Shown: positions 1 through 43,558 of the stretch, in pieces
Position numbering within the stretch: the first letter of the stretch is position 1
Layout of the letters: every line of letters starts with the position of its first letter
Assembly (NCBI GenBank): GCA_038065115.1
Contig: JBBTRS010000034.1
Location: forward strand, 1 to 43,558
From: Patescibacteria group bacterium
Lineage (GTDB): Bacteria; Patescibacteriota; Minisyncoccia; UBA6257; MFKM01
Reading direction: 5' to 3'
Length of the DNA stretch: 43,558 nt
Position numbers and translations under genes: made by a program
The notes under the pieces: model-generated
The model's input: the letters and a program-made list of their open reading frames with translations, nothing else
Told to the model about the DNA's origin: nothing
Databases searched by the model: none

Positions 1-118
1 CGGCGATGGCGAAGACGGCCATGTAAATGAGAAGTTCAATGAGGGTGAAGCCGGCTTGCTTGCTTGCCAACCGGCGGGCATGATTTATTTTTGAATTAAT
101 TTTCAATTTTTTAATCAT
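1..118 (-). CDS. prepilin-type N-terminal cleavage/methylation domain protein (type IV pilin-like), N-terminal part only; continues off the left edge
   Basis: Reverse-strand translation from the ATG at 118-116 gives MIKKLKINSKINHARRLASKQAGFTLIELLIYMAVFAIA. This contains the G/FTLIELL prepilin cleavage motif followed by a hydrophobic helix. It is absent from the ORF track because the window edge truncates it. Confidence 0.75.
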   Translation of the reverse strand, partial: MIKKLKINSKINHARRLASKQAGFTLIELLIYMAVFAIA

Positions 119-180
119 TAAAAAATCAAGAAATTTATTTAAATTATTATATCACAAATTCTTTGTTTCTGTTATACTGA

Positions 181-324
181 AAAAGGCAGGTAGATGAGCA
201 CTCACTAACTAAAACAAAAAACGGAGGTCACCACTACCTGCCCCCACACCAATTAAGGATTGGTTGCTAAAGGCAACGCAATAAGACGGGGTAGATCCTT
301 GATTGGTGTGGGGGCCTGCCTTTT
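181..324 (+). other. structured intergenic element between the divergent pilin-like gene and murB (candidate murB leader, ncRNA or repeat)
   Basis: AAAAGGCAGG (181-190) is the exact reverse complement of CCTGCCTTTT (315-324). GGCAGGTAG (185-193) also pairs perfectly with CTACCTGCC (234-242). Positions 240-260 pair with 295-315 as a 21-bp helix with one G-U. A TATACT -10-like box at 173-178 would start transcription at about the first base of the element. Track ORFs 253..462(-) and 339..557(-) are rejected here. Confidence 0.4.
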
Positions 325-333
325 CCATATGCT

Positions 334-1287
334 ATGTTTCAAAAAAATGTTCTTCTCAAAAACCATACTAGTTTTAAAATCGGCGGACCGGCAAAATATT
401 TTTTTGAAGCTAAAAACTTTAAAGATCTGGTAAAAGCGGTCAAAGAAGCCAAACAAAAACAAATTCCGTTTTTTATTTTAGGCGGGGGGACTAAATTATT
501 AGTTAACGACAAAGGATTTAACGGCTTAATCATTAAAATAAAAAGTTCGGGATTCAAGATTCAAGAAAATAAAATCATCAGCGAAGCGGGAGTCAGTTTA
601 GCCCGATTAGTGATTGCTTCAATCAAGGCTAATTTAACCGGATTGGAATGGGCGATTGAAATCCCCGGCACCGTTGGCGGCGCCGTTCACGGTAATTGCG
701 GAGCCTTCGGATCTTCTCTTTCAAAAATAGTAAAAAACATCGTCGTCTTTAACCCCGACAGTTTTAAAATAAAAACTTATTCCAATAAACAATGTGAATT
801 CAAATATCGCGGCAGTGTTTTTTCCGCCCATAACGAATCCGCCTCGGGCGAAAAACCCAATCGGGATATTATCCTCTCGGCGGAACTGCGGCTAAAAAAA
901 GGAAATCCTAAAAAAAGCTTAGCCGTGATAAAAGAATATTTAAAAAGAAGACGGGAGAGAATTTCCCCTTATCCCTCGGCGGGCAGTATCTTCAAAAATT
1001 ATGAATTGAAAAGCGTAAATTACGAGAACGACCCTTTGGTTAAAAAATTTCCGGAATTAGAAAAACTGATTAAGGGCGACAAAATTCCGGTTGCTTATTT
1101 AATTGAAAAATGCGGATTAAAAGGCAAAAAAATCGGCGGAGCGAAAATCTCCGAAAAACAAGCCAACATCATCGTTAATTTCAACAAAGCCAAGGCCGAG
1201 AACGTTTCTGCTTTGATTGATTTAGCCAAAAAAAAAGTTAAAAAAAAATTCAGAATTGTTTTAGAAGAAGAAGTGATTATGGTATAA
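334..1287 (+). CDS. murB: UDP-N-acetylenolpyruvoylglucosamine reductase
   Basis: 317 aa. It has an FAD-binding N-terminus (FKIGGPAKYFFEAKN..PFFILGGGTKLLVNDKGFNGLIIKI) and a MurB C-terminal domain (SAGSIFKN, CGLKGKKIGGAKISEKQANIIVN). Confidence 0.93.
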   Translation: MFQKNVLLKNHTSFKIGGPAKYFFEAKNFKDLVKAVKEAKQKQIPFFILGGGTKLLVNDKGFNGLIIKIKSSGFKIQENKIISEAGVSLARLVIASIKANLTGLEWAIEIPGTVGGAVHGNCGAFGSSLSKIVKNIVVFNPDSFKIKTYSNKQCEFKYRGSVFSAHNESASGEKPNRDIILSAELRLKKGNPKKSLAVIKEYLKRRRERISPYPSAGSIFKNYELKSVNYENDPLVKKFPELEKLIKGDKIPVAYLIEKCGLKGKKIGGAKISEKQANIIVNFNKAKAENVSALIDLAKKKVKKKFRIVLEEEVIMV

Positions 1288-1288
1288 T
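1280..1288 (+). promoter_or_regulatory. extended -10 box TGGTATAAT
   Basis: TGGTATAAT overlaps the murB stop codon. The expected transcription start, about 7 nt downstream, falls on the first bases (ATG, 1295-1297) of the repeat element upstream of hpf. Confidence 0.4.
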
Positions 1289-1297
1289 GAAACTATG

Positions 1298-1449
1298 CCC
1301 AGTAGTCCTGCCTGCCGGCAGGCAGGGAAAACTCGATTTGATTCGCCAAAGGCGAATCAGGGTTTTCTAAAAAACTGAGCAAAAACAAAAAGCAATGATT
1401 ATTAAAAGGTCAAATTATTCTAAATAATTATCGAGTTTCTACTACTGGG
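1298..1449 (+). repeat. TATG-bounded structured repeat, subfamily A, copy A1 (MITE-like element or cis-acting leader)
   Basis: It starts CCCAGTAGT and ends ACTACTGGG, and is flanked by TATG at 1294-1297 and 1450-1453. It is about 88% identical to copy A2 (26162-26291), apart from a 20-nt insertion at 1307-1326. The right-hand ATG (1451) is the hpf start codon. Confidence 0.85.
1307..1326. repeat. 20-nt perfect palindrome CCTGCCTGCCGGCAGGCAGG nested in repeat copy A1
   Basis: It is absent from the otherwise collinear copy A2 (CAGTAGT^GAAAAC is contiguous there). An identical 20-mer is present at 11904-11923 inside a tRNA T-stem. Confidence 0.85.
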
Positions 1450-1450
1450 T

Positions 1451-1795
1451 ATGAAAATCAATATTAAAGCTTCAAATTTGGATTTAACGCCGGCCCTCAA
1501 TCAATACATAGAAGAAAAAGTCGGCTCGCTGTCCAAATTTTTAAAAAAATACGAAATGGAAGGGGATCTTAATGCCCAGGTTGAAGTCGCGCGGACTACT
1601 CGGCATCACCACCAAGGCGACGTTTTTCGGGCAGAAATCAATTTAACGTTGCCCAAAAAAGTCTTAAGAGGCGTTGCCGAAAAAAACGATATCAGGATAG
1701 CCATTGATGAAGTCAAAAACGAATTACAACGGGAGATCGTAAAATACAAAGAACTTTCTCAAGACTTTAGAGCCGACCGGAAAAGAAAAATTTAA
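1451..1795 (+). CDS. hpf: ribosome hibernation promoting factor (short HPF/RaiA family)
   Basis: 114 aa. MKINIKASNLDLTPALNQYIEEKV is the typical HPF/YfiA N-terminus. Confidence 0.9.
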   Translation: MKINIKASNLDLTPALNQYIEEKVGSLSKFLKKYEMEGDLNAQVEVARTTRHHHQGDVFRAEINLTLPKKVLRGVAEKNDIRIAIDEVKNELQREIVKYKELSQDFRADRKRKI

Positions 1796-1827
1796 ACGGG
1801 CTGAACTTGGCATGACAAAAAATTTTC

Positions 1828-4296
1828 ATGATAAAAAAACTCGTAGAGAAACTTTTAAACGGAAGAGGGGGGTATAAAAATTTCATAACCGAAATCAACC
1901 GATTGGAACCGGAGCTGGAAAAACTAGGGGAACAAGGATTAAAAGACAAAAGCAACGAATTAAAAAAAACGGTTCGGGAAGACGAACAAAAACTTAATGA
2001 CTTTAGTTTAATTTGCCTGGCTTTTGGTTTAGTCAGAGAAGCCGCTAAAAGAACGCTGAACCAGCGTCATTTTGATGTTCAATTGATAGGCGGTTTGGTT
2101 TTACATCAGGGAAAAATTGCCGAAATGTTGACCGGCGAAGGCAAAACCCTGGCCGCGACTCTGCCGGTTTATTTAAACGCTTTAAGTGGCCGTGGCGTCC
2201 ATATTATTACGGTCAATGATTATTTAGCCCGCCGAGACGCGGTTTGGATGGGGCAGGTATATGACTTGCTTGGGTTGTCTGTCGGGTGTTTAACGCACGA
2301 ATCCGCCTATATTTACAACTCTGATTTAAAGATAACCAGCACCCTTGAAACGCCAAACGCTCCGGGCATTAACATTGACAAAGAGCGGGATACTTTGGGC
2401 GGTTTCAAAGTAGTCCAGGAATTTCTTCAACCGATAACGCGAAAAGAGGCTTACCTCGCCGATATTATTTACGGCACCAACCACGAATTCGGATTTGATT
2501 ATTTAAGGGATAATTTAAGTTTGAAATTAACCGACCAGGTTCAGCGGCCGCTCAATTACGCCGTGATTGACGAAATTGACAGTATCTTGATTGACGAAGC
2601 CCGGACTCCTTTGATTATCGCTTCGCCCGATGCCCAATCAAGCGAATACTATAAAATTTTCGCCCGAATAGTTGAGGGCCTCAAACCGGAAGAAGATTAT
2701 CTGGTTGACGAAAAACAAAAGTCCGCCAATATCACCCAAGAAGGAATCGATAAAATTGAAAAAATACTCAAACTTCAAAATATTTACGGACCGGAAAATT
2801 TTTATCTGGTTCATTTCCTTGAAGAATCATTGAAAGCCAAGGTTCTTTTTCGCCGCGACAAGCATTATCTTGTTAAAGGCGGCGAGGTGATCATTATTGA
2901 CGAATTCACCGGCCATTTAATGCGCGGCCGCCGTTATTCCGGCGGACTTCACCAGGCTATTGAAGCCAAAGAATGGCTGGCTGATAAAAGCGTGATAGTT
3001 CAATCGGAATCCCGAACATTGGCCCAAATTACCATTCAAAATTATTTCCGTTTATATAAAAAAATCGCCGGAATGACCGGCACGGCGCAAACTTCAGCCG
3101 AAGAATTCCACAAGGTTTATAATTTGGAAGCAATCAGCATCCCGCCGAATAAACCGATGACGCGCAAAGACTATCCCGATGTTATTTACAAAACTCGTGA
3201 AGCAAAATACCAAGCCGTCATTGAAGAAATAAAAAAACGCCATGCCCAAGGCCAGCCATTATTGATAGGAACCCCCTCTACCGACCAAAACGAAATCTTC
3301 TCAAGTTTATTGAGCCATAACGGCATTCTTCACGAAGTTTTAAACGCCAAAAACAACGAAAGAGAAGGCTCTATAATCGCCCAAGCCGGAAAATTTAAAG
3401 CGGTAACTGTGGCGACCAACCGAGCCGGTCGGGGAGTGGATATTGTGCTGGGCGGCAACCCGCCAGACCACCAAGAAGCCGAAAAAATCAAAAGTTTGGG
3501 CGGACTCTGCGTAATCGGCACGGAAAGACACGAAGCCCGCCGCATTGACAATCAATTGCGGGGCCGAACCGGCCGCCAAGGCGATCCCGGTTCTTCCGTG
3601 TTTTTTTTATCGCTTGAAGACGACCTTCTAAAAATTTTCGGCGGCGACAGAATCAAAAATTTAATGCAGGCTTTTAAAGTGCCGGACGACGTGCCCATAG
3701 AATCAGGCCTTGTTTCCAAAGCCGTCAACCAGGCCCAGACAAAAATTGAAGGATTTAATTTTGACATCCGCCGCCATCTTCTTGATTTTGACGATATTCT
3801 CAATAAACAGCGAAGTTTTATCTATGGCCAGCGTCAAAAAATTTTAATTGCCGTTGAAAAAGGCGATTTTCAATCTTCCTTGAAAGAAATTACCGCTCAA
3901 GATTTAAGCGATGAGCAAAAAATAAAATTGAATCCGGAATCGGAAACTTTCCTCGGCCAGCAAATATTAAGAATTATGGACTTGCTTTGGATGGAAAATT
4001 TAGAAAATTTGGAATCCCTTCGGGAAGCGGTCGGTTTGCGGGCTTACGGCCAACACGAACCGCTCGTGGAATATCGCCGGGAAAGCTATCGTTTATTCAA
4101 AGAATTTCAGGCTAATTTCCGAAATTTAACTTTGGAAATCACTTCTAAGGTTTTAGCCAACCCCGTCATTTCTTCTCCGGAACAAAAACTTTCTTCACCC
4201 GCCTCCGCTAACGCCACGACAGATAAAAAACTAAACCGCAACGATCCCTGCTGGTGCGGCAGCGGCAAAAAATATAAAAAGTGTCATGGGGTGTAG
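1828..4296 (+). CDS. secA: preprotein translocase ATPase SecA
   Basis: 822 aa. It has Walker A (MLTGEGKTL), the DEAD-like motor motif (VIDEIDSILIDEARTPLII), the TNRAGRGVDI motif, and a C-terminal zinc finger (CWCGSGKKYKKCHG). Confidence 0.97.
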   Translation: MIKKLVEKLLNGRGGYKNFITEINRLEPELEKLGEQGLKDKSNELKKTVREDEQKLNDFSLICLAFGLVREAAKRTLNQRHFDVQLIGGLVLHQGKIAEMLTGEGKTLAATLPVYLNALSGRGVHIITVNDYLARRDAVWMGQVYDLLGLSVGCLTHESAYIYNSDLKITSTLETPNAPGINIDKERDTLGGFKVVQEFLQPITRKEAYLADIIYGTNHEFGFDYLRDNLSLKLTDQVQRPLNYAVIDEIDSILIDEARTPLIIASPDAQSSEYYKIFARIVEGLKPEEDYLVDEKQKSANITQEGIDKIEKILKLQNIYGPENFYLVHFLEESLKAKVLFRRDKHYLVKGGEVIIIDEFTGHLMRGRRYSGGLHQAIEAKEWLADKSVIVQSESRTLAQITIQNYFRLYKKIAGMTGTAQTSAEEFHKVYNLEAISIPPNKPMTRKDYPDVIYKTREAKYQAVIEEIKKRHAQGQPLLIGTPSTDQNEIFSSLLSHNGILHEVLNAKNNEREGSIIAQAGKFKAVTVATNRAGRGVDIVLGGNPPDHQEAEKIKSLGGLCVIGTERHEARRIDNQLRGRTGRQGDPGSSVFFLSLEDDLLKIFGGDRIKNLMQAFKVPDDVPIESGLVSKAVNQAQTKIEGFNFDIRRHLLDFDDILNKQRSFIYGQRQKILIAVEKGDFQSSLKEITAQDLSDEQKIKLNPESETFLGQQILRIMDLLWMENLENLESLREAVGLRAYGQHEPLVEYRRESYRLFKEFQANFRNLTLEITSKVLANPVISSPEQKLSSPASANATTDKKLNRNDPCWCGSGKKYKKCHGV

Positions 4297-4306
4297 GAAT
4301 TAAAAT

Positions 4307-4735
4307 ATGCAAGACAAAAAGCCAAAAGTGGGTATCGGAATCATGATCATTAAAGATAGAAAAGTTCTGCTTGGCAAACGGAGAGGTTCACATGGGGAAG
4401 GAGAATATGCGTTTCCGGGAGGACATCTTGAATATATGGAGTCATTTGAAGATTGCGCTAAACGAGAAACGAAAGAAGAATGCGGAATAGAGATTACTAA
4501 TATAAGATTCCAATTTTTGTCGAATGTGACAAAATACGCACCCAAACACTATGTACACATCGGCTTAATCGCTGATTGGAAAAGCGGGGAGCCAAAAGTT
4601 TTAGAACCAGAAAAATGCGAATCGTGGGATTGGCATGGAATAGATAAATTACCCGAACCGATATTTGAAATGTGCAGACAGGGAATTCACTGCTATAAAA
4701 CAGGAGAAAATTATTTAGATAGTCGCATGGGATAG
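4307..4735 (+). CDS. NUDIX hydrolase
   Basis: 142 aa. The Nudix box is GGHLEYMESFEDCAKRETKEECGI (GX5EX7REUXEEXGU). Confidence 0.85.
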   Translation: MQDKKPKVGIGIMIIKDRKVLLGKRRGSHGEGEYAFPGGHLEYMESFEDCAKRETKEECGIEITNIRFQFLSNVTKYAPKHYVHIGLIADWKSGEPKVLEPEKCESWDWHGIDKLPEPIFEMCRQGIHCYKTGENYLDSRMG

Positions 4736-4767
4736 TGAATAAAAACAAAAAGTGTCATGAGAGATGA

Positions 4768-4798
4768 TAAAAAAAAGCCCCGTCTTAAGCGACGGGGG
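4768..4798 (-). terminator. intrinsic terminator of the minus-strand unit 4785-5072
   Basis: CCCCGTC (4778-4784) pairs with GACGGGG (4791-4797) around a 6-nt loop. On the minus strand the hairpin is followed by a run of 8 U (A-run 4769-4776 on the plus strand). The TAA stop of the ORF lies in the loop. Confidence 0.6.
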
Positions 4799-5072
4799 CA
4801 GATGATTGGATTCTTAGCTCATTCCAAATGCTAGAGAGAAAGCCTTCCATGAGCGTTGAGCCGGTAGCTAAATCATGCCATGCGTTCCCAGTATGGCCTG
4901 CTCGCAAGCCACTTTTCAGGCTATGCCAGACTGTACAACTACCGCGAAAACGCTCGGTTTCTGATTTCCTACCGAAAAGTCTACCAACGACACCAGGGAC
5001 TCTCTCTAGTGTGATTATGGAATAGAACTTGTTTTCGGGACATGACTCAATTGATACGAAGCGATATTTCAA
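4785..5072 (-). CDS. hypothetical small protein (95 aa, TTG start); alternatively a structured non-coding RNA
   Basis: An open frame fills the whole transcript. AGGAGG (complement of 5079-5084) lies 6 nt upstream of the TTG at 5072-5070. The unit has its own promoter and terminator. Against a CDS: the local G+C is clearly higher than the surroundings, both strands are open, a long-range stem CTAGAGAGA/TCTCTCTAG is present, and the R/G/S/W-rich composition is atypical for this genome. Confidence 0.4.
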   Translation of the reverse strand: MKYRFVSIESCPENKFYSIITLERVPGVVGRLFGRKSETERFRGSCTVWHSLKSGLRAGHTGNAWHDLATGSTLMEGFLSSIWNELRIQSSAPVA

Positions 5073-5107
5073 AGGACACCTCCTGTATGCCGAAATTGGC
5101 TGTAATC

Positions 5108-5137
5108 ATACTAACACAAAATTCTATTGCTTGTCAA
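5108..5137 (-). promoter_or_regulatory. sigma70-like promoter TTGACA-N18-TAGTAT for the minus-strand unit
   Basis: On the minus strand, TTGACA is the complement of 5132-5137 and TAGTAT is the complement of 5108-5113, with an 18-nt spacer. Confidence 0.45.
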
Positions 5138-5205
5138 TATTTTTTACTCGCATGACATTTTCTATAATAGTGGAATGAGTAGCAGAAGTACCACGGTAAA
5201 CAATT

Positions 5206-5508
5206 ATGAAATATAATAAATTAGTCCGAGATAAAATTCCTGAATATATTCGCAAGAAAGGCGGAAATCCGATAACGCATATTGCGGATGATGCGGAGTA
5301 TTGGCAGAAATTAAAAGAAAAGCTGATTGAAGAGATAGGGGAGTTTGAAAATGACGAAAGTATCGAAGAATTTGCTGATTTACTGGAAGTGATAGACGCG
5401 ATAGCTGATTACAAAAAGTTTGACCGAAATGAAGCAGAAAAAGTCAAAAACAAAAAAGCGGATGAAAGGGGAAAATTCAAAGACAAGATAATTTTAGACG
5501 AATCATAA
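5206..5508 (+). CDS. MazG-like / phosphoribosyl-ATP pyrophosphohydrolase-like all-alpha NTP pyrophosphatase
   Basis: 100 aa. KLVRDKIPEYIRKKGG..LKEKLIEEIGEF..EEFADLLEVIDAI is the pattern of the small house-cleaning MazG-like family. Confidence 0.7.
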   Translation: MKYNKLVRDKIPEYIRKKGGNPITHIADDAEYWQKLKEKLIEEIGEFENDESIEEFADLLEVIDAIADYKKFDRNEAEKVKNKKADERGKFKDKIILDES

Positions 5509-5533
5509 CCTACATGACATTTTCTGTAATGAG

Positions 5534-6163
5534 ATGAGTAACAAAAGTACCATGGTTAATAACCGCGAAAAAATTTATAAACAAATAATGGATATCAGCG
5601 GCGCTTTTCTTGGGTTATTAATTTTAGCGCCTTTTGTTCCTTTCATCGTCTTAGCCATCAAATTAGAAAGTCCGGGCCCGGCTATTATCAAATTGGAAAG
5701 AGTAAGCCAGGGCCGGATAATTAAAGTCTATAAATTCCGGTCTATGATAAAAGACGCCCAAAAGCTAAAACCGACTTTAGCGAGTTTAAACGAGCGGCGG
5801 GACGGTTCTTTTTTTAAAATTAAAAACGATCCCCGGGTTACCAAAGTGGGACGACTGCTCCGAAAATTCCGGCTTGACGAATTTCCCCAATTAATCAATG
5901 TCTTGAAAGGGGAGCTTTCTTTAGTCGGCCCCCGGCCCCACGAACCCGGCGAAGTAGCCGCTTATCCTCCGGAATTCAAAACTCTGATTTTTGCCAAGGC
6001 CGGCGTTACCGGCCTCTCCCAAACAAACGGGGCTTCCAGCCTTCCTTTTCTTAAAGAATTAATTATGGACAGCTACTATCTGAAAAACCAATCTTTCTGG
6101 TTGGATTTAAAAATTATTGTCAAAACCATTCTTGTTTTATTTTTTGATCCAACCGCGGTTTAA
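5534..6163 (+). CDS. undecaprenyl-phosphate sugar phosphotransferase (bacterial sugar transferase family)
   Basis: 209 aa with an N-terminal TM helix. The signature KFRSM...DEFPQLINVLKGELSLVGPRP is present. Confidence 0.9.
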   Translation: MSNKSTMVNNREKIYKQIMDISGAFLGLLILAPFVPFIVLAIKLESPGPAIIKLERVSQGRIIKVYKFRSMIKDAQKLKPTLASLNERRDGSFFKIKNDPRVTKVGRLLRKFRLDEFPQLINVLKGELSLVGPRPHEPGEVAAYPPEFKTLIFAKAGVTGLSQTNGASSLPFLKELIMDSYYLKNQSFWLDLKIIVKTILVLFFDPTAV

Positions 6164-6194
6164 AATTTAAGAACGATGGCTTATAATCAATTAG

Positions 6195-7286
6195 ATGCGG
6201 GTAGCTATCGTTCATGATTATCTTAATCAATGCGGGGGAGCGGAAAAAGTGCTGGCGGTTTTAGCGGAAATTTTCCCCCAAGCCCCGATCTACACTCTTT
6301 TTTACGATGAAAAGAAAACCCGGGGCTATTTTGCCAACCGGGTCAAAAAAACCAGTTTTCTTGATTTTGGAATTGTCAGAAATCATCACCGGTTTTTTAT
6401 TCCTTTATTGCCTTTGGCCAGCAGCAATCTGAAACTTGACCGATCGTATGATTTGATTATTTCTTCCAGCGCCGGTTACGCCAAAGGCTTTAATTTCAAA
6501 AACGCTTTTCATATTTGTTATTGCCACACGCCGCTTCGCTATGCTTGGGAAAAAAATTACCTGGAAGGCTTGGATTTATTCCGAATTCCATCGTTAAAAA
6601 CGCTAGCCAAGCCAATCCGCGCCGCTCTAAGGCATTGGGATAAAAAAACCAGCCGGCAGGTTAATTTTTTTATTGCTAATTCTCGCTTTACGGCTCAAAA
6701 AATTAAAAATTTTTATCAGCGCGATTCGGAAATTGTTTATCCGCCGGTTAATTTAGAAAATTTCTATCCCGAACCCCGCGGTAAAACCGAAAATTATTTT
6801 TTGATGGTCGGGCGATTGCTTCACTATAAACGTTTTGACTTGGGTGTTAAGGTTTTCAACCGTTTGAATATTCCTTTAAAAATAATCGGCGAAGGCCCGG
6901 AACTCCAGAAATTAAAAACATTAGCCAAATCCTCGTTAATAGAATTTATTCCCTTTGTTGAAAATTTAGAGGAACTTCGGAAAATTTATAGCCGGGCCCG
7001 GGCTTTGATTTTTCCCCAAATTGAAGACTTTGGCTTGGTGGCCGCCGAGGCGCAAGCCTGCGGCTTGCCGGTAATCGGTTATAATGCCGGCGGGCTTAAA
7101 GAAATCGTGGAAGAAGGCAAAACCGGCTTATTCTTTAACGAACAAACTCCCGAAGCTGTGGCAAAAGCAATTGATTTGTTTGATAAAATGCGTTTTTCTA
7201 AAACAAAAATTGTTCAAAACGCCAAACGATTTTCAGAAGACAGCTTTAAATCAAAAATTCAAGAAATAATCAATAAAATAAAATAA
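6195..7286 (+). CDS. glycosyltransferase (GT4-type, GT-B fold)
   Basis: 363 aa. The C-terminal motif is EDFGLVAAEAQACGLPVIGYNAGGLKEIVEEGKTG (EX7E type). Confidence 0.88.
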   Translation: MRVAIVHDYLNQCGGAEKVLAVLAEIFPQAPIYTLFYDEKKTRGYFANRVKKTSFLDFGIVRNHHRFFIPLLPLASSNLKLDRSYDLIISSSAGYAKGFNFKNAFHICYCHTPLRYAWEKNYLEGLDLFRIPSLKTLAKPIRAALRHWDKKTSRQVNFFIANSRFTAQKIKNFYQRDSEIVYPPVNLENFYPEPRGKTENYFLMVGRLLHYKRFDLGVKVFNRLNIPLKIIGEGPELQKLKTLAKSSLIEFIPFVENLEELRKIYSRARALIFPQIEDFGLVAAEAQACGLPVIGYNAGGLKEIVEEGKTGLFFNEQTPEAVAKAIDLFDKMRFSKTKIVQNAKRFSEDSFKSKIQEIINKIK

Positions 7287-7292
7287 AAAAAA

Positions 7293-7332
7293 TTACTATT
7301 GTAATTCCACGATCGCGGAATCATAATAGTAA
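7293..7332. repeat. 40-nt imperfect palindrome centred on CGATCG (copy 1 of 2); probable bidirectional terminator or REP-like element
   Basis: The sequence is TTACTATTGTAATTCCACGATCGCGGAATCATAATAGTAA. It is flanked by an A-run upstream and a T-run downstream. A near-identical element lies at 24281-24324. Confidence 0.75.
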
Positions 7333-7358
7333 ATTTTCTCTGAAAAAAATGAAAAGAT

Positions 7359-8504
7359 ATGAAAATTCTGATTGATCTTCGGGTTTTAGCCCGGCCCCAA
7401 TTTTCAGGCATCACCGAATATGCCAAGCATTTAGTCGGCTATCTGTTGTCGATTGACCAAAAAAACGAATACTTGCTTTTTTGCAATGGCTGCCGCAAAA
7501 CTCCTTTGCCGGAAGATTGGCTTAATAAGCCCCAGGTTAAAATCGTTGATTATTCAATTCCCAACCGTCTTTTAAATTTCGGCAATAAAATTTTTAATCT
7601 GCCTAAAATTGATAAAAAAATAAAAGCTGACGTTTTTTTTAGCCCCCATTTTAATATTCTCTCGCTGGCAAACTCCTCAAAAAGAATATTCACTTTCCAC
7701 GATCTTTCGTTTATCCATTATCCTAATTTTTTTTCCAACCGCGATAAATTTTGGCACTGGCTGCAGAATTACCGGCGCCAAGTCCAAACCGCGGGTCATC
7801 TTATCGCCGTTTCCGATTTTACCCGCCAAGACATTATTGATAATTTATCGGTTTCTCCGGAACGAATAACCAGAATCTATTCGGGAATCAATCCTCTTTA
7901 CCGAAAAATTGCCTCCGGAGACAAAAACTTAAAAGAATTTCAAAAAAATCGTCATTTGGAAAAACCTTTTTTATTTTATCTCGGAGTAATTGAGCCCCGA
8001 AAAAACATTCCCGCCATCATCAAGGCTTTTAATATCCTAAAAGCCGAAAAAGATTTTAAAGATCTGCAACTTGTTATCGCCGGCTCCAAGGGCTGGCTTT
8101 ACGACAAAGTTTTCCAAGAAGCCAAAAATTCAAAATTCCGGGAAGAAATTATTTTTTGGGGAGCGGCGACGCCGTCAGAGGCCCTTTTTCTTTACAATTT
8201 AGCCGAGGTTTTTGTTTATCCGTCGTTTTTTGAAGGCTTTGGCTTTCCTCCTTTGGAAGCCCAAGCCTGCGGTCTTCCGGTTATCACCAGCAACCGATCT
8301 TCTTTGCCCGAAGTAATGGAAAATTCCGCTTTAATGATTGACCCTTGGCGAATTGATGATCTGGTTTTTAACCTGAAAAACATCCTGACCGGCCAAAATC
8401 TCCGAAAACGCCTTCAAAAAGCCGGTTTTTCCAATCTCAAAAGATTTGACTGGGCTAAAACCGCCCAAGAAACTATCAATGTGTTTTCCAAAATAAACCG
8501 CTAA
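7359..8504 (+). CDS. glycosyltransferase (GT4-type)
   Basis: 381 aa. The motif is EGFGFPPLEAQACGLPVITSNRSSLPEV. Confidence 0.88.
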   Translation: MKILIDLRVLARPQFSGITEYAKHLVGYLLSIDQKNEYLLFCNGCRKTPLPEDWLNKPQVKIVDYSIPNRLLNFGNKIFNLPKIDKKIKADVFFSPHFNILSLANSSKRIFTFHDLSFIHYPNFFSNRDKFWHWLQNYRRQVQTAGHLIAVSDFTRQDIIDNLSVSPERITRIYSGINPLYRKIASGDKNLKEFQKNRHLEKPFLFYLGVIEPRKNIPAIIKAFNILKAEKDFKDLQLVIAGSKGWLYDKVFQEAKNSKFREEIIFWGAATPSEALFLYNLAEVFVYPSFFEGFGFPPLEAQACGLPVITSNRSSLPEVMENSALMIDPWRIDDLVFNLKNILTGQNLRKRLQKAGFSNLKRFDWAKTAQETINVFSKINR

Positions 8505-8532
8505 ATAAAAAATAAATTGCGTCGCGATCGCG

Positions 8533-10680
8533 ATGCCGGTTATAATGAAAGAAATGGAAAAAGCCCCCAAAAAAAATATTTCCTTTGTTCTCGCCGATAT
8601 TAAACACCCGTCAAAAGTGTTTGCCTCTCCGATAGCCAAACTCCGCCAAAAAGATTTCCAGCCAACTTTCTTTTTAGAGAACGCCGCCGGAAAAAAATAT
8701 CGTAAAATTTCAGTTCGGCGGCCAAACAAGATTTCTTTTTCCAAAATAATCTTAATCGGTTTAAGTATTGTTGTTTTAACTTCAACCTTTGCCGGTTATT
8801 TGGTTTTTCTAAAATTCGGCAACCCCAAAAATCTTATTACGGCAAAAGTCAGTTTAATTGCTAATAATTTCCAACAAGCCGTAACGGCCTTAAATAATTT
8901 TGAACCCCGAAAAGCGACAATTTTTTTTGAAAAAAATAATTCTGAATTAATCTCGATTAAAAACTATTTCCGGCGTTTCCATTTAACAAAGATTCTGAAC
9001 TGGGGAGGATTTTTTAACGAAACCCTGGCTCTAAATCAGTCGGCTTTGGCCATTTCCCGAAATCTGGAAAACCTCCAAACAAAAGGACTGGCTCTCTTTT
9101 TAAGCGGCAACGGGGAGGAGTTGACGGCGATAGTCAAAAATCTTCAAAAAGAAATCAACAATGTCAGCCAAACCGCCAATTTAATCCGCAACCAGACAGC
9201 TTCCATCAGCGGCAAAATTGCTTTCCTGAAAGGGAATCTGATAGACCTTGGCCAAATCAATCAAAACCTAACCGACAATTATCTCAATTACAGCGTGAAA
9301 TTTTATCAGATAGAAAACAGCTTGGCCGGCCTGCTGGACATTCTCCAATCAGAAAACGATATCCATTGGCTGGTTTTTTTTCAAAATCCGGCCGAAATTA
9401 GACCTGCCGGCGGCTTTTTGGGAAGCTACGCGGATTTAACGATAAACTCCGGCCGGCTGGTTAATATAGACATCCGAGATATTTACGACCCCGACGGCCA
9501 ATTAACAACAAAAATAATTCCGCCTTTGCCGCTTCAAGCGATAACAACCAGTTGGGGCGCCAGAGACGCCAATTGGTTTTTTGATTTTCCGCTTTCCGCC
9601 AAAAAAGTGACGGAATTACTAGAAGCCTCCAAAATTTATCAGGAAAAGAATATCCAATTTTCCGGAGTTATCGCTTTGAATATTAAAATTTTAGAAAGCG
9701 TCTTGGAGCTTAGCGGACCGATAAAATTATCCGATTATCAATTTGAAATCAACCGGAATAATTTTTTAAAAGAAATCCAAAAAGAAGTTGAAGCCGGAAC
9801 GGACAAGGCGAAAGGCGAGCCCAAACGCATCCTTAAAATTCTGGCCCCCGTTCTTTTGGAAAAAATAAGCAACTTCAACAACAATCAAAAGAAAGAATTT
9901 GCGGAAAAACTGAAACTCCATTTAAACCAAAAAGACATTATGCTCTTTGCCAAAGAACCGCGGCTTCAAAATTTTTTCAGCCAAAACGGTTTTGACGGCG
10001 GAGTTTATAAATTGCCCAATAATTTTTGGGGCGGTTATTTAGCGGTGGTCAACGCCAATATTGCCGGCGGGAAAAGCGACTTCTTCGTAAATCAGGAAAT
10101 TGATTTTCGGATAAATCTGGAAAACGACGGCAAAGCCAATAATCAGTTAAAATTAACCAGAGCCCATTCCGGCAATGCTGAAAAAGATTATTGGTGGCGG
10201 GCCGCCAATCAAAATTTTATTAAAATTCTTGCTTCGCCCGAATCAAAACTTCTCACCCTTAACGGCAACAGCCAAAAAACCGTAAAGCCGCCGATTGACT
10301 ATCAAAAAAATAATTATCGGGAAGATTCCGACCTTCAAATGATAGAAAAAGGACAGGAATTTTCAGAAAATTTTAGTGCCTGGCTGGGCGAAGAGTCGGG
10401 CAAAACGGCCTGGTCAACCTGGTTCAATCTGCCGGCTGGCAAAACAAAAACACTGGAGCTGAAATACGAAACACCGGCGCTTGTTTACCCCTCTCCAAAA
10501 ACAGGCCAAATCTACCAATTCATTTTTGATAAACAATCGGGAGTAAACGGAAAATTAAAAACGGCCATTGAAGCGCCCCCCGGTTATAAATGGCAGGAAA
10601 ATCAAAACCCTGTTTACGAATACCAAAACGATAATCCGCCGGCTCGTCTGATTATCAACCTGACTCTATTAAGCATATGA
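8533..10680 (+). CDS. DUF4012 domain-containing membrane-anchored protein
   Basis: 715 aa with one N-terminal TM helix. It contains the DUF4012 hallmark NPAEIRPAGGFLGSYADL. It is adjacent to a polysaccharide locus, as is usual for this family. Confidence 0.72.
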   Translation: MPVIMKEMEKAPKKNISFVLADIKHPSKVFASPIAKLRQKDFQPTFFLENAAGKKYRKISVRRPNKISFSKIILIGLSIVVLTSTFAGYLVFLKFGNPKNLITAKVSLIANNFQQAVTALNNFEPRKATIFFEKNNSELISIKNYFRRFHLTKILNWGGFFNETLALNQSALAISRNLENLQTKGLALFLSGNGEELTAIVKNLQKEINNVSQTANLIRNQTASISGKIAFLKGNLIDLGQINQNLTDNYLNYSVKFYQIENSLAGLLDILQSENDIHWLVFFQNPAEIRPAGGFLGSYADLTINSGRLVNIDIRDIYDPDGQLTTKIIPPLPLQAITTSWGARDANWFFDFPLSAKKVTELLEASKIYQEKNIQFSGVIALNIKILESVLELSGPIKLSDYQFEINRNNFLKEIQKEVEAGTDKAKGEPKRILKILAPVLLEKISNFNNNQKKEFAEKLKLHLNQKDIMLFAKEPRLQNFFSQNGFDGGVYKLPNNFWGGYLAVVNANIAGGKSDFFVNQEIDFRINLENDGKANNQLKLTRAHSGNAEKDYWWRAANQNFIKILASPESKLLTLNGNSQKTVKPPIDYQKNNYREDSDLQMIEKGQEFSENFSAWLGEESGKTAWSTWFNLPAGKTKTLELKYETPALVYPSPKTGQIYQFIFDKQSGVNGKLKTAIEAPPGYKWQENQNPVYEYQNDNPPARLIINLTLLSI

Positions 10681-10976
10681 TAATTAAAAGCATATTGAGT
10701 TTTCTGAAAATATCGGCGTTGATTATTGTAATCGCTTTTTTGGGCTGGGGTCTTTTCAATTTAGATAGACAAAACCGCCGTTTAGAATCTAAAGTTGACA
10801 ACCTCAACGCCAATGCCGAAACACTTGAAAAAGAAAACCGAACTCTCAAAGAAAACATTGATTACTTCGGCCACCCCGAAAACCTGATAAAAGAATTGAA
10901 ATCATTATTTAATTATCGCCAGCCTGGCGAGAAACTAATGATTATCATCCCGAAAAAAAATAATGAAACCCGGTAA
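10677..10976 (+). CDS. septum formation initiator (FtsB/DivIC-like) protein
   Basis: 99 aa. An N-terminal TM helix is followed by a coiled coil (RRLESKVDNLNANAETLEKENRTLKENIDYF). The start overlaps the upstream stop (ATGA). Confidence 0.6.
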   Translation: MIIKSILSFLKISALIIVIAFLGWGLFNLDRQNRRLESKVDNLNANAETLEKENRTLKENIDYFGHPENLIKELKSLFNYRQPGEKLMIIIPKKNNETR

Positions 10977-11511
10977 AAAAATAATTTTTGGGGCAATCGG
11001 ACTTTTGATTCTATTGTCTTTTATTTTTATAAAACTTGGCTTTTATCCGGTAGCCTTAACTTCAAAATGGACTATCACCAGCCGGCAATTTAACAAAGTC
11101 GTCGCCAGCTCTTTGGTTTATTACCAAAAAACTTTTTCCGTCTATGCCGCAAACGCGCCGATTGATAATGTTGAATTTCAAAAAGAAATCAAACGGGCGG
11201 CTTTGGATAAACTGATTAAAGATAAAATTACCGACGAAATTCTGATTAAAAAATTAGGGCGAAAAGAATTAAAACGACAGGTTGATGAAAAAATAACCAA
11301 TTTAGCCATTAATAATGAAATTGCCAAAGCCAGCCAAGTTCTTTACAATCTATCATTAGAAGACTTCAAAAAATTAATTTTGGTCCCTCAAGCTAAGATA
11401 GAAATCTTAAAAGAACAGGGGATTGATCTTGAAAAAATCAAAAAGTCCTACCAACCGATAATTTTAATTCCCGAATTTTATTGGCAAGATGAAGTTCTGA
11501 CGCGGGATTAG
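10963..11511 (+). CDS. membrane-anchored hypothetical protein (SurA-N-like chaperone domain possible)
   Basis: 182 aa with one N-terminal TM helix and a K/E-rich helical remainder. The 3' end overlaps the tRNA-Gly start by 10 nt. Confidence 0.55.
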   Translation: MKPGKKIIFGAIGLLILLSFIFIKLGFYPVALTSKWTITSRQFNKVVASSLVYYQKTFSVYAANAPIDNVEFQKEIKRAALDKLIKDKITDEILIKKLGRKELKRQVDEKITNLAINNEIAKASQVLYNLSLEDFKKLILVPQAKIEILKEQGIDLEKIKKSYQPIILIPEFYWQDEVLTRD

Positions 11512-11575
11512 TTGAGCGGCTCAACGTTACCTTCCCAAGGTAGAAAGACGGGTTCGACTCCCGTATCCCGCTCCA
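11502..11575 (+). tRNA. tRNA-Gly(CCC), CCA encoded
   Basis: The hand-folded cloverleaf is GCGGGAT TA GTTG AGCGGCT CAAC G TTACC TTCCCAA GGTAG AAAG ACGGG TTCGACT CCCGT ATCCCGC T CCA. Confidence 0.9.
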
Positions 11576-11789
11576 AGATTAAATTTTCAGAAATTTTGCC
11601 GATTGATTCGACCGCGCGAAGCGCGATAGAGAACGGAACTGACCGCTTCCGCTTCGCGCGATGCTGTTCAATGCCGGAAATCTTAGGTAAAATAGGCTCA
11701 AGCGGACTCTTGAATGTATTCAAGCTCGTCCCGCCAAAGCCGGAGTAGCTCAGTGGTAGAGTAGCTGTTTCGCCAGCTCCGTTAGAGAT

Positions 11790-11860
11790 GCCGATGTAGC
11801 TTAGTGGCAAAGCAATGGTTTCGTAAACCATGGACGGCAGTTCGATTCTGCCCATCGGCT
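11790..11860 (+). tRNA. tRNA-Thr(CGU), nested inside the interrupted tRNA-like gene
   Basis: The cloverleaf is GCCGATG TA GCTT AGTGGCA AAGC A ATGGT TTCGTAA ACCAT GGAC GGCAG TTCGATT CTGCC CATCGGC T. All stems are Watson-Crick. No CCA is encoded. Confidence 0.88.
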
Positions 11861-11903
11861 CATCGGTATCTCTAACAGGGTAAACAAGTCGCGAGTTCGA
11901 ATC

Positions 11904-11923
11904 CCTGCCTGCCGGCAGGCAGG
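11904..11923. repeat. 20-nt perfect palindrome CCTGCCTGCCGGCAGGCAGG inserted in a tRNA T-stem
   Basis: It is identical to 1307-1326. Removing it restores GCGAG/CTCGC T-stem pairing. Confidence 0.8.
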
Positions 11924-11938
11924 TCGCCTCCGGCTCAT

Positions 11939-12331
11939 TTAAAAATTCATTCCCAAATAAGGCAAAAAGATAAGAAAACCGATAATCGCCGCTCCCAAAG
12001 AAACTAAAAGCACGATAGCGGCAATAAGGTCTTTTATTTTTTTGACGCGGGGATCTTCAGCCGGCTGAAGAAAATCCAAAAAACGCTCCATTGCCGAATT
12101 GATAAGTTCCAAAATAAGCACCGAGAAAATCATTGCCAAAAGAACCGCTTTCTCGGTTCGGCTGGTCGGGAAATAAAGCATAGCCCCAATTGTTATGGCC
12201 GCCAGCAACAGCATATACTTGAATGACGGTTCCTGGACAAGAACCGTTTTCATGCCTTTCCACGCGGTCCGAAAACTCAAAAAGATATTTTTTCTGCTTT
12301 TAAGAAAAGCGATCATTGTTAAAACCTTCAA
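11939..12331 (-). CDS. dgkA: diacylglycerol kinase / undecaprenol kinase family protein
   Basis: 130 aa with three TM segments. The prokaryotic DAGK motif ELINSAMERFLDFL is present. Confidence 0.85.
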   Translation of the reverse strand: MKVLTMIAFLKSRKNIFLSFRTAWKGMKTVLVQEPSFKYMLLLAAITIGAMLYFPTSRTEKAVLLAMIFSVLILELINSAMERFLDFLQPAEDPRVKKIKDLIAAIVLLVSLGAAIIGFLIFLPYLGMNF

Positions 12332-12378
12332 TAAATTTTTATTTGTTTTGAAATAAGAGTATAATGCTATTATATATG

Positions 12379-12527
12379 CCCAGTAGTGAGCCCGCGATTG
12401 CTTCAGTTTAATTTATCTCGCGGCTTTTAGCTGGACGATAGATCGATTATAACAAATTAAAGTCAAATAAACAAATCAGAACCGCGATAAACTGAAGATA
12501 AATTAATATCGCGGGTCTACTACTGGG
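12379..12527 (+). repeat. TATG-bounded structured repeat, subfamily B, copy B1
   Basis: The sequence runs CCCAGTAGTGAGCCCGCGAT...ATCGCGGGTCTACTACTGGG. It is flanked by TATG at 12375-12378 and 12528-12531. It is homologous to 26011-26157. The right-hand ATG (12529) is the prfB start codon. Confidence 0.85.
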
Positions 12528-12528
12528 T

Positions 12529-13230
12529 ATGATCAATCAAAATACGGCAATTATTTCTGTCTACGCCGGCGTCGGGGGAGAAGACGCCAAAGATTGGGTG
12601 GAAATGCTCTTGAGGATGTATCAAAAATACGCCCAACAAAATAATTGGAAAGTCCGGTCAATCAACAATCATACATCGGAAATAATCGGGGAAAACGCTT
12701 ACGGCCTGCTTAAAAACGAATCCGGAGTTCATCGTTTAATCAGAATTTCTCCGTTTGACGCCAAAAAACTTCGCCATACTTCTTTTGCTTTGGTTGAAGC
12801 TCTGCCGGAACTGCCGGAATTAGAAGAAAAAAAATTGGTTATTCCCGATGAAGATTTAAGAATAGAACTTTGCCGTTCCAGCGGTCCGGGCGGTCAAAAT
12901 GTCAATAAAAGAGAAACCGCGGTCAGGATTATTCATTTGCCGACCGGTTTAACCGCCGCTTCGCAGGCTGAACGCTCCCAAGCTCAAAACCGAGAATTAG
13001 CGTTAAAATTGCTAAAATCAAAACTTTTTAAATTAATGACTGAACGCCAGGAAAAAGAACTAAGCAATCTTCGGACTAAAATAACCCCCGATTGGGGCCA
13101 TCAAATACGCTCCTATGTGCTTCATCCTTATCAAATGGTCAAAGACCACCGCACCGGAGTTAAAACCAGCAATACTGAAGCGGTTTTAGAGGGAAATCTT
13201 GATAAATTCATCAAAAAATCTATAATATAA
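12529..13230 (+). CDS. prfB: peptide chain release factor 2, short form lacking N-terminal domain 1
   Basis: 233 aa. It has the SPF stop-recognition tripeptide (RISPFD) and the GGQ motif (SSGPGGQNVNK). It begins at the equivalent of the domain 2 start (IISVYAGVGGEDAKDW). Confidence 0.85.
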   Translation: MINQNTAIISVYAGVGGEDAKDWVEMLLRMYQKYAQQNNWKVRSINNHTSEIIGENAYGLLKNESGVHRLIRISPFDAKKLRHTSFALVEALPELPELEEKKLVIPDEDLRIELCRSSGPGGQNVNKRETAVRIIHLPTGLTAASQAERSQAQNRELALKLLKSKLFKLMTERQEKELSNLRTKITPDWGHQIRSYVLHPYQMVKDHRTGVKTSNTEAVLEGNLDKFIKKSII

Positions 13231-13351
13231 AGACGATGCCGTTATACGAATATATGCCTATGACGCGAATAAATACCGATAATTTGGTATTTATATTCAC
13301 AAATGTAATTCGCGCGAATTAGCATATTGGTATCGCAAAAGCGAAGCGAAT

Positions 13352-14038
13352 ATGATTACCTTTCAAAACATAACCAAGGCTTACAACAAGCACTCAATAG
13401 CTTTGGAAAACGTCAGTTTTAAAATAAATCCTAAAGAATTCGTTTCCGTCGTCGGCCGATCCGGATCCGGTAAATCAACTATCGTTAAGCTTATTATCGC
13501 GGAAGAAAAACCGACCAACGGAAGGGTGATCTTTGATTCTTATGAAGTCAATAAACTGCGTTTTTCGCAGCTTCCCGAATATCGCCGACACATCGGAACC
13601 ATCTTCCAAGATTTCCGGCTTTTAAACGGAAAAACGGTTTTTGAAAACATTGCTTTCGCCTTGGAAGTGGAAGGCCGGCCCCAAAAAGAAATAAACGAAT
13701 TCGTGCCTCAAATTCTTAACCTGGTTGGCTTGAATGATAAAATGCAAAGTTTTCCCTACGAACTATCCGGCGGCGAAAAACAGCGCGTGGCGATTGCCCG
13801 GGCGATGATTAATCAGCCCGAAGTAATTGTCGCCGATGAACCGACTGGGAATCTTGATCCTTTCAACACCTGGGAAATTATCAAACTTCTGATGAAACTC
13901 AACGAAATGGGCAGCACTGTAATTTTAGCCACCCACAACAAAGAAGTCATCAATACTCTGGGTCATCGGGTTATTACTTTAAATAATGGCAAAGTTGCCA
14001 GGGACGAAGAACACGGTCGCTTCATCCTGACGGATTAA
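13352..14038 (+). CDS. ftsE: cell division ATP-binding protein FtsE
   Basis: 228 aa. It has Walker A (GRSGSGKST), the ABC signature (LSGGEKQR) and Walker B (VIVADEP). It is directly followed by ftsX. Confidence 0.92.
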   Translation: MITFQNITKAYNKHSIALENVSFKINPKEFVSVVGRSGSGKSTIVKLIIAEEKPTNGRVIFDSYEVNKLRFSQLPEYRRHIGTIFQDFRLLNGKTVFENIAFALEVEGRPQKEINEFVPQILNLVGLNDKMQSFPYELSGGEKQRVAIARAMINQPEVIVADEPTGNLDPFNTWEIIKLLMKLNEMGSTVILATHNKEVINTLGHRVITLNNGKVARDEEHGRFILTD

Positions 14039-14058
14039 AAATTGGAAATTAAATCAAT

Positions 14059-14967
14059 ATGTTTGTCGCTTTTTCAAGAATAATAAAATATGGCATCCAA
14101 AATTTTTTGAGGAACGGGTGGTTAAGCACGGCTACCATCGCGGTTATGTTTCTGGCTCTCTTTGTTCTGCAAAGCTTGATAATTTTTAATGTTATCGCCA
14201 AGACCGCTATTGCCGCCGTCCAAAATAAAATAGACATCAGTGTTTATTTTAAAAGCAATACCGCCGAAGACGAGATTTTAAAACTCAAAAAATCGCTTGA
14301 AGGGCTAAGCGAAGTCAAAAAAACGGAATATGTTTCCAGGGAACAAGCTTTAGCTGGTTTTCAAGCTAAACACAAGGACGATTCTGTCGTCATCACGGCA
14401 ATCCAAGAAATCGGAGAAAATCCGCTTTTGGCTTCGCTTAACATAAAGGCTTATGACCCCAAAGAATATACGGCTATTTCCGCGTATCTTAATAACGAAT
14501 CTCTTTCTTCCATAATAGAGAAAGCGAGCTACGCTCAAAATCAAATAGCGATTGAGAGGCTAACCAGCATTGTCGGCGCCGCAAAACGAGGCGGAGTTAT
14601 TCTCACCCTCATCGTCGCTCTGATCGCCGTTTTAGTGGCTTTTAACACTATCCGACTGGCAATTTATTCCAATCGGGACGCCATCGGCATTATGAGATTG
14701 GTGGGCGCTTCTAATAATTTTATCAGGGGTCCTTATATCGTTGAGGGGATTCTTTACGGAATTTTAGCCGGAGTTTTAAGCTTCGCCATTATCACTCCCT
14801 TGATTGCCTATATCGCTCCGCATATGGCCAGCTTCGTTCCGGAAATGAATCTTCAAAATTATTTCGCTACGAATTTCCTGCGTCTTTTAAGCTATCAGCT
14901 TGTTTTTGGCGTTATTTTGAGCGCTGTTTCCAGTTTTATCGCCGTCCATCGTTATTTAAAAGTATAA
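14059..14967 (+). CDS. ftsX: cell division permease-like protein FtsX
   Basis: 302 aa. The topology is one TM helix, a periplasmic domain, then three C-terminal TM helices. It is paired with ftsE. Confidence 0.88.
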   Translation: MFVAFSRIIKYGIQNFLRNGWLSTATIAVMFLALFVLQSLIIFNVIAKTAIAAVQNKIDISVYFKSNTAEDEILKLKKSLEGLSEVKKTEYVSREQALAGFQAKHKDDSVVITAIQEIGENPLLASLNIKAYDPKEYTAISAYLNNESLSSIIEKASYAQNQIAIERLTSIVGAAKRGGVILTLIVALIAVLVAFNTIRLAIYSNRDAIGIMRLVGASNNFIRGPYIVEGILYGILAGVLSFAIITPLIAYIAPHMASFVPEMNLQNYFATNFLRLLSYQLVFGVILSAVSSFIAVHRYLKV

Positions 14968-14972
14968 AATCA

Positions 14973-15833
14973 TCAAGCCCATTCTTCTTCCAGTATTTCC
15001 CCCTGCAAACCAACTACCGCGTATTTAATCGGCACTTTTCTTTCTGATTGAGCCAGCGCTTCTTTGGCCAAATCTAACAACCCCATACAACAAGGCACCT
15101 GCATAATCATTACGGTCAAAGTATTTATTTTGGCATCTTCCAGCCAAGACTTAATTTTCGCTATATATTCGTCTTGGCCTTCGTCTAGCTTCGGACAAGC
15201 AATGGCAATAGATTTTCCTTTCAAATATTCATTATGAAATCCGCCCAACGCATAAGCAACGCAATCAGCTACTAAAAGCACATCGGCCTTCTGATAATAA
15301 GGGGCGTTTGGATTAATCAAATGTAATTGTATCGGCCACTGCCTTAATTGCGAAGCAATTTTTCCCGCCGCAACCTGATTTTCAGCCGATTCGGCTTCAC
15401 GAAAATCCATTGTTTTTGAACCGGGACAATTTAAATGACCATGGCCGTGGTTGTTGTCTTTCCCCGATTCCGTAATTTCTTCCAACCCAATGGCAATGCC
15501 TTTTTCGGTTAAAAAATCCATTGCCTGTCTGAAATAATCATCTTGTTTGTGCTCTTTTAAGTGCTTGAGATGCTCAATGATTGTATTCTTGCCCTGTTTA
15601 ACGATATTTTCCATTACCTTGCTTTCGTCGTATTTTTCGGCCTCTCTTTCTTCAATGGTTATTGCCCCTTGGGGACAGTGGCCGATGCAAGCGCCCAAGC
15701 CGTCGCAAAAAAGATCGCTTAAAAGCCGCGCCTTTCCGTCAATAATTTTAAGCGCTCCTTCCGGGCAATTCGGAATACAATCGCCGCAGCCATTGCATTT
15801 TTCGTCATCAATTTTTATAATTTGTCTTTTCAT
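14973..15833 (-). CDS. 4Fe-4S dicluster domain-containing protein
   Basis: 286 aa. Two ferredoxin-type motifs are present, CNGCGDCIPNCP and CDGLGACIGHCP. A Cys-containing C-terminal domain follows. Confidence 0.8.
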   Translation of the reverse strand: MKRQIIKIDDEKCNGCGDCIPNCPEGALKIIDGKARLLSDLFCDGLGACIGHCPQGAITIEEREAEKYDESKVMENIVKQGKNTIIEHLKHLKEHKQDDYFRQAMDFLTEKGIAIGLEEITESGKDNNHGHGHLNCPGSKTMDFREAESAENQVAAGKIASQLRQWPIQLHLINPNAPYYQKADVLLVADCVAYALGGFHNEYLKGKSIAIACPKLDEGQDEYIAKIKSWLEDAKINTLTVMIMQVPCCMGLLDLAKEALAQSERKVPIKYAVVGLQGEILEEEWA

Positions 15834-15892
15834 AAATTATTTTTTTAATATTACATATTGTATGTAACCATAATTTAACAAAAATTACAAAA

Positions 15893-15962
15893 TTGCGTTT
15901 TGGCGTTGTTTCTTGTAGAATATTATGGATTATAGGGCTAAGCCCTCGTTTGAGGGTTTTTT
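15893..15962 (+). promoter_or_regulatory. candidate typA promoter (TTGCGT-N17-TAGAAT) plus short leader with overlapping hairpins and a U-run
   Basis: The -35 box is at 15893-15898 and the -10 box at 15916-15921. Hairpin AGGGC-TAA-GCCCT (15934-15946) overlaps hairpin CCCTC-GTTT-GAGGG (15943-15956), which is followed by TTTTTT (15957-15962). Confidence 0.3.
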
Positions 15963-15972
15963 ATTTTAAAAT

Positions 15973-17787
15973 ATGGAACTAAGAAACATCGCCATCATCG
16001 CTCACGTTGACCACGGCAAAACCACGCTGGTGGACGCGCTCTTGAATCAGTCGGAAGATTTCAAAGCCAAAACCGGCGCGCCCAAAGAGCTTATTATGGA
16101 TTCAAACGAACTTGAAAGAGAGCGGGGGATTACGATTTTTTCAAAAAACGCTTCAATTAAATATCGGGATATTAAAATCAATATCGTTGACACACCCGGC
16201 CATGCCGATTTCGGCGGCGAAGTGGAACGGATTATGCGCATGGTTGACGGCGTACTGTTGCTCGTTGACGCCAAAGAAGGGCCGATGCCTCAAACAAAAT
16301 TCGTCCTCCGCAAAGCGATTCAAGCCGGCCATAAAATAATCGTGGTGATTAACAAAATTGATAAACCCAACGCCCGGCCGGAGTGGGTATTGAACGCCAC
16401 CTATGATTTGTTTTTTGAACTCGAAGCGAGCGAAGCCCAAATTGAATTTCCGGTAATTTACGCCTCCGCTATTTCGGGCAAGGCCGGTTTAAATTCCGAT
16501 TTAAACGCGATGCGAAATGTTGAACCGATTTTTCAAACAATCGTAAAATATATACCGGCACCCGTCGTTAATGACACGCAACCCCTTCAAATGCTGACGG
16601 TAAATTTGGCCTATGATAATTACAAAGGGAAAATCGCGGTTGGCCGGCTTTATGCCGGAGTTTTACGAAAAGGAACAACTGTAAACCACATTAACCGGGC
16701 GGGCGAAATAAAACGAGCGGAATTAAGCGCGGTAATGCTTTTTGACGGCCTAAACCGCATTGATGTGGAAGAGGCTCATTCGGGAGATATTGTGGCGGTA
16801 GCGGGTATTCCCGATATTTCTATCGGAGAAACAATCGCGGATTTGAAAAATCCGGTTGCTCTGCCCGTTATCCAAATTGACGAACCAACGATTAAAATGA
16901 CATTCAGTGTTAACACTTCTCCTTTCAGAGGAAAAGAAGGGCAGTTCACCACTTCGCGAAATGTCAAAGAACGATTAGAACGCGAACTTGAAACCGATGT
17001 CGCGCTCGCGGTCGCTCCGTCCACCTCTTCTGATCGCTGGATTGTGGCTGGTCGCGGCGAGCTTCATCTCGCGATTTTAATTGAAAAAATGCGCCGGGAA
17101 GGATTTGAGCTTGAAGTTTCAAAACCGGAAGTTATCTTTAAAGAAATTGACGGCAAAAAAATGGAGCCGATGGAGCTTGTTTCCGTTGAAGTGCCAGAAA
17201 AATATTCCGGCGTCGTGATTGAAATGATGGGGAAGCGTTCAGCCATAATGAAAGATATGCGCGCGGATGCCGGAAATGTTTATATGGATTTCGCGGTGCC
17301 GACGCGCGGACTCATTGGTTCTCGCGGCGATTTTCTGACAAACACAAAAGGCACGGGAATTATGAACAGTATTTTTCTGGGCTATGAAGAATATAAAGGA
17401 GAAATCGGAACCGAAACGCACGGCTCAATTGTCTCGACTGAAACCGGCATTTCCAATAATTTCGGTTTGGTGGCGGCGCAAGGCCGCGGCAAGCTGTTTA
17501 TCGACGCGGGAATTCCGGTTTACGAAGGAATGGTGGTGGGCCAAAATGCCAAATCCGGCGATATGCCGGTCAATATCTGCAAAGCGAAAGAGCTGACCAA
17601 CTTCAGGGGCAAGAACGAAGGCCTCCAGGAACAGCTGGAAGTGCCGCTTGTCCTTACTCTTGAAGACGCTCTAAGCTATATCGGCGATGACGAAATGGTG
17701 GAAATTACGCCCAAAAGCATTCGCATCCGAAAAATTCTTTTAACAGACAACGAACGCAAAAGAGTTAAAAAAGACAAAAAAAACTAA
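15973..17787 (+). CDS. typA: translational GTPase TypA/BipA
   Basis: 604 aa. It has the motifs AHVDHGKTTL, DTPGHADF and NKID, with EF-G-like domains throughout. Confidence 0.95.
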   Translation: MELRNIAIIAHVDHGKTTLVDALLNQSEDFKAKTGAPKELIMDSNELERERGITIFSKNASIKYRDIKINIVDTPGHADFGGEVERIMRMVDGVLLLVDAKEGPMPQTKFVLRKAIQAGHKIIVVINKIDKPNARPEWVLNATYDLFFELEASEAQIEFPVIYASAISGKAGLNSDLNAMRNVEPIFQTIVKYIPAPVVNDTQPLQMLTVNLAYDNYKGKIAVGRLYAGVLRKGTTVNHINRAGEIKRAELSAVMLFDGLNRIDVEEAHSGDIVAVAGIPDISIGETIADLKNPVALPVIQIDEPTIKMTFSVNTSPFRGKEGQFTTSRNVKERLERELETDVALAVAPSTSSDRWIVAGRGELHLAILIEKMRREGFELEVSKPEVIFKEIDGKKMEPMELVSVEVPEKYSGVVIEMMGKRSAIMKDMRADAGNVYMDFAVPTRGLIGSRGDFLTNTKGTGIMNSIFLGYEEYKGEIGTETHGSIVSTETGISNNFGLVAAQGRGKLFIDAGIPVYEGMVVGQNAKSGDMPVNICKAKELTNFRGKNEGLQEQLEVPLVLTLEDALSYIGDDEMVEITPKSIRIRKILLTDNERKRVKKDKKN

Positions 17788-18752
17788 TAATTTTTTTCCG
17801 ATTTTATCTTATTCAGAATCTCTTTCACTTTTTCCAGGCTGTTCCAGTCATAAACAGAGATCGGGAAAACATTTTTGTGAATCTTTTTTAAAGCGGTCAT
17901 TTTCTTTTTCATTTCCTCCGACGATACCATATCGCTTTTGCTTAAAAACACATATTCTGTTTTCTTGGTAAGATTTTTATTGTATGTTTCAAGCTCTTTT
18001 TTGATTATTTTATAATCTTTAACGGGATTTTCCGATTCAGCGGAAATTAAATGAAAAAGTATTTTCGTGCGTTCAATGTGGCGAAGAAACCCTATGCCCA
18101 AACCCTTGCCAGTAGACGCGCCCTCAATAAGCCCGGGAATATCCGCCAAGATAAGCTCATAGTATACCCCCAAGTTCGGCTCCAAAGTCGTAAAAGGATA
18201 ATTCGCAACCTTGCTTTTTGCCTTAGTTAGCTCGTTGAGCAAGCTAGATTTCCCCGCGTTCGGCAAGCCGATAAGACCAATATCGGCGATGAGTCTAAGT
18301 TCCAGTCTTACCGCAAAATGCTCGCCAAGCGAACCTTCTTGGAATTGTTTGGGGCTAGTGTTAGTCGCGGAACGAAAATGAAAATTTCCTTTCCCGCCAC
18401 GGCCGCCTCTCGCGACAAGTATTCTCTCGCCGATTTTTAATATTTCCTTGGTTTCGCCTGTTTCAATTTTTTGAATTATCGTTCCCACGGGAACTTTTAA
18501 TACGAGATCGTTTCCGTCAGAGCCGTCTCTGAATTGTCCATTGCCGTTTTCGCCATCTTCGGCTTTATTGTCTTTTTTATACCTAAATTGGCCCAAGGCA
18601 TTTAAGTCAAAAACGCCTTCAAAATAGATACGGCCGCCTTTGCCGCCGCTTCCGCCAACCGGCCCCAAACTCATCATATTTTTATTGAACGCCACGGCGC
18701 CTCTGCCGCCATTTCCAGCCTCCAATTTAATTACCACCTCGTCAATTAACAT
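17784..18752 (-). CDS. obg: GTPase Obg/CgtA
   Basis: 322 aa. A glycine-rich Obg fold (GNGGRGAVAF, GGSGGKGG, GGRGGKGN) is followed by the G domain (GLPNAGKSSL). Confidence 0.93.
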   Translation of the reverse strand: MLIDEVVIKLEAGNGGRGAVAFNKNMMSLGPVGGSGGKGGRIYFEGVFDLNALGQFRYKKDNKAEDGENGNGQFRDGSDGNDLVLKVPVGTIIQKIETGETKEILKIGERILVARGGRGGKGNFHFRSATNTSPKQFQEGSLGEHFAVRLELRLIADIGLIGLPNAGKSSLLNELTKAKSKVANYPFTTLEPNLGVYYELILADIPGLIEGASTGKGLGIGFLRHIERTKILFHLISAESENPVKDYKIIKKELETYNKNLTKKTEYVFLSKSDMVSSEEMKKKMTALKKIHKNVFPISVYDWNSLEKVKEILNKIKSEKNY

Positions 18753-18769
18753 ACAAAATATTATTAAAA

Positions 18770-19912
18770 TTACTTAATCACTTTCGCGACCGTTTTCACT
18801 AATTTTTTATTAAAAATCGAGGGAACTATATTTCTGGGAGTTGGCTTTTTAATCATTGAAGCAATCGCGTAAGCCGCTTTCATTTTTATTTGGTCTGTTA
18901 TTTTTTTTACTTTATTGTCCAAGGCTCCGCGAAAAACTCCCGGAAAAGCGAGGGCGTTGTTTATCTGGTTTGGAAAATCGGAACGGCCGGTTGCGATAAT
19001 AAACGCCCCGCCCCTTCGCGCTTCTTGTGGCATTATCTCTGGCGTGGGGTTAGCTAAAGCGAAAACAATGGGATTTTTAGCCATAAGCTTAATGTGTTCG
19101 TATTTAATCAAACCGGGACCGGAAACGCCAATTACGGCGTCAGCGTCTTGGATGGCATCTTTAAATTCTCCTTTAATATTTTTAGGGTTGGTGATTTCAG
19201 CAAGTTCTTTTTTAGAAAAATTCAAATCACCGCGGCCCGGCGCGATTATGCCTTTTCGGTCAATAACGATAATTTCCTTGATGCCCGCTTTTTTAAGCAT
19301 CTTGGCGATGGCGGCGCCGGCGGCGCCCGCTCCCAAAATAACTATTTTTGATTTTTGTAATTCTCGGCGAGACGCCTTAAAAGCGTTTATCAATCCGGCG
19401 AGAACGACAATAGCCGTGCCGTGCTGATCATCGTGCATTACCGGAATGTCTAAAGAATCAATAAGCCGTTCTTCAATGTCAAAACATCGCGGCGCGGAAA
19501 TATCTTCTAAATTTATTCCGCCGAAAGCAGGGGATAGATATTGAATTGTTTTTACTATTTCATCGGCGTCTTGCGTCGCCAAAACTAGCGGAAAAGCGTT
19601 AATTCCGGCGAATTGCTTAAAAATCATCGCCTTGCCTTCCATTACGGGAAGGGCTCCGCCGGGGCCGATATTGCCGAGCCCTAAAACCGCCGAGCCGTCG
19701 GAAACGATTAAAATCGTATTATTTTTAATTGTCATTTCGCTAAGATCCTCTGGATGTTTGGCAAGATGCGAAGCCACAGCTCCGACGCCGGGAGTATAAA
19801 AAATTTTTAAATCTTCCAGCGAAACAATCGGCGCTTTCAAAGATATTTCTATTTTGCCTTTAAGTTTCTTATGAAGCTTCAACGCTTTTATTCCGAAATC
19901 AGATTTAATCAT
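18770..19912 (-). CDS. NAD(P)-dependent malic enzyme (short form)
   Basis: 380 aa. It has YTPGVGAV, SDGSAVLGLGNIGP and the Rossmann motif GAGAAGAAIAKML. Confidence 0.9.
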   Translation of the reverse strand: MIKSDFGIKALKLHKKLKGKIEISLKAPIVSLEDLKIFYTPGVGAVASHLAKHPEDLSEMTIKNNTILIVSDGSAVLGLGNIGPGGALPVMEGKAMIFKQFAGINAFPLVLATQDADEIVKTIQYLSPAFGGINLEDISAPRCFDIEERLIDSLDIPVMHDDQHGTAIVVLAGLINAFKASRRELQKSKIVILGAGAAGAAIAKMLKKAGIKEIIVIDRKGIIAPGRGDLNFSKKELAEITNPKNIKGEFKDAIQDADAVIGVSGPGLIKYEHIKLMAKNPIVFALANPTPEIMPQEARRGGAFIIATGRSDFPNQINNALAFPGVFRGALDNKVKKITDQIKMKAAYAIASMIKKPTPRNIVPSIFNKKLVKTVAKVIK

Positions 19913-20226
19913 TATTGTATTTTTTCTTTAATTGCTTTTATCTTGTGAACTATGCCGTGAGTCAAGCTTTTTCTCTCATCAATTTTAAGCATTAAATAAA
20001 TCCTGTTATGAGAGGAAATCAATCTATTCCGACACTCGGTAAATAATTTTATCACCTGCCCCCATTCTCCCTCCACGGTGGTGCCCATAGCGCCAAGTTG
20101 ATACTTTAACCCGCTTTCTTTTATCACTTTCACCACCATAGCCACTGACTTGCTTAAACTTTCTCCTTCCCCGATCGGAAAAGCCGAAATCTCTGCCACC
20201 ACTATTTTTTTAATTTGTTTTTTCAT
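19912..20226 (-). CDS. MTH1187/YkoF family (DUF77) thiamine-binding protein
   Basis: 104 aa. The typical pattern VAEISAFPIGEG.SLSK.V..V..I..SGLKYQLGAMGTTVEGEW is present. Confidence 0.78.
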   Translation of the reverse strand: MKKQIKKIVVAEISAFPIGEGESLSKSVAMVVKVIKESGLKYQLGAMGTTVEGEWGQVIKLFTECRNRLISSHNRIYLMLKIDERKSLTHGIVHKIKAIKEKIQ

Positions 20227-20310
20227 AAATTATGTTGTTTAGCTTCGCGCTCAAACCTTCTAGGTATTATAAAACTTCTTCGGCAGTCAGGATAGAGGGG
20301 GTCGTCATTT

Positions 20311-20319
20311 TGGTATAAT
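20311..20319 (+). promoter_or_regulatory. extended -10 box TGGTATAAT upstream of 20361 ORF
   Basis: This is the same 9-mer as at 1280-1288. It lies 42 nt upstream of the ATG. Confidence 0.35.
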
Positions 20320-20360
20320 TATAATGGAATCTAAAGGTCGCTTAAAAATCTTATAATTTT

Positions 20361-20624
20361 ATGACAAAACTCAACAAAAATGCGGTAGGTTTAGCGCTGG
20401 GAACATTTGTGGCGTTGGCTCATTTAGGCTGGCTTATTCTTATCGGTATCGGATTAGCTAAGCCCCTATATGACTTAATACTCAAACTCCACCACATTTC
20501 GCTATCTTACACCATATTGCCTTTGTCCCTGGGATTAGCCATCGGCCTTCTGGTTATGACTTTTATTGTCGGTTATATATTCGGCTGGGTCTTCGCCACT
20601 CTCTGGAACAAATTTGGAAAATAG
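20361..20624 (+). CDS. small integral membrane protein, function unknown
   Basis: 87 aa with three predicted hydrophobic helices. A terminator follows. Confidence 0.55.
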   Translation: MTKLNKNAVGLALGTFVALAHLGWLILIGIGLAKPLYDLILKLHHISLSYTILPLSLGLAIGLLVMTFIVGYIFGWVFATLWNKFGK

Positions 20625-20654
20625 AATCACGATTAGTTGGTTATAAACCAAGAT

Positions 20655-20686
20655 AAAAAGGGCGGGGTATTAGTCCCGTCCTTTTT
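20655..20686. terminator. bidirectional intrinsic terminator between convergent genes
   Basis: AGGGCGGG (20659-20666) pairs with CCCGTCCT (20675-20682) as 8 bp with one G-U. The hairpin is flanked by AAAAA upstream and TTTTT downstream. Confidence 0.65.
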
Positions 20687-20723
20687 ATTATGCCGGGGAA
20701 CAGCCTCGCATCTTTCAACCCCG

Positions 20724-21350
20724 TTATGAATAGCGGAGCTTTCTGAAGAGGTAGAGTTTTTTGATCTGACCGACCAATTCCGGAAATTCGGCTTGATTAA
20801 AGTGTTTTCTGTTTTTAAACATCATTGTCTCTGCTTCTGGCAAAGCGTGTTTGTATTTTTCAAAATCAGCGAATGGAACATAAGGGTCGTCTTGGCTATG
20901 ACAAATAAATATTTTACCGCCTTGTTTTTGAAACTTATCCAGATTTTCAGGCAAAACAAAATCACCGAGAGAATGTTTTGATTTTTTATCGTTATATGGC
21001 GCCGCGACCAAAAAAGTTGCCAATATTTTTTTTGGAAATTTGTTTTCGGATAAATATTTTGCCAAAAAAATTCCACCCAACGAATGTCCCACCAACACGA
21101 GATTGTTTTCCAGAAATGGCAGCAACTTGTCAAACATAATCTTCCACTCGCTATATTTGGCGTTCATGGAGTTCGGCATCTTCGGCAAAACCACTTCAAA
21201 ATTTTTCCCCAATTTTTCGCTTAAAGCGTCTTTCCATCCCTTTATTTTAAGTTTCTCAAAATTGAATTCATAGTTTTTCAAAAAGGCAAGATACTCCTTA
21301 TAAGTATTAAAAGCATCTCCGCCATGAATGACTATAACTTGTTTTTTCAT
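20724..21350 (-). CDS. alpha/beta hydrolase, YdeN/RBBP9-like serine hydrolase
   Basis: 208 aa. It has the nucleophile elbow GHSLGG and the N-terminal VIVIHGG motif. Confidence 0.72.
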   Translation of the reverse strand: MKKQVIVIHGGDAFNTYKEYLAFLKNYEFNFEKLKIKGWKDALSEKLGKNFEVVLPKMPNSMNAKYSEWKIMFDKLLPFLENNLVLVGHSLGGIFLAKYLSENKFPKKILATFLVAAPYNDKKSKHSLGDFVLPENLDKFQKQGGKIFICHSQDDPYVPFADFEKYKHALPEAETMMFKNRKHFNQAEFPELVGQIKKLYLFRKLRYS

Positions 21351-21452
21351 ATTGGCTATGTTCTCCGGTCCATGGCCACCACAATTAAGGCCGTTAAATG
21401 ATTCTTTGGGGACGGTTTAGTGGCCGAACTGACCCGTCTCGGTCGACTAAAA

Positions 21453-22076
21453 TCATGCTCCCATGTTTTGTAATTCCTCAAGACTCTCCTTATCTGTACT
21501 TGTATCAAAATTTAATATTTTAATGTTTGAAAAGTGTTTGACTATTTCAATACAATACCAAAGCGTTAAATGTATATTAGGTTCTAAAAATTCAAATTGT
21601 TGATCATCTGTTTTATTCAAGCATAATTTAAAACTATCGTAGTTGGGGTGAACAAGTCCAGAAAGTAAATAATATCTATTTTGGTGATTCTCTTTAAAAC
21701 CGGGTGGCAAAAATTGGTCATTAATTTTGTCTTTTATTTCACTAAATTTCCACCTCTTATTAATAAAAAATTCATTGATCCTGGTTGAAATTTCTTTTTC
21801 CGATGAGCCTGAAAATACGTAGAAAGTTTTTATATATAATTCATAGACGTATCTGAAAAGATAAATGGATAAGAAAACGTCATTAGAAAAAATACAATTT
21901 TCTATAGATATGCCTAGAGAGTGTATTTTAAAAAACACACAAGCAACGAAATATTCTTTCGGGGATTTTTCTCTTGTTATCTCTCCGAAGTTGAACCTAG
22001 ACGCAATAGCTCCGTTAAACAAGTTTATTTTATAAAGTAAAAATTGTCTTGATTTCTGATTTGTGTCTCCTATCAC
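21453..22076 (-). CDS. hypothetical soluble protein (207 aa), downstream gene of an AT-rich two-gene cassette
   Basis: The GTG start lies 1 nt after the TAA stop of the upstream ORF, which suggests translational coupling. No motif was recognised. The region is very AT-rich. Confidence 0.55.
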   Translation of the reverse strand: MIGDTNQKSRQFLLYKINLFNGAIASRFNFGEITREKSPKEYFVACVFFKIHSLGISIENCIFSNDVFLSIYLFRYVYELYIKTFYVFSGSSEKEISTRINEFFINKRWKFSEIKDKINDQFLPPGFKENHQNRYYLLSGLVHPNYDSFKLCLNKTDDQQFEFLEPNIHLTLWYCIEIVKHFSNIKILNFDTSTDKESLEELQNMGA

Positions 22077-22077
22077 G

Positions 22078-22689
22078 TTAGTAAAATATTCTTATGAAGT
22101 ATTTTTCTAAGGTTAGATTTATATAGGAAGAACTTATTGAATAAATAAAGAGTAAGATTGCAAGAGTTAGCAATCCCACTATTACATCTTCGGCATAATT
22201 TAACTTTTTTGTGTCTTTTGATAATTCATCAAGAGATTCTTTTATCTCGTCGTATTTCCCTCCCGGTTTAGTAAAATCTTCTACTAGATTATGAAAATCG
22301 TTGAAGGGTTGCTGGCTTCTCATGAATTTAAGCGCTGACTCCTTGACCTTTCGTACAAGGGGTAGAGATGCATCTTCTATATCAATTATCTTTTTTGAGT
22401 CATAAGCATGCATTCTAAGTACATGCCAAAAAGATACCACGATATTTATCATCAGGATCGAGATACTAAAAATTAACACGCCAGTATTTATCTTTTGATT
22501 ATCAAGTAATGGCAATGCAAACGCTGAAATGGCGGCAGAAACAATCCCCAAATTTCTTATTGTGTCCCTATAATCTTTCTGCATTTCTACTCGACGAACA
22601 GAAGAATCAGATACAATATCTTTTTCTACTCTTGAGTAGGTTTTAAATTGCTTTCTAGCGTATTCTTTTTGCCTCTCAATGTCGCTCAT
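22078..22689 (-). CDS. hypothetical membrane protein (3 TM), upstream gene of the AT-rich two-gene cassette
   Basis: The ATG at 22689 (MSDIERQKEY..) is preferred over the TTG at 22704 used by the track. The TM helices are LGIVSAAISAFALPLL, GVLIFSISILMINIVVSFW and VIVGLLTLAILLFIYSI. Confidence 0.55.
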   Translation of the reverse strand: MSDIERQKEYARKQFKTYSRVEKDIVSDSSVRRVEMQKDYRDTIRNLGIVSAAISAFALPLLDNQKINTGVLIFSISILMINIVVSFWHVLRMHAYDSKKIIDIEDASLPLVRKVKESALKFMRSQQPFNDFHNLVEDFTKPGGKYDEIKESLDELSKDTKKLNYAEDVIVGLLTLAILLFIYSISSSYINLTLEKYFIRIFY

Positions 22690-22748
22690 ATATTTAAGAA
22701 TCAATGAATTGTATACATCTTGGTCTCTTGATACTGCGTTGACTTGTG

Positions 22749-22819
22749 CTGCCGGGCAGGGAATCGGACCCCGATTTTCAGGTTCAGAGCCTGACGTGCT
22801 ACCATTACACTACCCGGCA
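22749..22819 (-). tRNA. tRNA-Gln(CUG)
   Basis: The minus-strand cloverleaf is TGCCGGG TA GTGT AATGGTA GCAC G TCAGG CTCTGAA CCTGA AAAT CGGGG TCCGATT CCCTG CCCGGCA G. The T-loop reads UCC instead of the usual UUC. Confidence 0.82.
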
Positions 22820-22859
22820 ATATAAAAAATATTAAATTCCGCGGTTTAAGAATCTAAAA

Positions 22860-23732
22860 TCAATAACTGATATTTCGCGGTTTCTTGCCTTCAACTTGAA
22901 TTTTAGTTAGTTTCAATTTCCCGTCAACTAATTCAGCTTCCAAAAGTTTTACCCGTTTTTCGTTTTCCGAGGAACTTTTTGTTTGAACAGGAGAAGCAAT
23001 TTGCGCCGGATTTGCCAGCGTCCAAACTCCGGGGTCGGGGTTCAGGGCTCTAATTTTCCGTTCAATAACAGCCGGTTCGTCTTTTCGCAAGTCAACATAG
23101 CCGTCTTCGGTAATAAATTTTTTGGTGTGAGTGGCTTTGTTTTCGTTTTGGGACAGGGGAGTGATCTCGTTTTTGATAAATTTCGGCAGGGTTTCAATCA
23201 ATAAGCTTGCTCCCAGTTCGGCTAATTTTTTATTCAAAATTTCGTAATTATCATTGTTTAATATTTGGTATTTAATAGTTGACAGTGTTTTCCCGTGGTC
23301 TATTTGTTCATCAATTAAAAACAAGCTAACCCCGGTTTCGGAATCGCCGTTCAAAATAACCGATTGAATGGGCGAAGAGCCGCGGTATTTTGGCAAAAGC
23401 GAAGGATGAACGCCGATAACGCCCAACCGAGGAATTGTTAAAATTTCTTTGGGGATTATTTTGGCGTAAGCGGCAACAATGGCAAAATCTATTTCTCCGA
23501 TTTCCAGTTTTAATTTTTCAATCTCCAATTTCTCGGGCTGATAAACTTTAATAGCGTATTTTTCGGCTAAAACCTTAGTCGGCGGGGGAGTGATGGTTTT
23601 TTTTCGGCCGATTGGCCGATCGGGATTACAAACGATTGCTAACGGTGGCCAGCCGGCTTCAATGAGTTTTTCCAGAATAATAGCCGCGAAACCAGGAGTG
23701 CCAAAAAAGACATATTTCAGATTATGCTTCAT
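22860..23732 (-). CDS. fmt: methionyl-tRNA formyltransferase
   Basis: 290 aa. It has FFGTPGFA, the HPSLLPKYRGSSPIQ motif and a C-terminal Fmt domain. def lies immediately upstream. Confidence 0.92.
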   Translation of the reverse strand: MKHNLKYVFFGTPGFAAIILEKLIEAGWPPLAIVCNPDRPIGRKKTITPPPTKVLAEKYAIKVYQPEKLEIEKLKLEIGEIDFAIVAAYAKIIPKEILTIPRLGVIGVHPSLLPKYRGSSPIQSVILNGDSETGVSLFLIDEQIDHGKTLSTIKYQILNNDNYEILNKKLAELGASLLIETLPKFIKNEITPLSQNENKATHTKKFITEDGYVDLRKDEPAVIERKIRALNPDPGVWTLANPAQIASPVQTKSSSENEKRVKLLEAELVDGKLKLTKIQVEGKKPRNISY

Positions 23733-23757
23733 AATTCAAGATTTATGATTTGAGTAG

Positions 23758-24264
23758 TTATATTTTTGCCGTTTGTTCGGAAATTTCCTTAAACAATTCT
23801 TTTGCCCTGTCAATGAAAAGAACGCCGTTTAAGTGGTCTATTTCGTGCTGAAATACTCTGGCCGGCAACCCCCACGCCTTAATCTTGATTTTTTTGTTGT
23901 TTTTATCAAAACCGATTAGCATTATCTGTTCCGGTCTTTCCACTAAACCCCAAACTTCCGGCACGCTAAGACAGCCCTCTTCAAGGGTGGTTTTTTCTTT
24001 TGAAACCTTAACAATGACTGGATTAAAAATAGCGTAAAATTTCAACTTGCCCTTGTCGCCGGGAATTTCCGCGATGAAAAATCTCCAACTAAGACCGATT
24101 TGATTGGCGCTTAAACCAATGCCTTTGTCTTTCTTGATGGCCAACCTCATGCTTTTTATCGTTTCTCGGATCTCGTCTTTTTTGAATTTAGAAAAATCAA
24201 AATTAAGCGTTTTCCGCCGCAAAAACTTTTCTTCTTTTTTGTCGTTAACCGTAAAAATTCGCAT
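23758..24264 (-). CDS. def: peptide deformylase
   Basis: 168 aa. The motifs are GIGLSANQIG, EGCLSVP and HEIDHLNG. Confidence 0.93.
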   Translation of the reverse strand: MRIFTVNDKKEEKFLRRKTLNFDFSKFKKDEIRETIKSMRLAIKKDKGIGLSANQIGLSWRFFIAEIPGDKGKLKFYAIFNPVIVKVSKEKTTLEEGCLSVPEVWGLVERPEQIMLIGFDKNNKKIKIKAWGLPARVFQHEIDHLNGVLFIDRAKELFKEISEQTAKI

Positions 24265-24280
24265 AATACAAGATTTTTCT

Positions 24281-24324
24281 ATTTACTATTGTAAATCCAC
24301 GATCGTGGAATTACAATAGTAAAT
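24281..24324. repeat. 44-nt near-perfect palindrome centred on CGATCG (copy 2 of 2)
   Basis: ATTTACTATTGTAAATCCACGA pairs with TCGTGGAATTACAATAGTAAAT as 22 bp with one mismatch. It is homologous to 7293-7332. Confidence 0.8.
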
Positions 24325-24336
24325 AACGATGAAGCG

Positions 24337-24639
24337 TTAGGGTCGCGCTGTTGGGGTCTGTTTTTTGTTTAATTCCTTATAGAATACTTTTGTAAAATAA
24401 GCGCCTTTATTTTCAACGTTTTTTCTCCCAGAAACGCTTTTGGCTAGGGTCATTAATTCCTGTTCGTCGTATTTTTTAGCTAATCTGATATAAAGTGATT
24501 TATGTTTTTCGTCATTTAGCAGTTGAGCGATGGTTAGGCCGGTAAATTGAAATTTTTTATAAACCCGAGTTTTTTTTGCCCGTTCTTTGATGACGTTTAA
24601 ATAATCTTTATTGATATCGTTTATTTTAGACGCGGCCAT
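24337..24639 (-). CDS. hypothetical basic protein (100 aa)
   Basis: The ORF is intact, and a TATAAT box lies about 17 nt upstream of the ATG. The protein is lysine-rich. No motif was recognised. Confidence 0.5.
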   Translation of the reverse strand: MAASKINDINKDYLNVIKERAKKTRVYKKFQFTGLTIAQLLNDEKHKSLYIRLAKKYDEQELMTLAKSVSGRKNVENKGAYFTKVFYKELNKKQTPTARP

Positions 24640-24788
24640 CGTTTGTGTTAAAATTATACTCCAAGGAGTTATTTATTGCCATAAATTTACCAAAAAAGGC
24701 AAAAATATCGTAAAAAGCGGAGTTGAATAAAAATTAATCTTTCAATTTGCTTTTGAATCGTCTCTGTTATAAAATTCTATTTATTATT

Positions 24789-26003
24789 ATGGAAATTAAA
24801 AAAATCTTTAATAAAAACTCTGGTTCAATTATCGGGCTGGTGTTAACAGTCGGCATTTTTTATTTTTTAGGATTTCAAAGCGGTTTCCAAGAAGCGAAAA
24901 CAAAAGTTATTTACAAAGATAACCCGGAGATTGCCGCTGATTTTTCTTTATTTTGGAGCGCGTGGGAAGCTTTTAAGCAAAATTACGTTCATAATAAAAA
25001 CCTGACCGATCAGGAAATGCTTTACGGAGCGATTGCCGGAATGGTTGGTTCGGCTAAAGACCCTTATTCGGTTTTTTTTAAGCCCAGCGATGCTCAAAAA
25101 TTTGAAGAAGACATAAGCGGTAATTTTGGAGGAATCGGCGCCGAAATTGCCATTCGCGACAGCCAGTTAATGATCGTGGCTCCTCTCAAGGACACCCCGG
25201 CTGAACGCGCCGGATTGAAGAGCGGAGACAAGATTTTAAAGATTAACGATGTTTCAAGCGATACCTTAACCGCGGTTGAAGAAGCGGTAAAGTTAATTAG
25301 AGGGCCGAAGGGAACATCCGTTGTTCTTATGATTTCAAGAAAAGACTGGGAATCGTCCAAGGAATTTTCTATCATTAGAGACAATATATCCGTTCCGACT
25401 CTTGATTGGGAGATGAAGCCGGACAAAATCGCCTATATTCATCTTTATAATTTTAATGAAAACGCTCCCTTGGCTTTTTACAAAGCGGCGCTTCCGGCTA
25501 TTTTGGGCGGGGCTCGGGGAGTAATTTTAGATCTTCGCAATAATCCCGGCGGTTATCTTGAAGTGGCGATTGACCTTGCCGGCTGGTTTTTGGAAAACGG
25601 CGATGTCGTGGTTAAAGAAGAGTTCGGTTCCGACAGACAAGAAGTTCTGAAAGCTGAAGGCAATAGCGCTTTGGTTGATTTGCCAACGGTAATTTTAGTG
25701 AATCAGGGCTCGGCTTCGGCTTCTGAAATCTTAGCCGGCGCTTTAAGAGATAATCGCCAAATTAAAATAATCGGCGAAACTACTTTTGGCAAAGGCACTG
25801 TTCAAGAATTGAAAAAATTCAGCGACGGTTCCGAAATGAAAGTTTCAGTGGCGCAATGGCTTTTGCCTAACGGCGATACGATTGACAAGATAGGAATAAC
25901 GCCCGATATTGAAGTTGAATTAACCGAAGATGACGCTAAAGCCGAACGCGATCCGCAATTAGACAAAGCTTTGGAATTTTTAAAAACCGAAATTAATAAA
26001 TAA
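24789..26003 (+). CDS. carboxyl-terminal processing protease (S41 family)
   Basis: It has a PDZ domain (GIGAEI...AERAGLKSGDKILKIND), the S41 catalytic region (NPGGYL, GSASASEILAGAL) and the TFGKG motif. The ATG at 24789 (MEIKKIF) is preferred over the TTG at 24747. Confidence 0.88.
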   Translation: MEIKKIFNKNSGSIIGLVLTVGIFYFLGFQSGFQEAKTKVIYKDNPEIAADFSLFWSAWEAFKQNYVHNKNLTDQEMLYGAIAGMVGSAKDPYSVFFKPSDAQKFEEDISGNFGGIGAEIAIRDSQLMIVAPLKDTPAERAGLKSGDKILKINDVSSDTLTAVEEAVKLIRGPKGTSVVLMISRKDWESSKEFSIIRDNISVPTLDWEMKPDKIAYIHLYNFNENAPLAFYKAALPAILGGARGVILDLRNNPGGYLEVAIDLAGWFLENGDVVVKEEFGSDRQEVLKAEGNSALVDLPTVILVNQGSASASEILAGALRDNRQIKIIGETTFGKGTVQELKKFSDGSEMKVSVAQWLLPNGDTIDKIGITPDIEVELTEDDAKAERDPQLDKALEFLKTEINK

Positions 26004-26010
26004 TCTTATG

Positions 26011-26157
26011 CCCAGTAGTGAGCCCGCGATTGCTTTAGCTCAATTTATCGCGGGGCTTTCAACTGGGAAATAAATCCATTATTATTAACAAGTCAAATTA
26101 ATAAATCAGAGTCGCGATGAGCTAAAGATAAATTGCTATCGCGGGTCTACTACTGGG
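26011..26157 (+). repeat. TATG-bounded structured repeat, subfamily B, copy B2
   Basis: The termini are the same as in B1. It is flanked by TATG at 26007-26010 and 26158-26161. It starts 8 nt after the stop codon of the protease gene. Confidence 0.85.
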
Positions 26158-26161
26158 TATG

Positions 26162-26291
26162 CCCAGTAGTGAAAACTCGATTTGATTCGCCTTTGGCGAA
26201 TCAGGGTTTTCTAAAACTAAGCAAAAACAAAAAACAATGATTATCAAAAGGTCGTATTATTTCAAATAATTATCGAGTTTCTACTACTGGG
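26162..26291 (+). repeat. TATG-bounded structured repeat, subfamily A, copy A2 (tandem with B2)
   Basis: It shares the middle TATG (26158-26161) with B2. The right TATG is at 26292-26295, and its ATG (26293) is the rplI start codon. Confidence 0.85.
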
Positions 26292-26292
26292 T

Positions 26293-26733
26293 ATGAAAAT
26301 AATCTTATTAAACGATATTAAGGGGTTAGGTAAAAAATTTGAGGTTAAAGAAGTTAAGGATGGATACGCTAAAAATTTTTTAATGCCTCGCAATTTGGCC
26401 AAAATGGCAAATAAAACCAATCTTGGGATTTTGGCTCAACAAAAAGCCGTCTGGGAACGCCAAGAAAAAGAAATTATTGATGGTCTTGAAAAAAATGCCG
26501 AACAGCTTAAGGAAGTTGTTTTGGATTTCCCTCTTAAATCGGGAGAGAACGGGCAAGTTTTTGGCTCGGTTAGCGCTTTGGAAATTAAAAAAGCCCTTGA
26601 AAATTTAGGCTATAAAGACTTTGAAGTGTTTTTAGAAAAACCCATAAAGGAATTGGGAGAGTGCTTGGTGGAAATTGATCTGGGAAAGGGACTTAAATCA
26701 AAAGTCAAAATTAGAGCACATTCACAATCTTAA
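26293..26733 (+). CDS. rplI: 50S ribosomal protein L9
   Basis: 146 aa. MKIILLNDIKGLGKKFEVKEVKDGYAKNFL is the canonical L9 N-terminus. Confidence 0.93.
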   Translation: MKIILLNDIKGLGKKFEVKEVKDGYAKNFLMPRNLAKMANKTNLGILAQQKAVWERQEKEIIDGLEKNAEQLKEVVLDFPLKSGENGQVFGSVSALEIKKALENLGYKDFEVFLEKPIKELGECLVEIDLGKGLKSKVKIRAHSQS

Positions 26734-26983
26734 CGGAACGTCTCGCGCCGTCAAAACGGGTGCGTTTTTTTTGAGCGAATTTAACCACTCCTTCTTTAAG
26801 AGAGTAGAGAGTGTCATCGTTTGCCCGACGAACATTGAGACCGGGGAAATAATGAGTGCCTCGTTGGCGAATGATAATGTCGCCGATTTTCACCATTTCA
26901 CCTTCGGTTCGTTTAATACCTAAACGTTGAGCTGCCGAATCTCTTCCTAATTTTGTTGAGCCTTTTGCTTTTGCGTGAGCCAT
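26711..26983 (-). CDS. rpmA: 50S ribosomal protein L27
   Basis: 90 aa. The N-terminus is MAHAKAKGSTKLGRDSAAQRLGIK..GDIIIRQRGT. The 3' end overlaps the 3' end of rplI by 23 nt. Confidence 0.95.
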   Translation of the reverse strand: MAHAKAKGSTKLGRDSAAQRLGIKRTEGEMVKIGDIIIRQRGTHYFPGLNVRRANDDTLYSLKEGVVKFAQKKRTRFDGARRSVKIVNVL

Positions 26984-27084
26984 AGTTAAGAAAAATCAAG
27001 GATTTAGAATTACAAAATCTAAAGATAAACAATGGTTAATAAGCTTCTTAAATCCTATACCCTGAATCCTATATTTTAAAACAT

Positions 27085-27246
27085 ATGTTGTCAAGTTTTA
27101 AAAATTTCATTTACGAAAACAAAGGCAATATTTTAATAATTTTATCGTTGGTTTTAATGATTTCGTTAAGTTTCGGCCTAGGCTATCTTTTGGCCCGAGA
27201 AACCAACCAAGCGCCGATTATTATTGAAAAATGCTCGTCAGATTAA
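27085..27246 (+). CDS. small single-pass membrane protein (53 aa), below the ORF-track cutoff
   Basis: The ATG at 27085 gives MLSSFKNFIYENKGNILIILSLVLMISLSFGLGYLLARETNQAPIIIEKCSSD*. It has one clear TM helix and fills the gap exactly. Confidence 0.4.
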   Translation: MLSSFKNFIYENKGNILIILSLVLMISLSFGLGYLLARETNQAPIIIEKCSSD

Positions 27247-27250
27247 ACCT

Positions 27251-27279
27251 TTGACAAATCAATAAAATAAGCGTATAAT
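27251..27279 (+). promoter_or_regulatory. consensus sigma70 promoter TTGACA-N17-TATAAT
   Basis: TTGACA is at 27251-27256 and TATAAT at 27274-27279, with an exact 17-nt spacer. Confidence 0.6.
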
Positions 27280-27291
27280 AATAGAACCTAA

Positions 27292-27349
27292 AGTTGAGGT
27301 GTTTAATATAAACCAGTAAAGGGTTAAACATCTTAACTCAAAGATGTTT
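27292..27349 (+). promoter_or_regulatory. 5' leader with two mutually exclusive helices (riboswitch/attenuator-like)
   Basis: Helix 1 pairs 27292-27306 with 27324-27338 (15 bp, two G-U, 17-nt loop). Helix 2 pairs AAACATCTT (27326-27334) with AAGATGTTT (27341-27349) (9 bp) and is followed by UGCUCUUU. Confidence 0.35.
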
Positions 27350-27380
27350 GCTCTTTAAAAATTAGAAGGAGGGTTTGAAT

Positions 27381-27866
27381 ATGCTAAAGATCAGAAACGA
27401 AGATATGTCTTTTGCTTCTAAGCAAGCATTGAGAGGCGATGGAATTAACTGGATCGATTATCTTGATACTCACAATCAGGATTTATCGAATTTTGTATTT
27501 TTTAAGGGAGTAACGGCTGCGGAACTTAAGGGACCGAAATGTTCAGTAAAATTTTTTGAGGAATTAGGAAAATTTACAGATATTTTGTATTTAGGTTTTT
27601 CGGTTATCTATTCAGCGTTGGGTGGTAGATTGCCCAAGGTTGAAAAAAAACACATTGATGAAGCGCTTGAAAAACCTTATTCTGAAGCCGAGTTTGAAGC
27701 TGAATTAAAGAAAAGAAACGAATTTTTGGGAAGATTCATACTCGGATATGAAAGGCAATTGGTACTTAATAGTTTTACCCAAGGCGCTATTGCCTTTGTG
27801 TTAAAATCAGTGTTTATGGCAGCCGATGAAGAAATTCAATGGCTGGACAAAAGACAAAAGACTTAA
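27381..27866 (+). CDS. hypothetical protein (161 aa)
   Basis: The ATG at 27381 is preceded by GAAGGAGGG (27365-27373). The track starts at the TTG at 27375. No motif was recognised. Confidence 0.65.
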   Translation: MLKIRNEDMSFASKQALRGDGINWIDYLDTHNQDLSNFVFFKGVTAAELKGPKCSVKFFEELGKFTDILYLGFSVIYSALGGRLPKVEKKHIDEALEKPYSEAEFEAELKKRNEFLGRFILGYERQLVLNSFTQGAIAFVLKSVFMAADEEIQWLDKRQKT

Positions 27867-27902
27867 AAATTTAAAGTCACCCGTTCAAGGACAAAAACCT
27901 TA

Positions 27903-27934
27903 CCCCGTAGTAAAACTTTTACTACGGGGTTTTT
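27903..27934 (+). terminator. strong intrinsic terminator
   Basis: CCCCGTAGTAAAA (27903-27915) pairs with TTTTACTACGGGG (27917-27929), followed by TTTTT. Confidence 0.8.
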
Positions 27935-28067
27935 ATTAAAAAGGCTTTGCGGAAAAGTTTTTACTACGGGGCTTGCGGGCCTTTTTATTTTTAAATCAGT
28001 TTATAGCCATACAACAAATCAAGCTTGTCCGGGAAAATATCCCGCAGGCTATGTTATAATTAATCCA

Positions 28068-29516
28068 ATGACTGTTTTGATAAAAAACGCCTTAATTTTT
28101 GACGGTTCGGGGAAACCTCCTTTTAAAAGCGATATTTTCATTAATCATCAGCGAATTAATCGTTTGGGCAATTTTCCCCATCAAAGCGCCGAAAAAGTAA
28201 TTGATGCCCGAGGCGCGATGACTACGCCCGGTTTTATTGACATCAACAGCGATGCCGACCACTATTTGACTTTATTTTCCGATCCTTATCAGGCCAGTTT
28301 GATAAAACAAGGCATTACGACCATTATCGGCGGTAATACCGGTTCTTCTCTGTCGCCTTTGATTGACGGTTCTTTGACGTCAATCAGGAAATGGGCGGAT
28401 CCCTCTTTGGTAAATATTAATTGGCGTTCGGTTTCGGAATTTTTAAGGATTTTAAACCGACAAAAACTAGGAATAAATTTTGGAACCTTGATTGGCCATT
28501 CTACTGTTCGACGAGCGATTATCGGAGAAAATATCCGCGATTTAACCGAAAAGGAATTAAAAGTTTTCAGTTATGTTTTAGAAAAAGGACTGAGAGAAGG
28601 AGCGTATGGTTTTTCTACCGGCTTGAGCTACGCTCACTCGCATAATGTTCCTTATCAGGAAATTGAAGAATTGGCGAAAGTTGCCAAGAAATTTAATGGC
28701 GTCTACGCCACCCAGCTTCGCAATTATTCCGGAAAATTGGCGGCGGCTGTCAAGGAGACCATTGGCATCGCTAAAAATACCGGCGTGAACGTGGAAATAA
28801 ATGATTTTCAGCCTTTGAAAGAATATGAGAAAAATTATCTTGAAGCTGTTTCTTTAATAGAAAAAGAAAAAACGAAAACCAATATTCATTTTGATCTTTA
28901 TTCGGATAAACTTAATTTGGTAGAAATTTATACGCTTCTTCCGGAATGGGCCAGGAATGGCAATTTGGAAACGATGCTTCAAAATATTGCGACCGCCAAG
29001 ACCAGAAAACGCATTTTAGAATTTTTAACAAAATCAAAAATTGAAGATTTAACAATTATTGCCAAGGTTCCGCCGGCTTTTAAATTTCTTGCCGGTAAAT
29101 CATTAAAACAATTTAGCGAAAACCAAAATTTAACGCTAACCGAAGCCTTGCTAAAACTGATGGAATTAACCAAACTAAGAGCCGAATTATGGCGTGAGAA
29201 TATAGATTTTCAAACAGTTTTTCAAATTTTGCTTTCAGACAATAGCATTATCGGCTCCCGAGGAGCGGTGAAGTTGCTGAATTTGATTCAAGAAAAAAAT
29301 TTAATGCCTTTGGAAAAAGCTGTTTTTAAAGCAACTTTTTTACCGGCTTGTAAATTTGATATTAAGCATCGGGGATTGATCGCCGAGGGATATTACGCCG
29401 ATATTGTTATTTTACGGGATGGACAGCCGAGCGAAGCGCTGATTAACGGCTCTATTGTTTTGGAAAACGGAAAAACAAAGGATATTCTGCCCGGAAAAAT
29501 TATAAAGCATATCTAA
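28068..29516 (+). CDS. D-aminoacylase-like amidohydrolase family protein with degenerate metal site
   Basis: 482 aa with a typical N-terminus (IKNALIFDGSG...VIDARGAMTTPGFID). The HxH motif reads INSDADH, and the GNCG motif reads GNTG. Confidence 0.78.
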   Translation: MTVLIKNALIFDGSGKPPFKSDIFINHQRINRLGNFPHQSAEKVIDARGAMTTPGFIDINSDADHYLTLFSDPYQASLIKQGITTIIGGNTGSSLSPLIDGSLTSIRKWADPSLVNINWRSVSEFLRILNRQKLGINFGTLIGHSTVRRAIIGENIRDLTEKELKVFSYVLEKGLREGAYGFSTGLSYAHSHNVPYQEIEELAKVAKKFNGVYATQLRNYSGKLAAAVKETIGIAKNTGVNVEINDFQPLKEYEKNYLEAVSLIEKEKTKTNIHFDLYSDKLNLVEIYTLLPEWARNGNLETMLQNIATAKTRKRILEFLTKSKIEDLTIIAKVPPAFKFLAGKSLKQFSENQNLTLTEALLKLMELTKLRAELWRENIDFQTVFQILLSDNSIIGSRGAVKLLNLIQEKNLMPLEKAVFKATFLPACKFDIKHRGLIAEGYYADIVILRDGQPSEALINGSIVLENGKTKDILPGKIIKHI

Positions 29517-29531
29517 TAATTGAGTTAAGGC

Positions 29532-30635
29532 ATGAGACTAAAAATAAAATCAAAAAAGATTGACTATTTTTTTGTTTCACTGGTTTTTTTGTTAACCATT
29601 TTCGGTTTAGTGATGCTAACCAGCGCTTCTTCCGATTTGGGCAAAATTAAATTTAACGACAGTTATTATTATTTAAAACATCAGGTAATTTACGGCTTGA
29701 GCTTTGGTCTTTTGGGTTTTTTTATCGCCGCTAATGTTTATTATCGGCGTTGGGAAAAATTTGCTTTATTTTTTTTGATTGCCAGTATCGGGCTATTGGG
29801 TTTAGTTTCTACTCCTTTGGGGATTTTGTCCGGCGGCGCCAAGCGTTGGCTCTCTTTGGGGCAAATTTCTTTTCAGCCGTCTGAAATAGTTAAGTTGATT
29901 TTTCTGATTTATTTAGCCGCTTGGCTAAGTAAAGATAAAAATAGAGCCCGGCATTTCCTTACTGGTTTCGCGCCATTTTTTTGTTTATTGGCGATTATCG
30001 CCGGCATTTTATTAATCCAGCATTCAACCAGCGCCGTTATTATTATTTTGGCAACTACGCTTGGGGTTTATTTTGTCAGCGGAGCCAGGTGGAGATTTAT
30101 TTTAATTTTTTTTCTGATAGGACTTTTAATCCTGTCTTTGGTTATTCGTTTTACTTCTTATCGGCTTGAAAGAATCGTGTCTTTTTTAAATCCTCAATCC
30201 GATCCTTTAGACAAGACTTACCAAATCAACCAAACCTTGCTGTCTATCGGTTCTGGAATGATGTGGGGCAGGGGTTACGGGCAATCAACGACAAAAATTC
30301 ATTATCTGCCGGAACAGATCGGGGATTCTATTTTTGCCGTTATCGCGGAAGAATTGGGTTTCGTGGGAGCGACCGGTTTAATTATCGCTTTCTTTCTTTT
30401 AATTTGGAAAAGTTTCGCGATTGCCAGAAGAAGCTCTGATAATTTCGCTAAATTTTTAGCGATCGGTTTCGGTTTGTTTATCGGCTCGCAAGCTTTTGTG
30501 CATATCGGATCATTAACGGGATTAATTCCTTTAACGGGCGTGCCCTTGCCCTTTATAAGTTATGGGGGGACGGCTTTGGCAATTTTTTTGACGATGGCCG
30601 GAATTATCACTAATATTTCAAAGTATAGTTCCTAA
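29532..30635 (+). CDS. ftsW: peptidoglycan glycosyltransferase FtsW (SEDS family)
   Basis: 367 aa, polytopic. SEDS motifs are present (SFQPSEIVKL, TGVPLPFISYGGT). It lies directly upstream of murG. Confidence 0.9.
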   Translation: MRLKIKSKKIDYFFVSLVFLLTIFGLVMLTSASSDLGKIKFNDSYYYLKHQVIYGLSFGLLGFFIAANVYYRRWEKFALFFLIASIGLLGLVSTPLGILSGGAKRWLSLGQISFQPSEIVKLIFLIYLAAWLSKDKNRARHFLTGFAPFFCLLAIIAGILLIQHSTSAVIIILATTLGVYFVSGARWRFILIFFLIGLLILSLVIRFTSYRLERIVSFLNPQSDPLDKTYQINQTLLSIGSGMMWGRGYGQSTTKIHYLPEQIGDSIFAVIAEELGFVGATGLIIAFFLLIWKSFAIARRSSDNFAKFLAIGFGLFIGSQAFVHIGSLTGLIPLTGVPLPFISYGGTALAIFLTMAGIITNISKYSS

Positions 30636-30655
30636 GACATAAAATAATATAAATT

Positions 30656-31798
30656 ATGAAAAACAAAATCAGAATTTTATTAACGGCTGGCGGCACCGGA
30701 GGCCACATTTATCCTTTAATTTCAGTAACGGATGAAATCTATCGTTTGGCCGGAGAACGAAATTTTAACTTGGAAATAAAATATTTCGGGCCGGCCAGTT
30801 CTTTAAACGCAGAGTTTGAAAGCAGGGGAGTGGGGGTGGAAAAAATTATTTCCAGCAAATTGCGGCGTTATTTTTCTTTAAATAATTTTATTGATGCTTT
30901 CAAATTTATTCTTGGTTTTTTTCAAGCGCTTTTTAAAATCTTCTGGTTTATGCCGGACTTAGTTTTTTCCAAAGGAGGGCCGGGAGCTTTAGCGGTTATT
31001 ATGGCCGCGCGATTTTACCGAATCCCGATAATGATTCACGAATCGGATACCATTCCCGGCTTAACCAATAGTCTGTCGGCTAAATTCGCGAAAAATATTT
31101 TTATCGCTTTTGAAAAAGCAGCTCAATATTTTCCGCCGGAAAAAACAATACCAGTCGGCAACCCTATCAGAGCCGGTATTTTAAGGGATATTCCCGAGCA
31201 GGAAACGGCAAAAAAGAATCTTGGCTTTAATTCATCTGAACCTTTGGTTTTGGTAGTCGGGGGTTCTCAAGGCGCTCTAAGAATAAATAATTTTGTTTTA
31301 GATAATTTAGGGGAAATTCTTGATTTAGCCCAGCTTTTTCACCAATCGGGTCCAGTTAATTTTTCGGAAACAAAAAAAGAAGCCGATTTTTTGCTTCGGA
31401 CCCTGGGAGATTCTTATCAAAAACGTTACCAATTGGTCGGTTACTTGCAAGACGCAAAAACCGTAAAAGAGGCTTTCGCCGCGGCTGATTTGGTTATTTC
31501 CCGAGCTGGCAGCGGCAGTATTTTTGAAATCGCCGCTTTTGGCAAGCCGAGCATTCTGATTCCCATACCCGAAGAAGTGGTGGGGGAACATCAGATTATT
31601 AATGCTTATGAATATGCCAAGACCGGAGCGGCTGTAGTAATTGAAGAGTCTAACTTTAAATCAAGCATTGTTTTGGATCAGGCCCGGAAAATTTTAACGA
31701 ACCCGGAATTGCAAAATAAAATGAGCCAAGCCGCTAAAAATTTCGCTAAACCCGAAGCGGCTAAAAAAATAGCGGAAGAAATCCTAAAAATCCTTTAA
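30656..31798 (+). CDS. murG: UDP-GlcNAc:lipid I N-acetylglucosaminyltransferase MurG
   Basis: 380 aa. The motifs are GGTGGHIYP, GGSQGA, SRAGSGSIFE and QIINA. Confidence 0.92.
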   Translation: MKNKIRILLTAGGTGGHIYPLISVTDEIYRLAGERNFNLEIKYFGPASSLNAEFESRGVGVEKIISSKLRRYFSLNNFIDAFKFILGFFQALFKIFWFMPDLVFSKGGPGALAVIMAARFYRIPIMIHESDTIPGLTNSLSAKFAKNIFIAFEKAAQYFPPEKTIPVGNPIRAGILRDIPEQETAKKNLGFNSSEPLVLVVGGSQGALRINNFVLDNLGEILDLAQLFHQSGPVNFSETKKEADFLLRTLGDSYQKRYQLVGYLQDAKTVKEAFAAADLVISRAGSGSIFEIAAFGKPSILIPIPEEVVGEHQIINAYEYAKTGAAVVIEESNFKSSIVLDQARKILTNPELQNKMSQAAKNFAKPEAAKKIAEEILKIL

Positions 31799-31907
31799 AA
31801 AGAGTTAAAAATGCCTTGCTTGTAATCGCGAATAAAGTATTAATTTTATTTTGCGACAGACAGCAAATACATGGCAAGATGGGCGGATTTTTGATAAAAT
31901 CAAGACA

Positions 31908-33359
31908 ATGACCGAAAATCCCAAAAAAGAGGTTCGAGTGAGAATCGCGCCTTCGCCAACCGGGTCTTTGCACCTAGGAACGGCTAGAACCGCCCTTTTT
32001 AATTGGCTTTTTGCCAGAAAACACGAAGGAACTTTCATTTTACGGATAGAAGACACCGATTTGGAACGTTCTAGCCAGGAACACGAGAAGAATATCATCG
32101 AAGGCCTTCAGTGGTTGGGTTTGAACTGGGACGAAGGGCCTATAAACGCGGATTCGGGCGCGGATAAACGCGAAAAACATACCGGTAATTACGGACCTTA
32201 TAGGCAATCGGAACGTTTGGACATCTATGAAAAATATATAAAAAAACTTCTTCAAGAGAATAAGGCTTATTATTGTTTTTGCTCGAAGGAAGAATTGGAA
32301 GAAGAAAGAGAGGCGATGCTTTCCCAGGGTTTGCCGCCAAAATACAGCGGTCGTTGCAGAAATAACCACGAACCGGATTTTAGCCGGCCATCGGTTATCC
32401 GTTTTAGGGTGCCGGAAACGGAAATAATTTTTCATGATTTGATTCGCGGCAAGGTAAAGTTTGATACCCGTCTTATCGGTGATATTGTCATTGCCAAAGA
32501 TTTACGAACGCCGCTTTATAATTTGGCGGTGGTTATTGATGATTTTGAAATGAAAATTAGCCACGTTATCAGAGGCGAAGATCATATTTCCAATACGCCA
32601 AAACAAATTTTGCTTCAAAACGCTTTGGGCATCGAAGAACCGATTTACGCTCATTTGCCATTAATTCTTTCGCCGGACCGAAGCAAGCTTTCTAAGCGTT
32701 ATTTGGAAACATCAATTGACGATTATCGGAGAGAAGGGTATTTGCCTGAAACATTGATCAATTTTTTGGCCCTATTGGGCTGGCATTCCGAAGAAGACAG
32801 GGAAATATTCAGCTTAGGAGAGTTGATAAAAGAGTTTAATTTAAGACGGGTTCAAAAAGGAGGAGCTGTTTTTAATTTAGAAAAATTAGATTGGCTTAAC
32901 GGCCAATATATTATGAAACTGGAACCCGATAAATTAGCGTATCGTTTAGAAAATTTTGTTCCCCGGGATTGGCTGAAAGACAAAGAATTTTTCACTAAAG
33001 TGGTTGAAATTGAGAAAGCCAGAATTAAAAGATTGATCGATTTTCCCAAATTAGTCGGTTTCTTTTTTGAATTGCCCGACTATCCGGCCAAACTTTTAAT
33101 TTGGGATAAAACATCAAAAGAAAACACTCTTGAAAATCTTCGCTTGATTTTTTCTTTGGTGGAAAATTTTGCCGGAGCCGAAGGTAAAATAATGGCCTTG
33201 GCCGAGAGTCGGGGCAGGGGAGAAACGCTTTGGCCGTTACGGGTGGCTTTTTCCGGTCAAGCCGCTTCGCCGGGCCCTTTTGAGATTATGAAGGCGCTGG
33301 GCAGGGAAGAAAGCTTGAAAAGAATAGAAACAGCCACCTCCAAGCTGGAATCTAGCTAA
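31908..33359 (+). CDS. gltX: glutamyl-tRNA synthetase
   Basis: It has the HIGH motif (PSPTGSLHLG) and the KMSKS-type motif (KLSKR). The ATG at 31908 (MTENPKKEVRVRIAPSPTG) is preferred over the TTG at 31851. Confidence 0.93.
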   Translation: MTENPKKEVRVRIAPSPTGSLHLGTARTALFNWLFARKHEGTFILRIEDTDLERSSQEHEKNIIEGLQWLGLNWDEGPINADSGADKREKHTGNYGPYRQSERLDIYEKYIKKLLQENKAYYCFCSKEELEEEREAMLSQGLPPKYSGRCRNNHEPDFSRPSVIRFRVPETEIIFHDLIRGKVKFDTRLIGDIVIAKDLRTPLYNLAVVIDDFEMKISHVIRGEDHISNTPKQILLQNALGIEEPIYAHLPLILSPDRSKLSKRYLETSIDDYRREGYLPETLINFLALLGWHSEEDREIFSLGELIKEFNLRRVQKGGAVFNLEKLDWLNGQYIMKLEPDKLAYRLENFVPRDWLKDKEFFTKVVEIEKARIKRLIDFPKLVGFFFELPDYPAKLLIWDKTSKENTLENLRLIFSLVENFAGAEGKIMALAESRGRGETLWPLRVAFSGQAASPGPFEIMKALGREESLKRIETATSKLESS

Positions 33360-33415
33360 GAATTTAGAATTTAGAAAATAGAATCTAGAATAAAACCTAG
33401 AATTAAAATAGGAAT

Positions 33416-34786
33416 ATGAAAGATAAATTTTTAAACAAAAAGAAGCTAAATCCTACTTTCTACTTTCTATTTTCTAAATTTTTTTTCATCATTCTACTTT
33501 CTACTTTCTATTTTCTATTTTCTATCGTTCACGCCGCCACCTCCCAAGAATTAAAAAATGAAATCAATCAAAAAAGCGCCGAGCTTCAGCAGATTGAAAC
33601 CGAGCGTCAGCAAATTTTAGACAACCTCAAGGAATTGGACAAGGAAAGCCTTACTCTTCAAAAAGATATTAAAAAAAATGAGTATCAGATTAATCAATTA
33701 AATCTAACCATAAAATCAAGCCGGATTAATATTGAAAAGCTTGGCTTGGAAATCAAATCTTTGGAATATGAAATTAAAAACATTGAAGACAAATCGGGCC
33801 TTAAAAAAGAAGCTATTGTTAAATTGCTAAGAGAGCTCCAGGAGAAAGAGAATGAAAACCTGCTGACTATTTTTTTAAGGAATAAAAGTCTCGCTGAAAG
33901 CGTTTTCGAAACCCAAGAACTTCTTGATTTTAATAACGGTTTAACTCTGGAAGTGGCTGATTTGCGGCGACTTCACGAAGAGCGTTCTCAGAAATTTGAC
34001 GAAATTTCCGTGAGCAAACAAGAACAAGAATCGGAAAATTATAATTTACGAAACCGAAAATTGATAGTGGAAGAACAAAAAACCGAACGGCGGAATCTTT
34101 TGGCGTTAAACAAAAAACAAGAAAAAAATTATCAGCAAAGGATTGAGGAATTGGAAAAACAACAGGCCGAAATTAATACGGAAATCGAAGAAATTGAAGT
34201 TGAATTACGGAAGAGAATAGATCCCACGGTTTTGCCGATACCTCGGCCCGGGGTTTTAGCGATACCCATTAAATTTGATTTAGTTAAAAATTTAACTCAA
34301 GGGTACGGCGCAACGAAGTTTGCCCAGTCGGCTTACAGCAGTAAATTCCACAACGGCATTGATATCGGAGCGCCTATGGGAACGCCCGTTTTAGCGGCGG
34401 AAAATGGCCGGGTGACGGCGGTAGAAAATACCGATTCTTACTGTCCTTCTGTCTGGTACGGCCGAAAAAAATACGGGGGTTCCTATGGAAAATATATTGT
34501 CATTAAACACGAAAATAATCTCTCAACGTTATATTCTCATCTTTCTTTGTCAACCGTAAAAATTGGCGATACGGTGAACAGGGGAGATGTCATCGGTTAC
34601 GTCGGCAATACCGGTTTTTCAACCGGCCCCCATCTTCATTTCACCGTTTACGCTAACATTTACAGCGCCGGAGAGAGATTATTATCTCCGGAAATAAAAA
34701 ATAGCGTTCACTGCGGCCCCCAGCCGTATGGAGCAACGATGAATCCTCTTGATTATGTCGCGGCGGGGCTTTCAGCCGGACGATAA
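33416..34786 (+). CDS. M23 family metallopeptidase with long coiled coil (EnvC/PcsB-like)
   Basis: 456 aa. A signal or anchor sequence is followed by about 230 aa of coiled coil and the M23 motifs HNGIDIGAP and GPHLHF. Confidence 0.88.
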   Translation: MKDKFLNKKKLNPTFYFLFSKFFFIILLSTFYFLFSIVHAATSQELKNEINQKSAELQQIETERQQILDNLKELDKESLTLQKDIKKNEYQINQLNLTIKSSRINIEKLGLEIKSLEYEIKNIEDKSGLKKEAIVKLLRELQEKENENLLTIFLRNKSLAESVFETQELLDFNNGLTLEVADLRRLHEERSQKFDEISVSKQEQESENYNLRNRKLIVEEQKTERRNLLALNKKQEKNYQQRIEELEKQQAEINTEIEEIEVELRKRIDPTVLPIPRPGVLAIPIKFDLVKNLTQGYGATKFAQSAYSSKFHNGIDIGAPMGTPVLAAENGRVTAVENTDSYCPSVWYGRKKYGGSYGKYIVIKHENNLSTLYSHLSLSTVKIGDTVNRGDVIGYVGNTGFSTGPHLHFTVYANIYSAGERLLSPEIKNSVHCGPQPYGATMNPLDYVAAGLSAGR

Positions 34787-34807
34787 TCGGTTATAATAAA
34801 CAAGGAT

Positions 34808-35218
34808 ATGGAATTTAAAATTTTGTTTTTGTTTGTTTTTATTTTAATGATGTTTTTTTCAACAATCGGAATTTCTTTAGCCGAGGTGAAAATTTCCGAT
34901 ATGCCGACTTCGGAAAAAATTCAGAATTTTATTCCCAAGCCCTTAACCGAACTTTTTAAAATGTTTAATAATATAAACCTTGATTTTCTTAAATTGCCAT
35001 TTTTCAACCGGGTAGCGGAGAGTATCCCAAAATCAGGCGAAGAGATTGGAAATAGCTTCCAGAAGCTAACCAGCGGCCTAGAAATTGCGAATAATTGGCT
35101 AAAAAGCCGTATCGGGCTGGATGTCGTTTTTATGGTTAAAAAGATAGGAGAGTTTTTTGTTTGGATTTTTGAAGGCATCGCCAATTTAATTAAAACTGGG
35201 CTGTCTTTTATAAAATAA
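34808..35218 (+). CDS. hypothetical secreted/membrane protein
   Basis: 136 aa. It has an N-terminal signal-like helix (ILFLFVFILMMFFSTIGISLA) and a C-terminal amphipathic or hydrophobic segment. Confidence 0.5.
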   Translation: MEFKILFLFVFILMMFFSTIGISLAEVKISDMPTSEKIQNFIPKPLTELFKMFNNINLDFLKLPFFNRVAESIPKSGEEIGNSFQKLTSGLEIANNWLKSRIGLDVVFMVKKIGEFFVWIFEGIANLIKTGLSFIK

Positions 35219-35270
35219 AAAAATCTTGATAAATTTGTCGGCTGATAGCTGGCTTTTAATTATTATCAAC

Positions 35271-35357
35271 AATAGGGAAGTCTTTCAATGAATGTTTTAA
35301 TAGATATGTCGTAAAAGGTATATTGTACGACACATCTAGCTATTGAAAATCCCTATT
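35271..35357. other. 87-nt composite hairpin in the intergenic region upstream of the PD-(D/E)XK nuclease gene
   Basis: AATAGGGA (35271-35278) pairs with TCCCTATT (35350-35357). TTTCAAT (35283-35289) pairs with ATTGAAA (35342-35348). AGATATGTCGTA (35302-35313) pairs with TACGACACATCT (35326-35337) as 12 bp with one mismatch. Confidence 0.45.
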
Positions 35358-35391
35358 CCCCTGTTAAGATATAAAGACGCCAAAGACACTT

Positions 35392-36165
35392 ATGTATTAT
35401 TCAAATTTAGAGCATTTTAAAGGTTTAAGCGGTTACGAAATAGACGGTTCGTGGTATCCGCGCGTAACTAAAATTATTGACATCAAGGCCAAGCCGGCGC
35501 TTTATCGTTTTTACGCCGAAATGGGCAATTTCAACGAAGGAGAGGCGGTCAAAAAACAATCGGCGACCGAAGGCACGCTGATGCACGAAACCATTGAACA
35601 AATTCTCGTTGGCAAGTCCCCTGTTATTGATCCAATTATTGCCCCGGCTGTTGAGGCTTTTTTGGAATTACGGGAAAAAAGAAACATTCAAGTTGATGAG
35701 CAATTCGTGGAAAAGCAGATTGTTCATTTTGATGAACGTTACGCCGGCACTCTTGACGCGCTAGCTCTTATTGACGGCAAATTCGGGGTTTTGGACATCA
35801 AAACATCCCAAGCGATTTATCGCGATTATAATCTTCAAACCGCGGCTTATATGGCGGCTGTCCAAAATGAGCATAAAAATATCCAAACCCGTTGGATTTT
35901 AAGAATTGATCAAATTAAGACTTGTTTTGACTGCGGCGCTACGCTTCGTCAAAAAGGCGGCCGGGAAAAAATAAAATTGCCCTGGATTAACGGCGGAACC
36001 AGCGCGAAAGCGAAAAATTGCGAACACCGATGGTCGGAACTTAAAGGCAGCATTGAGCTAAAAGAATTCCCCTATTGGGAAGAAGATTTTAAAGCATTTC
36101 TAGGCGCCAAGAAACTTTGGGAATGGGAAAATGAATTTTGGTTAAAACAGATTGGGTATATTTAA
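35392..36165 (+). CDS. PD-(D/E)XK nuclease superfamily protein (RecB/Cas4-like fold) with C-terminal Cys/His cluster
   Basis: 257 aa. The motifs are GTLMHE, YAGTLDAL, VLDIKTS (D-x-K) and QTAAY. A CFDCG...NCEHRW zinc-ribbon-like segment follows. Confidence 0.72.
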   Translation: MYYSNLEHFKGLSGYEIDGSWYPRVTKIIDIKAKPALYRFYAEMGNFNEGEAVKKQSATEGTLMHETIEQILVGKSPVIDPIIAPAVEAFLELREKRNIQVDEQFVEKQIVHFDERYAGTLDALALIDGKFGVLDIKTSQAIYRDYNLQTAAYMAAVQNEHKNIQTRWILRIDQIKTCFDCGATLRQKGGREKIKLPWINGGTSAKAKNCEHRWSELKGSIELKEFPYWEEDFKAFLGAKKLWEWENEFWLKQIGYI

Positions 36166-36194
36166 ATAAAAAGATTCTCTAGTTTTTTATCTTT

Positions 36195-37256
36195 TTATAA
36201 AAATCTTGCTAGAAAGAACAATGCCAGGCCGATAGCGCTGGAAAGAGCCGAGATAATCCAAAAACGCATTGTTACTTGAGTTTCCGGCCAGCCGATGGCT
36301 TCAAAATGATGGTGAATCGGAGTGGAAAGAAAAATTTTCCGGTGAAAAATTTTTTTGCTTATCGTTTGAACAATCACCGAAAGCGACTCAACCACCAGGA
36401 TTAAGGCGAAAAACGGCAGAAAAAAAGCGGTATTGGTTAACATGGCGATGACTCCCAAGGTGATACCTAAAGACATAGAACCGGTGTCCCCCATAAAAAA
36501 TTTGGCCGGATAAACATTAAACCAAAGAAAAGCCAGCAAAGTCCCCAGTATCACCATTTCCATCGCCGCCAAGTCGTACCGGCCCAAGACAAAAGAAATA
36601 ACAACCAAAGAACCGAAAGCAAACAGAAGAATGCCGCCGGCTAAACCGTCAAGGCCGTCGGTCTCGTTGGCGGAAAAAGCGGTAGCCACGATAATAAATA
36701 TAAAAATGGGAATGTACCACCAACCGATTTCAAAATTTCCTAAAAAGGGAACGTAAAAAGTGCTCCAGCCGAGGCGGAAGTAAAACCACCAAGCGCCAAT
36801 GGCCGCGACAAAAGTATAGAGAATTATTTTCAGTCCCATTTGCAAGCCGCCGCCTTTAGGACCGATCTTTAGTATCCCCAAAAAATCATCAAACAAGCCG
36901 ATAATTCCGGCAATCAACATCGTCGCTAGTGGCAAATAGGTTTGAGCCCGGTTAATAAAATTGAAATAACCCCAAAAACCGTCCGCTAACTTACTCAATA
37001 TTAAAAATAAAAGCGCCAAAACGATAACCGTCCCCCAAATGATTACCCCGCCCATGGTCGGCGTTTGGGATTTGTTTTGATGGAGTCGGGAAAAAACCGG
37101 AGTTAAAGAAGCATCGCGAATATTTTTTTTGGTTAGATTGAATTTATGAAGAAGCCGAACCGTCAACGGCGCCAACAAAAAAGAAACCCCAAAAGAGACC
37201 GCTAATAAAATCAGCATTCTTACGACCTGAAAAACAATTTGGACATTACCGTTCAT
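36195..37256 (-). CDS. mraY: phospho-N-acetylmuramoyl-pentapeptide transferase
   Basis: 353 aa, polytopic. The motifs are TPTMGG, DDFLGI, NETDGLDGLAGG, GDTGSMSLG and HHHFE. Confidence 0.93.
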   Translation of the reverse strand: MNGNVQIVFQVVRMLILLAVSFGVSFLLAPLTVRLLHKFNLTKKNIRDASLTPVFSRLHQNKSQTPTMGGVIIWGTVIVLALLFLILSKLADGFWGYFNFINRAQTYLPLATMLIAGIIGLFDDFLGILKIGPKGGGLQMGLKIILYTFVAAIGAWWFYFRLGWSTFYVPFLGNFEIGWWYIPIFIFIIVATAFSANETDGLDGLAGGILLFAFGSLVVISFVLGRYDLAAMEMVILGTLLAFLWFNVYPAKFFMGDTGSMSLGITLGVIAMLTNTAFFLPFFALILVVESLSVIVQTISKKIFHRKIFLSTPIHHHFEAIGWPETQVTMRFWIISALSSAIGLALFFLARFL

Positions 37257-38289
37257 TTTGGTATCGGGTTATATAGCCAAGAAGCTCTCTGGTTTGCTCA
37301 AAACGATTTTCGCTTCCCAAAACGACGATTAAAATTTTGCGGTTATTTAAAGAAAACAAAGAAACTAAATTTTCTTTGGCTTCGTCAAGATAACCGGTTT
37401 TACCGCCTAGAAAATTCGGTTGGCCGGCGAAAAAATTAATATTTCGCAGATTGCCAATTTTTGTTTCCTGGCTGTAATTCAATATTTCCGGATAATTTTC
37501 GGCTATGTATTTCATTAATTTTCTGATGTCATTAGCCGTTGATTGATTAATCGGAGAAAGGCCGGTCGGGTCAAAAAAAACCGTTTGGCTCAAGCCAAGA
37601 TTAACCGCTTTTTTATTCATCAATTTAACGAAATCGGGCAAGCCGAAACTGTAGAATTCCGCTAGAGCCGTCGCCGCGTCATTACTGGAAGTTAAAATCA
37701 TTATTTTTATTAAATTTTCAACTTTGCGCAATTCGCCCGTTTTCAATTTTCCCGAATCCCCTTCCGTGGCGATGGCATTCTCGCTGATTATGACTTCTTT
37801 TTCTTTACCGATTTCTTCAATGGCTAAAACCGCGGTCATTAATTTAGTGATAGAAGCCAAAGGCCAACGCTGATTAATATTATAACCGATAAAATCGGTA
37901 TTATCATCTAAATCGGAGATTAAAGTAATTTTACTTTTAAAACTAATGGGTGTTGCTGGCTGGTTGCTCGCCGATGACTGTTCTTCAAGAATCGGCGATT
38001 GCTGATAAGAAACAGGGCTTTCGGGAAAAAAACCATAGGGAATAGCTGTGATTAAATTTTCCGAAAAACCATTGCCGTTTTCATAATTTAATATCGGCGA
38101 ATTTTCGGACAAAACTTCTTCCGTATTAGCGGTTGCCAGTTCCTCCGAAATTAAATTATTAGCTTTCGTTGATTCCGCGAAAGAGATCGATTGTTTTATC
38201 GTAAGCGTTTTAATTTTTGTTTCTTTGGTAATCAATAAAGAAGTTAAAATCAAAACTACCAATAATAAAGATTGAAAGTTGTTATACAT
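37246..38289 (-). CDS. D-alanyl-D-alanine carboxypeptidase (S11, PBP5-like)
   Basis: 347 aa. The motifs are SxxK (SITKLMTA), SxN (SSND) and KTG (GGKTGY). An N-terminal anchor is present. Confidence 0.85.
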   Translation of the reverse strand: MYNNFQSLLLVVLILTSLLITKETKIKTLTIKQSISFAESTKANNLISEELATANTEEVLSENSPILNYENGNGFSENLITAIPYGFFPESPVSYQQSPILEEQSSASNQPATPISFKSKITLISDLDDNTDFIGYNINQRWPLASITKLMTAVLAIEEIGKEKEVIISENAIATEGDSGKLKTGELRKVENLIKIMILTSSNDAATALAEFYSFGLPDFVKLMNKKAVNLGLSQTVFFDPTGLSPINQSTANDIRKLMKYIAENYPEILNYSQETKIGNLRNINFFAGQPNFLGGKTGYLDEAKENLVSLFSLNNRKILIVVLGSENRFEQTRELLGYITRYQNER

Positions 38290-38327
38290 TGCCGATATTA
38301 TTTAAATTGAGATTTTTTATGCGAATG

Positions 38328-38915
38328 CTACGTTTTTGTTTCGCCCAATGAAGTTTTATCTGACGAGGCGAGTTTGAATTTTTCAACCAGATTATTGTAT
38401 TTTTGATATTCTGGAAGCTCTTCCTGCTTTGCCAAGCCAAAATGTTTTAAAAAATCAAAACTGATATTGTAAAGGAAGATATAGGGCCGTTGCGGATCGG
38501 GATAGCGTTCCACTAATCCCCTGACCAAAAGATTTCTTAAAATATAACCGGAATTAACGCCTCTTAGATAATCAACCATTGACCGCGCGATTGGGCCGTT
38601 GTAAGCAACAATAGAAAGCGTTTCTAGAGCCGCCGGCGTCAGATTTTCTTTGATTTCCTCTTTGATTATTTTTTCGCCTAACTTGTGGAAATCGGGTTTG
38701 GTCGCTAATTGAATTTGATCGCCGATTCTATTTAACATTAAACCCCGATTATTGTCGGATTTTAATTGAATCTCAAAAACATTGATTATTTCTTCCAGCT
38801 CTTCTTTTTTGATTTCCAAAAGTTCGGCTATTTTTTTAAGCTCCATTGGTTCGCCGTAAATAAATAACAAGCTTTCCAAAGCCGCGGTTAAATTATTTTT
38901 TGTTTGCTCTTCCAT
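38328..38915 (-). CDS. scpB: segregation and condensation protein B
   Basis: 195 aa. The N-terminus is LESLLFIYGEPM, and two winged-helix segments are present (LETLSIVAYNGPIARSMVDYLRGV). It lies downstream of scpA. Confidence 0.88.
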   Translation of the reverse strand: MEEQTKNNLTAALESLLFIYGEPMELKKIAELLEIKKEELEEIINVFEIQLKSDNNRGLMLNRIGDQIQLATKPDFHKLGEKIIKEEIKENLTPAALETLSIVAYNGPIARSMVDYLRGVNSGYILRNLLVRGLVERYPDPQRPYIFLYNISFDFLKHFGLAKQEELPEYQKYNNLVEKFKLASSDKTSLGETKT

Positions 38916-38924
38916 TTTTTAATA

Positions 38925-39659
38925 TTAGATTCTCGGCTGTATTTTTTCAATGGTAATCTCGGAAAAATGCGTATCTTGTTGAACATCTATCAAATGGTCT
39001 TTGATTAGGTGGAGAATGACCAGAAAACAGGTGATAATTTCGGCCCTGGATTGCGAATCGGTCATTTTTCCAAAATTAACTGTTTGGGCGGTCTTTAGTC
39101 TTTCCAAAAACTCCCGCATTTTTTCCTCTAAATTTATTATTTCTAATTTGAAGTCTTTGGTTTCATAAACGAATTTTTGAAGTTCAGAAAGCAAACGATC
39201 AATAACGTTTTTTAGGTCGCTTGGTTTTAAATTTTTCGGCGGATAAAAAGATTTATTTTCCGGCAAATAGGAAAATCGCGAAGCTAAAAATTCTCGGCTA
39301 AAAACAAGGGGCCGTTCTTGCCAAAGATTTTTAAGGTGGTTTCTGGCGGCTTTGAATTCTTGATAAATTTTCAAACGTTCTTCCAAGTCTCTAATCCCCT
39401 CTTCCTCCTCCTGTTCTAAAACTAAATTCGGCAAAAGAGCTTTTGATTTTACCAAAAGAAGACGGGAAGCGACTACCAGGAAATCCGCTAAAATATTTGG
39501 CGCCCGTTTTTCAATAGTCGTCAAATAAGTCAAAAAATCGGCTGTTACCTGGGCTAGGTTTAATTGGGTAATTTCTAATTTTTTCTCCTCAATCAATTCC
39601 AGCAGTTTTTCAATCGGTCCGGAAAATTGTTCTAGTTTTAATTCGTAAGCCATTGACAT
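38925..39659 (-). CDS. scpA: segregation and condensation protein A
   Basis: 244 aa. The typical ScpA N-terminus LEQFSGPIEKLLELIEEKKLEITQLNLAQVTADFL is present. Confidence 0.88.
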   Translation of the reverse strand: MSMAYELKLEQFSGPIEKLLELIEEKKLEITQLNLAQVTADFLTYLTTIEKRAPNILADFLVVASRLLLVKSKALLPNLVLEQEEEEGIRDLEERLKIYQEFKAARNHLKNLWQERPLVFSREFLASRFSYLPENKSFYPPKNLKPSDLKNVIDRLLSELQKFVYETKDFKLEIINLEEKMREFLERLKTAQTVNFGKMTDSQSRAEIITCFLVILHLIKDHLIDVQQDTHFSEITIEKIQPRI

Positions 39660-39700
39660 TGGTTATTTTATACCATAACCTTAAAATAATAAAACATCAC

Positions 39701-40033
39701 ATGAAGCTGATTTATTACAAGCTATCAATCATTGCTTTAACTATTTTTTTGGTAAGCGGAATCGTTCTCCGGATTCAAAACACCGGTCCTGGTTTAATTA
39801 AGAAAATAACCGCTCAAGAAGCGGCGGACAAAGCCGTAAGCTATATTAATAATAATATCTTAGGGGAGCAAGTTATCGCTAATTTGATAAACGTGATTGA
39901 AGACAAAGAAAAAAATCTTTATAAACTAAATCTGGAAATAGGAGATCAAAAAATGGAGTCTTATGTAACCATGGATGGAAAAGTTTTATTTCCCAACGCT
40001 ATTGATTTAGACGCGGCTACTGCGACTGAATAA
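39701..40033 (+). CDS. membrane-anchored hypothetical protein
   Basis: The ATG at 39701 (MKLIYYKLSIIALTIFLVSGIV) is preferred over the non-ATG start at 39653, which would overlap scpA. Confidence 0.5.
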   Translation: MKLIYYKLSIIALTIFLVSGIVLRIQNTGPGLIKKITAQEAADKAVSYINNNILGEQVIANLINVIEDKEKNLYKLNLEIGDQKMESYVTMDGKVLFPNAIDLDAATATE

Positions 40034-40067
40034 TAAATAATAAAAAGAGAATTCTGGTTATCAGTGA

Positions 40068-41303
40068 TTAGAATTGGTAAATATTTGAAGGGTTCCAAAT
40101 CATAAAACCACTAAGCGATTCCGGCGTGCTGGTGGCGGCGTCATAAACAGCTAAAATTTGCTTTTTAACCATCTCTGCGTTGTAATCAGCTCCTAAATCA
40201 AAATCCTGAATCCACGGACGAAGCTTGGAATTCAAAACATAGGACTTAGAATCCAGGAATTCGGTTGACGTGGAGTTTCTGATTCCTAATTCATAATTTT
40301 TGAGGCGTTGAAATGCCGAATCCATTGAATACTTTATTACCTCGTATGGATATAAAGCGGGGTTTTTATATCCTAAAAATCCGGAAGCATAATGAGACGG
40401 GTAAATCATTGGCGCAACATAATCAAAATACTGGTAAGCGTTTTCAATAACCTGCCCGATGCCTAAATCGTCTTTGTTGATAGTCGCTAATCCGAAAAGG
40501 TCGGCGGAGATTTTAATTCCGGTTAATTCCCGACGCAGGGTTTTAAAAAAATTTTCGATGACTGAACTTTTCGGAATTTTTTCATCCCAAAAAGGGAAAC
40601 CCATGTCTTCCAGATCGCCGTCTGAAGGAAAACGAATATAATCAAAATTCAGTTCATCAAAGCCGCGACTGGCTATTTCTTTGGCGATAGCGATATTGTA
40701 ATCCCAGGCTTCTTCGGCTGCCGGATCAATCCATGTTATTTTTTTATTATCTAACCAGGAATCGCCGGTTTTTTTGCTTTTAACGGTTAAATCCGGTCTG
40801 GCTTTTCCCAATCGCGGGTCTTGAAAAATAGTAATTCGGGCGATTGTGTAAATTCCTTCATCGTGAAGTTGTTTGATAAGGCGGTTAATTCGGGGGATCC
40901 TTATTTCTTTGGCCTGATATTTTTCTACTTCCGGCACTTTAATGTCATAAGCGATATAGCCGGAATAATCCTTGATATCAATCACAACCGCGTTAATTTC
41001 CGTGGTTTTGGTTAAATCAATTAGGTATTTTATCTTGGCGGGATTACCGGCGGACCAATTGGTCAGATAAATTGCCTTGATCGTTTTAGGCGGCTCGGCC
41101 AAAGCTTTTTGATTTTCAATATCAACCGGTTTTGCCGGAAGCTGGTCTAATTTTTGACTTTCCGTTTGAATGACAGTTCCAGATGTCGCCACGGAAACAT
41201 CCGGAGCAACGATTTCTATTTTATTCGTTCCCGCTAAAAACAAAAAAATAGCGGCGCTGATTATCAAAATAATTGGAATAAATACTCCTGGCAATATTTT
41301 CAT
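40068..41303 (-). CDS. putative glycoside hydrolase, DUF4015 (TIM-barrel) family
   Basis: 411 aa with an N-terminal anchor. It has the DUF4015 hallmark FDELNFDYIRFPSDG. Confidence 0.72.
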   Translation of the reverse strand: MKILPGVFIPIILIISAAIFLFLAGTNKIEIVAPDVSVATSGTVIQTESQKLDQLPAKPVDIENQKALAEPPKTIKAIYLTNWSAGNPAKIKYLIDLTKTTEINAVVIDIKDYSGYIAYDIKVPEVEKYQAKEIRIPRINRLIKQLHDEGIYTIARITIFQDPRLGKARPDLTVKSKKTGDSWLDNKKITWIDPAAEEAWDYNIAIAKEIASRGFDELNFDYIRFPSDGDLEDMGFPFWDEKIPKSSVIENFFKTLRRELTGIKISADLFGLATINKDDLGIGQVIENAYQYFDYVAPMIYPSHYASGFLGYKNPALYPYEVIKYSMDSAFQRLKNYELGIRNSTSTEFLDSKSYVLNSKLRPWIQDFDLGADYNAEMVKKQILAVYDAATSTPESLSGFMIWNPSNIYQF

Positions 41304-41443
41304 AGTATTCTTTAAAGTTTTATAATTAAAGTATAGCTTAAATTGAGTAATTTGTTTTCAAGGCCCCTAAGCAGTCTTAGGCTGGGGGCTTTTATGTTTA
41401 TTAGCCATTTGTTATTAGTCATCAGTCATTTTATAATATAGCA

Positions 41444-42556
41444 ATGGCTCTCGCTATTTATCGTAAATATCGGCCGCGGATTTTTGAAGACTTGCTTGGC
41501 CAGGAATTAATCAGCCGGATTCTGAAAAACGCCGCTAGCCAGAATAAATTTTCCCACGCTTATCTTTTTTCGGGGCCGCGGGGTTCGGGAAAAACAACTG
41601 CCGCCCGATTGATTTCCAAAACAGCCAATTGCCGGACTCGCCAAACAGATGTTAAATTCGCCAAACTCGGCGAACCTTGCAATCATTGCCCGGTTTGCGC
41701 GGAAATTGATCGCGGTCAAGCGCTGGATGTCGTTGAAATTGACGCCGCTTCCAATCGCGGCATTGATGAAATCCGAAACCTGAAAGAAAGCGTCCGGCTC
41801 TCCCCTACTTCTTTCCCTAAAAAGATTTTTATTATTGACGAATGCCATATGTTGACCAAAGAGGCTTTTAACGCTCTTTTGAAAACATTAGAAGAACCGC
41901 CGGAACACGTGATTTTGATTTTAGCCACCACCGAGTTTGAAAAAATTCCGGCTACCATTGTTTCCCGGACCCAGCAATTTCATTTCAAAAAAATCCCTTT
42001 GATGAAGATTTTTGATAAATTGAAAAAAATCAGCGAGAGTGAGAAAATGGAAATTTCCGTCGGGGCTTTGGAGCTGATAGCGGCTTCGGCCGAAGGCAGT
42101 TTTCGGGACGCCGAATCGCTTTTAGACCAGTTATTGTCGTTTGGTTATCAAAAAATAGGCGTTAACGAAGTTGAAGGAATGGTTGGCAAGGTTGCTTTTT
42201 CCAAAATGGCGTCTTTCGCGGAAATTCTTTTAATCGGAGAAATGGGTAAAACCTTGAAAGAACTGGCCGAAATTGAAGATGGCGGTTATAATTTAGTCCA
42301 GTTTAACAAAGATTTAATTCACTATCTAAGAAAAGCGTTGGTTTTGAAATTTGAACCGAACTTGGAAAAAGCTTTCAGCGAAGAATTAACTCCAGAGGCT
42401 TTGGAAAAACTTAAAGGCCACAGCAAGCTAATCAAGGAAAAACACGTGGAACTTTTAAAAGGCTTGATCAACGCCTACGGCCAGATGCGCTACAGCCAAT
42501 TTCCGATTATTCCGTTGGAAGTGGCGATTATTGAAAACTTGAAGCATGAAACATAA
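41444..42556 (+). CDS. dnaX: DNA polymerase III subunit gamma/tau (short form)
   Basis: 370 aa. It has Walker A (GPRGSGKTT), the zinc module (CNHCPVCAEI), the DEXX-type motif IIDECHMLT, and SRTQ. Confidence 0.92.
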   Translation: MALAIYRKYRPRIFEDLLGQELISRILKNAASQNKFSHAYLFSGPRGSGKTTAARLISKTANCRTRQTDVKFAKLGEPCNHCPVCAEIDRGQALDVVEIDAASNRGIDEIRNLKESVRLSPTSFPKKIFIIDECHMLTKEAFNALLKTLEEPPEHVILILATTEFEKIPATIVSRTQQFHFKKIPLMKIFDKLKKISESEKMEISVGALELIAASAEGSFRDAESLLDQLLSFGYQKIGVNEVEGMVGKVAFSKMASFAEILLIGEMGKTLKELAEIEDGGYNLVQFNKDLIHYLRKALVLKFEPNLEKAFSEELTPEALEKLKGHSKLIKEKHVELLKGLINAYGQMRYSQFPIIPLEVAIIENLKHET

Positions 42557-42613
42557 AATCAAGCTCACTTCATACCTCGGGTTTTATGGTCTATAATGTC
42601 AAGGCGTTGTTAT

Positions 42614-42684
42614 TGGGGGGTCGTCTAATGGTAGGACATCGCCCTTTGAAGGCGAGTATTGGGGTTCGAATCCCTGCCCCCCAG
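42614..42684 (+). tRNA. tRNA-Gln(UUG)
   Basis: The cloverleaf is TGGGGGG TC GTCT AATGGTA GGAC A TCGCC CTTTGAA GGCGA GTAT TGGGG TTCGAAT CCCTG CCCCCCA G. Confidence 0.88.
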
Positions 42685-42779
42685 CTTTGAGGGTAAAATT
42701 AGCCAAATAAACATATTTAATATCTTACTGTGGACAACTTCCGTTAATGGCTAAAATTTAGCTATCCACAACGGGTCTA

Positions 42780-42809
42780 TTGACAGGTTGGTTCGTATTC
42801 ATGTAATAT
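42780..42809 (+). promoter_or_regulatory. sigma70-like promoter TTGACA-N18-TAATAT
   Basis: TTGACA is at 42780-42785 and TAATAT at 42804-42809, with TG immediately upstream of the -10 box. Confidence 0.45.
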
Positions 42810-42815
42810 AGAAGT

Positions 42816-42881
42816 AACAAATCCTTATCGTGTGCTTCGGCTACGGTAAGCAACAAGAGTCCTTCGGGGCTCTTGTTTTTT
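42816..42881 (+). ncRNA. candidate ~66-nt small RNA or terminating leader: two UUCG-capped hairpins ending in an intrinsic terminator
   Basis: Hairpin 1 pairs CTTATCG (42824-42830) with CGGTAAG (42844-42850) and has an inner GC-UUCG-GC. Hairpin 2 pairs 42852-42862 with 42867-42877 (11 bp, UUCG loop) and is followed by TTTT(G)TTT. Confidence 0.4.
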
Positions 42882-42909
42882 GTTTGTATAGAAACTATAT
42901 TTTGTATAT

Positions 42910-43476
42910 ATGAACCCGAAACGCGTTGCAGTTTTTATAGACAATAGTAATGTCTTTCATAATATTTACGACATAAGAAAAAATGACAAGAGTTGGGTCG
43001 CTTTATATGATCCCTTAATACTTGCAAAGAAATTAGCCGGAAATAGAAATTTGGTATATGTGGGGTTTTATTGTGTGCGCCCACCGGCATATCTTCTTAA
43101 CGAAAACAAAGAAAGTCAAAGGAAGTATAATTTGACTCAAAAATATTACGGAGAAATACAAAAACTTCCTTCTGTTACGATTAAATTCGGGGATTTAAAA
43201 GGAACAAAAGGACAGCTCCAAGAAAAGAATTTAGATACTCAGTTAAGTACTGATATGGTGGCAATGGCCGCTTTTGATGAATATGATGTAGCCATTCTTG
43301 TTTCAAATGATGGAGACTATAAAAGCGCAGTCGAAAACACCAAAAAATTTAATAAGAAAATAGAAAATTTATTTTTTAAAGGTAGCTTGTCTATGGCAAT
43401 TGATGGAATATGTGATATTAAAAGACGAGCTCGCCGTTCCTTCTTTGTGAAATTAGGTGGATTGGAAGAATCATAA
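42910..43476 (+). CDS. NYN domain (LabA/DUF88-like) putative ribonuclease
   Basis: 188 aa. The motifs VAVFIDNSNVFH...LDTQLSTDMVAMAAFDEYDVAILVSNDGDY match the NYN/LabA acidic-residue pattern. Confidence 0.78.
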   Translation: MNPKRVAVFIDNSNVFHNIYDIRKNDKSWVALYDPLILAKKLAGNRNLVYVGFYCVRPPAYLLNENKESQRKYNLTQKYYGEIQKLPSVTIKFGDLKGTKGQLQEKNLDTQLSTDMVAMAAFDEYDVAILVSNDGDYKSAVENTKKFNKKIENLFFKGSLSMAIDGICDIKRRARRSFFVKLGGLEES

Positions 43477-43558
43477 GTTCAAGAAATAGAATTTAGGTTC
43501 AAATCAGGTATATAAATATATTCATTTGAATTCTGAAATAAAGTTCTAATGTCTTCCA

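Follow-up and report, generated by a model that had tools for sequence, protein, structure and literature searches.

A 20-bp palindrome shared across bacterial phyla is associated with small GIY-YIG nuclease genes that invade tRNA genes

A perfect 20-bp palindrome (CCTGCCTGCCGGCAGGCAGG; PAL) occurs as an exact insertion at two sites in a Patescibacteria (CPR) genome from Hainich groundwater, and the identical 20 bases are present in more than 150 unrelated bacterial and viral sequences. Although about 90% of these copies have no nuclease gene nearby, PAL is physically coupled to a family of GIY-YIG nucleases of about 78 amino acids (UPF0213/Slx1-like, more than 7,000 homologs), whose genes are lodged in tRNA genes. 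In 8 of 8 family members chosen without regard to PAL, the palindrome or a derivative lies in a partial tRNA copy beside the nuclease gene. Searches of the available literature library, including searches for the exact strings, found no description of PAL or of this pairing.

The window analyzed here, i.e., the entire stretch of 43,558 nucleotides, is an ordinary genome segment that carries murB, hpf, secA, cell-wall genes, translation genes, and four tRNAs. PAL lies at positions 1307-1326 and 11904-11923; there are no further copies in the window with up to three mismatches, and none was expected in 100 dinucleotide-preserving shuffles. As single-stranded DNA, it folds into an 8-bp stem with a CCGG loop (-8 kcal/mol). 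The preliminary description, which had reported two precise insertions without target duplication and with unrelated flanks, is confirmed in its observation. Its interpretation of PAL as a minimal mobile hairpin, comparable to REP-type or Rickettsia palindromic elements, is only partly supported: the unit itself encodes nothing and behaves like a dispersed mini-hairpin that, like Rickettsia palindromic elements, also lands in frame inside genes, but several parts of the reading did not hold or were incomplete. The two contexts, which had been called unrelated, are both stem-loop junctions of hairpin-forming DNA, and the tRNA at the second site is not a working gene. The decisive facts, namely the identity of PAL across phyla and its linkage to a nuclease/tRNA-duplication cassette, were not visible from the window alone.

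At the first site, PAL interrupts TATGCCCAGTAGT^GAAAACTCG in the left terminal inverted repeat of repeat element A1 (1294-1453, plus strand), which forms the leader of hpf, runs from TATGCCCAGTAGT to CTACTACTGGGTATG, and ends on the hpf start codon. The paralogous element A2 (26158-26295, plus strand; 91% identical), which precedes rplI (ribosomal protein L9), is contiguous at exactly this point (CAGTAGTGAAAAC), and the alignment of the two elements has a single gap of exactly 20 nt at PAL (CAGTAGT^GAAAAC). Here, PAL forms a side hairpin at the foot of the GAAAAC...GTTTTC helix. All four independently assembled Hainich contigs with this locus contain PAL. A1, which is supported by repeat families D2, D10, D4, and D5, and A2 belong to a repeat family of about 150 nt and two types (A and B); the type B copies are located at 12375-12531 (B1, upstream of a prfB-like gene) and 26007-26161 (B2, directly upstream of A2), and a further member was found at 3753-3894 of L111 (L numbers denote loci retrieved from other genomes and viral contigs). 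All four copies in the window start with TATGCCCAGTAGTGA and end with CTACTACTGGGTATG, their subterminal arms co-vary, and the terminal ATG is the start codon of a translation-related gene (hpf, prfB-like, rplI). The family may be MITE-like or a structured leader; Rfam yielded no match for the hpf leader. The release-factor-like ORF downstream of B1 (12529-13230; PCRF and RF-1 domains) comprises only 233 amino acids and starts at about position 99 of the PCRF profile, directly after the repeat; it is either a short homolog or a gene whose start was displaced.

At the second site, PAL interrupts GTCGCGAGTTCGAATC^TCGCCTCCGGCTCA after the first base of the 3' T-stem strand of an old tRNA-Thr(CGT), and its removal restores the GCGAG/CTCGC pairing of the T-stem. 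Relatives retrieved via the neighboring diacylglycerol kinase gene show the ancestral order ORF, tRNA-Gly(CCC), tRNA-Thr(CGT), kinase. The orthologous tRNA-Thr of L165 is intact, reads GTCGCGAGTTCGAATCTCGCCTCCGGCTCA, and has an uninterrupted T-arm (GAATCTCGCC), and the locus in L162 is also uninterrupted. The tRNA of L165 matches the outer tRNA of the window except for a 107-nt insert in the anticodon loop, a 2-nt deletion, and PAL. The 5' part of the old gene (11739-11772, plus strand; positions 1 to about 35), which is identical to that of L165 except for 1 nt, ends inside the anticodon loop (TTTCG). It is followed by the insert (11773-11879, plus strand), which carries a different allele of tRNA-Thr(CGT) at 11790-11861, flanked by the inverted repeat GTTAGAGAT/ATCTCTAAC, and is absent from the orthologous loci L164, L167, L168, L163, and L165. 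The 3' part (11880-11937, plus strand) has the 2-nt deletion in the anticodon stem and contains PAL, 43 nt from the replacement tRNA. Only the inner tRNA is detected by ARAGORN and Rfam; ARAGORN does not call the outer gene even with PAL removed. In L161, whose kinase is 90% identical, only the new tRNA-Thr remains, followed by CAGGCAGG and TCGCCCTCCGGCTCA, i.e., the right half of PAL and the old 3' end. PAL therefore arrived before these lineages split, and the old gene is decaying. The question of whether PAL is excised from a functional tRNA does not arise for this displaced pseudogene. These alignments are based on a long-gap pairwise method, because MAFFT misplaced the gaps at the nested loci.

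The same arrangement, in which a tRNA gene is split in its anticodon loop by an insert of about 110-130 nt that carries an intact copy of the same isoacceptor flanked by short inverted repeats, occurs for tRNA-Thr in the window (11739-11937) and in L169 (2853-3076, minus strand), for tRNA-Gly(CCC) in L165 (1164-1371, minus strand), and for tRNA-Met in L015 (about 4020-4225). The displaced halves carry PAL or, in L169, a different, 30-nt palindrome in the T-loop, which looks like a serial replacement of tRNA genes by tRNA-carrying mini-elements. The inverted repeats flanking the nested tRNA-Gly of L165 (CCCCCACACC/GGTGTGGGGG) are also the termini of a 75-nt element (241-314) that interrupts a terminator-like hairpin (GGCAGGTAG...CTACCTGCC plus a T-run) at 181-324 of the window. 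The GGCAGG/CCTGCC hexamers of the 181-324 element, which the preliminary description had regarded as half-sites of PAL, are in the opposite order and form an ordinary hairpin stem; there was no evidence that they are derived from PAL, and the element has no Rfam match.

Outside the window, the exact 20-mer was found in at least 120 genome loci of Patescibacteria of many classes, Bacteroidota (including cultured isolates), Omnitrophota (including a single-cell genome), Planctomycetota, Nitrospirota, Desulfobacterota, Bdellovibrionota, Verrucomicrobiota, Elusimicrobiota, and others; none of the first 120 genomes is a cyanobacterium. It is present also in 35 viral contigs of IMG/VR, some with 3-6 copies, whereas two composition-matched 20-nt palindromes gave no hits in the same viral collection. 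The collections of cultured phages, plasmids, and E. coli yielded no clear exact copy. Most loci of 8 kb contain a single copy, the flanks are unrelated from site to site, and copies with 1-3 mutations are common, which shows that the element ages in place. One locus (L154, 3926-4135) harbors a tandem array of about ten 21-nt units, each a mutated PAL plus one base.

Wherever an empty counterpart exists, the insertion is exactly 20 bp and without duplication, as verified for the two window sites and for L165, L106, L037, and L004; in addition, L125 and L147 are filled, whereas L127 is empty. Exact 7-nt flank repeats were seen at 4 of 127 sites, but a 7-bp target duplication was rejected as a signature, because every verified empty site lacks a duplication and any point in a perfect period-7 array is flanked by identical heptamers. 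No flanking position is conserved among the 127 sites, the strongest bias being A at -1 (43%) and T at +1 (39%). The sites are enriched in flanking hairpins: a perfect stem of at least 8 bp lies within 10 nt at 4.2% of the sites but only at 1.1% of non-coding controls, and among the sites with a stem of at least 6 bp, 12 of 20 have PAL directly abutting one arm, where 17% would be expected. About 9% of the sites lie in tRNA-derived sequence and 5.5% in period-7 arrays (0.5% of controls). An array of this kind (CTACTTT/CTATTTT units) is present at 33446-33531 of the window but contains no PAL. Copies nested in other copies (L018, L042, and L021) always lie at the equivalent position inside the central CCGG. 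A transposon excision footprint was ruled out, because no CCTGCCTGCC...GGCAGGCAGG pair encloses a longer element; the solo half-sites are mutated copies of PAL.

In at least eight full-length genes (L043, L047, L071, L074, L104, L014, L057, and L060), including gatB, rpsF, a dapF-like gene, and hsdS, the reading frame stays open only with PAL present, which is translated as LPAGRQ or PACRQAG. Since 20 is not a multiple of 3, the surviving events must carry 1 or 4 extra bases. In L060 (2751-4895), a GIY-YIG domain of the family discussed below is inserted in frame in the middle of a type I restriction-modification specificity (HsdS-like) gene, with PAL translated just upstream of it. A viral tRNA-Met carries PAL in its variable loop and is still called as intact by ARAGORN, with PAL acting like a long variable arm; a 72%-identical relative has the same insertion plus a T-arm deletion (L145, 2239-2330; L122, about 8570-8650).

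Several copies of PAL lie in a truncated 5' copy of a tRNA that is followed by a small ORF and then by the intact tRNA. The ORF encodes a GIY-YIG domain protein of about 78 amino acids; all six aligned members match Pfam PF01541, and the nearest solved structures are the UPF0213 proteins 1zg2 and 1ywl and the structure-specific endonuclease SLX1. A profile search of 1.3 Mb of sequence, consisting of PAL-selected loci, detected 10 such ORFs. Of the 7 full-length ORFs, 6 have PAL 20-40 nt upstream: five an exact copy (at 20-38 nt) and one a mutated copy. The remaining ORF, a more divergent member inside a 23S rRNA gene (L093, 4758-5042), has no PAL nearby. The ORF and the palindrome are adjacent in L037, L060, L099, L106, L118, and L152. 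An all-against-all comparison of ORFs within 1 kb of PAL in 156 loci found no shared neighbor other than the GIY-YIG family, and the high-copy viral contigs share no gene. The family comprises more than 7,299 homologs (E<=1e-8), named from Bacteroidota, Omnitrophota, and WWE3, phyla in which PAL also occurs; a search of the viral collection returned only two loci.

Eight homologs were then chosen only by protein similarity and the length of the available sequence. All eight have PAL (6 exact, 2 derived) in a partial tRNA copy beside the ORF, with the intact isoacceptor on the other side, although these eight are the closest relatives of PAL-linked seed proteins, so that their count is not a family-wide rate. 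Exact copies are located in the D-loop of tRNA-Leu-GAG (L328/L330 and L339/L340), at position 21/22 of tRNA-Arg-ACG (L333) and tRNA-Asn (L337/L338), at 38/39 of tRNA-Leu-CAA (L335/L336), and at 31/32 of tRNA-Arg-TCG, where the layout is reversed (L332). In tRNA-Met (L325/L326), the copy at 21/22 is split at its center by a 37-nt insert, and in tRNA-Leu-TAA (L327), the D-loop contains a degenerate double copy. In the cassettes, the partial tRNA copy carries PAL at a stem-loop junction, namely in the D-loop (21/22), the anticodon (31/32 or 38/39), or the T-arm. The duplication starts at tRNA nucleotide 1, give or take 3 nt. The loci stem from Bacteroidota, Omnitrophota, and marine metagenomes. 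Complete genomes that hold both PAL and a nuclease of this family include Muricauda sp. CP095413 and the curated WWE3 genome MEWB01000001, and culturable carriers include Winogradskyella echinorum KCTC 22026, Aquiflexum lacus, and Flagellimonas yonaguniensis.

The analysis establishes that PAL is a precise insertion, that it forms a family extending across phyla, that it prefers stem-loop junctions and redundant tRNA copies, and that it is physically coupled to one nuclease family; that the nuclease recognizes or processes PAL and disperses solo copies in trans, in the way RAYT is thought to act on REP, is an inference. In this view, which is favored with moderate confidence, PAL is the cognate hairpin of the GIY-YIG family, and both copies in the window are solo copies, one of which disables the T-arm of a tRNA-Thr displaced by a nested replacement, whereas the other sits at a helix foot in the leader upstream of hpf. 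An enzyme that consists only of a catalytic domain and is related to a structure-specific nuclease would fit a palindromic or hairpin substrate: it may nick extruded or single-stranded hairpins at their feet and junctions, and the released PAL hairpin would be ligated into another such nick. Recognition by one conserved enzyme family would also explain the identity of PAL across phyla. The likely effect on the host locus is that the redundant tRNA copy is broken permanently and that the direct repeats of 27-46 nt flanking the nuclease gene are split, which should hinder loss of the cassette. However, no ORF in the window has a GIY-YIG, HUH, transposase, or integrase domain, so that the link for these two copies rests on family resemblance only; the second copy does share with the cassettes its position at a stem-loop junction of a redundant tRNA copy beside an intact isoacceptor gene. 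Moreover, about 90% of the PAL copies have no nuclease gene nearby, and the high-copy viral contigs share no gene. GIY-YIG enzymes are hydrolytic, so that insertion would require a ligase, and no GIY-YIG transposase is known. Other, unrelated palindromes occupy the equivalent place in L169 and L039, suggesting that the position may matter more than the sequence.

It is possible, though less likely, that PAL is a REP-like mobile hairpin moved by another, unidentified enzyme, such as an HUH/RAYT-type single-strand transposase, and that its presence in the cassettes merely reflects a preference for the dispensable tRNA-like hairpins that they create. The preponderance of solo copies, the lack of a nuclease gene in the window, the absence of target duplications combined with hairpin targets (as in single-strand transposition), the different palindromes in L169 and L039, and the presence of PAL in nested tRNA remnants without any GIY-YIG gene (the window, L165, and L015) are in agreement with this scenario. 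By contrast, 8 of 8 sampled cassettes carry PAL or a derivative, the phyletic range of PAL matches that of the nuclease family, no Y1/HUH transposase or other shared gene appears near PAL in 156 loci, and there is no conserved flanking tetranucleotide of the kind needed by IS200/IS605 or REP elements.

Even less likely is that PAL does not move as a free unit but represents a repair scar or plug laid down where this or another structure-specific nuclease breaks hairpin DNA, either copied from an existing PAL by short-patch templated repair or built by adding the same 10 nt (CCTGCCTGCC) to both 3' ends of a break and joining them. PAL indeed equals a sequence plus its reverse complement, as identical additions to both ends would produce, and its location 10-30 nt inside the partial tRNA copy from the cassette junction recalls the offset between the cleavage and insertion sites of I-TevI-type GIY-YIG enzymes. 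Also, the net insertions of 21 or 24 nt in genes indicate that some events are imprecise. However, the insertion is always exactly 20 bp at the six verified sites, no template RNA or polymerase is known, and nested and tandem copies look like repeated insertion of a unit. An assembly or sequencing artifact, a chance match, or an ancestral feature of the tRNA and the repeat, for which nothing speaks beyond the metagenomic nature of the data, is refuted by the zero copies expected by chance, the four independently assembled Hainich contigs, the occurrence of PAL in cultured isolates, a single-cell genome, and long-read assemblies from many laboratories, the empty orthologous and paralogous sites, and the mutated and in-frame translated copies.

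Like REP/REPIN elements and their RAYT (Y1 HUH) transposase, PAL is a short, GC-rich, hairpin-forming, non-coding and non-autonomous palindrome that is dispersed as many solo copies and flanks a single small nuclease gene. However, it begins with CCTG and lacks a GTAG or CGTC head, is not confined to extragenic DNA, is identical across phyla rather than species-specific (with only two copies in the 43.5-kb window), and is linked not to an HUH but to a GIY-YIG gene embedded in a tRNA-gene duplication. It does not qualify as a MITE, because there is neither a fixed-length target duplication nor a full-length parent element with the same ends. Small dispersed repeats (SDR) of heterocystous cyanobacteria (Elhai et al. 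2008, Genome Res 18:1484; cited in PMC3116915) are reported to be units of 21-27 nt, some of them palindromic, that insert precisely, nest in one another, favor heptamer tandem arrays, and have no known mobilizing enzyme; PAL likewise is a unit in the range of 20-27 nt with precise insertion, nesting, and a preference for heptamer arrays. The taxa differ, and a link to a nuclease or a tRNA cassette is not known to have been reported for SDRs. Rickettsia palindromic elements share the insertion into RNA genes and in-frame into protein genes, where they are kept and translated, but comprise 100-150 bp, are restricted to one genus, and have no linked nuclease. A tRNA intron (group I or bulge-helix-bulge) is excluded, because PAL is a plain hairpin without an Rfam hit in a pseudogene. 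Free-standing GIY-YIG homing endonuclease genes, such as segB in the tRNA gene cluster of phage T4 (PMC2330249) or that of I-TevI, are similarly lodged in or among tRNA genes, with selfish spread inferred, but Seg and I-TevI enzymes carry a DNA-binding domain and recognize long asymmetric sites. The cassettes described here differ in that the enzyme is a catalytic domain only and that its gene is accompanied by a partial tRNA duplication and a fixed 20-bp palindrome, which also occurs alone.

Although very small dispersed repeats are known, their mobilizing enzymes, except for REP/RAYT, are not. The coupling of a 20-bp unit by position to one huge, uncharacterized protein family provides the UPF0213-like GIY-YIG proteins with a testable candidate substrate and offers a testable explanation for tRNA-adjacent genes annotated as GIY-YIG nuclease family proteins, for partial tRNA duplications and nested tRNA genes in CPR, Bacteroidota, and Omnitrophota, and for short in-frame LPAGRQ insertions in conserved proteins. 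For annotation, PAL is a simple marker of displaced tRNA pseudogenes and of these cassettes. A more speculative and rather doubtful possibility is that nuclease and PAL together form a natural break-and-replace drive on tRNA genes, in which the nuclease inserts PAL as a portable hairpin at stem-loop junctions and thereby permanently disables the resident tRNA copy, while the cassette or a tRNA-carrying mini-element supplies the working copy, so that the host cannot lose the element. If true, this would be the first transposition-like reaction attributed to a GIY-YIG enzyme and the smallest known mobile DNA unit with an identified partner enzyme shared across bacterial phyla.

Other short GC-rich palindromes recur across unrelated PAL-bearing loci, namely TCCGCCAGCTGGCGGA (PAL2; L011, L015, L016, L027, L032, L040, L108, and L110), TCCCGATAGCTATCGGGA (PAL3; L052, L062, and L070), and TCCGCCTGAGGCGGA (PAL4; L072, L086, and L118). 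They show the same habits, sitting in hairpin loops, in frame in recJ-like and uvrD-like genes, and in tRNA 5' fragments, but PAL2 is no more common in the viral collection than a control 16-mer (55 against 91 loci), so that no collection-wide claim is made for it. The window also contains two copies (90% alike) of a near-perfect, AT-rich palindrome of 42-46 nt, which are located between genes at 7293-7334 and 24281-24325.

What the first reader, a model, noticed from the sequence alone, without database searches (positions are those of the whole stretch)
11739..11935. A complete tRNA-Thr nested inside another tRNA-like gene, bracketed by a 9-bp helix
GCCGGAG (11739-11745) and CTCCGGC (11928-11934) form a 7-bp acceptor stem with discriminator T. 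A textbook D-arm follows the 5' strand (TA GCTC AGTGGTA GAGT). A T-arm precedes the 3' strand and is perfect once the 20-nt palindrome is removed. Where the anticodon arm should be there are about 125 nt. They comprise a small hairpin AGCTG-TTTCGC-CAGCT (11763-11778), followed by a perfect 9-bp helix GTTAGAGAT (11781-11789)/ATCTCTAAC (11868-11876), extendable by CC/GG. That helix encloses a fully canonical tRNA-Thr(CGU) (11790-11860). The inner 3' acceptor strand is echoed in tandem, CATCGGCT CATCGGTA (11853-11868). I could not rebuild a canonical 5-bp stem with a 7-nt loop as the anticodon arm of the outer molecule. One option is GCTGT/ACAGG (11764-11768/11875-11879), which has a G-G mismatch. 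The other is TGTTT/AAACA (11766-11770/11882-11886), which gives correct spacing to the T-arm but 3 nt instead of 1 after the D-arm. One interpretation is a tRNA gene being destroyed by serial insertions. The other is a nested arrangement in which RNase P/Z release of the inner tRNA cuts the outer transcript into two halves held together by the 9-11-bp helix. That would formally resemble the split tRNA halves known from Nanoarchaeum. To my knowledge nothing like that is described in bacteria.
Basis: partly seen in the sequence, partly recalled or inferred. Interest (0 to 1): 0.82.

Follow-up and report, generated by a model that had tools for sequence, protein, structure and literature searches.

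The report
Broken tRNA-Thr gene enclosing a working copy
A threonine tRNA gene in an uncultured groundwater bacterium was split in its anticodon loop by a short piece of inserted DNA, bounded by inverted repeats, that carries an intact copy of the same tRNA; the outer "tRNA" is a decaying remnant, not a new kind of split tRNA.

Summary
An intact tRNA-Thr(CGU) at 11790-11860 sits between two halves of a second tRNA-like gene (11739-11772 and 11881-11935). A 9-13 bp inverted repeat brackets it. A 20-nt palindrome interrupts the outer T-stem.

The outer gene is itself a tRNA-Thr(CGU). It is broken after anticodon position 35 and lacks 3 nt of its anticodon-stem/variable region. Joined as they stand, the halves are not called a tRNA. 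With the 3 nt restored, they give a perfect tRNA-Thr(CGU).

The same composite occurs in at least three other Parcubacteria whose PrfB/FtsE proteins are only 52-64% identical to the window's. In those copies:
- The outer acceptor stem is mismatched in one (L082).
- The T-arm carries a different insert in L082 and in L091, and L093 has none.
- Other loci hold orphan or stacked 5' halves.

The bracketing arms are a dispersed inverted-repeat family. A filled site (L113) and an empty site (L112) show that they are DNA insertions. The 20-nt palindrome is also mobile, with a second exact copy at 1307.

Verdict: this is a tRNA pseudogene split by a self-complementing mobile insert. The reading as a Nanoarchaeum-like split tRNA is not supported. 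A processing role for the helix in the transcript is not excluded.

The parts
11739..11772 (+). Outer tRNA-Thr(CGU) pseudogene, 5' half: acceptor 5' strand GCCGGAG, D-arm, anticodon-stem 5' strand GCTGT, and loop TTCG ending at anticodon position 35.
   Evidence: Sequence. It matches 29 of 33 positions (my count by eye from the sequences) of the intact outer-type tRNA-Thr(CGU) in L089. Thr-CGU genes of relatives L018, L025 and L050 begin GCCGGAGTAGCTCAG...
11763..11778 (+). Junction hairpin AGCTG-TTTCGC-CAGCT. Its 5' strand is the outer anticodon-stem strand and its 3' strand (CCAGCT, 11773-11778) is insert-side sequence.
   Evidence: The block GAGTAGCTGTTTCGCCAGC recurs in L082, L089, L091, L093, L100, L101 and L106, but these 19 nt were the search pattern, so their identity was forced.
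11777..11789 (+). Left arm (terminal inverted repeat) CTCCGTTAGAGAT; the perfect core is 11781-11789.
   Evidence: Relatives have CCCCGTTAGAAAT. The same arms bound unrelated inserts in L093 (1527-1641) and L113 (312-448).
11790..11860 (+). Inner, intact tRNA-Thr(CGU); presumably the functional gene.
   Evidence: ARAGORN; Rfam tRNA 70.7 bits over the full model 1-71. It is 100% identical in L082 and 99% in L091.
11861..11867 (+). CATCGGT, an inverted copy of the inner 5' acceptor strand GCCGATG. It extends the right arm, so the inverted repeat reaches 16 bp here and 19-20 bp in L082.
   Evidence: The MFE fold pairs it with the inner 5' acceptor strand.
11868..11880 (+). Right arm (terminal inverted repeat) ATCTCTAACAGGG.
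   Evidence: Relative to ATTTCTAACGGGG in the relatives, it carries the change that compensates the G/A change in the left arm.
11881..11935 (+). Outer pseudogene, 3' half: TAA ACA (truncated anticodon 3' strand), AGTC, T-arm GCGAG TTCGAAT C|TCGC, acceptor 3' strand CTCCGGC, and discriminator T.
   Evidence: By eye, from the sequences, its T-arm and acceptor strand match the intact L089 gene exactly once the palindrome is removed. Adding back 3 nt gives a perfect ARAGORN tRNA-Thr(cgt).
11904..11923 (.). 20-nt perfect palindrome CCTGCCTGCCGGCAGGCAGG inserted in the 3' strand of the outer T-stem, with no target-site duplication.
   Evidence: A second exact copy lies at 1307-1326 (chance expectation 0.00). 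There it interrupts a repeat whose uninterrupted paralog is at about 26158-26190.
1307..1326 (.). Second copy of the 20-nt palindrome. It shows that the palindrome is a mobile insertion.
11502..11575 (+). tRNA-Gly(CCC), the upstream neighbour. Gly(CCC)-Thr(CGU) is a common ancestral pairing at this locus.
   Evidence: L015, L017; L112-L116.
11573..11660 (+). Spacer that shares sequence with the region following tRNA-Gly in L088, which there runs into a serine-recombinase gene remnant. It also shares motifs with the long inverted repeats that flank large serine recombinase genes in relatives.
   Evidence: 33 of 40 nt match L088. The motifs TTCAGAAATTTTG[CG]CG and CGCGCGAAGCGCG are shared with L101, L117 and L118. 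This evidence is modest.

Best explanation
The locus began as an ordinary tRNA-Thr(CGU) gene at the conserved position upstream of dgkA/prfB/ftsEX in a Parcubacteria (Patescibacteria) genome.

A short DNA segment bounded by 13-20 bp inverted repeats (CCCCGTTAGAAAT ... ATTTCTAACGGGG; in this window CTCCGTTAGAGAT ... ATCTCTAACAGGG) entered its anticodon loop after G35. The right flank, GTAAAC, resembles the flanks of other members of this repeat family. The segment carries a complete tRNA-Thr(CGU).

The split outer gene could no longer decode. The inserted copy has the same anticodon and replaces it, so the outer halves became a pseudogene. They then lost 3 nt of the anticodon 3' strand/variable region, and in this genome they acquired a 20-nt mobile palindrome in the T-stem.

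The composite (outer halves, arms and inner tRNA) then spread between distantly related Parcubacteria. The likely route is horizontal transfer followed by homologous recombination within conserved tRNA sequence. That would explain chimeric outer halves such as those in L082.

Shown:
- The outer gene is Thr(CGU).
- It cannot form an anticodon arm.
- The composite has homologs.
- The outer parts decay in different ways in different genomes.
- The arms family and the palindrome are DNA insertions.

Inferred:
- The order of events.
- The mode of spread.
- That only the inner tRNA is functional. It would be released by RNase P and 3' processing from a transcript that starts upstream of the outer 5' half.
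For: (1) Identity of the outer gene. The acceptor, D-arm, T-arm and U73 match Thr genes of relatives. The 5' half ends ..GCTGT TTCG and the 3' half starts TAAACA. Joined as they stand the halves give no tRNA, but adding 3 nt gives a perfect tRNA-Thr(cgt). L089 holds an intact gene with the same acceptor, D-arm and T-arm.

(2) No isoacceptor is lost, because the inner gene is an intact Thr(CGU) scoring 70.7 bits.

(3) Homologous composites occur in L082/L107, L091 and L093, with a partial copy in L106. These organisms' PrfB/FtsE proteins are 52-64% identical to the window's.

(4) The outer parts decay differently in each locus.
- L082: the acceptor pairs at 3 of 7 positions, and a 30-nt insert sits inside the T-loop.
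- L091: the T-stem pairs at 3 of 5 positions, about 59 nt are inserted, and the acceptor has one mismatch and one G-U pair.
- Window: a 20-nt palindrome sits in the T-stem.
- L093: no insert.
- All four share the truncated ACA[AG]GTC, which points to a single origin.

(5) Orphan and stacked 5' halves end at the same TTTCG (TTTGG in L110) with no 3' partner in the sequence available. These are L100, L101 and L110, plus the third-level halves in L093 and L106 (L106 runs off the contig end).

(6) The arms are a dispersed inverted-repeat family that bounds unrelated inserts.
- L113 is a filled site and L112 the matching empty site, with GTTGAC/GGGGTTGAC duplicated.
- The L093 copy sits in an archease-rtcB gap that is only 8 nt long in relatives.

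(7) The 20-nt palindrome is a clean insertion relative to a paralogous repeat.

(8) The hairpin-plus-arm block is 100% identical in six contexts, while the inner tRNAs are only 81% identical between the two types and the upstream flanks look unrelated. That fits a mobile or horizontally spread unit better than vertical neutral decay.

(9) There is a precedent. In tRNA-dependent lysogeny an element disrupts a host tRNA gene and carries a replacement of the same isotype (PMC10865867).
Against: - The nested copy has no clear target-site duplication (left flank GCCAGC, right flank GTAAAC), unlike L113.
- No transposase or integrase that recognises these arms has been identified.
- The interiors of the family members are unrelated, which is unusual for MITEs.
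- In the window and in L093 the outer acceptor, D-arm and T-arm are still perfectly paired. L093 also has a double, pairing-preserving T-stem difference (GAGAG/CTCTC versus GCGAG/CTCGC), and the window has a compensatory change in the arms (G-C against A-T elsewhere). Both hint that pairing is maintained. Recombination with functional Thr genes that carry GAGAG/CTCTC stems (for example L027), or repair templated between the arms, could also produce them.
- The first 19 nt of the conserved block were the search pattern, so their invariance is partly an ascertainment effect.
Confidence: 0.7

Rival explanations
1. Functional composite precursor. The whole unit is kept because the arm helix acts in the primary transcript. 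The helix is 13 bp, or 16-20 bp when the CATCGGY echo pairs with the inner 5' acceptor strand. It could be an RNase III-type processing stem or a folding/stability element that controls release of the essential inner tRNA-Thr(CGU). The outer halves would then serve as a tRNA-like leader and trailer. This resembles the processing stems around bacterial rRNAs, or Correia-type repeats that RNase III cleaves in transcripts (both from my own knowledge).
For: - The arms carry a compensatory change in the window (GTTAGAGAT/ATCTCTAAC against GTTAGAAAT/ATTTCTAAC).
- The arm sequence is identical in six contexts although it was not part of the search pattern.
- The composite folds strongly into a cloverleaf within a cloverleaf (z = -5.7 and -5.9).
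- The promoter scan returned no candidate in 11576-11789, so the inner tRNA probably depends on a transcript that starts upstream of the outer 5' half.
Against: - L100 and L101 keep the identical left arm but have no right arm in the sequence available, and L110 keeps only a diverged version of it (CCCCGTATACATTT), also without a right arm. Pairing is therefore not required for tRNA expression.
- Other family members lie in non-tRNA contexts. One sits at the -35 box of infA with an empty site in a relative, which shows behaviour at the DNA level.
- The outer acceptor (L082) and T-arm (L091, L082, window) are not maintained.
Confidence: 0.15
2. Scar of site-specific recombination rather than transposition. 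The arms would be the two inverted half-sites (P and P') of an attP-like site, separated by integration into the anticodon stem-loop of tRNA-Thr(CGU). The element would have carried its own tRNA-Thr next to attP, and its body was later deleted, leaving attL-tRNA-attR.
For: - The break is at the same place (TTTCG|) in all 5' halves that share the hairpin block, and in the third-level halves of L093 and L106, as expected for a fixed crossover point in the anticodon loop. L110 has TTTGG there.
- The arms are symmetric and extend 7 nt into the inner tRNA.
- In L101 a large serine recombinase gene lies beside, and convergent with, the tRNA-Thr that carries the 5' half and left arm.
- In L088 a recombinase remnant follows tRNA-Gly and a spacer homologous to the window's.
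- Integrative elements are well known to use anticodon loops (my own knowledge), and Islander-type displaced tRNA fragments mark island ends (abstract of PMC4383910, listed).
Against: - No dinucleotide or core is shared by both junctions as serine integrases require (my own inspection of the sequence).
- The recombinase genes in L117 and L118 are flanked by their own inverted repeats of about 150 bp, which are unrelated to the arms.
- The arms also bound two inserts with unrelated interiors, one with an apparent target duplication. That fits transposition better.
- The same internal deletion would have to have arisen once and then spread.
Confidence: 0.1
3. True split or intron-containing tRNA. 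The arm-bounded segment would be removed at the RNA level and the outer exons joined (for example by RtcB/archease), or they would stay base-paired as a two-piece tRNA, giving a second functional tRNA.
For: - In L093 an element with the same arms lies between the archease and rtcB genes, which encode the RNA-splicing ligase and its cofactor.
- The L093 outer cloverleaf is perfect apart from the anticodon arm.
Against: - No canonical anticodon stem-loop can be formed in any of the four loci after any simple excision. Excision at the helix ends leaves TGTTT/AAACA with the loop CGCCAGT, which lacks U33, and three nucleotides between the D and anticodon stems (plus my reading of the sequence).
- The helix is continuous and has no bulge-helix-bulge motif.
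- The L082 acceptor is unpaired.
- The palindrome and the other T-arm inserts would also have to be removed.
- In relatives the archease-rtcB gap is 8 nt, so the L093 element is an insertion there and not a conserved substrate.
- The outer gene would only duplicate the inner anticodon.
Confidence: 0.03
4. Assembly artefact (chimeric joining of tRNA-Thr variants or palindrome artefacts).
For: - The window is a metagenomic assembly.
- tRNA paralogs and palindromes are prone to misassembly.
Against: - The identical locus is present in L081, although I did not establish that L081 is a separate assembly from the window's contig.
- The homologous composite is identical in seven contigs from several assemblies.
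- It also occurs, with differences, in JGI metagenomes from other sites.
Confidence: 0.01

Closest known systems
tRNA-dependent lysogeny of actinobacteriophages (Guerrero-Bustamante & Hatfull 2024, PMC10865867)
   Same: Incoming DNA interrupts a host tRNA gene without rebuilding it. [quoted passage not shown]
   Different: - There the element is a whole prophage with a tyrosine integrase and an attP/attB core of about 10 bp.
- Here the insert is only about 108 bp (arms plus tRNA), has no recombinase gene, sits inside the anticodon loop, and is bounded by inverted repeats.
- Here complementation is inferred, not tested.
Displaced tRNA gene fragments at the ends of genomic islands (Islander, PMC4383910; tRNA gene fragments in prokaryotes, PMC9897764)
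   Same: Partial tRNA copies that cannot fold into a cloverleaf lie next to an intact gene. They break at fixed points such as the anticodon loop and are mis-read or missed by tRNA finders.
   Different: - The classical case leaves a single 3' fragment kilobases away, and the regenerated gene is a host/element hybrid.
- Here both halves of the old gene closely flank a complete new gene.
Bacterial MITEs / small palindromic repeats (for example Correia elements, REP/BIME; my own knowledge)
   Same: - Short non-coding inserts with terminal inverted repeats.
- Dispersed copies.
- Filled/empty-site polymorphism with a duplicated target.
- Potential to form hairpins in transcripts.
   Different: - Family members here share only the terminal repeats of about 13 nt, and their interiors are unrelated.
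- One member carries a tRNA gene as cargo.
- The nested copy lacks a clear target duplication.
- No parent IS is known.
Split and multi-intron tRNA genes of Archaea (Nanoarchaeum equitans, Caldivirga; reviewed in PMC4090602 and PMC4390854, which I saw only as titles and abstracts; the details here are from my own knowledge)
   Same: The two tRNA halves are separated by intervening sequence whose flanks are complementary. Insertions lie at non-canonical positions (T-loop, D-loop).
   Different: - The archaeal cases rebuild a complete cloverleaf with a proper anticodon arm, use a bulge-helix-bulge motif, and depend on the splicing endonuclease.
- Here the organism is bacterial, no bulge-helix-bulge motif is present, the anticodon arm cannot be rebuilt, and the halves are unpaired in one relative.
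Group I introns in bacterial tRNA anticodon loops (cyanobacterial tRNA-Leu(UAA) and others; my own knowledge)
   Same: The interruption lies inside the anticodon loop of a bacterial tRNA gene.
   Different: - The insert is about 108 nt and mostly a tRNA.
- Rfam finds no group I intron match.
- No P1-P9 architecture is present.

Membership tests
Functional tRNA gene (outer molecule) | 7-bp acceptor stem, D-arm and T-arm in canonical register | tested here: inconclusive
   In the window the acceptor and D-arm are perfect, but the T-arm is perfect only after the 20-nt palindrome is removed. In homologs the acceptor pairs at 3 of 7 positions (L082) and the T-stem at 3 of 5 (L091).
Functional tRNA gene (outer molecule) | 5-bp anticodon stem with a 7-nt loop (U33, anticodon, purine 37) | tested here: not met
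   ARAGORN with introns finds no outer gene, also with the palindrome removed. The joined halves give no call. The deletion scan gives only inconsistent, permissive calls. All four loci share the truncated 3' strand ACA[AG]GTC.
Functional tRNA gene (outer molecule) | Detected by covariance model at or above the Rfam gathering score | tested here: not met
   Only the inner tRNA and three others pass RF00005. No partial outer hit appears even at E<=10.
tRNA pseudogene / displaced tRNA fragments | Sequence clearly derived from a tRNA of known identity but unable to form a complete cloverleaf | tested here: met
   The halves match Thr(CGU) genes of relatives and the intact L089 gene. Restoring 3 nt gives a perfect tRNA-Thr(cgt).
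tRNA pseudogene / displaced tRNA fragments | An intact gene of the same anticodon is present, so the function is covered | tested here: met
   The inner tRNA-Thr(CGU) scores 70.7 bits.
tRNA pseudogene / displaced tRNA fragments | Lineage-specific decay (independent disabling changes in relatives) | tested here: met
   T-arm inserts differ in the window, L082 and L091, and the L082 acceptor is unpaired.
MITE-like mobile insertion (arms family) | Terminal inverted repeats shared by dispersed copies | tested here: met
   CCCCGTTAGAAA[TC] and its complement bound inserts in the nested loci, in L093 (1527-1641) and in L113/L114 (312-448).
MITE-like mobile insertion (arms family) | Filled versus empty site with target-site duplication | tested here: inconclusive
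   This is met for L113 (filled) against L112 (empty), with GTTGAC/GGGGTTGAC duplicated. L093 has TTTAC on both sides. It is not met for the nested copy (GCCAGC against GTAAAC).
MITE-like mobile insertion (arms family) | Related autonomous element with a transposase recognising the repeats | not tested
Archaeal-type split or BHB-intron tRNA | Bulge-helix-bulge motif (3-nt bulge, 4-bp helix, 3-nt bulge) at exon-intron junctions | tested here: not met
   The predicted structures show a continuous 13-18 bp helix without such bulges.
Archaeal-type split or BHB-intron tRNA | Exons join into a complete canonical tRNA | tested here: not met
Archaeal-type split or BHB-intron tRNA | Host encodes a tRNA-splicing endonuclease | not tested
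   The host is bacterial by gene content (prfB, ftsEX and typA homologs) and by its closest relatives (Patescibacteria MAGs). Only 43.5 kb is available. RtcB and archease occur in relatives, but no endonuclease was sought.
Group I intron in a tRNA | Match to the group I intron model / catalytic core, length of 200 nt or more | tested here: not met
   No Rfam intron hit at the gathering threshold or at E<=10. The insert is about 108 nt, of which 71 are the tRNA.
tRNA-dependent integration (element disrupts the tRNA and carries a replacement) | Disrupted host tRNA plus an element-borne tRNA of the same isotype | tested here: met
   The outer Thr(CGU) is split and the inner Thr(CGU) is intact.
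tRNA-dependent integration (element disrupts the tRNA and carries a replacement) | Integrase and an attP/attB common core at the junctions | tested here: not met
   The insert and the window region around it hold no integrase. By my inspection the two junctions share no core. The serine recombinases in relatives have unrelated flanking repeats.

The most novel reading that the evidence does not exclude
The arm-bounded unit may be a miniature mobile element that carries a tRNA-Thr(CGU) gene and inserts into the anticodon loop of the resident tRNA-Thr(CGU). It would kill the resident gene and make the host dependent on the element's copy, an 'addictive', self-complementing tRNA cassette that has spread among distantly related Patescibacteria.

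In addition, or instead, its 13-20 bp arm helix may be an obligatory RNA-processing stem for the inner tRNA. After cleavage this would leave a two-piece tRNA-like outer RNA.
Probability: 0.15. Interest if true: 0.75.

Novelty: new variant of a known kind. Interest (0 to 1): 0.4.

Why it matters
- It settles an arrangement that looks like a bacterial split tRNA: it is a pseudogene wrapped around its own replacement. This is a useful caution for tRNA annotation in candidate-phyla bacteria, whose genomes often seem to lack or duplicate tRNAs.
- Disruption of a tRNA gene combined with delivery of a replacement was known from whole prophages. Here it occurs at a scale of about 100 bp and has been passed between very distant Parcubacteria.
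- The tRNA-Thr/prfB locus of these reduced genomes turns out to be a hot spot for several kinds of small mobile DNA: an inverted-repeat family, a 20-nt palindrome, GC-rich hairpins in D- and T-loops, and serine-recombinase cassettes that abut tRNA 3' ends. None of these has been characterised.

Tried and rejected
- ARAGORN with intron options and lowered thresholds finds only the inner tRNA.
- An exhaustive deletion scan of the middle region was uninformative. Once the acceptor, D-arm and T-arm are present, ARAGORN calls many inconsistent anticodons.
- Rfam at E<=10 gives no partial-tRNA, intron, tmRNA or ribozyme hit for the outer parts.
- Four viral-contig scans found nothing: three DNA patterns and one recombinase protein. 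No phage origin is therefore supported.
- A strict serine-integrase model (arms as P/P' half-sites) was set aside as the main explanation. The junctions share no crossover dinucleotide, and the recombinase genes have their own unrelated inverted repeats of about 150 bp.
- The archease-rtcB link was followed. It turned out to be an insertion into a gap that is normally 8 nt, so it gives no evidence for RNA splicing of these elements.
- A -10-like reading of TAGAAAT in the left arm was rejected, because it lies too close to the tRNA 5' end to serve as its promoter (my own inspection; the promoter scan found nothing there).
- The closest genome relative (L001, PrfB 69% identical) has no tRNA at the locus, so it could not serve as an outgroup.
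Full report
**1. What is in the sequence**

The window comes from a Patescibacteria/Parcubacteria genome. The upstream protein is found on a Hainich groundwater contig, and the PrfB relatives are Parcubacteria MAGs.

Gene order around the finding:
- a 182-aa protein;
- tRNA-Gly(CCC), 11502-11575;
- a 163-nt spacer;
- the composite, 11739-11935;
- dgkA on the minus strand (the product of the same gene in L081 hits Pfam DAGK_prokar);
- prfB, ftsE and ftsX.

These are the 7-bp outer acceptor, the D-arm, the hairpin at 11763-11778, the 9-bp helix 11781-11789/11868-11876, the inner tRNA-Thr(CGU) at 11790-11860, the CATCGGC-T-CATCGGT echo, and the 20-nt palindrome at 11904-11923 whose removal restores GCGAG TTCGAAT CTCGC. 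The inner tRNA is canonical (Rfam 70.7 bits). The outer molecule is not called by ARAGORN, even with introns allowed or the palindrome deleted, and Rfam does not call it at E<=10. The 197-nt unit folds far better than shuffled sequence (z = -5.7).

**2. What the outer gene is**

Upstream of prfB, relatives usually carry Thr(GGU)+Thr(CGU) or Gly(CCC)+Thr(CGU). The outer acceptor (GCCGGAG/CTCCGGC), U73, D-arm and T-arm are those of Parcubacteria tRNA-Thr genes. For example, L018, L025 and L050 start GCCGGAGTAGCTCAG and end CTCCGGCTC.

The outer 5' half ends ...GCTGT TTCG and the 3' half starts TAAACA AGTC GCGAG. It is therefore a tRNA-Thr(CGU) broken after anticodon position 35, and its anticodon 3' strand/variable region is 3 nt short.
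- ARAGORN finds nothing in the two halves joined as they stand.
- It returns a perfect tRNA-Thr(cgt) when ACAAGTC is restored to ACAGCAGGTC.
- A Hainich contig (L089) carries an intact gene with the same acceptor, D-arm and T-arm.

Outer and inner have the same anticodon, so no isoacceptor is lost.

**3. Homologous loci**

I found homologs in two ways. A spurious ORF that spans the locus recovered P0002 and hence L082. One metagenome scan with RAGTAGCTGTTTCGCCAGC added the rest.
- Complete composites: L082 (the same sequence as L107, Rifle groundwater), L091 and L093.
- Partial composite at a contig end: L106.
- 5' half, hairpin, left arm and tRNA-Thr, but no right arm or 3' half: L100 and L101.
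- A mosaic ending in the intact outer-type gene: L089.

These organisms are distant. PrfB is 59% (L082), 63% (L091) and 52% (L100) identical to the window's, and FtsE of L093 is 52% identical.

The table of pairings shows how the loci differ.
- L082: the outer acceptor pairs at 3 of 7 positions (GCCACCT against CTCCGGC), and a 30-nt insert sits inside the T-loop.
- L091: the T-stem pairs at 3 of 5 positions, about 59 nt are inserted after TTC, and the acceptor is imperfect.
- Window: the 20-nt palindrome.
- L093: no insert and perfect stems, with T-stem GAGAG/CTCTC.
- All four share the truncated ACA[AG]GTC.

In none of them can a 5-bp/7-nt anticodon arm be rebuilt. After excision at the helix ends its loop would be CGCCAGT, which lacks U33.

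Further 5' halves also end at TTTCG (TTTGG in L110) without partners in the sequence available. These are the third-level halves in L093 and L106 and the half in L110, each with a GC-rich hairpin in the D-loop.

**4. The arms are ends of DNA insertions**

The 12-13 nt arm CCCCGTTAGAAAT was not part of the search pattern, yet it is identical in six contexts. The same inverted pair bounds two inserts with unrelated interiors.
- L093 1527-1641 lies between archease and rtcB. In relatives that gap is 8 nt.
- L113/L114 312-448 lies upstream of infA.

For the infA case, L112 is the empty site. GCGGGGTTGACAAAAAAATAA is uninterrupted there, whereas L113 has the insert with GTTGAC (up to GGGGTTGAC) on both sides. 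The right flanks of the three kinds of insert are GTTGAC, GTTTAC and, in the tRNA, GTAAAC. GTAAAC is the G35-C40 stretch of a Thr(CGU) anticodon loop and stem. The nested copy itself lacks a recognisable duplication (left flank GCCAGC).

In L082 the inverted repeat runs on through an inverted copy of the inner 5' acceptor strand and reaches 19-20 bp. No further arms occur in the window.

**5. The palindrome is mobile too**

CCTGCCTGCCGGCAGGCAGG occurs a second time at 1307-1326, with a chance expectation of 0. There it splits TATGCCCAGTAGT|GAAAACTCGATTTGATTCG, a repeat whose intact copy lies at about 26158-26190. It is a clean 20-bp insertion with no duplication. The outer T-stem was therefore hit by a mobile palindrome. 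This fits a gene that is no longer under selection.

**6. Conservation and spread**

The inner tRNAs fall into two types that are 81% identical. The hairpin-plus-arm block is 100% identical in six loci, and the upstream flanks look unrelated. Part of this conservation was forced by the 19-nt search pattern, but the arms and the 3' junction (ATTTCTAACGGGGTAAACA[AG]GTCG) were not. In organisms whose core proteins differ by 40-50%, neutral vertical inheritance cannot explain such identity. The composite has either spread horizontally or is under sequence-level constraint.

The chimeric outer halves point to recombination within conserved tRNA sequence.
- The L082 and L101 5' ends are GCCAC[CT]T, as in the Thr genes of L020 and L027.
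- The L093 T-stem is like that of the Thr(GGU) gene of L027.

**7. Other mobile DNA at the locus**

In L101 a large serine recombinase gene (about 476 aa; resolvase, recombinase and zinc-ribbon domains) is convergent with the tRNA-Thr. Its family is very large in Patescibacteria: 6643 hits at E<=1e-30, with the top 120 being 72-97% identical. In L117 and L118 the gene is flanked by inverted repeats of about 150 bp that start CCA[AG]A... immediately after the 3' end of a tRNA gene (Cys in L117, Thr-GGU in L118). The same repeat follows Thr-CGU in L101, and a shorter version follows Gly in L088. The window's spacer after tRNA-Gly shares 33 of 40 nt with L088 and shares two motifs with these repeats. 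These repeats are unrelated to the arms, so the recombinase is context and not the cause of the nesting.

**8. Mechanism and rivals**

Best explanation (0.70): the resident tRNA-Thr(CGU) was split by an inverted-repeat-bounded insert that carries an intact tRNA-Thr(CGU). The outer gene then decayed, and the composite spread horizontally. The inner tRNA is presumably cut out of a transcript that starts upstream of the outer 5' half, because the promoter scan found no candidate between the tRNA-Gly and the inner gene.

Rivals:
- The arm helix is a maintained RNA-processing stem (0.15). One compensatory change and the strict conservation of the arms support it. The loci that lack the right arm, and the DNA-level behaviour of the family, weaken it.
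- The arms are attP half-sites of a site-specific recombinase (0.10).
- A true split or spliced tRNA (0.03).
- An assembly artefact (0.01).

**9. Comparison with what is known**

The logic is that of tRNA-dependent lysogeny, in which an element disrupts a host tRNA and carries the replacement (PMC10865867). It also resembles the displaced tRNA fragments found at island ends. Here, however, the insert is miniature, has no integrase, and is bounded by inverted repeats.

It does not belong to the archaeal split/BHB-intron class or to the group I intron class, because their defining features were tested and not met. I file it as a new variant of a known kind: a tRNA pseudogene created by mobile DNA.

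**10. Scores**

Interest is 0.4. The arrangement is unusual and recurs across lineages, but the exotic reading fails. The most novel reading that remains is a self-complementing, tRNA-carrying mini-element that targets its cognate gene, with or without a processing role for the helix. I give it about 0.15 probability and an interest of 0.75 if true.

Noticed in passing
window 1298-1337, 1430-1449, 26138-26181, 27902-27930: A family of hairpin repeats (CCCAGTAGTGAAAACTCGAT / ATCGAGTTTCTACTACTGGG; ACCCCGTAGTAAAA/TTTTACTACGGGGT). One copy is split by the 20-nt palindrome. Similar CCCC..TAC..GGGG hairpins sit in the D-loops of orphan tRNA 5' halves in L093, L106 and L110.
   Followed up: partly
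L117 9853-10000 and 11450-11600; L118 40-215 and 1770-1937; L101 about 4020-4226; L088: A large serine recombinase gene, very widespread and conserved in Patescibacteria (6643 homologs at E<=1e-30). It is flanked by inverted repeats of about 150 bp that begin CCA[AG]A immediately after the discriminator of a tRNA gene (Cys, Thr-GGU, Thr-CGU, Gly-CCC). It looks like an uncharacterised invertible or mobile cassette that targets tRNA 3' ends.
   Followed up: partly
window 11573-11660: The spacer after tRNA-Gly(CCC) shares 33 of 40 nt with the L088 region that leads into a recombinase remnant. It also shares the motifs TTCAGAAATTTTGCCG and CGCGCGAAGCGCG with the recombinase-flanking repeats. It may be a solo remnant of such a cassette.
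   Followed up: partly
L093 1063-1905; L113 6001-9371: ftsE-archease-rtcB is a conserved gene order in these Parcubacteria. RtcB in L113/L114 contains an intein. In L093 an arm-bounded 115-nt element is inserted between archease and rtcB.
   Followed up: partly
L093 1-123; L106 about 2340-2517; L110 1-66; L005 3560-3585 and 3715-3765; L046 about 3360-3457: Stacked or orphan tRNA-Thr 5' fragments lie upstream of intact Thr genes. Several have the same first 7 nt as the downstream gene, and several carry GC-rich hairpins in the D-loop. The 3' part of tRNA-Gly at the start of L093 appears to carry a hairpin in its T-loop.
   Followed up: partly
L091 about 11640-11700 (minus strand): Downstream of the L091 composite lies another T-loop/acceptor 3' fragment (..AAATCCGACCACCGGCTC). 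As in the outer T-loop, it is preceded by two tandem GC-rich hairpins inserted after GTTC.
   Followed up: no
window 7288-7337 and 24280-24325: Two similar palindromes of about 46-50 bp (TATTTACTATTGTAAATCCACGA/TCGTGGAATTACAATAGTAAATA). This is another repeated palindromic element of unknown role.
   Followed up: no
window 12529-13230: The prfB ORF as listed starts at residue 1 of a 233-aa product, and the N-terminal part seems to lie in another frame upstream. This is consistent with the usual programmed +1 frameshift of RF2, but I did not check it.
   Followed up: no
L113 about 1820-1900: ACAAAACCTTTACCCCG and TAAGGCGAAC motifs are shared with the L093 arm-bounded element but appear in a different order, between rpsK and rpsD. 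This may be a further relative of the repeat family.
   Followed up: no

Follow-up and report, generated by a model that had tools for sequence, protein, structure and literature searches.

Interleaved covarying repeats in start-codon MITEs of Patescibacteria and a GIY-YIG nuclease cassette as their likely parent

Results

Four copies with the same ends in one window

The window, by which we mean the whole stretch of 43,558 nt that was analysed, contains four short insertions with the same outer ends (A1, B1, B2 and A2). All four are in the sense orientation and lie directly on a start codon. The start codon of an S30AE/HPF-family gene (ATG at 1451) follows A1, and a release-factor gene follows B1. 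B2 and A2 adjoin each other with one TATG common to both, and the ATG at 26293 on the right side of A2 is the start codon of ribosomal protein L9. The terminal inverted repeats of B1 and B2 (T and T') are 20 bp long and show a conserved two-base asymmetry (GA versus AG). Between them lie two pairs of complementary blocks, X/X' and Y/Y'; the block strings that an earlier note on this DNA had quoted for both copies are all present at the positions it gave. The features are as follows.

1294-1453, + strand: A1 with both TATG duplications; body 1298-1449, with a 20-nt palindrome nested at 1307-1326
12375-12378, + strand: left target-site duplication TATG of B1, a direct repeat of 12528-12531
12379-12527, + strand: body of B1, 149 bp, with TATG on each side
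12379-12398, + strand: left terminal inverted repeat T of B1, CCCAGTAGTGAGCCCGCGAT; partner 12508-12527
12401-12409, + strand: block X of B1, CTTCAGTTT, the reverse complement of 12489-12497
12409-12417, + strand: block Y of B1, TAATTTATC, the reverse complement of 12497-12505
12415-12423, + strand: ATCTCGCGG of B1, the 3' arm of the 5' local hairpin, found only in the B1/B2-like sub-lineage
12482-12488, + strand: CCGCGAT of B1, which directly repeats the inner end of T inside the element and can pair with 12508-12514
12489-12497, + strand: block X' of B1, AAACTGAAG
12497-12505, + strand: block Y' of B1, GATAAATTA, a 10-nt bulge on the 3' side once X:X' is paired
12508-12527, + strand: right terminal inverted repeat T' of B1, ATCGCGGGTCTACTACTGGG, which pairs with T
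12528-12531, + strand: right target-site duplication TATG of B1; the ATG at 12529 starts the release-factor gene, 12529-13230
26011-26157, + strand: body of B2, 147 bp; 26007-26161 with both TATG duplications
26011-26030 and 26138-26157, + strand: terminal inverted repeats T and T' of B2
26033-26041 and 26119-26127, + strand: complementary blocks X (CTTTAGCTC) and X' (GAGCTAAAG) of B2
26041-26049 and 26127-26135, + strand: complementary blocks Y (CAATTTATC) and Y' (GATAAATTG) of B2
26158-26295, + strand: A2 with its duplications, of the other subfamily and with the same outer termini; body 26162-26291

Elsewhere in the window, ARAGORN found no tRNA around a 20-nt palindrome at 11904, irrespective of whether the palindrome was kept or removed.

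B1 and B2 belong to a mobile-element family

A scan for both outer ends, with one genome per species, located copies with exact termini at a minimum of 115 loci in many lineages of the ultra-small Patescibacteria (CPR). Among the matches listed, these include Saccharibacteria and Jorgensen-, Zambryski-, Moran-, Buchanan-, Taylor-, Wolfe-, Azam-, Doudna- and Curtissbacteria. When metagenomes were scanned for the right end of the B type, 70 loci and about 60 additional subfamily-B copies were obtained, and the viral sequence collection contained zero copies.

The 4-mers that flank the copies are duplicated, and they vary from copy to copy. In 120 oriented copies we counted, among others, TATG 38 times, CATA 14 times, TCAA five times and CAGG three times, with CACA, CACG, TGGA and CCTA each duplicated in a single case. 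These are 4-bp target-site duplications, most often TATG at a start codon. Directly at a start codon and in sense, with a long ORF running from the right duplication, are 59 of the 120 copies; 16 are in antisense, with the ORF running from the left duplication on the opposite strand. B1 and B2 are hence non-autonomous copies, or MITEs, of a mobile-element family of Patescibacteria: they have a short non-coding body, terminal inverted repeats, target-site duplications and many relatives, and a longer coding element with the same ends exists (see below). The earlier note, which treated the two copies as a structured RNA or single-stranded DNA, had not proposed that they are mobile.

The outer 11 nt of the terminal repeat were imposed by the DNA search pattern. 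The same 11 nt recur in nuclease cassettes that were found by a protein search, and there they vary only at element positions 3-4, where the partner base is altered too. The inner 9 nt of the repeat are subfamily-specific and covary so that complementarity is kept. Subfamily A has local hairpins adjoining the repeats instead of interleaved blocks.

All contigs that encode the same L9 or release-factor protein carry the insertion, and no empty site for B1 or B2 was found among them. A 155-nt length difference in locus L214 was considered as an empty site and rejected as a masking artefact. In search of a conventional transposase partner, we looked through 811 kb of loci for termini spaced 400-4000 bp apart, and L112 was the sole place with such a pair. 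The reading of L112 as a long element with two MITE ends was rejected as well, as the locus consists of one MITE end and a nuclease cassette. Ends that appeared to be unpaired turned out to belong to a 72-nt mini copy (L060) or to diverged copies.

Complementarity of both block pairs is maintained

Aligned over 149 columns, B1 and B2 are separated by 25 substitutions and 2 indels. Three of the differences fall into the 5' blocks (12404, 12407 and 12409) and four into the 3' blocks (12489, 12491, 12494 and 12505), and all of them restore Watson-Crick pairs. X ends with nucleotide 12409 (26041 in B2) and Y begins with it, and each of the two bases that it can pair with has changed between the two copies. 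As this nucleotide is counted in both X and Y, three 5' changes result in four compensated pairs. The compensation that the earlier note described is thus confirmed, with the correction that this base entered its description twice. At a divergence of about 0.17 per site, we estimate the probability of four exact complementing changes arising by chance at roughly 1e-5 or less.

We aligned 42 distinct subfamily-B copies from the metagenome and genome matches and scored the structure consisting of T:T', X:X' and Y:Y'. The metagenome set had been gathered with the right end fixed. X:X' is paired in 96.9% of the cases, with both sides changed in 7 of its 9 pairs, and Y:Y' in 96.0%, with both sides changed in 5 of 9. 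One of the X:X' column pairs, for example, reads CG 26 times, UA 8 times, AU 4 times and GC once; since the copies are related, such cell counts exceed the number of independent events. When the partners were shifted by 1-3 columns, the pairing of the whole structure dropped from 95.1% to 28-44%, and none of 500 shuffles reached the observed pairing values. Independent, uncompensated mutation of the blocks in additional copies, which the earlier note had named as the refuting outcome, is hence not what these copies from other genomes and metagenomes show, and what the earlier note had seen in two copies holds for the subfamily.

The interleaved layout itself is not confined to subfamily B. Among 119 genome copies that were not selected for layout, 13 carry two interleaved blocks at a significant level against shuffles (p ≤ 0.01), where about 1 would be expected by chance; a nested two-block layout fits only 5. 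The 13 copies represent 9 different inner-repeat sequences with unrelated X and Y, such as CGTTTTCC/TAACGCCC in L001. The layout is nevertheless found in only about a tenth of the copies from this unbiased scan.

Perfect pairing is seen in 14 of the 15 X or Y haplotypes that are shared by at least two copies and in 7 of 32 singletons; in part, this contrast follows from the definition, as a one-sided change that is private to one copy necessarily makes a singleton. With this qualification, the compensated substitutions are those that became fixed in lineages that multiplied. These findings support the notion that the complementarity of both block pairs is actively maintained and that B1 and B2 are not passively decaying insertions.

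Could the same pattern arise neutrally? Template switching or hairpin-directed repair could keep the arms complementary by concerted evolution with no role in mobility or for the host, an alternative that the earlier note had named as well. The pairing is strictly Watson-Crick and strand-symmetric, as a DNA-templated process predicts, and in one subfamily the interiors of L004 and L087 are flipped against the asymmetric termini compared to L022, L043, L050 and L090, which shows that rearrangements between the arms do take place. However, ongoing repair predicts the reverse of what is seen in the haplotypes, where singletons often keep a mismatch and shared haplotypes nearly always pair perfectly. 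Furthermore, the blocks of the 9 inner-repeat types have the same lengths and positions although their sequences are unrelated, and other internal repeats, such as that of the 5' local hairpin, are not maintained. We therefore regard neutral concerted evolution as an unlikely explanation.

The pairing is a property of the DNA

Ahead of the ATG, host genes carry -10-like boxes at a distance of 5-12 nt and no Shine-Dalgarno motifs. A copy inserted on a start codon is therefore probably transcribed as part of the mRNA leader, which makes an interpretation at the RNA level tempting. In such an interpretation the helices would act as a processing site, a conformer switch or a compact fold that exposes the regenerated AUG. 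The sense orientation on the start codon in the four window copies and in 59 of the 120 copies overall would fit, and so would the very stable RNA folds of B1 and B2 (-59 and -61 kcal/mol; z-scores against shuffles of -8.1 and -6.9, respectively).

A closer look at the mismatches does not bear this out. Selection on the + strand RNA would tolerate G·U above A·C, whereas on this strand the mismatches in X comprise 3 G·T and 6 A·C, those in Y 7 G·T and 11 A·C, and those in the inner terminal repeat of 119 copies 13 G·T and 15 A·C. Nor does the pairing depend on the context: the Watson-Crick pairing of X and Y is 94.2% in the B copies at start codons and 96.9% in the 13 B copies located elsewhere. 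A search of the whole window against Rfam at gathering thresholds returned tRNAs only, and around B1 the best match at E ≤ 10 was a plant miRNA hairpin with 20 bits against a cutoff of 144. In addition, the fold buries the start codon, and the left ATG of B1 and B2 opens an ORF of just 11 or 21 codons that ends at a different place in each copy. A function as a leader RNA thus appears quite improbable.

The lack of a G·U excess and the context-independent pairing point to X/Y complementarity as a DNA-level property of the element rather than of a given mRNA leader. The earlier note had concluded that the structure is a functional RNA or single-stranded DNA as opposed to a decaying insertion. 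Its maintained structure is upheld by our data, while its RNA alternative is not. Compensatory change by itself is not sufficient to recognize a functional RNA.

X:X' and Y:Y' are probably alternative helices

In the minimum-free-energy fold of both B1 and B2, X:X' extends the terminal stem directly, and Y:Y' alone crosses the terminal-stem fold. The earlier note was correct in that the order X-Y...X'-Y' does not fit one simple hairpin, but it took both pairings to be non-nested, whereas X:X' is nested in the terminal helix. In the consensus fold of the family, nothing but the terminal stem and X:X' is retained. We also looked for a conserved inner helix that joins the sequence following Y to the GCGAT in front of X', but the consensus fold does not contain one; this GCGAT is widely kept and could pair with T'.

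Because the blocks follow each other in the order X-Y...X'-Y' with linkers of 0-3 nt, it is impossible for both helices to be stacked on the stem at once. A classical pseudoknot with X:X' and Y:Y' formed together was rejected on the same geometrical grounds, as the linkers are too short; this rejection covers 9-bp helices stacked end to end, as distinct from a side-by-side arrangement. Folds consisting of the stem with X:X' and of the stem with Y:Y' differ in energy by only about 2 kcal/mol on average. Of the 42 B copies, 32 favour the X conformer when DNA parameters are used and 29 when RNA parameters are used. X:X' and Y:Y' are thus best seen as alternative helices of similar stability and not as simultaneous partners. 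Of the two arrangements that the earlier note had offered, alternative conformers and kissing loops, the former fits better.

Kissing would require the two local hairpins with CCGCGAT/ATCGCGG stems, in RNA or in single-stranded DNA, to contact each other through their loops. It is possible to draw both hairpins in the two copies with the complementary blocks in the loops, as the earlier note had done; the 5' hairpin of B1 is in fact CCGCGAT/ATCTCGCGG and includes a 2-nt bulge. However, most of the 42 B copies lack the 5' hairpin: at its outer pairs, 26-35 sequences have gaps, and letters that are present there fail to pair more often than they pair. In the family, the 3' hairpin shows 85.7% pairing, a value in which covariation is invisible since its 3' arm was fixed by the search pattern. 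The loop order X'Y', as opposed to an antiparallel Y'X', would give two separate helices instead of one antiparallel kissing helix; the local stems would have to compete with the much stronger 20-bp terminal stem, and neither hairpin appears in the consensus fold. A kissing contact is therefore very unlikely.

Hardly any credence can be given to X and Y being subterminal binding sites that are alike because one protein binds both ends: reading inward, each terminus does carry T, X and Y in the same orientation, but such sites would be expected to be conserved in sequence and not to drift via paired changes, and the X and Y of different subfamilies show no relation in sequence, unlike the fixed outer 11 nt.

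Small GIY-YIG nuclease cassettes share the ends of the MITEs

The exceptional locus L112 contains a 104-codon ORF (L112:5062-5376) bounded by TATG/CCTAGTAGTGAGCTTTCT on the left and AGAAAGTCTACTACTAGG/TATG on the right. Its product belongs to the GIY-YIG nuclease family (Pfam E-value 2.4e-16). The cassette is roughly 318 bp long and has this 104-residue protein as its sole gene. In total, four independent loci show the arrangement TATG/CCTAGTAGTGAGCTTTCTG...CAGAAAGTCTACTAC(T)AGG or TGGG/TATG around a GIY-YIG ORF. Their neighbourhoods are unrelated: one cassette is located after ruvB, one before a HAD hydrolase gene, one after dnaA and one, that of L112, before a gene of unknown function. The cassettes and the MITEs have the outer repeat, the target and the 4-bp duplication in common.

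The cassette ORF starts at the duplicated ATG. It is closed either by a TAG that lies in the right repeat and precedes the regenerated ATG by 2 nt or by a TGA overlapping this ATG. A stop codon that abuts or overlaps the next ATG is the classic arrangement for translational coupling. A protein search yielded 614 homologs at E ≤ 0.001. Of a sample of 25, most are 104 residues long, start with MPSSELS and finish with QKVYY, and these two ends are the left and right repeats in translation. In the AlphaFold model (pLDDT 81.5) these repeat-encoded tails are disordered. In fold, the protein comes closest to UPF0213 and to Slx1 in complex with branched DNA (Foldseek probability 1.00 for each, with E-values of only 0.001-0.03), and UvrC is a far weaker match. 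The best sequence and fold matches are 1zg2, 6seh, 7cq2-4 and 4xm5.

In L112, a MITE with the same inner repeat as the cassette is present inside the same 8-kb locus. The window contains no nuclease cassette, and no cassette with B-type inner repeats was found. Judging by the shared ends, the parent of the B-type MITEs is likely a GIY-YIG cassette of roughly 318 bp. X/Y blocks are absent from the nuclease cassettes, which have only a repeat of roughly 19 bp and thus do not require any folding beyond the stem. A local tblastn search of the collected loci also revealed cassettes with other terminal repeats (CCCCGTAGTGA..., TCCCGTAGTAGA..., ACCCCCACAC..., CCCCGCACC... and ATCCCGTTAGAGAT), which makes this kind of cassette broader than the family described here.

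Discussion

A possible mechanism of mobilization

Why should two block pairs be kept complementary in a non-coding element? We give about even chances to the explanation that the element is mobilized as folded DNA by an Slx1-like nuclease. The 104-residue Slx1/UPF0213-like GIY-YIG protein of the cassettes would act on the MITEs in trans. It would read the invariant outer 11 nt together with the shape of the folded DNA, which could be a single-strand stem-loop or a cruciform, and copies that lose the pairing would stop multiplying.

Interleaving may serve strand symmetry. Each of the two pairs could lengthen the terminal stem, with one block of the other pair looped out. On the top strand this would produce the stem, a 3' bulge (Y') and X:X', and on the bottom strand the stem, a 3' bulge (X') and Y:Y'. 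By this geometric reasoning, the interleaved order lets both strands adopt one architecture, which a symmetric enzyme that acts on the two strands would need, whereas the two strands of a plain bulged palindrome could not share one architecture. The nuclease as the mover of the elements, a requirement for folding and symmetry as the purpose of interleaving are what we infer from this arrangement.

GIY-YIG enzymes hydrolyse DNA, and none of them is known to catalyse strand transfer. If the cassette nuclease does move these elements, the cassette would be smaller by far than any autonomous DNA transposon known to us, and it would employ a nuclease fold not known to drive transposition, which poses the question of how the cut DNA is rejoined with a 4-bp duplication. 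The literature that we searched, with incomplete coverage so that an earlier description is possible, contained no description of CPR MITEs, of inverted-repeat GIY-YIG elements or of mobile UPF0213/COG2827 proteins. It is conceivable, though we would not count on it, that the family represents an undescribed class of minimal transposons. In such a class the interleaved stems would be the DNA shape that is read, and an Slx1-like GIY-YIG nuclease of 104 residues would be the sole gene product. Insertion would take place exactly on start codons; the element would borrow the initiation signals of the host for its own ORF and give them back to the host gene by way of the stop codon next to or overlapping the regenerated ATG, and its non-coding derivatives would be free in sequence as long as both strands fold alike.

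Relation to known elements

Correia elements of Neisseria are non-coding, about 150 bp long and bounded by terminal inverted repeats of 20-26 bp and a short target duplication; many copies are intergenic and near gene starts, and if transcribed they form a long hairpin. The B family resembles them in size, non-coding body, inverted repeats, duplication, location at gene starts and the long hairpin. It is distinct in that its duplication is 4 bp with TATG favoured, it lies exactly on the start codon, and its interior keeps two interleaved covarying repeat pairs. Its candidate parent, in addition, encodes a GIY-YIG nuclease and not a DDE transposase.

REPINs with their RAYT proteins and palindromes derived from IS200/IS605 are thought to be read as folded single-stranded DNA by a small nuclease acting in trans. 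They are likewise short hairpin elements, and a GTAG motif near the end is common to them and to the elements described here. They do not have terminal inverted repeats that pair end to end or target duplications, and they depend on HUH tyrosine transposases. Membership in either group was rejected, as duplications are present here and the partner protein that was found is of the GIY-YIG type.

Integron attC sites, which are recombination sites of a tyrosine recombinase, provide another comparison. As in the MITEs, structure prevails over sequence, paired changes keep the folded stem, and unpaired bulges are part of the recognized shape. However, only one strand of attC is used, whereas the MITE layout is equal on both strands and target duplications are present.

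On the protein side, Slx1 cuts branched DNA. Unlike Slx1 and UPF0213 proteins, the predicted cassette nuclease is 104 residues long and lacks both a zinc-finger domain and an Slx4 partner, and its gene lies inside terminal repeats that supply the first and last codons. Like homing endonuclease genes (I-TevI, Seg proteins), the cassette is a selfish gene with a GIY-YIG nuclease as its sole product. GIY-YIG homing genes copy themselves into one cognate site via flanking homology; the cassettes, in contrast, occupy unrelated loci, have inverted-repeat ends and 4-bp duplications, and are accompanied by multiplying non-coding derivatives. Classification of the cassette as a homing endonuclease gene was rejected in view of the four unrelated TATG-flanked loci. 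Moreover, I-TevI is not among the fold matches listed, and the NCBIfam model for group I intron endonucleases scores far below its cutoff.

With about 100 variants sequenced, the non-coding copies are equivalent to a mutational scan carried out by nature. They indicate where pairing is required and where variation is tolerated, which makes recognition of structure directly testable, as in the case of integron attC sites. There are also consequences for genome annotation. Many CPR genes are preceded by a hairpin of 120-150 bp or by a 104-residue "GIY-YIG nuclease family protein" that represents a selfish insert. At such loci translation of the host gene starts at the second ATG, and a structured leader is now transcribed from the promoter that the insertion displaced.

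Internal organization of the MITE copies

The CTGG(G) motif is conserved at the center of the subfamily-B alignment (42 distinct copies; columns 56-62, window approximately 12430-12436). In some B copies, this central region repeats the right end almost in full inside the element, as in ATCACTACTGGG of locus L145 and ATCGCGGGGCTTTCAACTGGG of B2 (window 26011-26157), which suggests that subfamily B originated from two hairpin units joined head-to-tail. The two termini of one MITE subfamily can be told apart (CCCAGTAGTGA versus CCCAGTAGTAGA); relative to them, the interior in the copies at L004 and L087 is the reverse complement of that in the copies at L022, L043, L050 and L090. Every copy of this subfamily carries one terminus of each type, and the orientation of the interior relative to the neighboring gene is the same at all these loci. 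A mini copy of 72 nt (L060:4087-4158) shares its outer ends and its TATG duplications with the larger MITEs and contains scarcely anything beyond its terminal repeats and a single GC-rich local hairpin.

Comparison of the two subfamily-A copies in the window shows that a 20-nt GC-rich palindrome, CCTGCCTGCCGGCAGGCAGG, is precisely inserted in A1 (1298-1449) and is absent from A2 (26162-26291). The palindrome was found at the following sites:

window 1307-1326, within A1
window 11904-11923, adjoining a tRNA-like T-arm sequence
L176, within a B copy from another metagenome

Variants are present at L008 and L074. The palindrome looks like a second mobile element, far smaller than the MITE. The B copies at L128 and L184 hold other small GC-rich palindromes.

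GIY-YIG nuclease cassettes and gene starts

Cassettes of about 300-320 bp, with inverted repeats at both ends and a sole gene that encodes a GIY-YIG nuclease of 90-106 amino acids, were found at the following loci:

L112:5059-5381
L186:1497-1825
L196:1200-1525
L206:1200-1522
L216:575-895
further loci: L013, L048, L065, L076, L084

The cassettes lie either directly on a gene start or beside one, and their ORF ends with a stop codon that adjoins the host ATG or overlaps it. Their terminal repeats belong to at least five mutually unrelated types. No published description of such elements was found in the literature searched.

Shine-Dalgarno motifs are mostly missing upstream of the ORF starts in the window, and most of these starts have a TATAAT-like box 5-12 nt 5' of the ATG (for example, 20361, 28068, 34808, 41444 and, on the minus strand, 24639). 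Taken together, these features suggest that the mRNAs of this organism are leaderless or near-leaderless, which may be why the start-codon TATG is a tolerated and frequent target.

The release-factor homolog beside B1 (window 12529-13230, 233 residues) shows no match to the PCRF profile before position 99 and thus lacks the usual N-terminal domain. No coding remnant is visible upstream of this gene, 5' of B1.

Other small repeats in the window

At 27903-27935, a hairpin resembling a terminator, CCCCGTAGTAA-aactt-TTACTACGGGG, precedes a T run. Its arms are nearly equal to CCCCGTAGTGA, which is the outer repeat of the nuclease cassette at L013, and a third copy of the arm is located 30 nt further along, at 27961-27971. 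The hairpin is possibly a minimal relic, now serving as a terminator, of a related element.

Furthermore, a 42-nt near-perfect palindrome, TTACTATTGTAA.TCCACGATCG.GGAAT.ACAATAGTAA, is present in two intergenic copies that are 90% identical:

window 7293-7334, between genes
window 24281-24324, between genes

The two copies represent either shared terminators acting in both directions or a further family of small repeats.

Follow-up and report, generated by a model that had tools for sequence, protein, structure and literature searches.

Several families of short bacterial repeats resemble the elements described here. The Correia elements of Neisseria (NEMIS/CREE) and the ERIC/IRU elements of enterobacteria are, like the present ones, non-coding MITEs of 100–150 bp with terminal inverted repeats, which occur in dozens of dispersed copies beside or within transcription units and form long hairpins in mRNA. 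Correia and ERIC elements alter promoter activity and are cut by RNase III or RNase E, and to our knowledge neither Correia nor ERIC/IRU elements have been reported on start codons or as regenerating them. The Rickettsia palindromic elements (RPE) offer a further likeness, as small palindromic mobile repeats of reduced genomes that leave essential genes functional. RPE, however, lie in frame inside coding regions and are translated, whereas the present elements sit directly upstream of the first codon and contain stops.

The repeats analysed here share no sequence similarity with Correia or ERIC elements and come from a different host phylum. Whereas Correia elements duplicate TA and have 26-bp termini, the present elements show a 4-bp duplication and unrelated termini. 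In our reading, to which we assign a probability of roughly 80%, they form a superfamily of non-autonomous DNA transposons (MITEs) that had not been described before and is restricted to Patescibacteria (CPR).

Repeats at gene starts in the window

The window, i.e. the whole 43.5-kb stretch of DNA that was analysed, had been predicted to contain four structured repeats of two types, A and B, each bounded by TATG. All four were found at the same positions, 130–152 nt in length and with TATG on both flanks of each, and all lie on the plus strand. Copy A1 (1298–1449) precedes hpf (HPF/YfiA; 1451–1795, plus strand) and is flanked by TATG at 1294–1297 and 1450–1453. Copy B1 (12379–12527), flanked by TATG at 12375–12378 and 12528–12531, precedes a gene for an RF2 homologue (12529–13230, plus strand), and copies B2 (26011–26157) and A2 (26162–26291) form a tandem pair upstream of rplI (L9; 26293–26733, plus strand), B2 being bounded by TATG at 26007–26010 and 26158–26161 and A2 by TATG at 26158–26161 and 26292–26295. 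Since the middle TATG is common to B2 and A2, the same target appears to have been hit a second time.

In line with the prediction, the right-hand ATG is a real gene start at all three loci. The domains of the encoded proteins begin at residues 1–4, with Pfam Ribosomal_S30AE and NCBIfam yfiA matching HPF/YfiA from residue 1 and Pfam Ribosomal_L9_N matching L9 from residue 1, in addition to the NCBIfam L9 model. The gene that had been named prfB indeed encodes an RF2 homologue starting at the right-hand ATG, but this protein matches the prfB model at positions 114–352 of 353 and is therefore without domain 1, the N-terminal ~113 residues of RF2 being missing. Orthologues of the truncated gene in relatives start at the same residue, so the truncation is a lineage trait and was not caused by the insertion.

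The terminal 9-mer CCCAGTAGT occurs eight times exactly in the window, as four inward-facing pairs, and 13 times with at most one mismatch (2.3 expected; 13 reached in 0 of 100 shuffles). Besides the four predicted copies there are two more related ones, namely a member of a third related family with termini CCCCCACACCAAT... at 241–314, flanked by CCTG duplications at 237–240 and 315–318, and a degenerate copy of the CCCCGTAGT branch at 27903–27971, which has one left end and two right ends and is flanked by CTTA and CTTG.

Folding of the four copies gave predicted minimum free energies of −49 to −61 kcal/mol (z −6.9 to −9.2), and the predicted folds pair the flanking UAUGs in each copy, placing the start-codon AUG within the foot of the helix as originally proposed. 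The terminal stem consists of 4 flank pairs, 10 pairs, a fixed A.C mismatch and 9 pairs, and thus spans exactly 20 element positions, not the ~23 bp that had been estimated. Two further details of the original prediction need correction. Copy A1 does not begin with CCCAGTAGTGA, because a 20-nt perfect palindrome, CCTGCCTGCCGGCAGGCAGG (1307–1326), is inserted after CCCAGTAGT within its left terminus and is not present in A2. The same 20-mer is also found at 11904–11923 of the window and in loci L011, L078 (same position inside the MITE terminus) and L187. Moreover, A- and B-type copies have more in common than their ~13-nt termini, as both carry CGAT at positions 17–20 and an internal AAGTCRAAT motif.

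Target-site duplications, empty sites and the wider family

We searched one genome per prokaryotic species with the pattern CCCAGTAGTGA-N(100-130)-TCTACTACTGGG, in which TATG was not required, and at least 115 further loci across many Patescibacteria lineages matched it. The listed matches lie nearly all in MAGs labelled Saccharibacteria, Parcubacteria-group lineages (Jorgensen-, Zambryski-, Moran-, Buchanan-, Taylor-, Wolfe-, Azam- and Doudnabacteria), Curtissbacteria or 'Patescibacteria', and a few carry the labels Gammaproteobacteria or Bdellovibrionales, these being database labels as given. The window itself belongs to an assembly from Hainich groundwater. With a size of 123–152 nt and short, non-conserved reading frames only, the copies are small, multi-copy and non-coding, as are MITEs. 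No match to the element was obtained in viral contigs by an exact-pattern scan or in plasmids and phages by blastn, and searching the literature for the topic and for the terminal sequences yielded no relevant paper on these repeats.

Comparing the flanks of the 116 further copies listed showed that they are direct duplications of variable sequence, with more than 20 different 4-mers. TATG accounts for 37–43 copies, CATA for 14 and TCAA for 5, and TTTA, CAGG, CTTG, CACA and others occur as well. The duplication measures 4 bp in 85 of these copies, 3 bp in 11 and 5 bp in 3. Insertion accordingly duplicates 3–5 bp, mostly 4, of the target, and the TATG pair around each copy in the window is this target-site duplication (TSD). 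If the element inserts into the (T)ATG of a gene, the start codon is regenerated by the right-hand TSD copy and the gene stays intact. The spread of 3–5 bp is wider than usual for one DDE enzyme and counts against the MITE explanation.

Loci around SecA relatives, in which the murB-hpf-secA order is conserved, allowed us to compare orthologous sites with and without the element. In the closest relatives, L118, L119 and L125, the hpf site is empty and reads ...TGGTATAATCAAAAGTATGAAA... with a single ATG. Upstream of the left ATG copy of A1 lies the extended −10 box TGGTATAAT (1280–1288, plus strand), which ends 7 nt before this ATG and is the leaderless-type promoter of hpf. The original prediction had noted a TATAAT-type box at this place, and it is retained in the empty-site relatives at the same distance from their single ATG; in several other relatives, a −10 box lies 5–7 nt upstream of the hpf start. 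At prfB, too, L187 and L149 carry no element at the start codon.

Related genomes contain 3 copies in 1.0 Mb, compared to 4 in the 43.5-kb window, so the distribution is patchy. B1 and B2, from the same genome, are 82% identical, whereas B-type copies of different genomes share ~60% identity, which, judged from these sequences, fits recent spread within the genome. Certain sites were hit repeatedly: rplI twice in the window and also in L084, the hpf and prfB starts in the window and, by a variant family, in L121 (at the prfB start codon itself), and, upstream of murB, a CCTG site that holds a different family in each of three genomes (the third family in the window, the B type with two copies in L118 and a variant family in L121). 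A copy in L002 is placed between tRNAs, with the 3' end of tRNA-Tyr being rebuilt by the CCCA of the element.

Variable duplicated flanks, an empty hpf site and dispersed, patchy copies bear out one of the two readings originally proposed, a MITE-like element with a TATG target duplication. Its sub-variant, an element that inserts 3' of TATG and itself ends in TATG, can be rejected, as the flanking repeat varies even within one subfamily. An autonomous element or transposase with these termini was found neither in the window nor in the 1.86 Mb of loci examined. Long inverted-terminus pairs that had been considered as autonomous elements turned out to be pairs of separate MITEs (e.g. L077, 4841–5942). 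Recurrent protein clusters near the copies resembled pilus/secretion and housekeeping proteins on sequence inspection, with nothing transposase-like among them, and the proteins of the window are housekeeping throughout.

Constraint on the termini

Imperfect terminal inverted repeats of 20 bp are present in all 119 copies analysed (those listed plus the window). Positions 1–9 (CCCAGTAGT) are constant, as the search pattern itself required. At positions 10 and 11 the two ends always differ, with G facing T and A facing C, respectively; the pattern fixed these positions too, and the same asymmetry was seen in copies recovered without that requirement (L071, L104, L127 and L077). Positions 13–20, in turn, vary between subfamilies, yet are 92–100% Watson-Crick complementary between the two ends of a copy, and pairing drops to the random level of ~24% from position 21 on. 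Among the stem mismatches of the 119 copies, G.T (8) was not favoured over A.C (12) or transversion pairs (14). This lack of G-U preference points to a constraint on DNA, not on RNA, and on the sequence patterns the simplest reading is that the termini form a bipartite 20-bp inverted repeat bound as DNA.

Some features may nevertheless reflect selection on a folded single strand. About 37% of the start-codon copies have a GC-rich hairpin, variable in sequence, beside the upstream terminus and at that end only, and a further covarying helix is kept in B-type copies. When mixed subfamilies were aligned, RNAalifold recovered the terminal stem alone, which is explained by MAFFT not registering the small hairpins. 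In addition, the inner 8 bp differ between subfamilies that share one genome, which is awkward for a single sequence-specific transposase and would agree with an enzyme that recognises a folded single strand.

A single-strand DNA hairpin element moved by an HUH/Y1 enzyme (an IS200/IS605-derived PATE, or REP/REPIN-like), inserting 3' of the tetranucleotide in which it ends, would explain why the inner stem stays complementary despite sequence variation. A fixed internal mismatch, the subterminal hairpin of many copies, a GTAG within the terminus and the partly subfamily-specific flank sequence and orientation also agree with such an element. The flanking repeat, however, is present on both sides and varies within single subfamilies, with 15 different flanking 4-mers in the GAAAACTCGA group, and the ends form a 20-bp inverted repeat instead of same-strand hairpins. 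Given also that G.T is not enriched among the mismatches and that no tnpA or RAYT-like gene was seen in the window, we consider an HUH/Y1 origin highly improbable.

The second reading of the original prediction was a cis-acting leader RNA dedicated to ribosome and translation-factor genes, acting by start-codon sequestration or by processing. All three loci of the window are indeed translation-related, the AUG is paired in the predicted folds, and of the first 40 downstream genes elsewhere, roughly a quarter likewise have a role in translation, according to our reading of their sequences (20 confirmed by Pfam); this is perhaps twice the share of such genes in a CPR genome. Among these and further downstream genes are rpsL, rpsE, rpsP, rplY, tuf, frr, obg and tsaD. 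Most downstream genes, however, are unrelated to translation and also include cell division, metabolism and secretion (mreB, ftsZ, tpiA, yidC, ATP synthase a, POR, RNase H, a lexA-like gene, rubrerythrin and a nucleotidyltransferase), and ~40% of the listed copies do not lie at start codons at all. A leader RNA is also at odds with flanks that are target duplications, with the empty orthologous site, with interiors that are not conserved between subfamilies and with the lack of a G-U preference in the stem. Rfam at gathering scores gave four tRNA matches in the window, none at the repeats, and a permissive scan of 25950–26350 gave chance-level matches only. Together, these observations make a dedicated leader RNA the least probable of the explanations considered, and very improbable in itself.

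Start-codon association and its source

The original prediction had judged the placement of the window's copies on start codons to be non-random, and this holds for the whole family and for two sister families. In the copies listed plus those of the window, 68 of 119 (57%) lie exactly on a start ATG by a strict criterion, i.e. an ATG-containing duplication that starts a downstream ORF, and 79 (66%) by a loose one. For the TATG/CATA-flanked copies listed, 55 of 57 were interpretable, and all 55 are at start codons; nine of the TATG/CATA-flanked copies seemed to lie inside a maximal ORF, and each of these is in frame. Start codons make up 31% of the non-CDS TATG sites according to crude gene calls, which gives p=6e-19 for the association, and p stays below 1e-12 at a conservative ceiling of ~60% that we allowed for gene-calling error. 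None of the ~40 intergenic non-start copies listed has a TATG duplication, so the enzyme does not simply prefer the word TATG. These analyses show statistically that target sequence together with loss of intragenic insertions cannot account for the start-codon excess. Candidate intragenic copies that would have needed RNA splicing (L087, L086, L074 and L011) proved to be start codons or spurious ORFs.

The starts themselves have distinctive surroundings. A motif resembling a Shine-Dalgarno sequence precedes 12.6% of gene starts compared to a background of 12.1%, i.e. there is no Shine-Dalgarno signal in these genomes, and T is found at position −1 in 52% of starts. A leaderless arrangement, with a −10 hexamer ending 6–9 nt before the ATG, is seen at 32% of the targeted starts as compared to 13% of the other starts (p=2e-4) and 3% of ATGs overall. 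With no Shine-Dalgarno signal and many leaderless genes, the ATG is often also the transcription start. As a recognisable leaderless promoter is present at only about a third of the targeted starts, targeting of transcription starts cannot be the full explanation.

Site choice also depends on the branch of the family. The sister families TCCCGTTAGA... and TCCCACACATAA... occur at start codons only, where they duplicate TGAA or TGG (gene positions +2 to +5) and the terminal A of the element rebuilds the ATG; their register is thus +2..+5, as opposed to −1..+3 in the main family. Another sister branch, CCCCGTTAG..., sits at TTTA, TAAA, TTCA and CTTG sites away from starts, and a subfamily with the inner terminus GAATTTTSGG prefers GTCAA. 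Branch-dependent site choice and a fixed register per family argue for the insertion machinery over a general survival filter.

Such a filter is the main competitor for the source of the bias. Here, the same MITE would insert essentially at random, and copies abutting an ATG would have been kept through co-option, in that cleavage at the hairpin foot yields a leaderless mRNA, translation of the frame from the left ATG melts the hairpin, or the element serves as a mobile terminator-plus-promoter cassette. In its favour, interior features follow gene direction: the GC hairpin lies at the upstream end of 25 copies and at the downstream end of 7, and the CTGGG motif of the interior runs along the gene in 26 copies and against it in 1. 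The frame from the left ATG copy, which encodes MPSSE/R..., is the most open one, with a median of 17 codons compared to 10 and 1 in the other frames, and A-type copies contain a terminator-like hairpin. Copies also precede the essential genes rpsL, tuf and ftsZ, the expression of which they therefore cannot abolish, and RNase III is reported to be retained in CPR (PMC12641178). Orientation, judged separately from the terminal asymmetry, has a ratio of 43:14 (p=1.5e-4) and is subfamily-specific. The element itself cannot be read through in frame, since it contains stop codons and its copies have lengths not divisible by three.

Retention alone, however, fits other observations less well. Terminal decay is equal in start-codon and non-start copies, which gives no support for start-codon copies as older survivors. 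Each family keeps one fixed register although other registers would preserve the ATG too, the sister branch occupies non-start sites in the same genomes, and the enrichment that retention would have to produce is ~100-fold. A fixed-position outward promoter was not detected in the right end, where −10-like hexamers showed no positional peak. We therefore regard random insertion followed by co-option as quite possible, if somewhat short of probable, and lean slightly towards insertion preference over pure retention as the main source of the bias.

Under the preferred explanation, the transposase would insert mainly at translation or transcription start sites, and selection would then sharpen the pattern. 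Since initiation in these genomes does not appear to need an upstream Shine-Dalgarno sequence, the targeted genes would stay expressed. In read-through transcripts the AUG would lie at the foot of the hairpin, and this obstacle might be overcome by translation of the MPSSE/R... frame from the left ATG, by RNA cutting or by a subfamily-specific internal promoter. A more specific version, in which the promoter open complex or some other mark of the start site, for instance, guides the transposase to the gene's +1/ATG and the hairpin is then removed or melted in the RNA so that the 5' end is again AUG-proximal, is tentative and, taken as a whole, unlikely.

If this is true, the element would be at once a start-codon-specific parasite and a ready-made translational control module. 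In the literature searched, we found no report of such a precise start-codon association for bacterial transposons. Mechanistic targeting would amount to a new mode of target choice, and if the pattern stems from retention instead, the hairpins would be a recurrently recruited device of translation control. CPR represent a large share of bacterial diversity, and their mobile elements and translation start are poorly known. Elements inserted in this way provide a natural experiment on gene expression without Shine-Dalgarno sequences, a MITE superfamily across the radiation could serve as a marker for gene flow between lineages, and in annotation the repeats mark true start codons.

With regard to the mobilizing enzyme, a 4-bp duplication, CC(C)...(G)GG ends and slightly asymmetric termini recall DDE transposons of the piggyBac/IS1380 type, a likeness that we take as a lead only. 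The present repeats do have 4-bp duplications and CC.../...GG ends, features that are not specific to that family, but piggyBac needs TTAA, whereas here the duplicated 4-mer varies and no transposase was found. Concerning the fate of the transcript, a structured element abutting the AUG could be cut to yield a leaderless mRNA, similar to tRNA punctuation and the t-elements of organelle transcripts; this likeness is purely functional, as the present elements are without a tRNA-like fold. For the start-codon precision, the nearest functional analogy is Ty3, which inserts with nucleotide precision at RNA polymerase III start sites that are set by the expression machinery and not by a simple DNA word. 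Ty3, in contrast, is a eukaryotic LTR retroelement tethered by TFIIIB/TFIIIC, and a leaderless promoter is found at only ~1/3 of the targets of the present elements. In sequence, host range and start-codon precision, the repeats described here differ from Correia, ERIC and piggyBac/IS1380 elements.

Initiation signals and start-codon insertion by sister families

At the gene starts of the window and of loci L001-L115, which come from a search of one genome per prokaryotic species for the main MITE family (at least 115 matches), a Shine-Dalgarno signal was absent (12.6% compared to a background of 12.1%). A T preceded 52% of these starts at position -1, and many -10 boxes were located 5-7 nt 5' of the ATG, some of them within the 3' end of the preceding gene (murB/hpf). 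Judged from these sequence signals, leaderless or Shine-Dalgarno-independent initiation seems to be the norm. The only RF2-like gene observed, at window 12529-13230, is missing domain 1 (~113 N-terminal residues) and scores 318 bits, below the prfB cut-off of 370 bits; its start position is the same in the relatives L121, L187, and L149.

Two sister MITE families, TCCCGTTAGA (L003, L018, L059, L061, L079, and L175) and TCCCACACATAA (L159/L161), were found exclusively at start codons at these loci, with TGAA or TGG as the target-site duplication. Here, the A of the regenerated ATG is supplied by the last base of the element.

Small inverted repeats and a tRNA-like fragment

The exact 20-nt perfect palindrome CCTGCCTGCCGGCAGGCAGG recurs across different CPR genomes, with copies at window 1307-1326 and 11904-11923, L011 315-334, L078 5811-5830, and L187 20319-20338, and near-variants at about ten further loci. 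It interrupts the MITE terminus at the identical position in two genomes (window, copy A1 at the hpf start, and L078), and is also hosted by the T-arm of tRNA 3' fragments (window and L187). Based on its sequence and distribution, the palindrome looks like a separate, tiny mobile element. The window fragment that it splits (11862-11940), which comprises a tRNA-like T-arm and acceptor 3' strand immediately 3' of tRNA-Thr(CGT), may be the remnant of an integration event.

A generic inverted-repeat scan additionally returned a 16-nt AT-rich inverted repeat, TAGAAAATAGAATCTA, with AATT flanks at window 33372-33516, spanning the end of the gltX gap and reaching into the beginning of the M23 peptidase ORF (33416). 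Its arms match at 13 of 16 positions, and it may reflect chance or another small repeat.

A hairpin sequence upstream of murB

Upstream of murB, a hairpin-closed sequence of ~58 nt, GGCAGGTAG...CTACCTGCC with a T-run, is located at window 187-242, directly preceded by the promoter-like TGTTATACT. By eye, it is ~90% conserved in the related-genome loci L118 and L121, whose MurB proteins share just 60-70% identity with that of the window. The sequence had no match in Rfam and, on these features, may be an unrecognized small RNA or leader. Its 3' foot is the CCTG insertion hot spot, a site occupied by three different MITE families.

Host range and copies at other sites

Several of the matches listed come from MAGs that carry a Gammaproteobacteria or Bdellovibrionales label (e.g. 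L002, L004, L020, L036, L039-L041, L047, and L064). Their elements resemble those of Patescibacteria-labelled MAGs, as exemplified by L084 with the same terminal inverted repeat type before an L9-like gene; either these labels may be wrong, or the MITE family may extend past CPR.

In L002, a copy at 506-638 with the duplication CAGG lies between tRNA-Thr and tRNA-Tyr. Because the terminal CCCA of the element restores the acceptor stem of tRNA-Tyr at its 3' end, this gene is still called intact. Two oppositely oriented copies in L077 (4841-4936 and 5808-5942), both with the duplication TCAA, flank a single 243-aa gene in an arrangement resembling a composite transposon.
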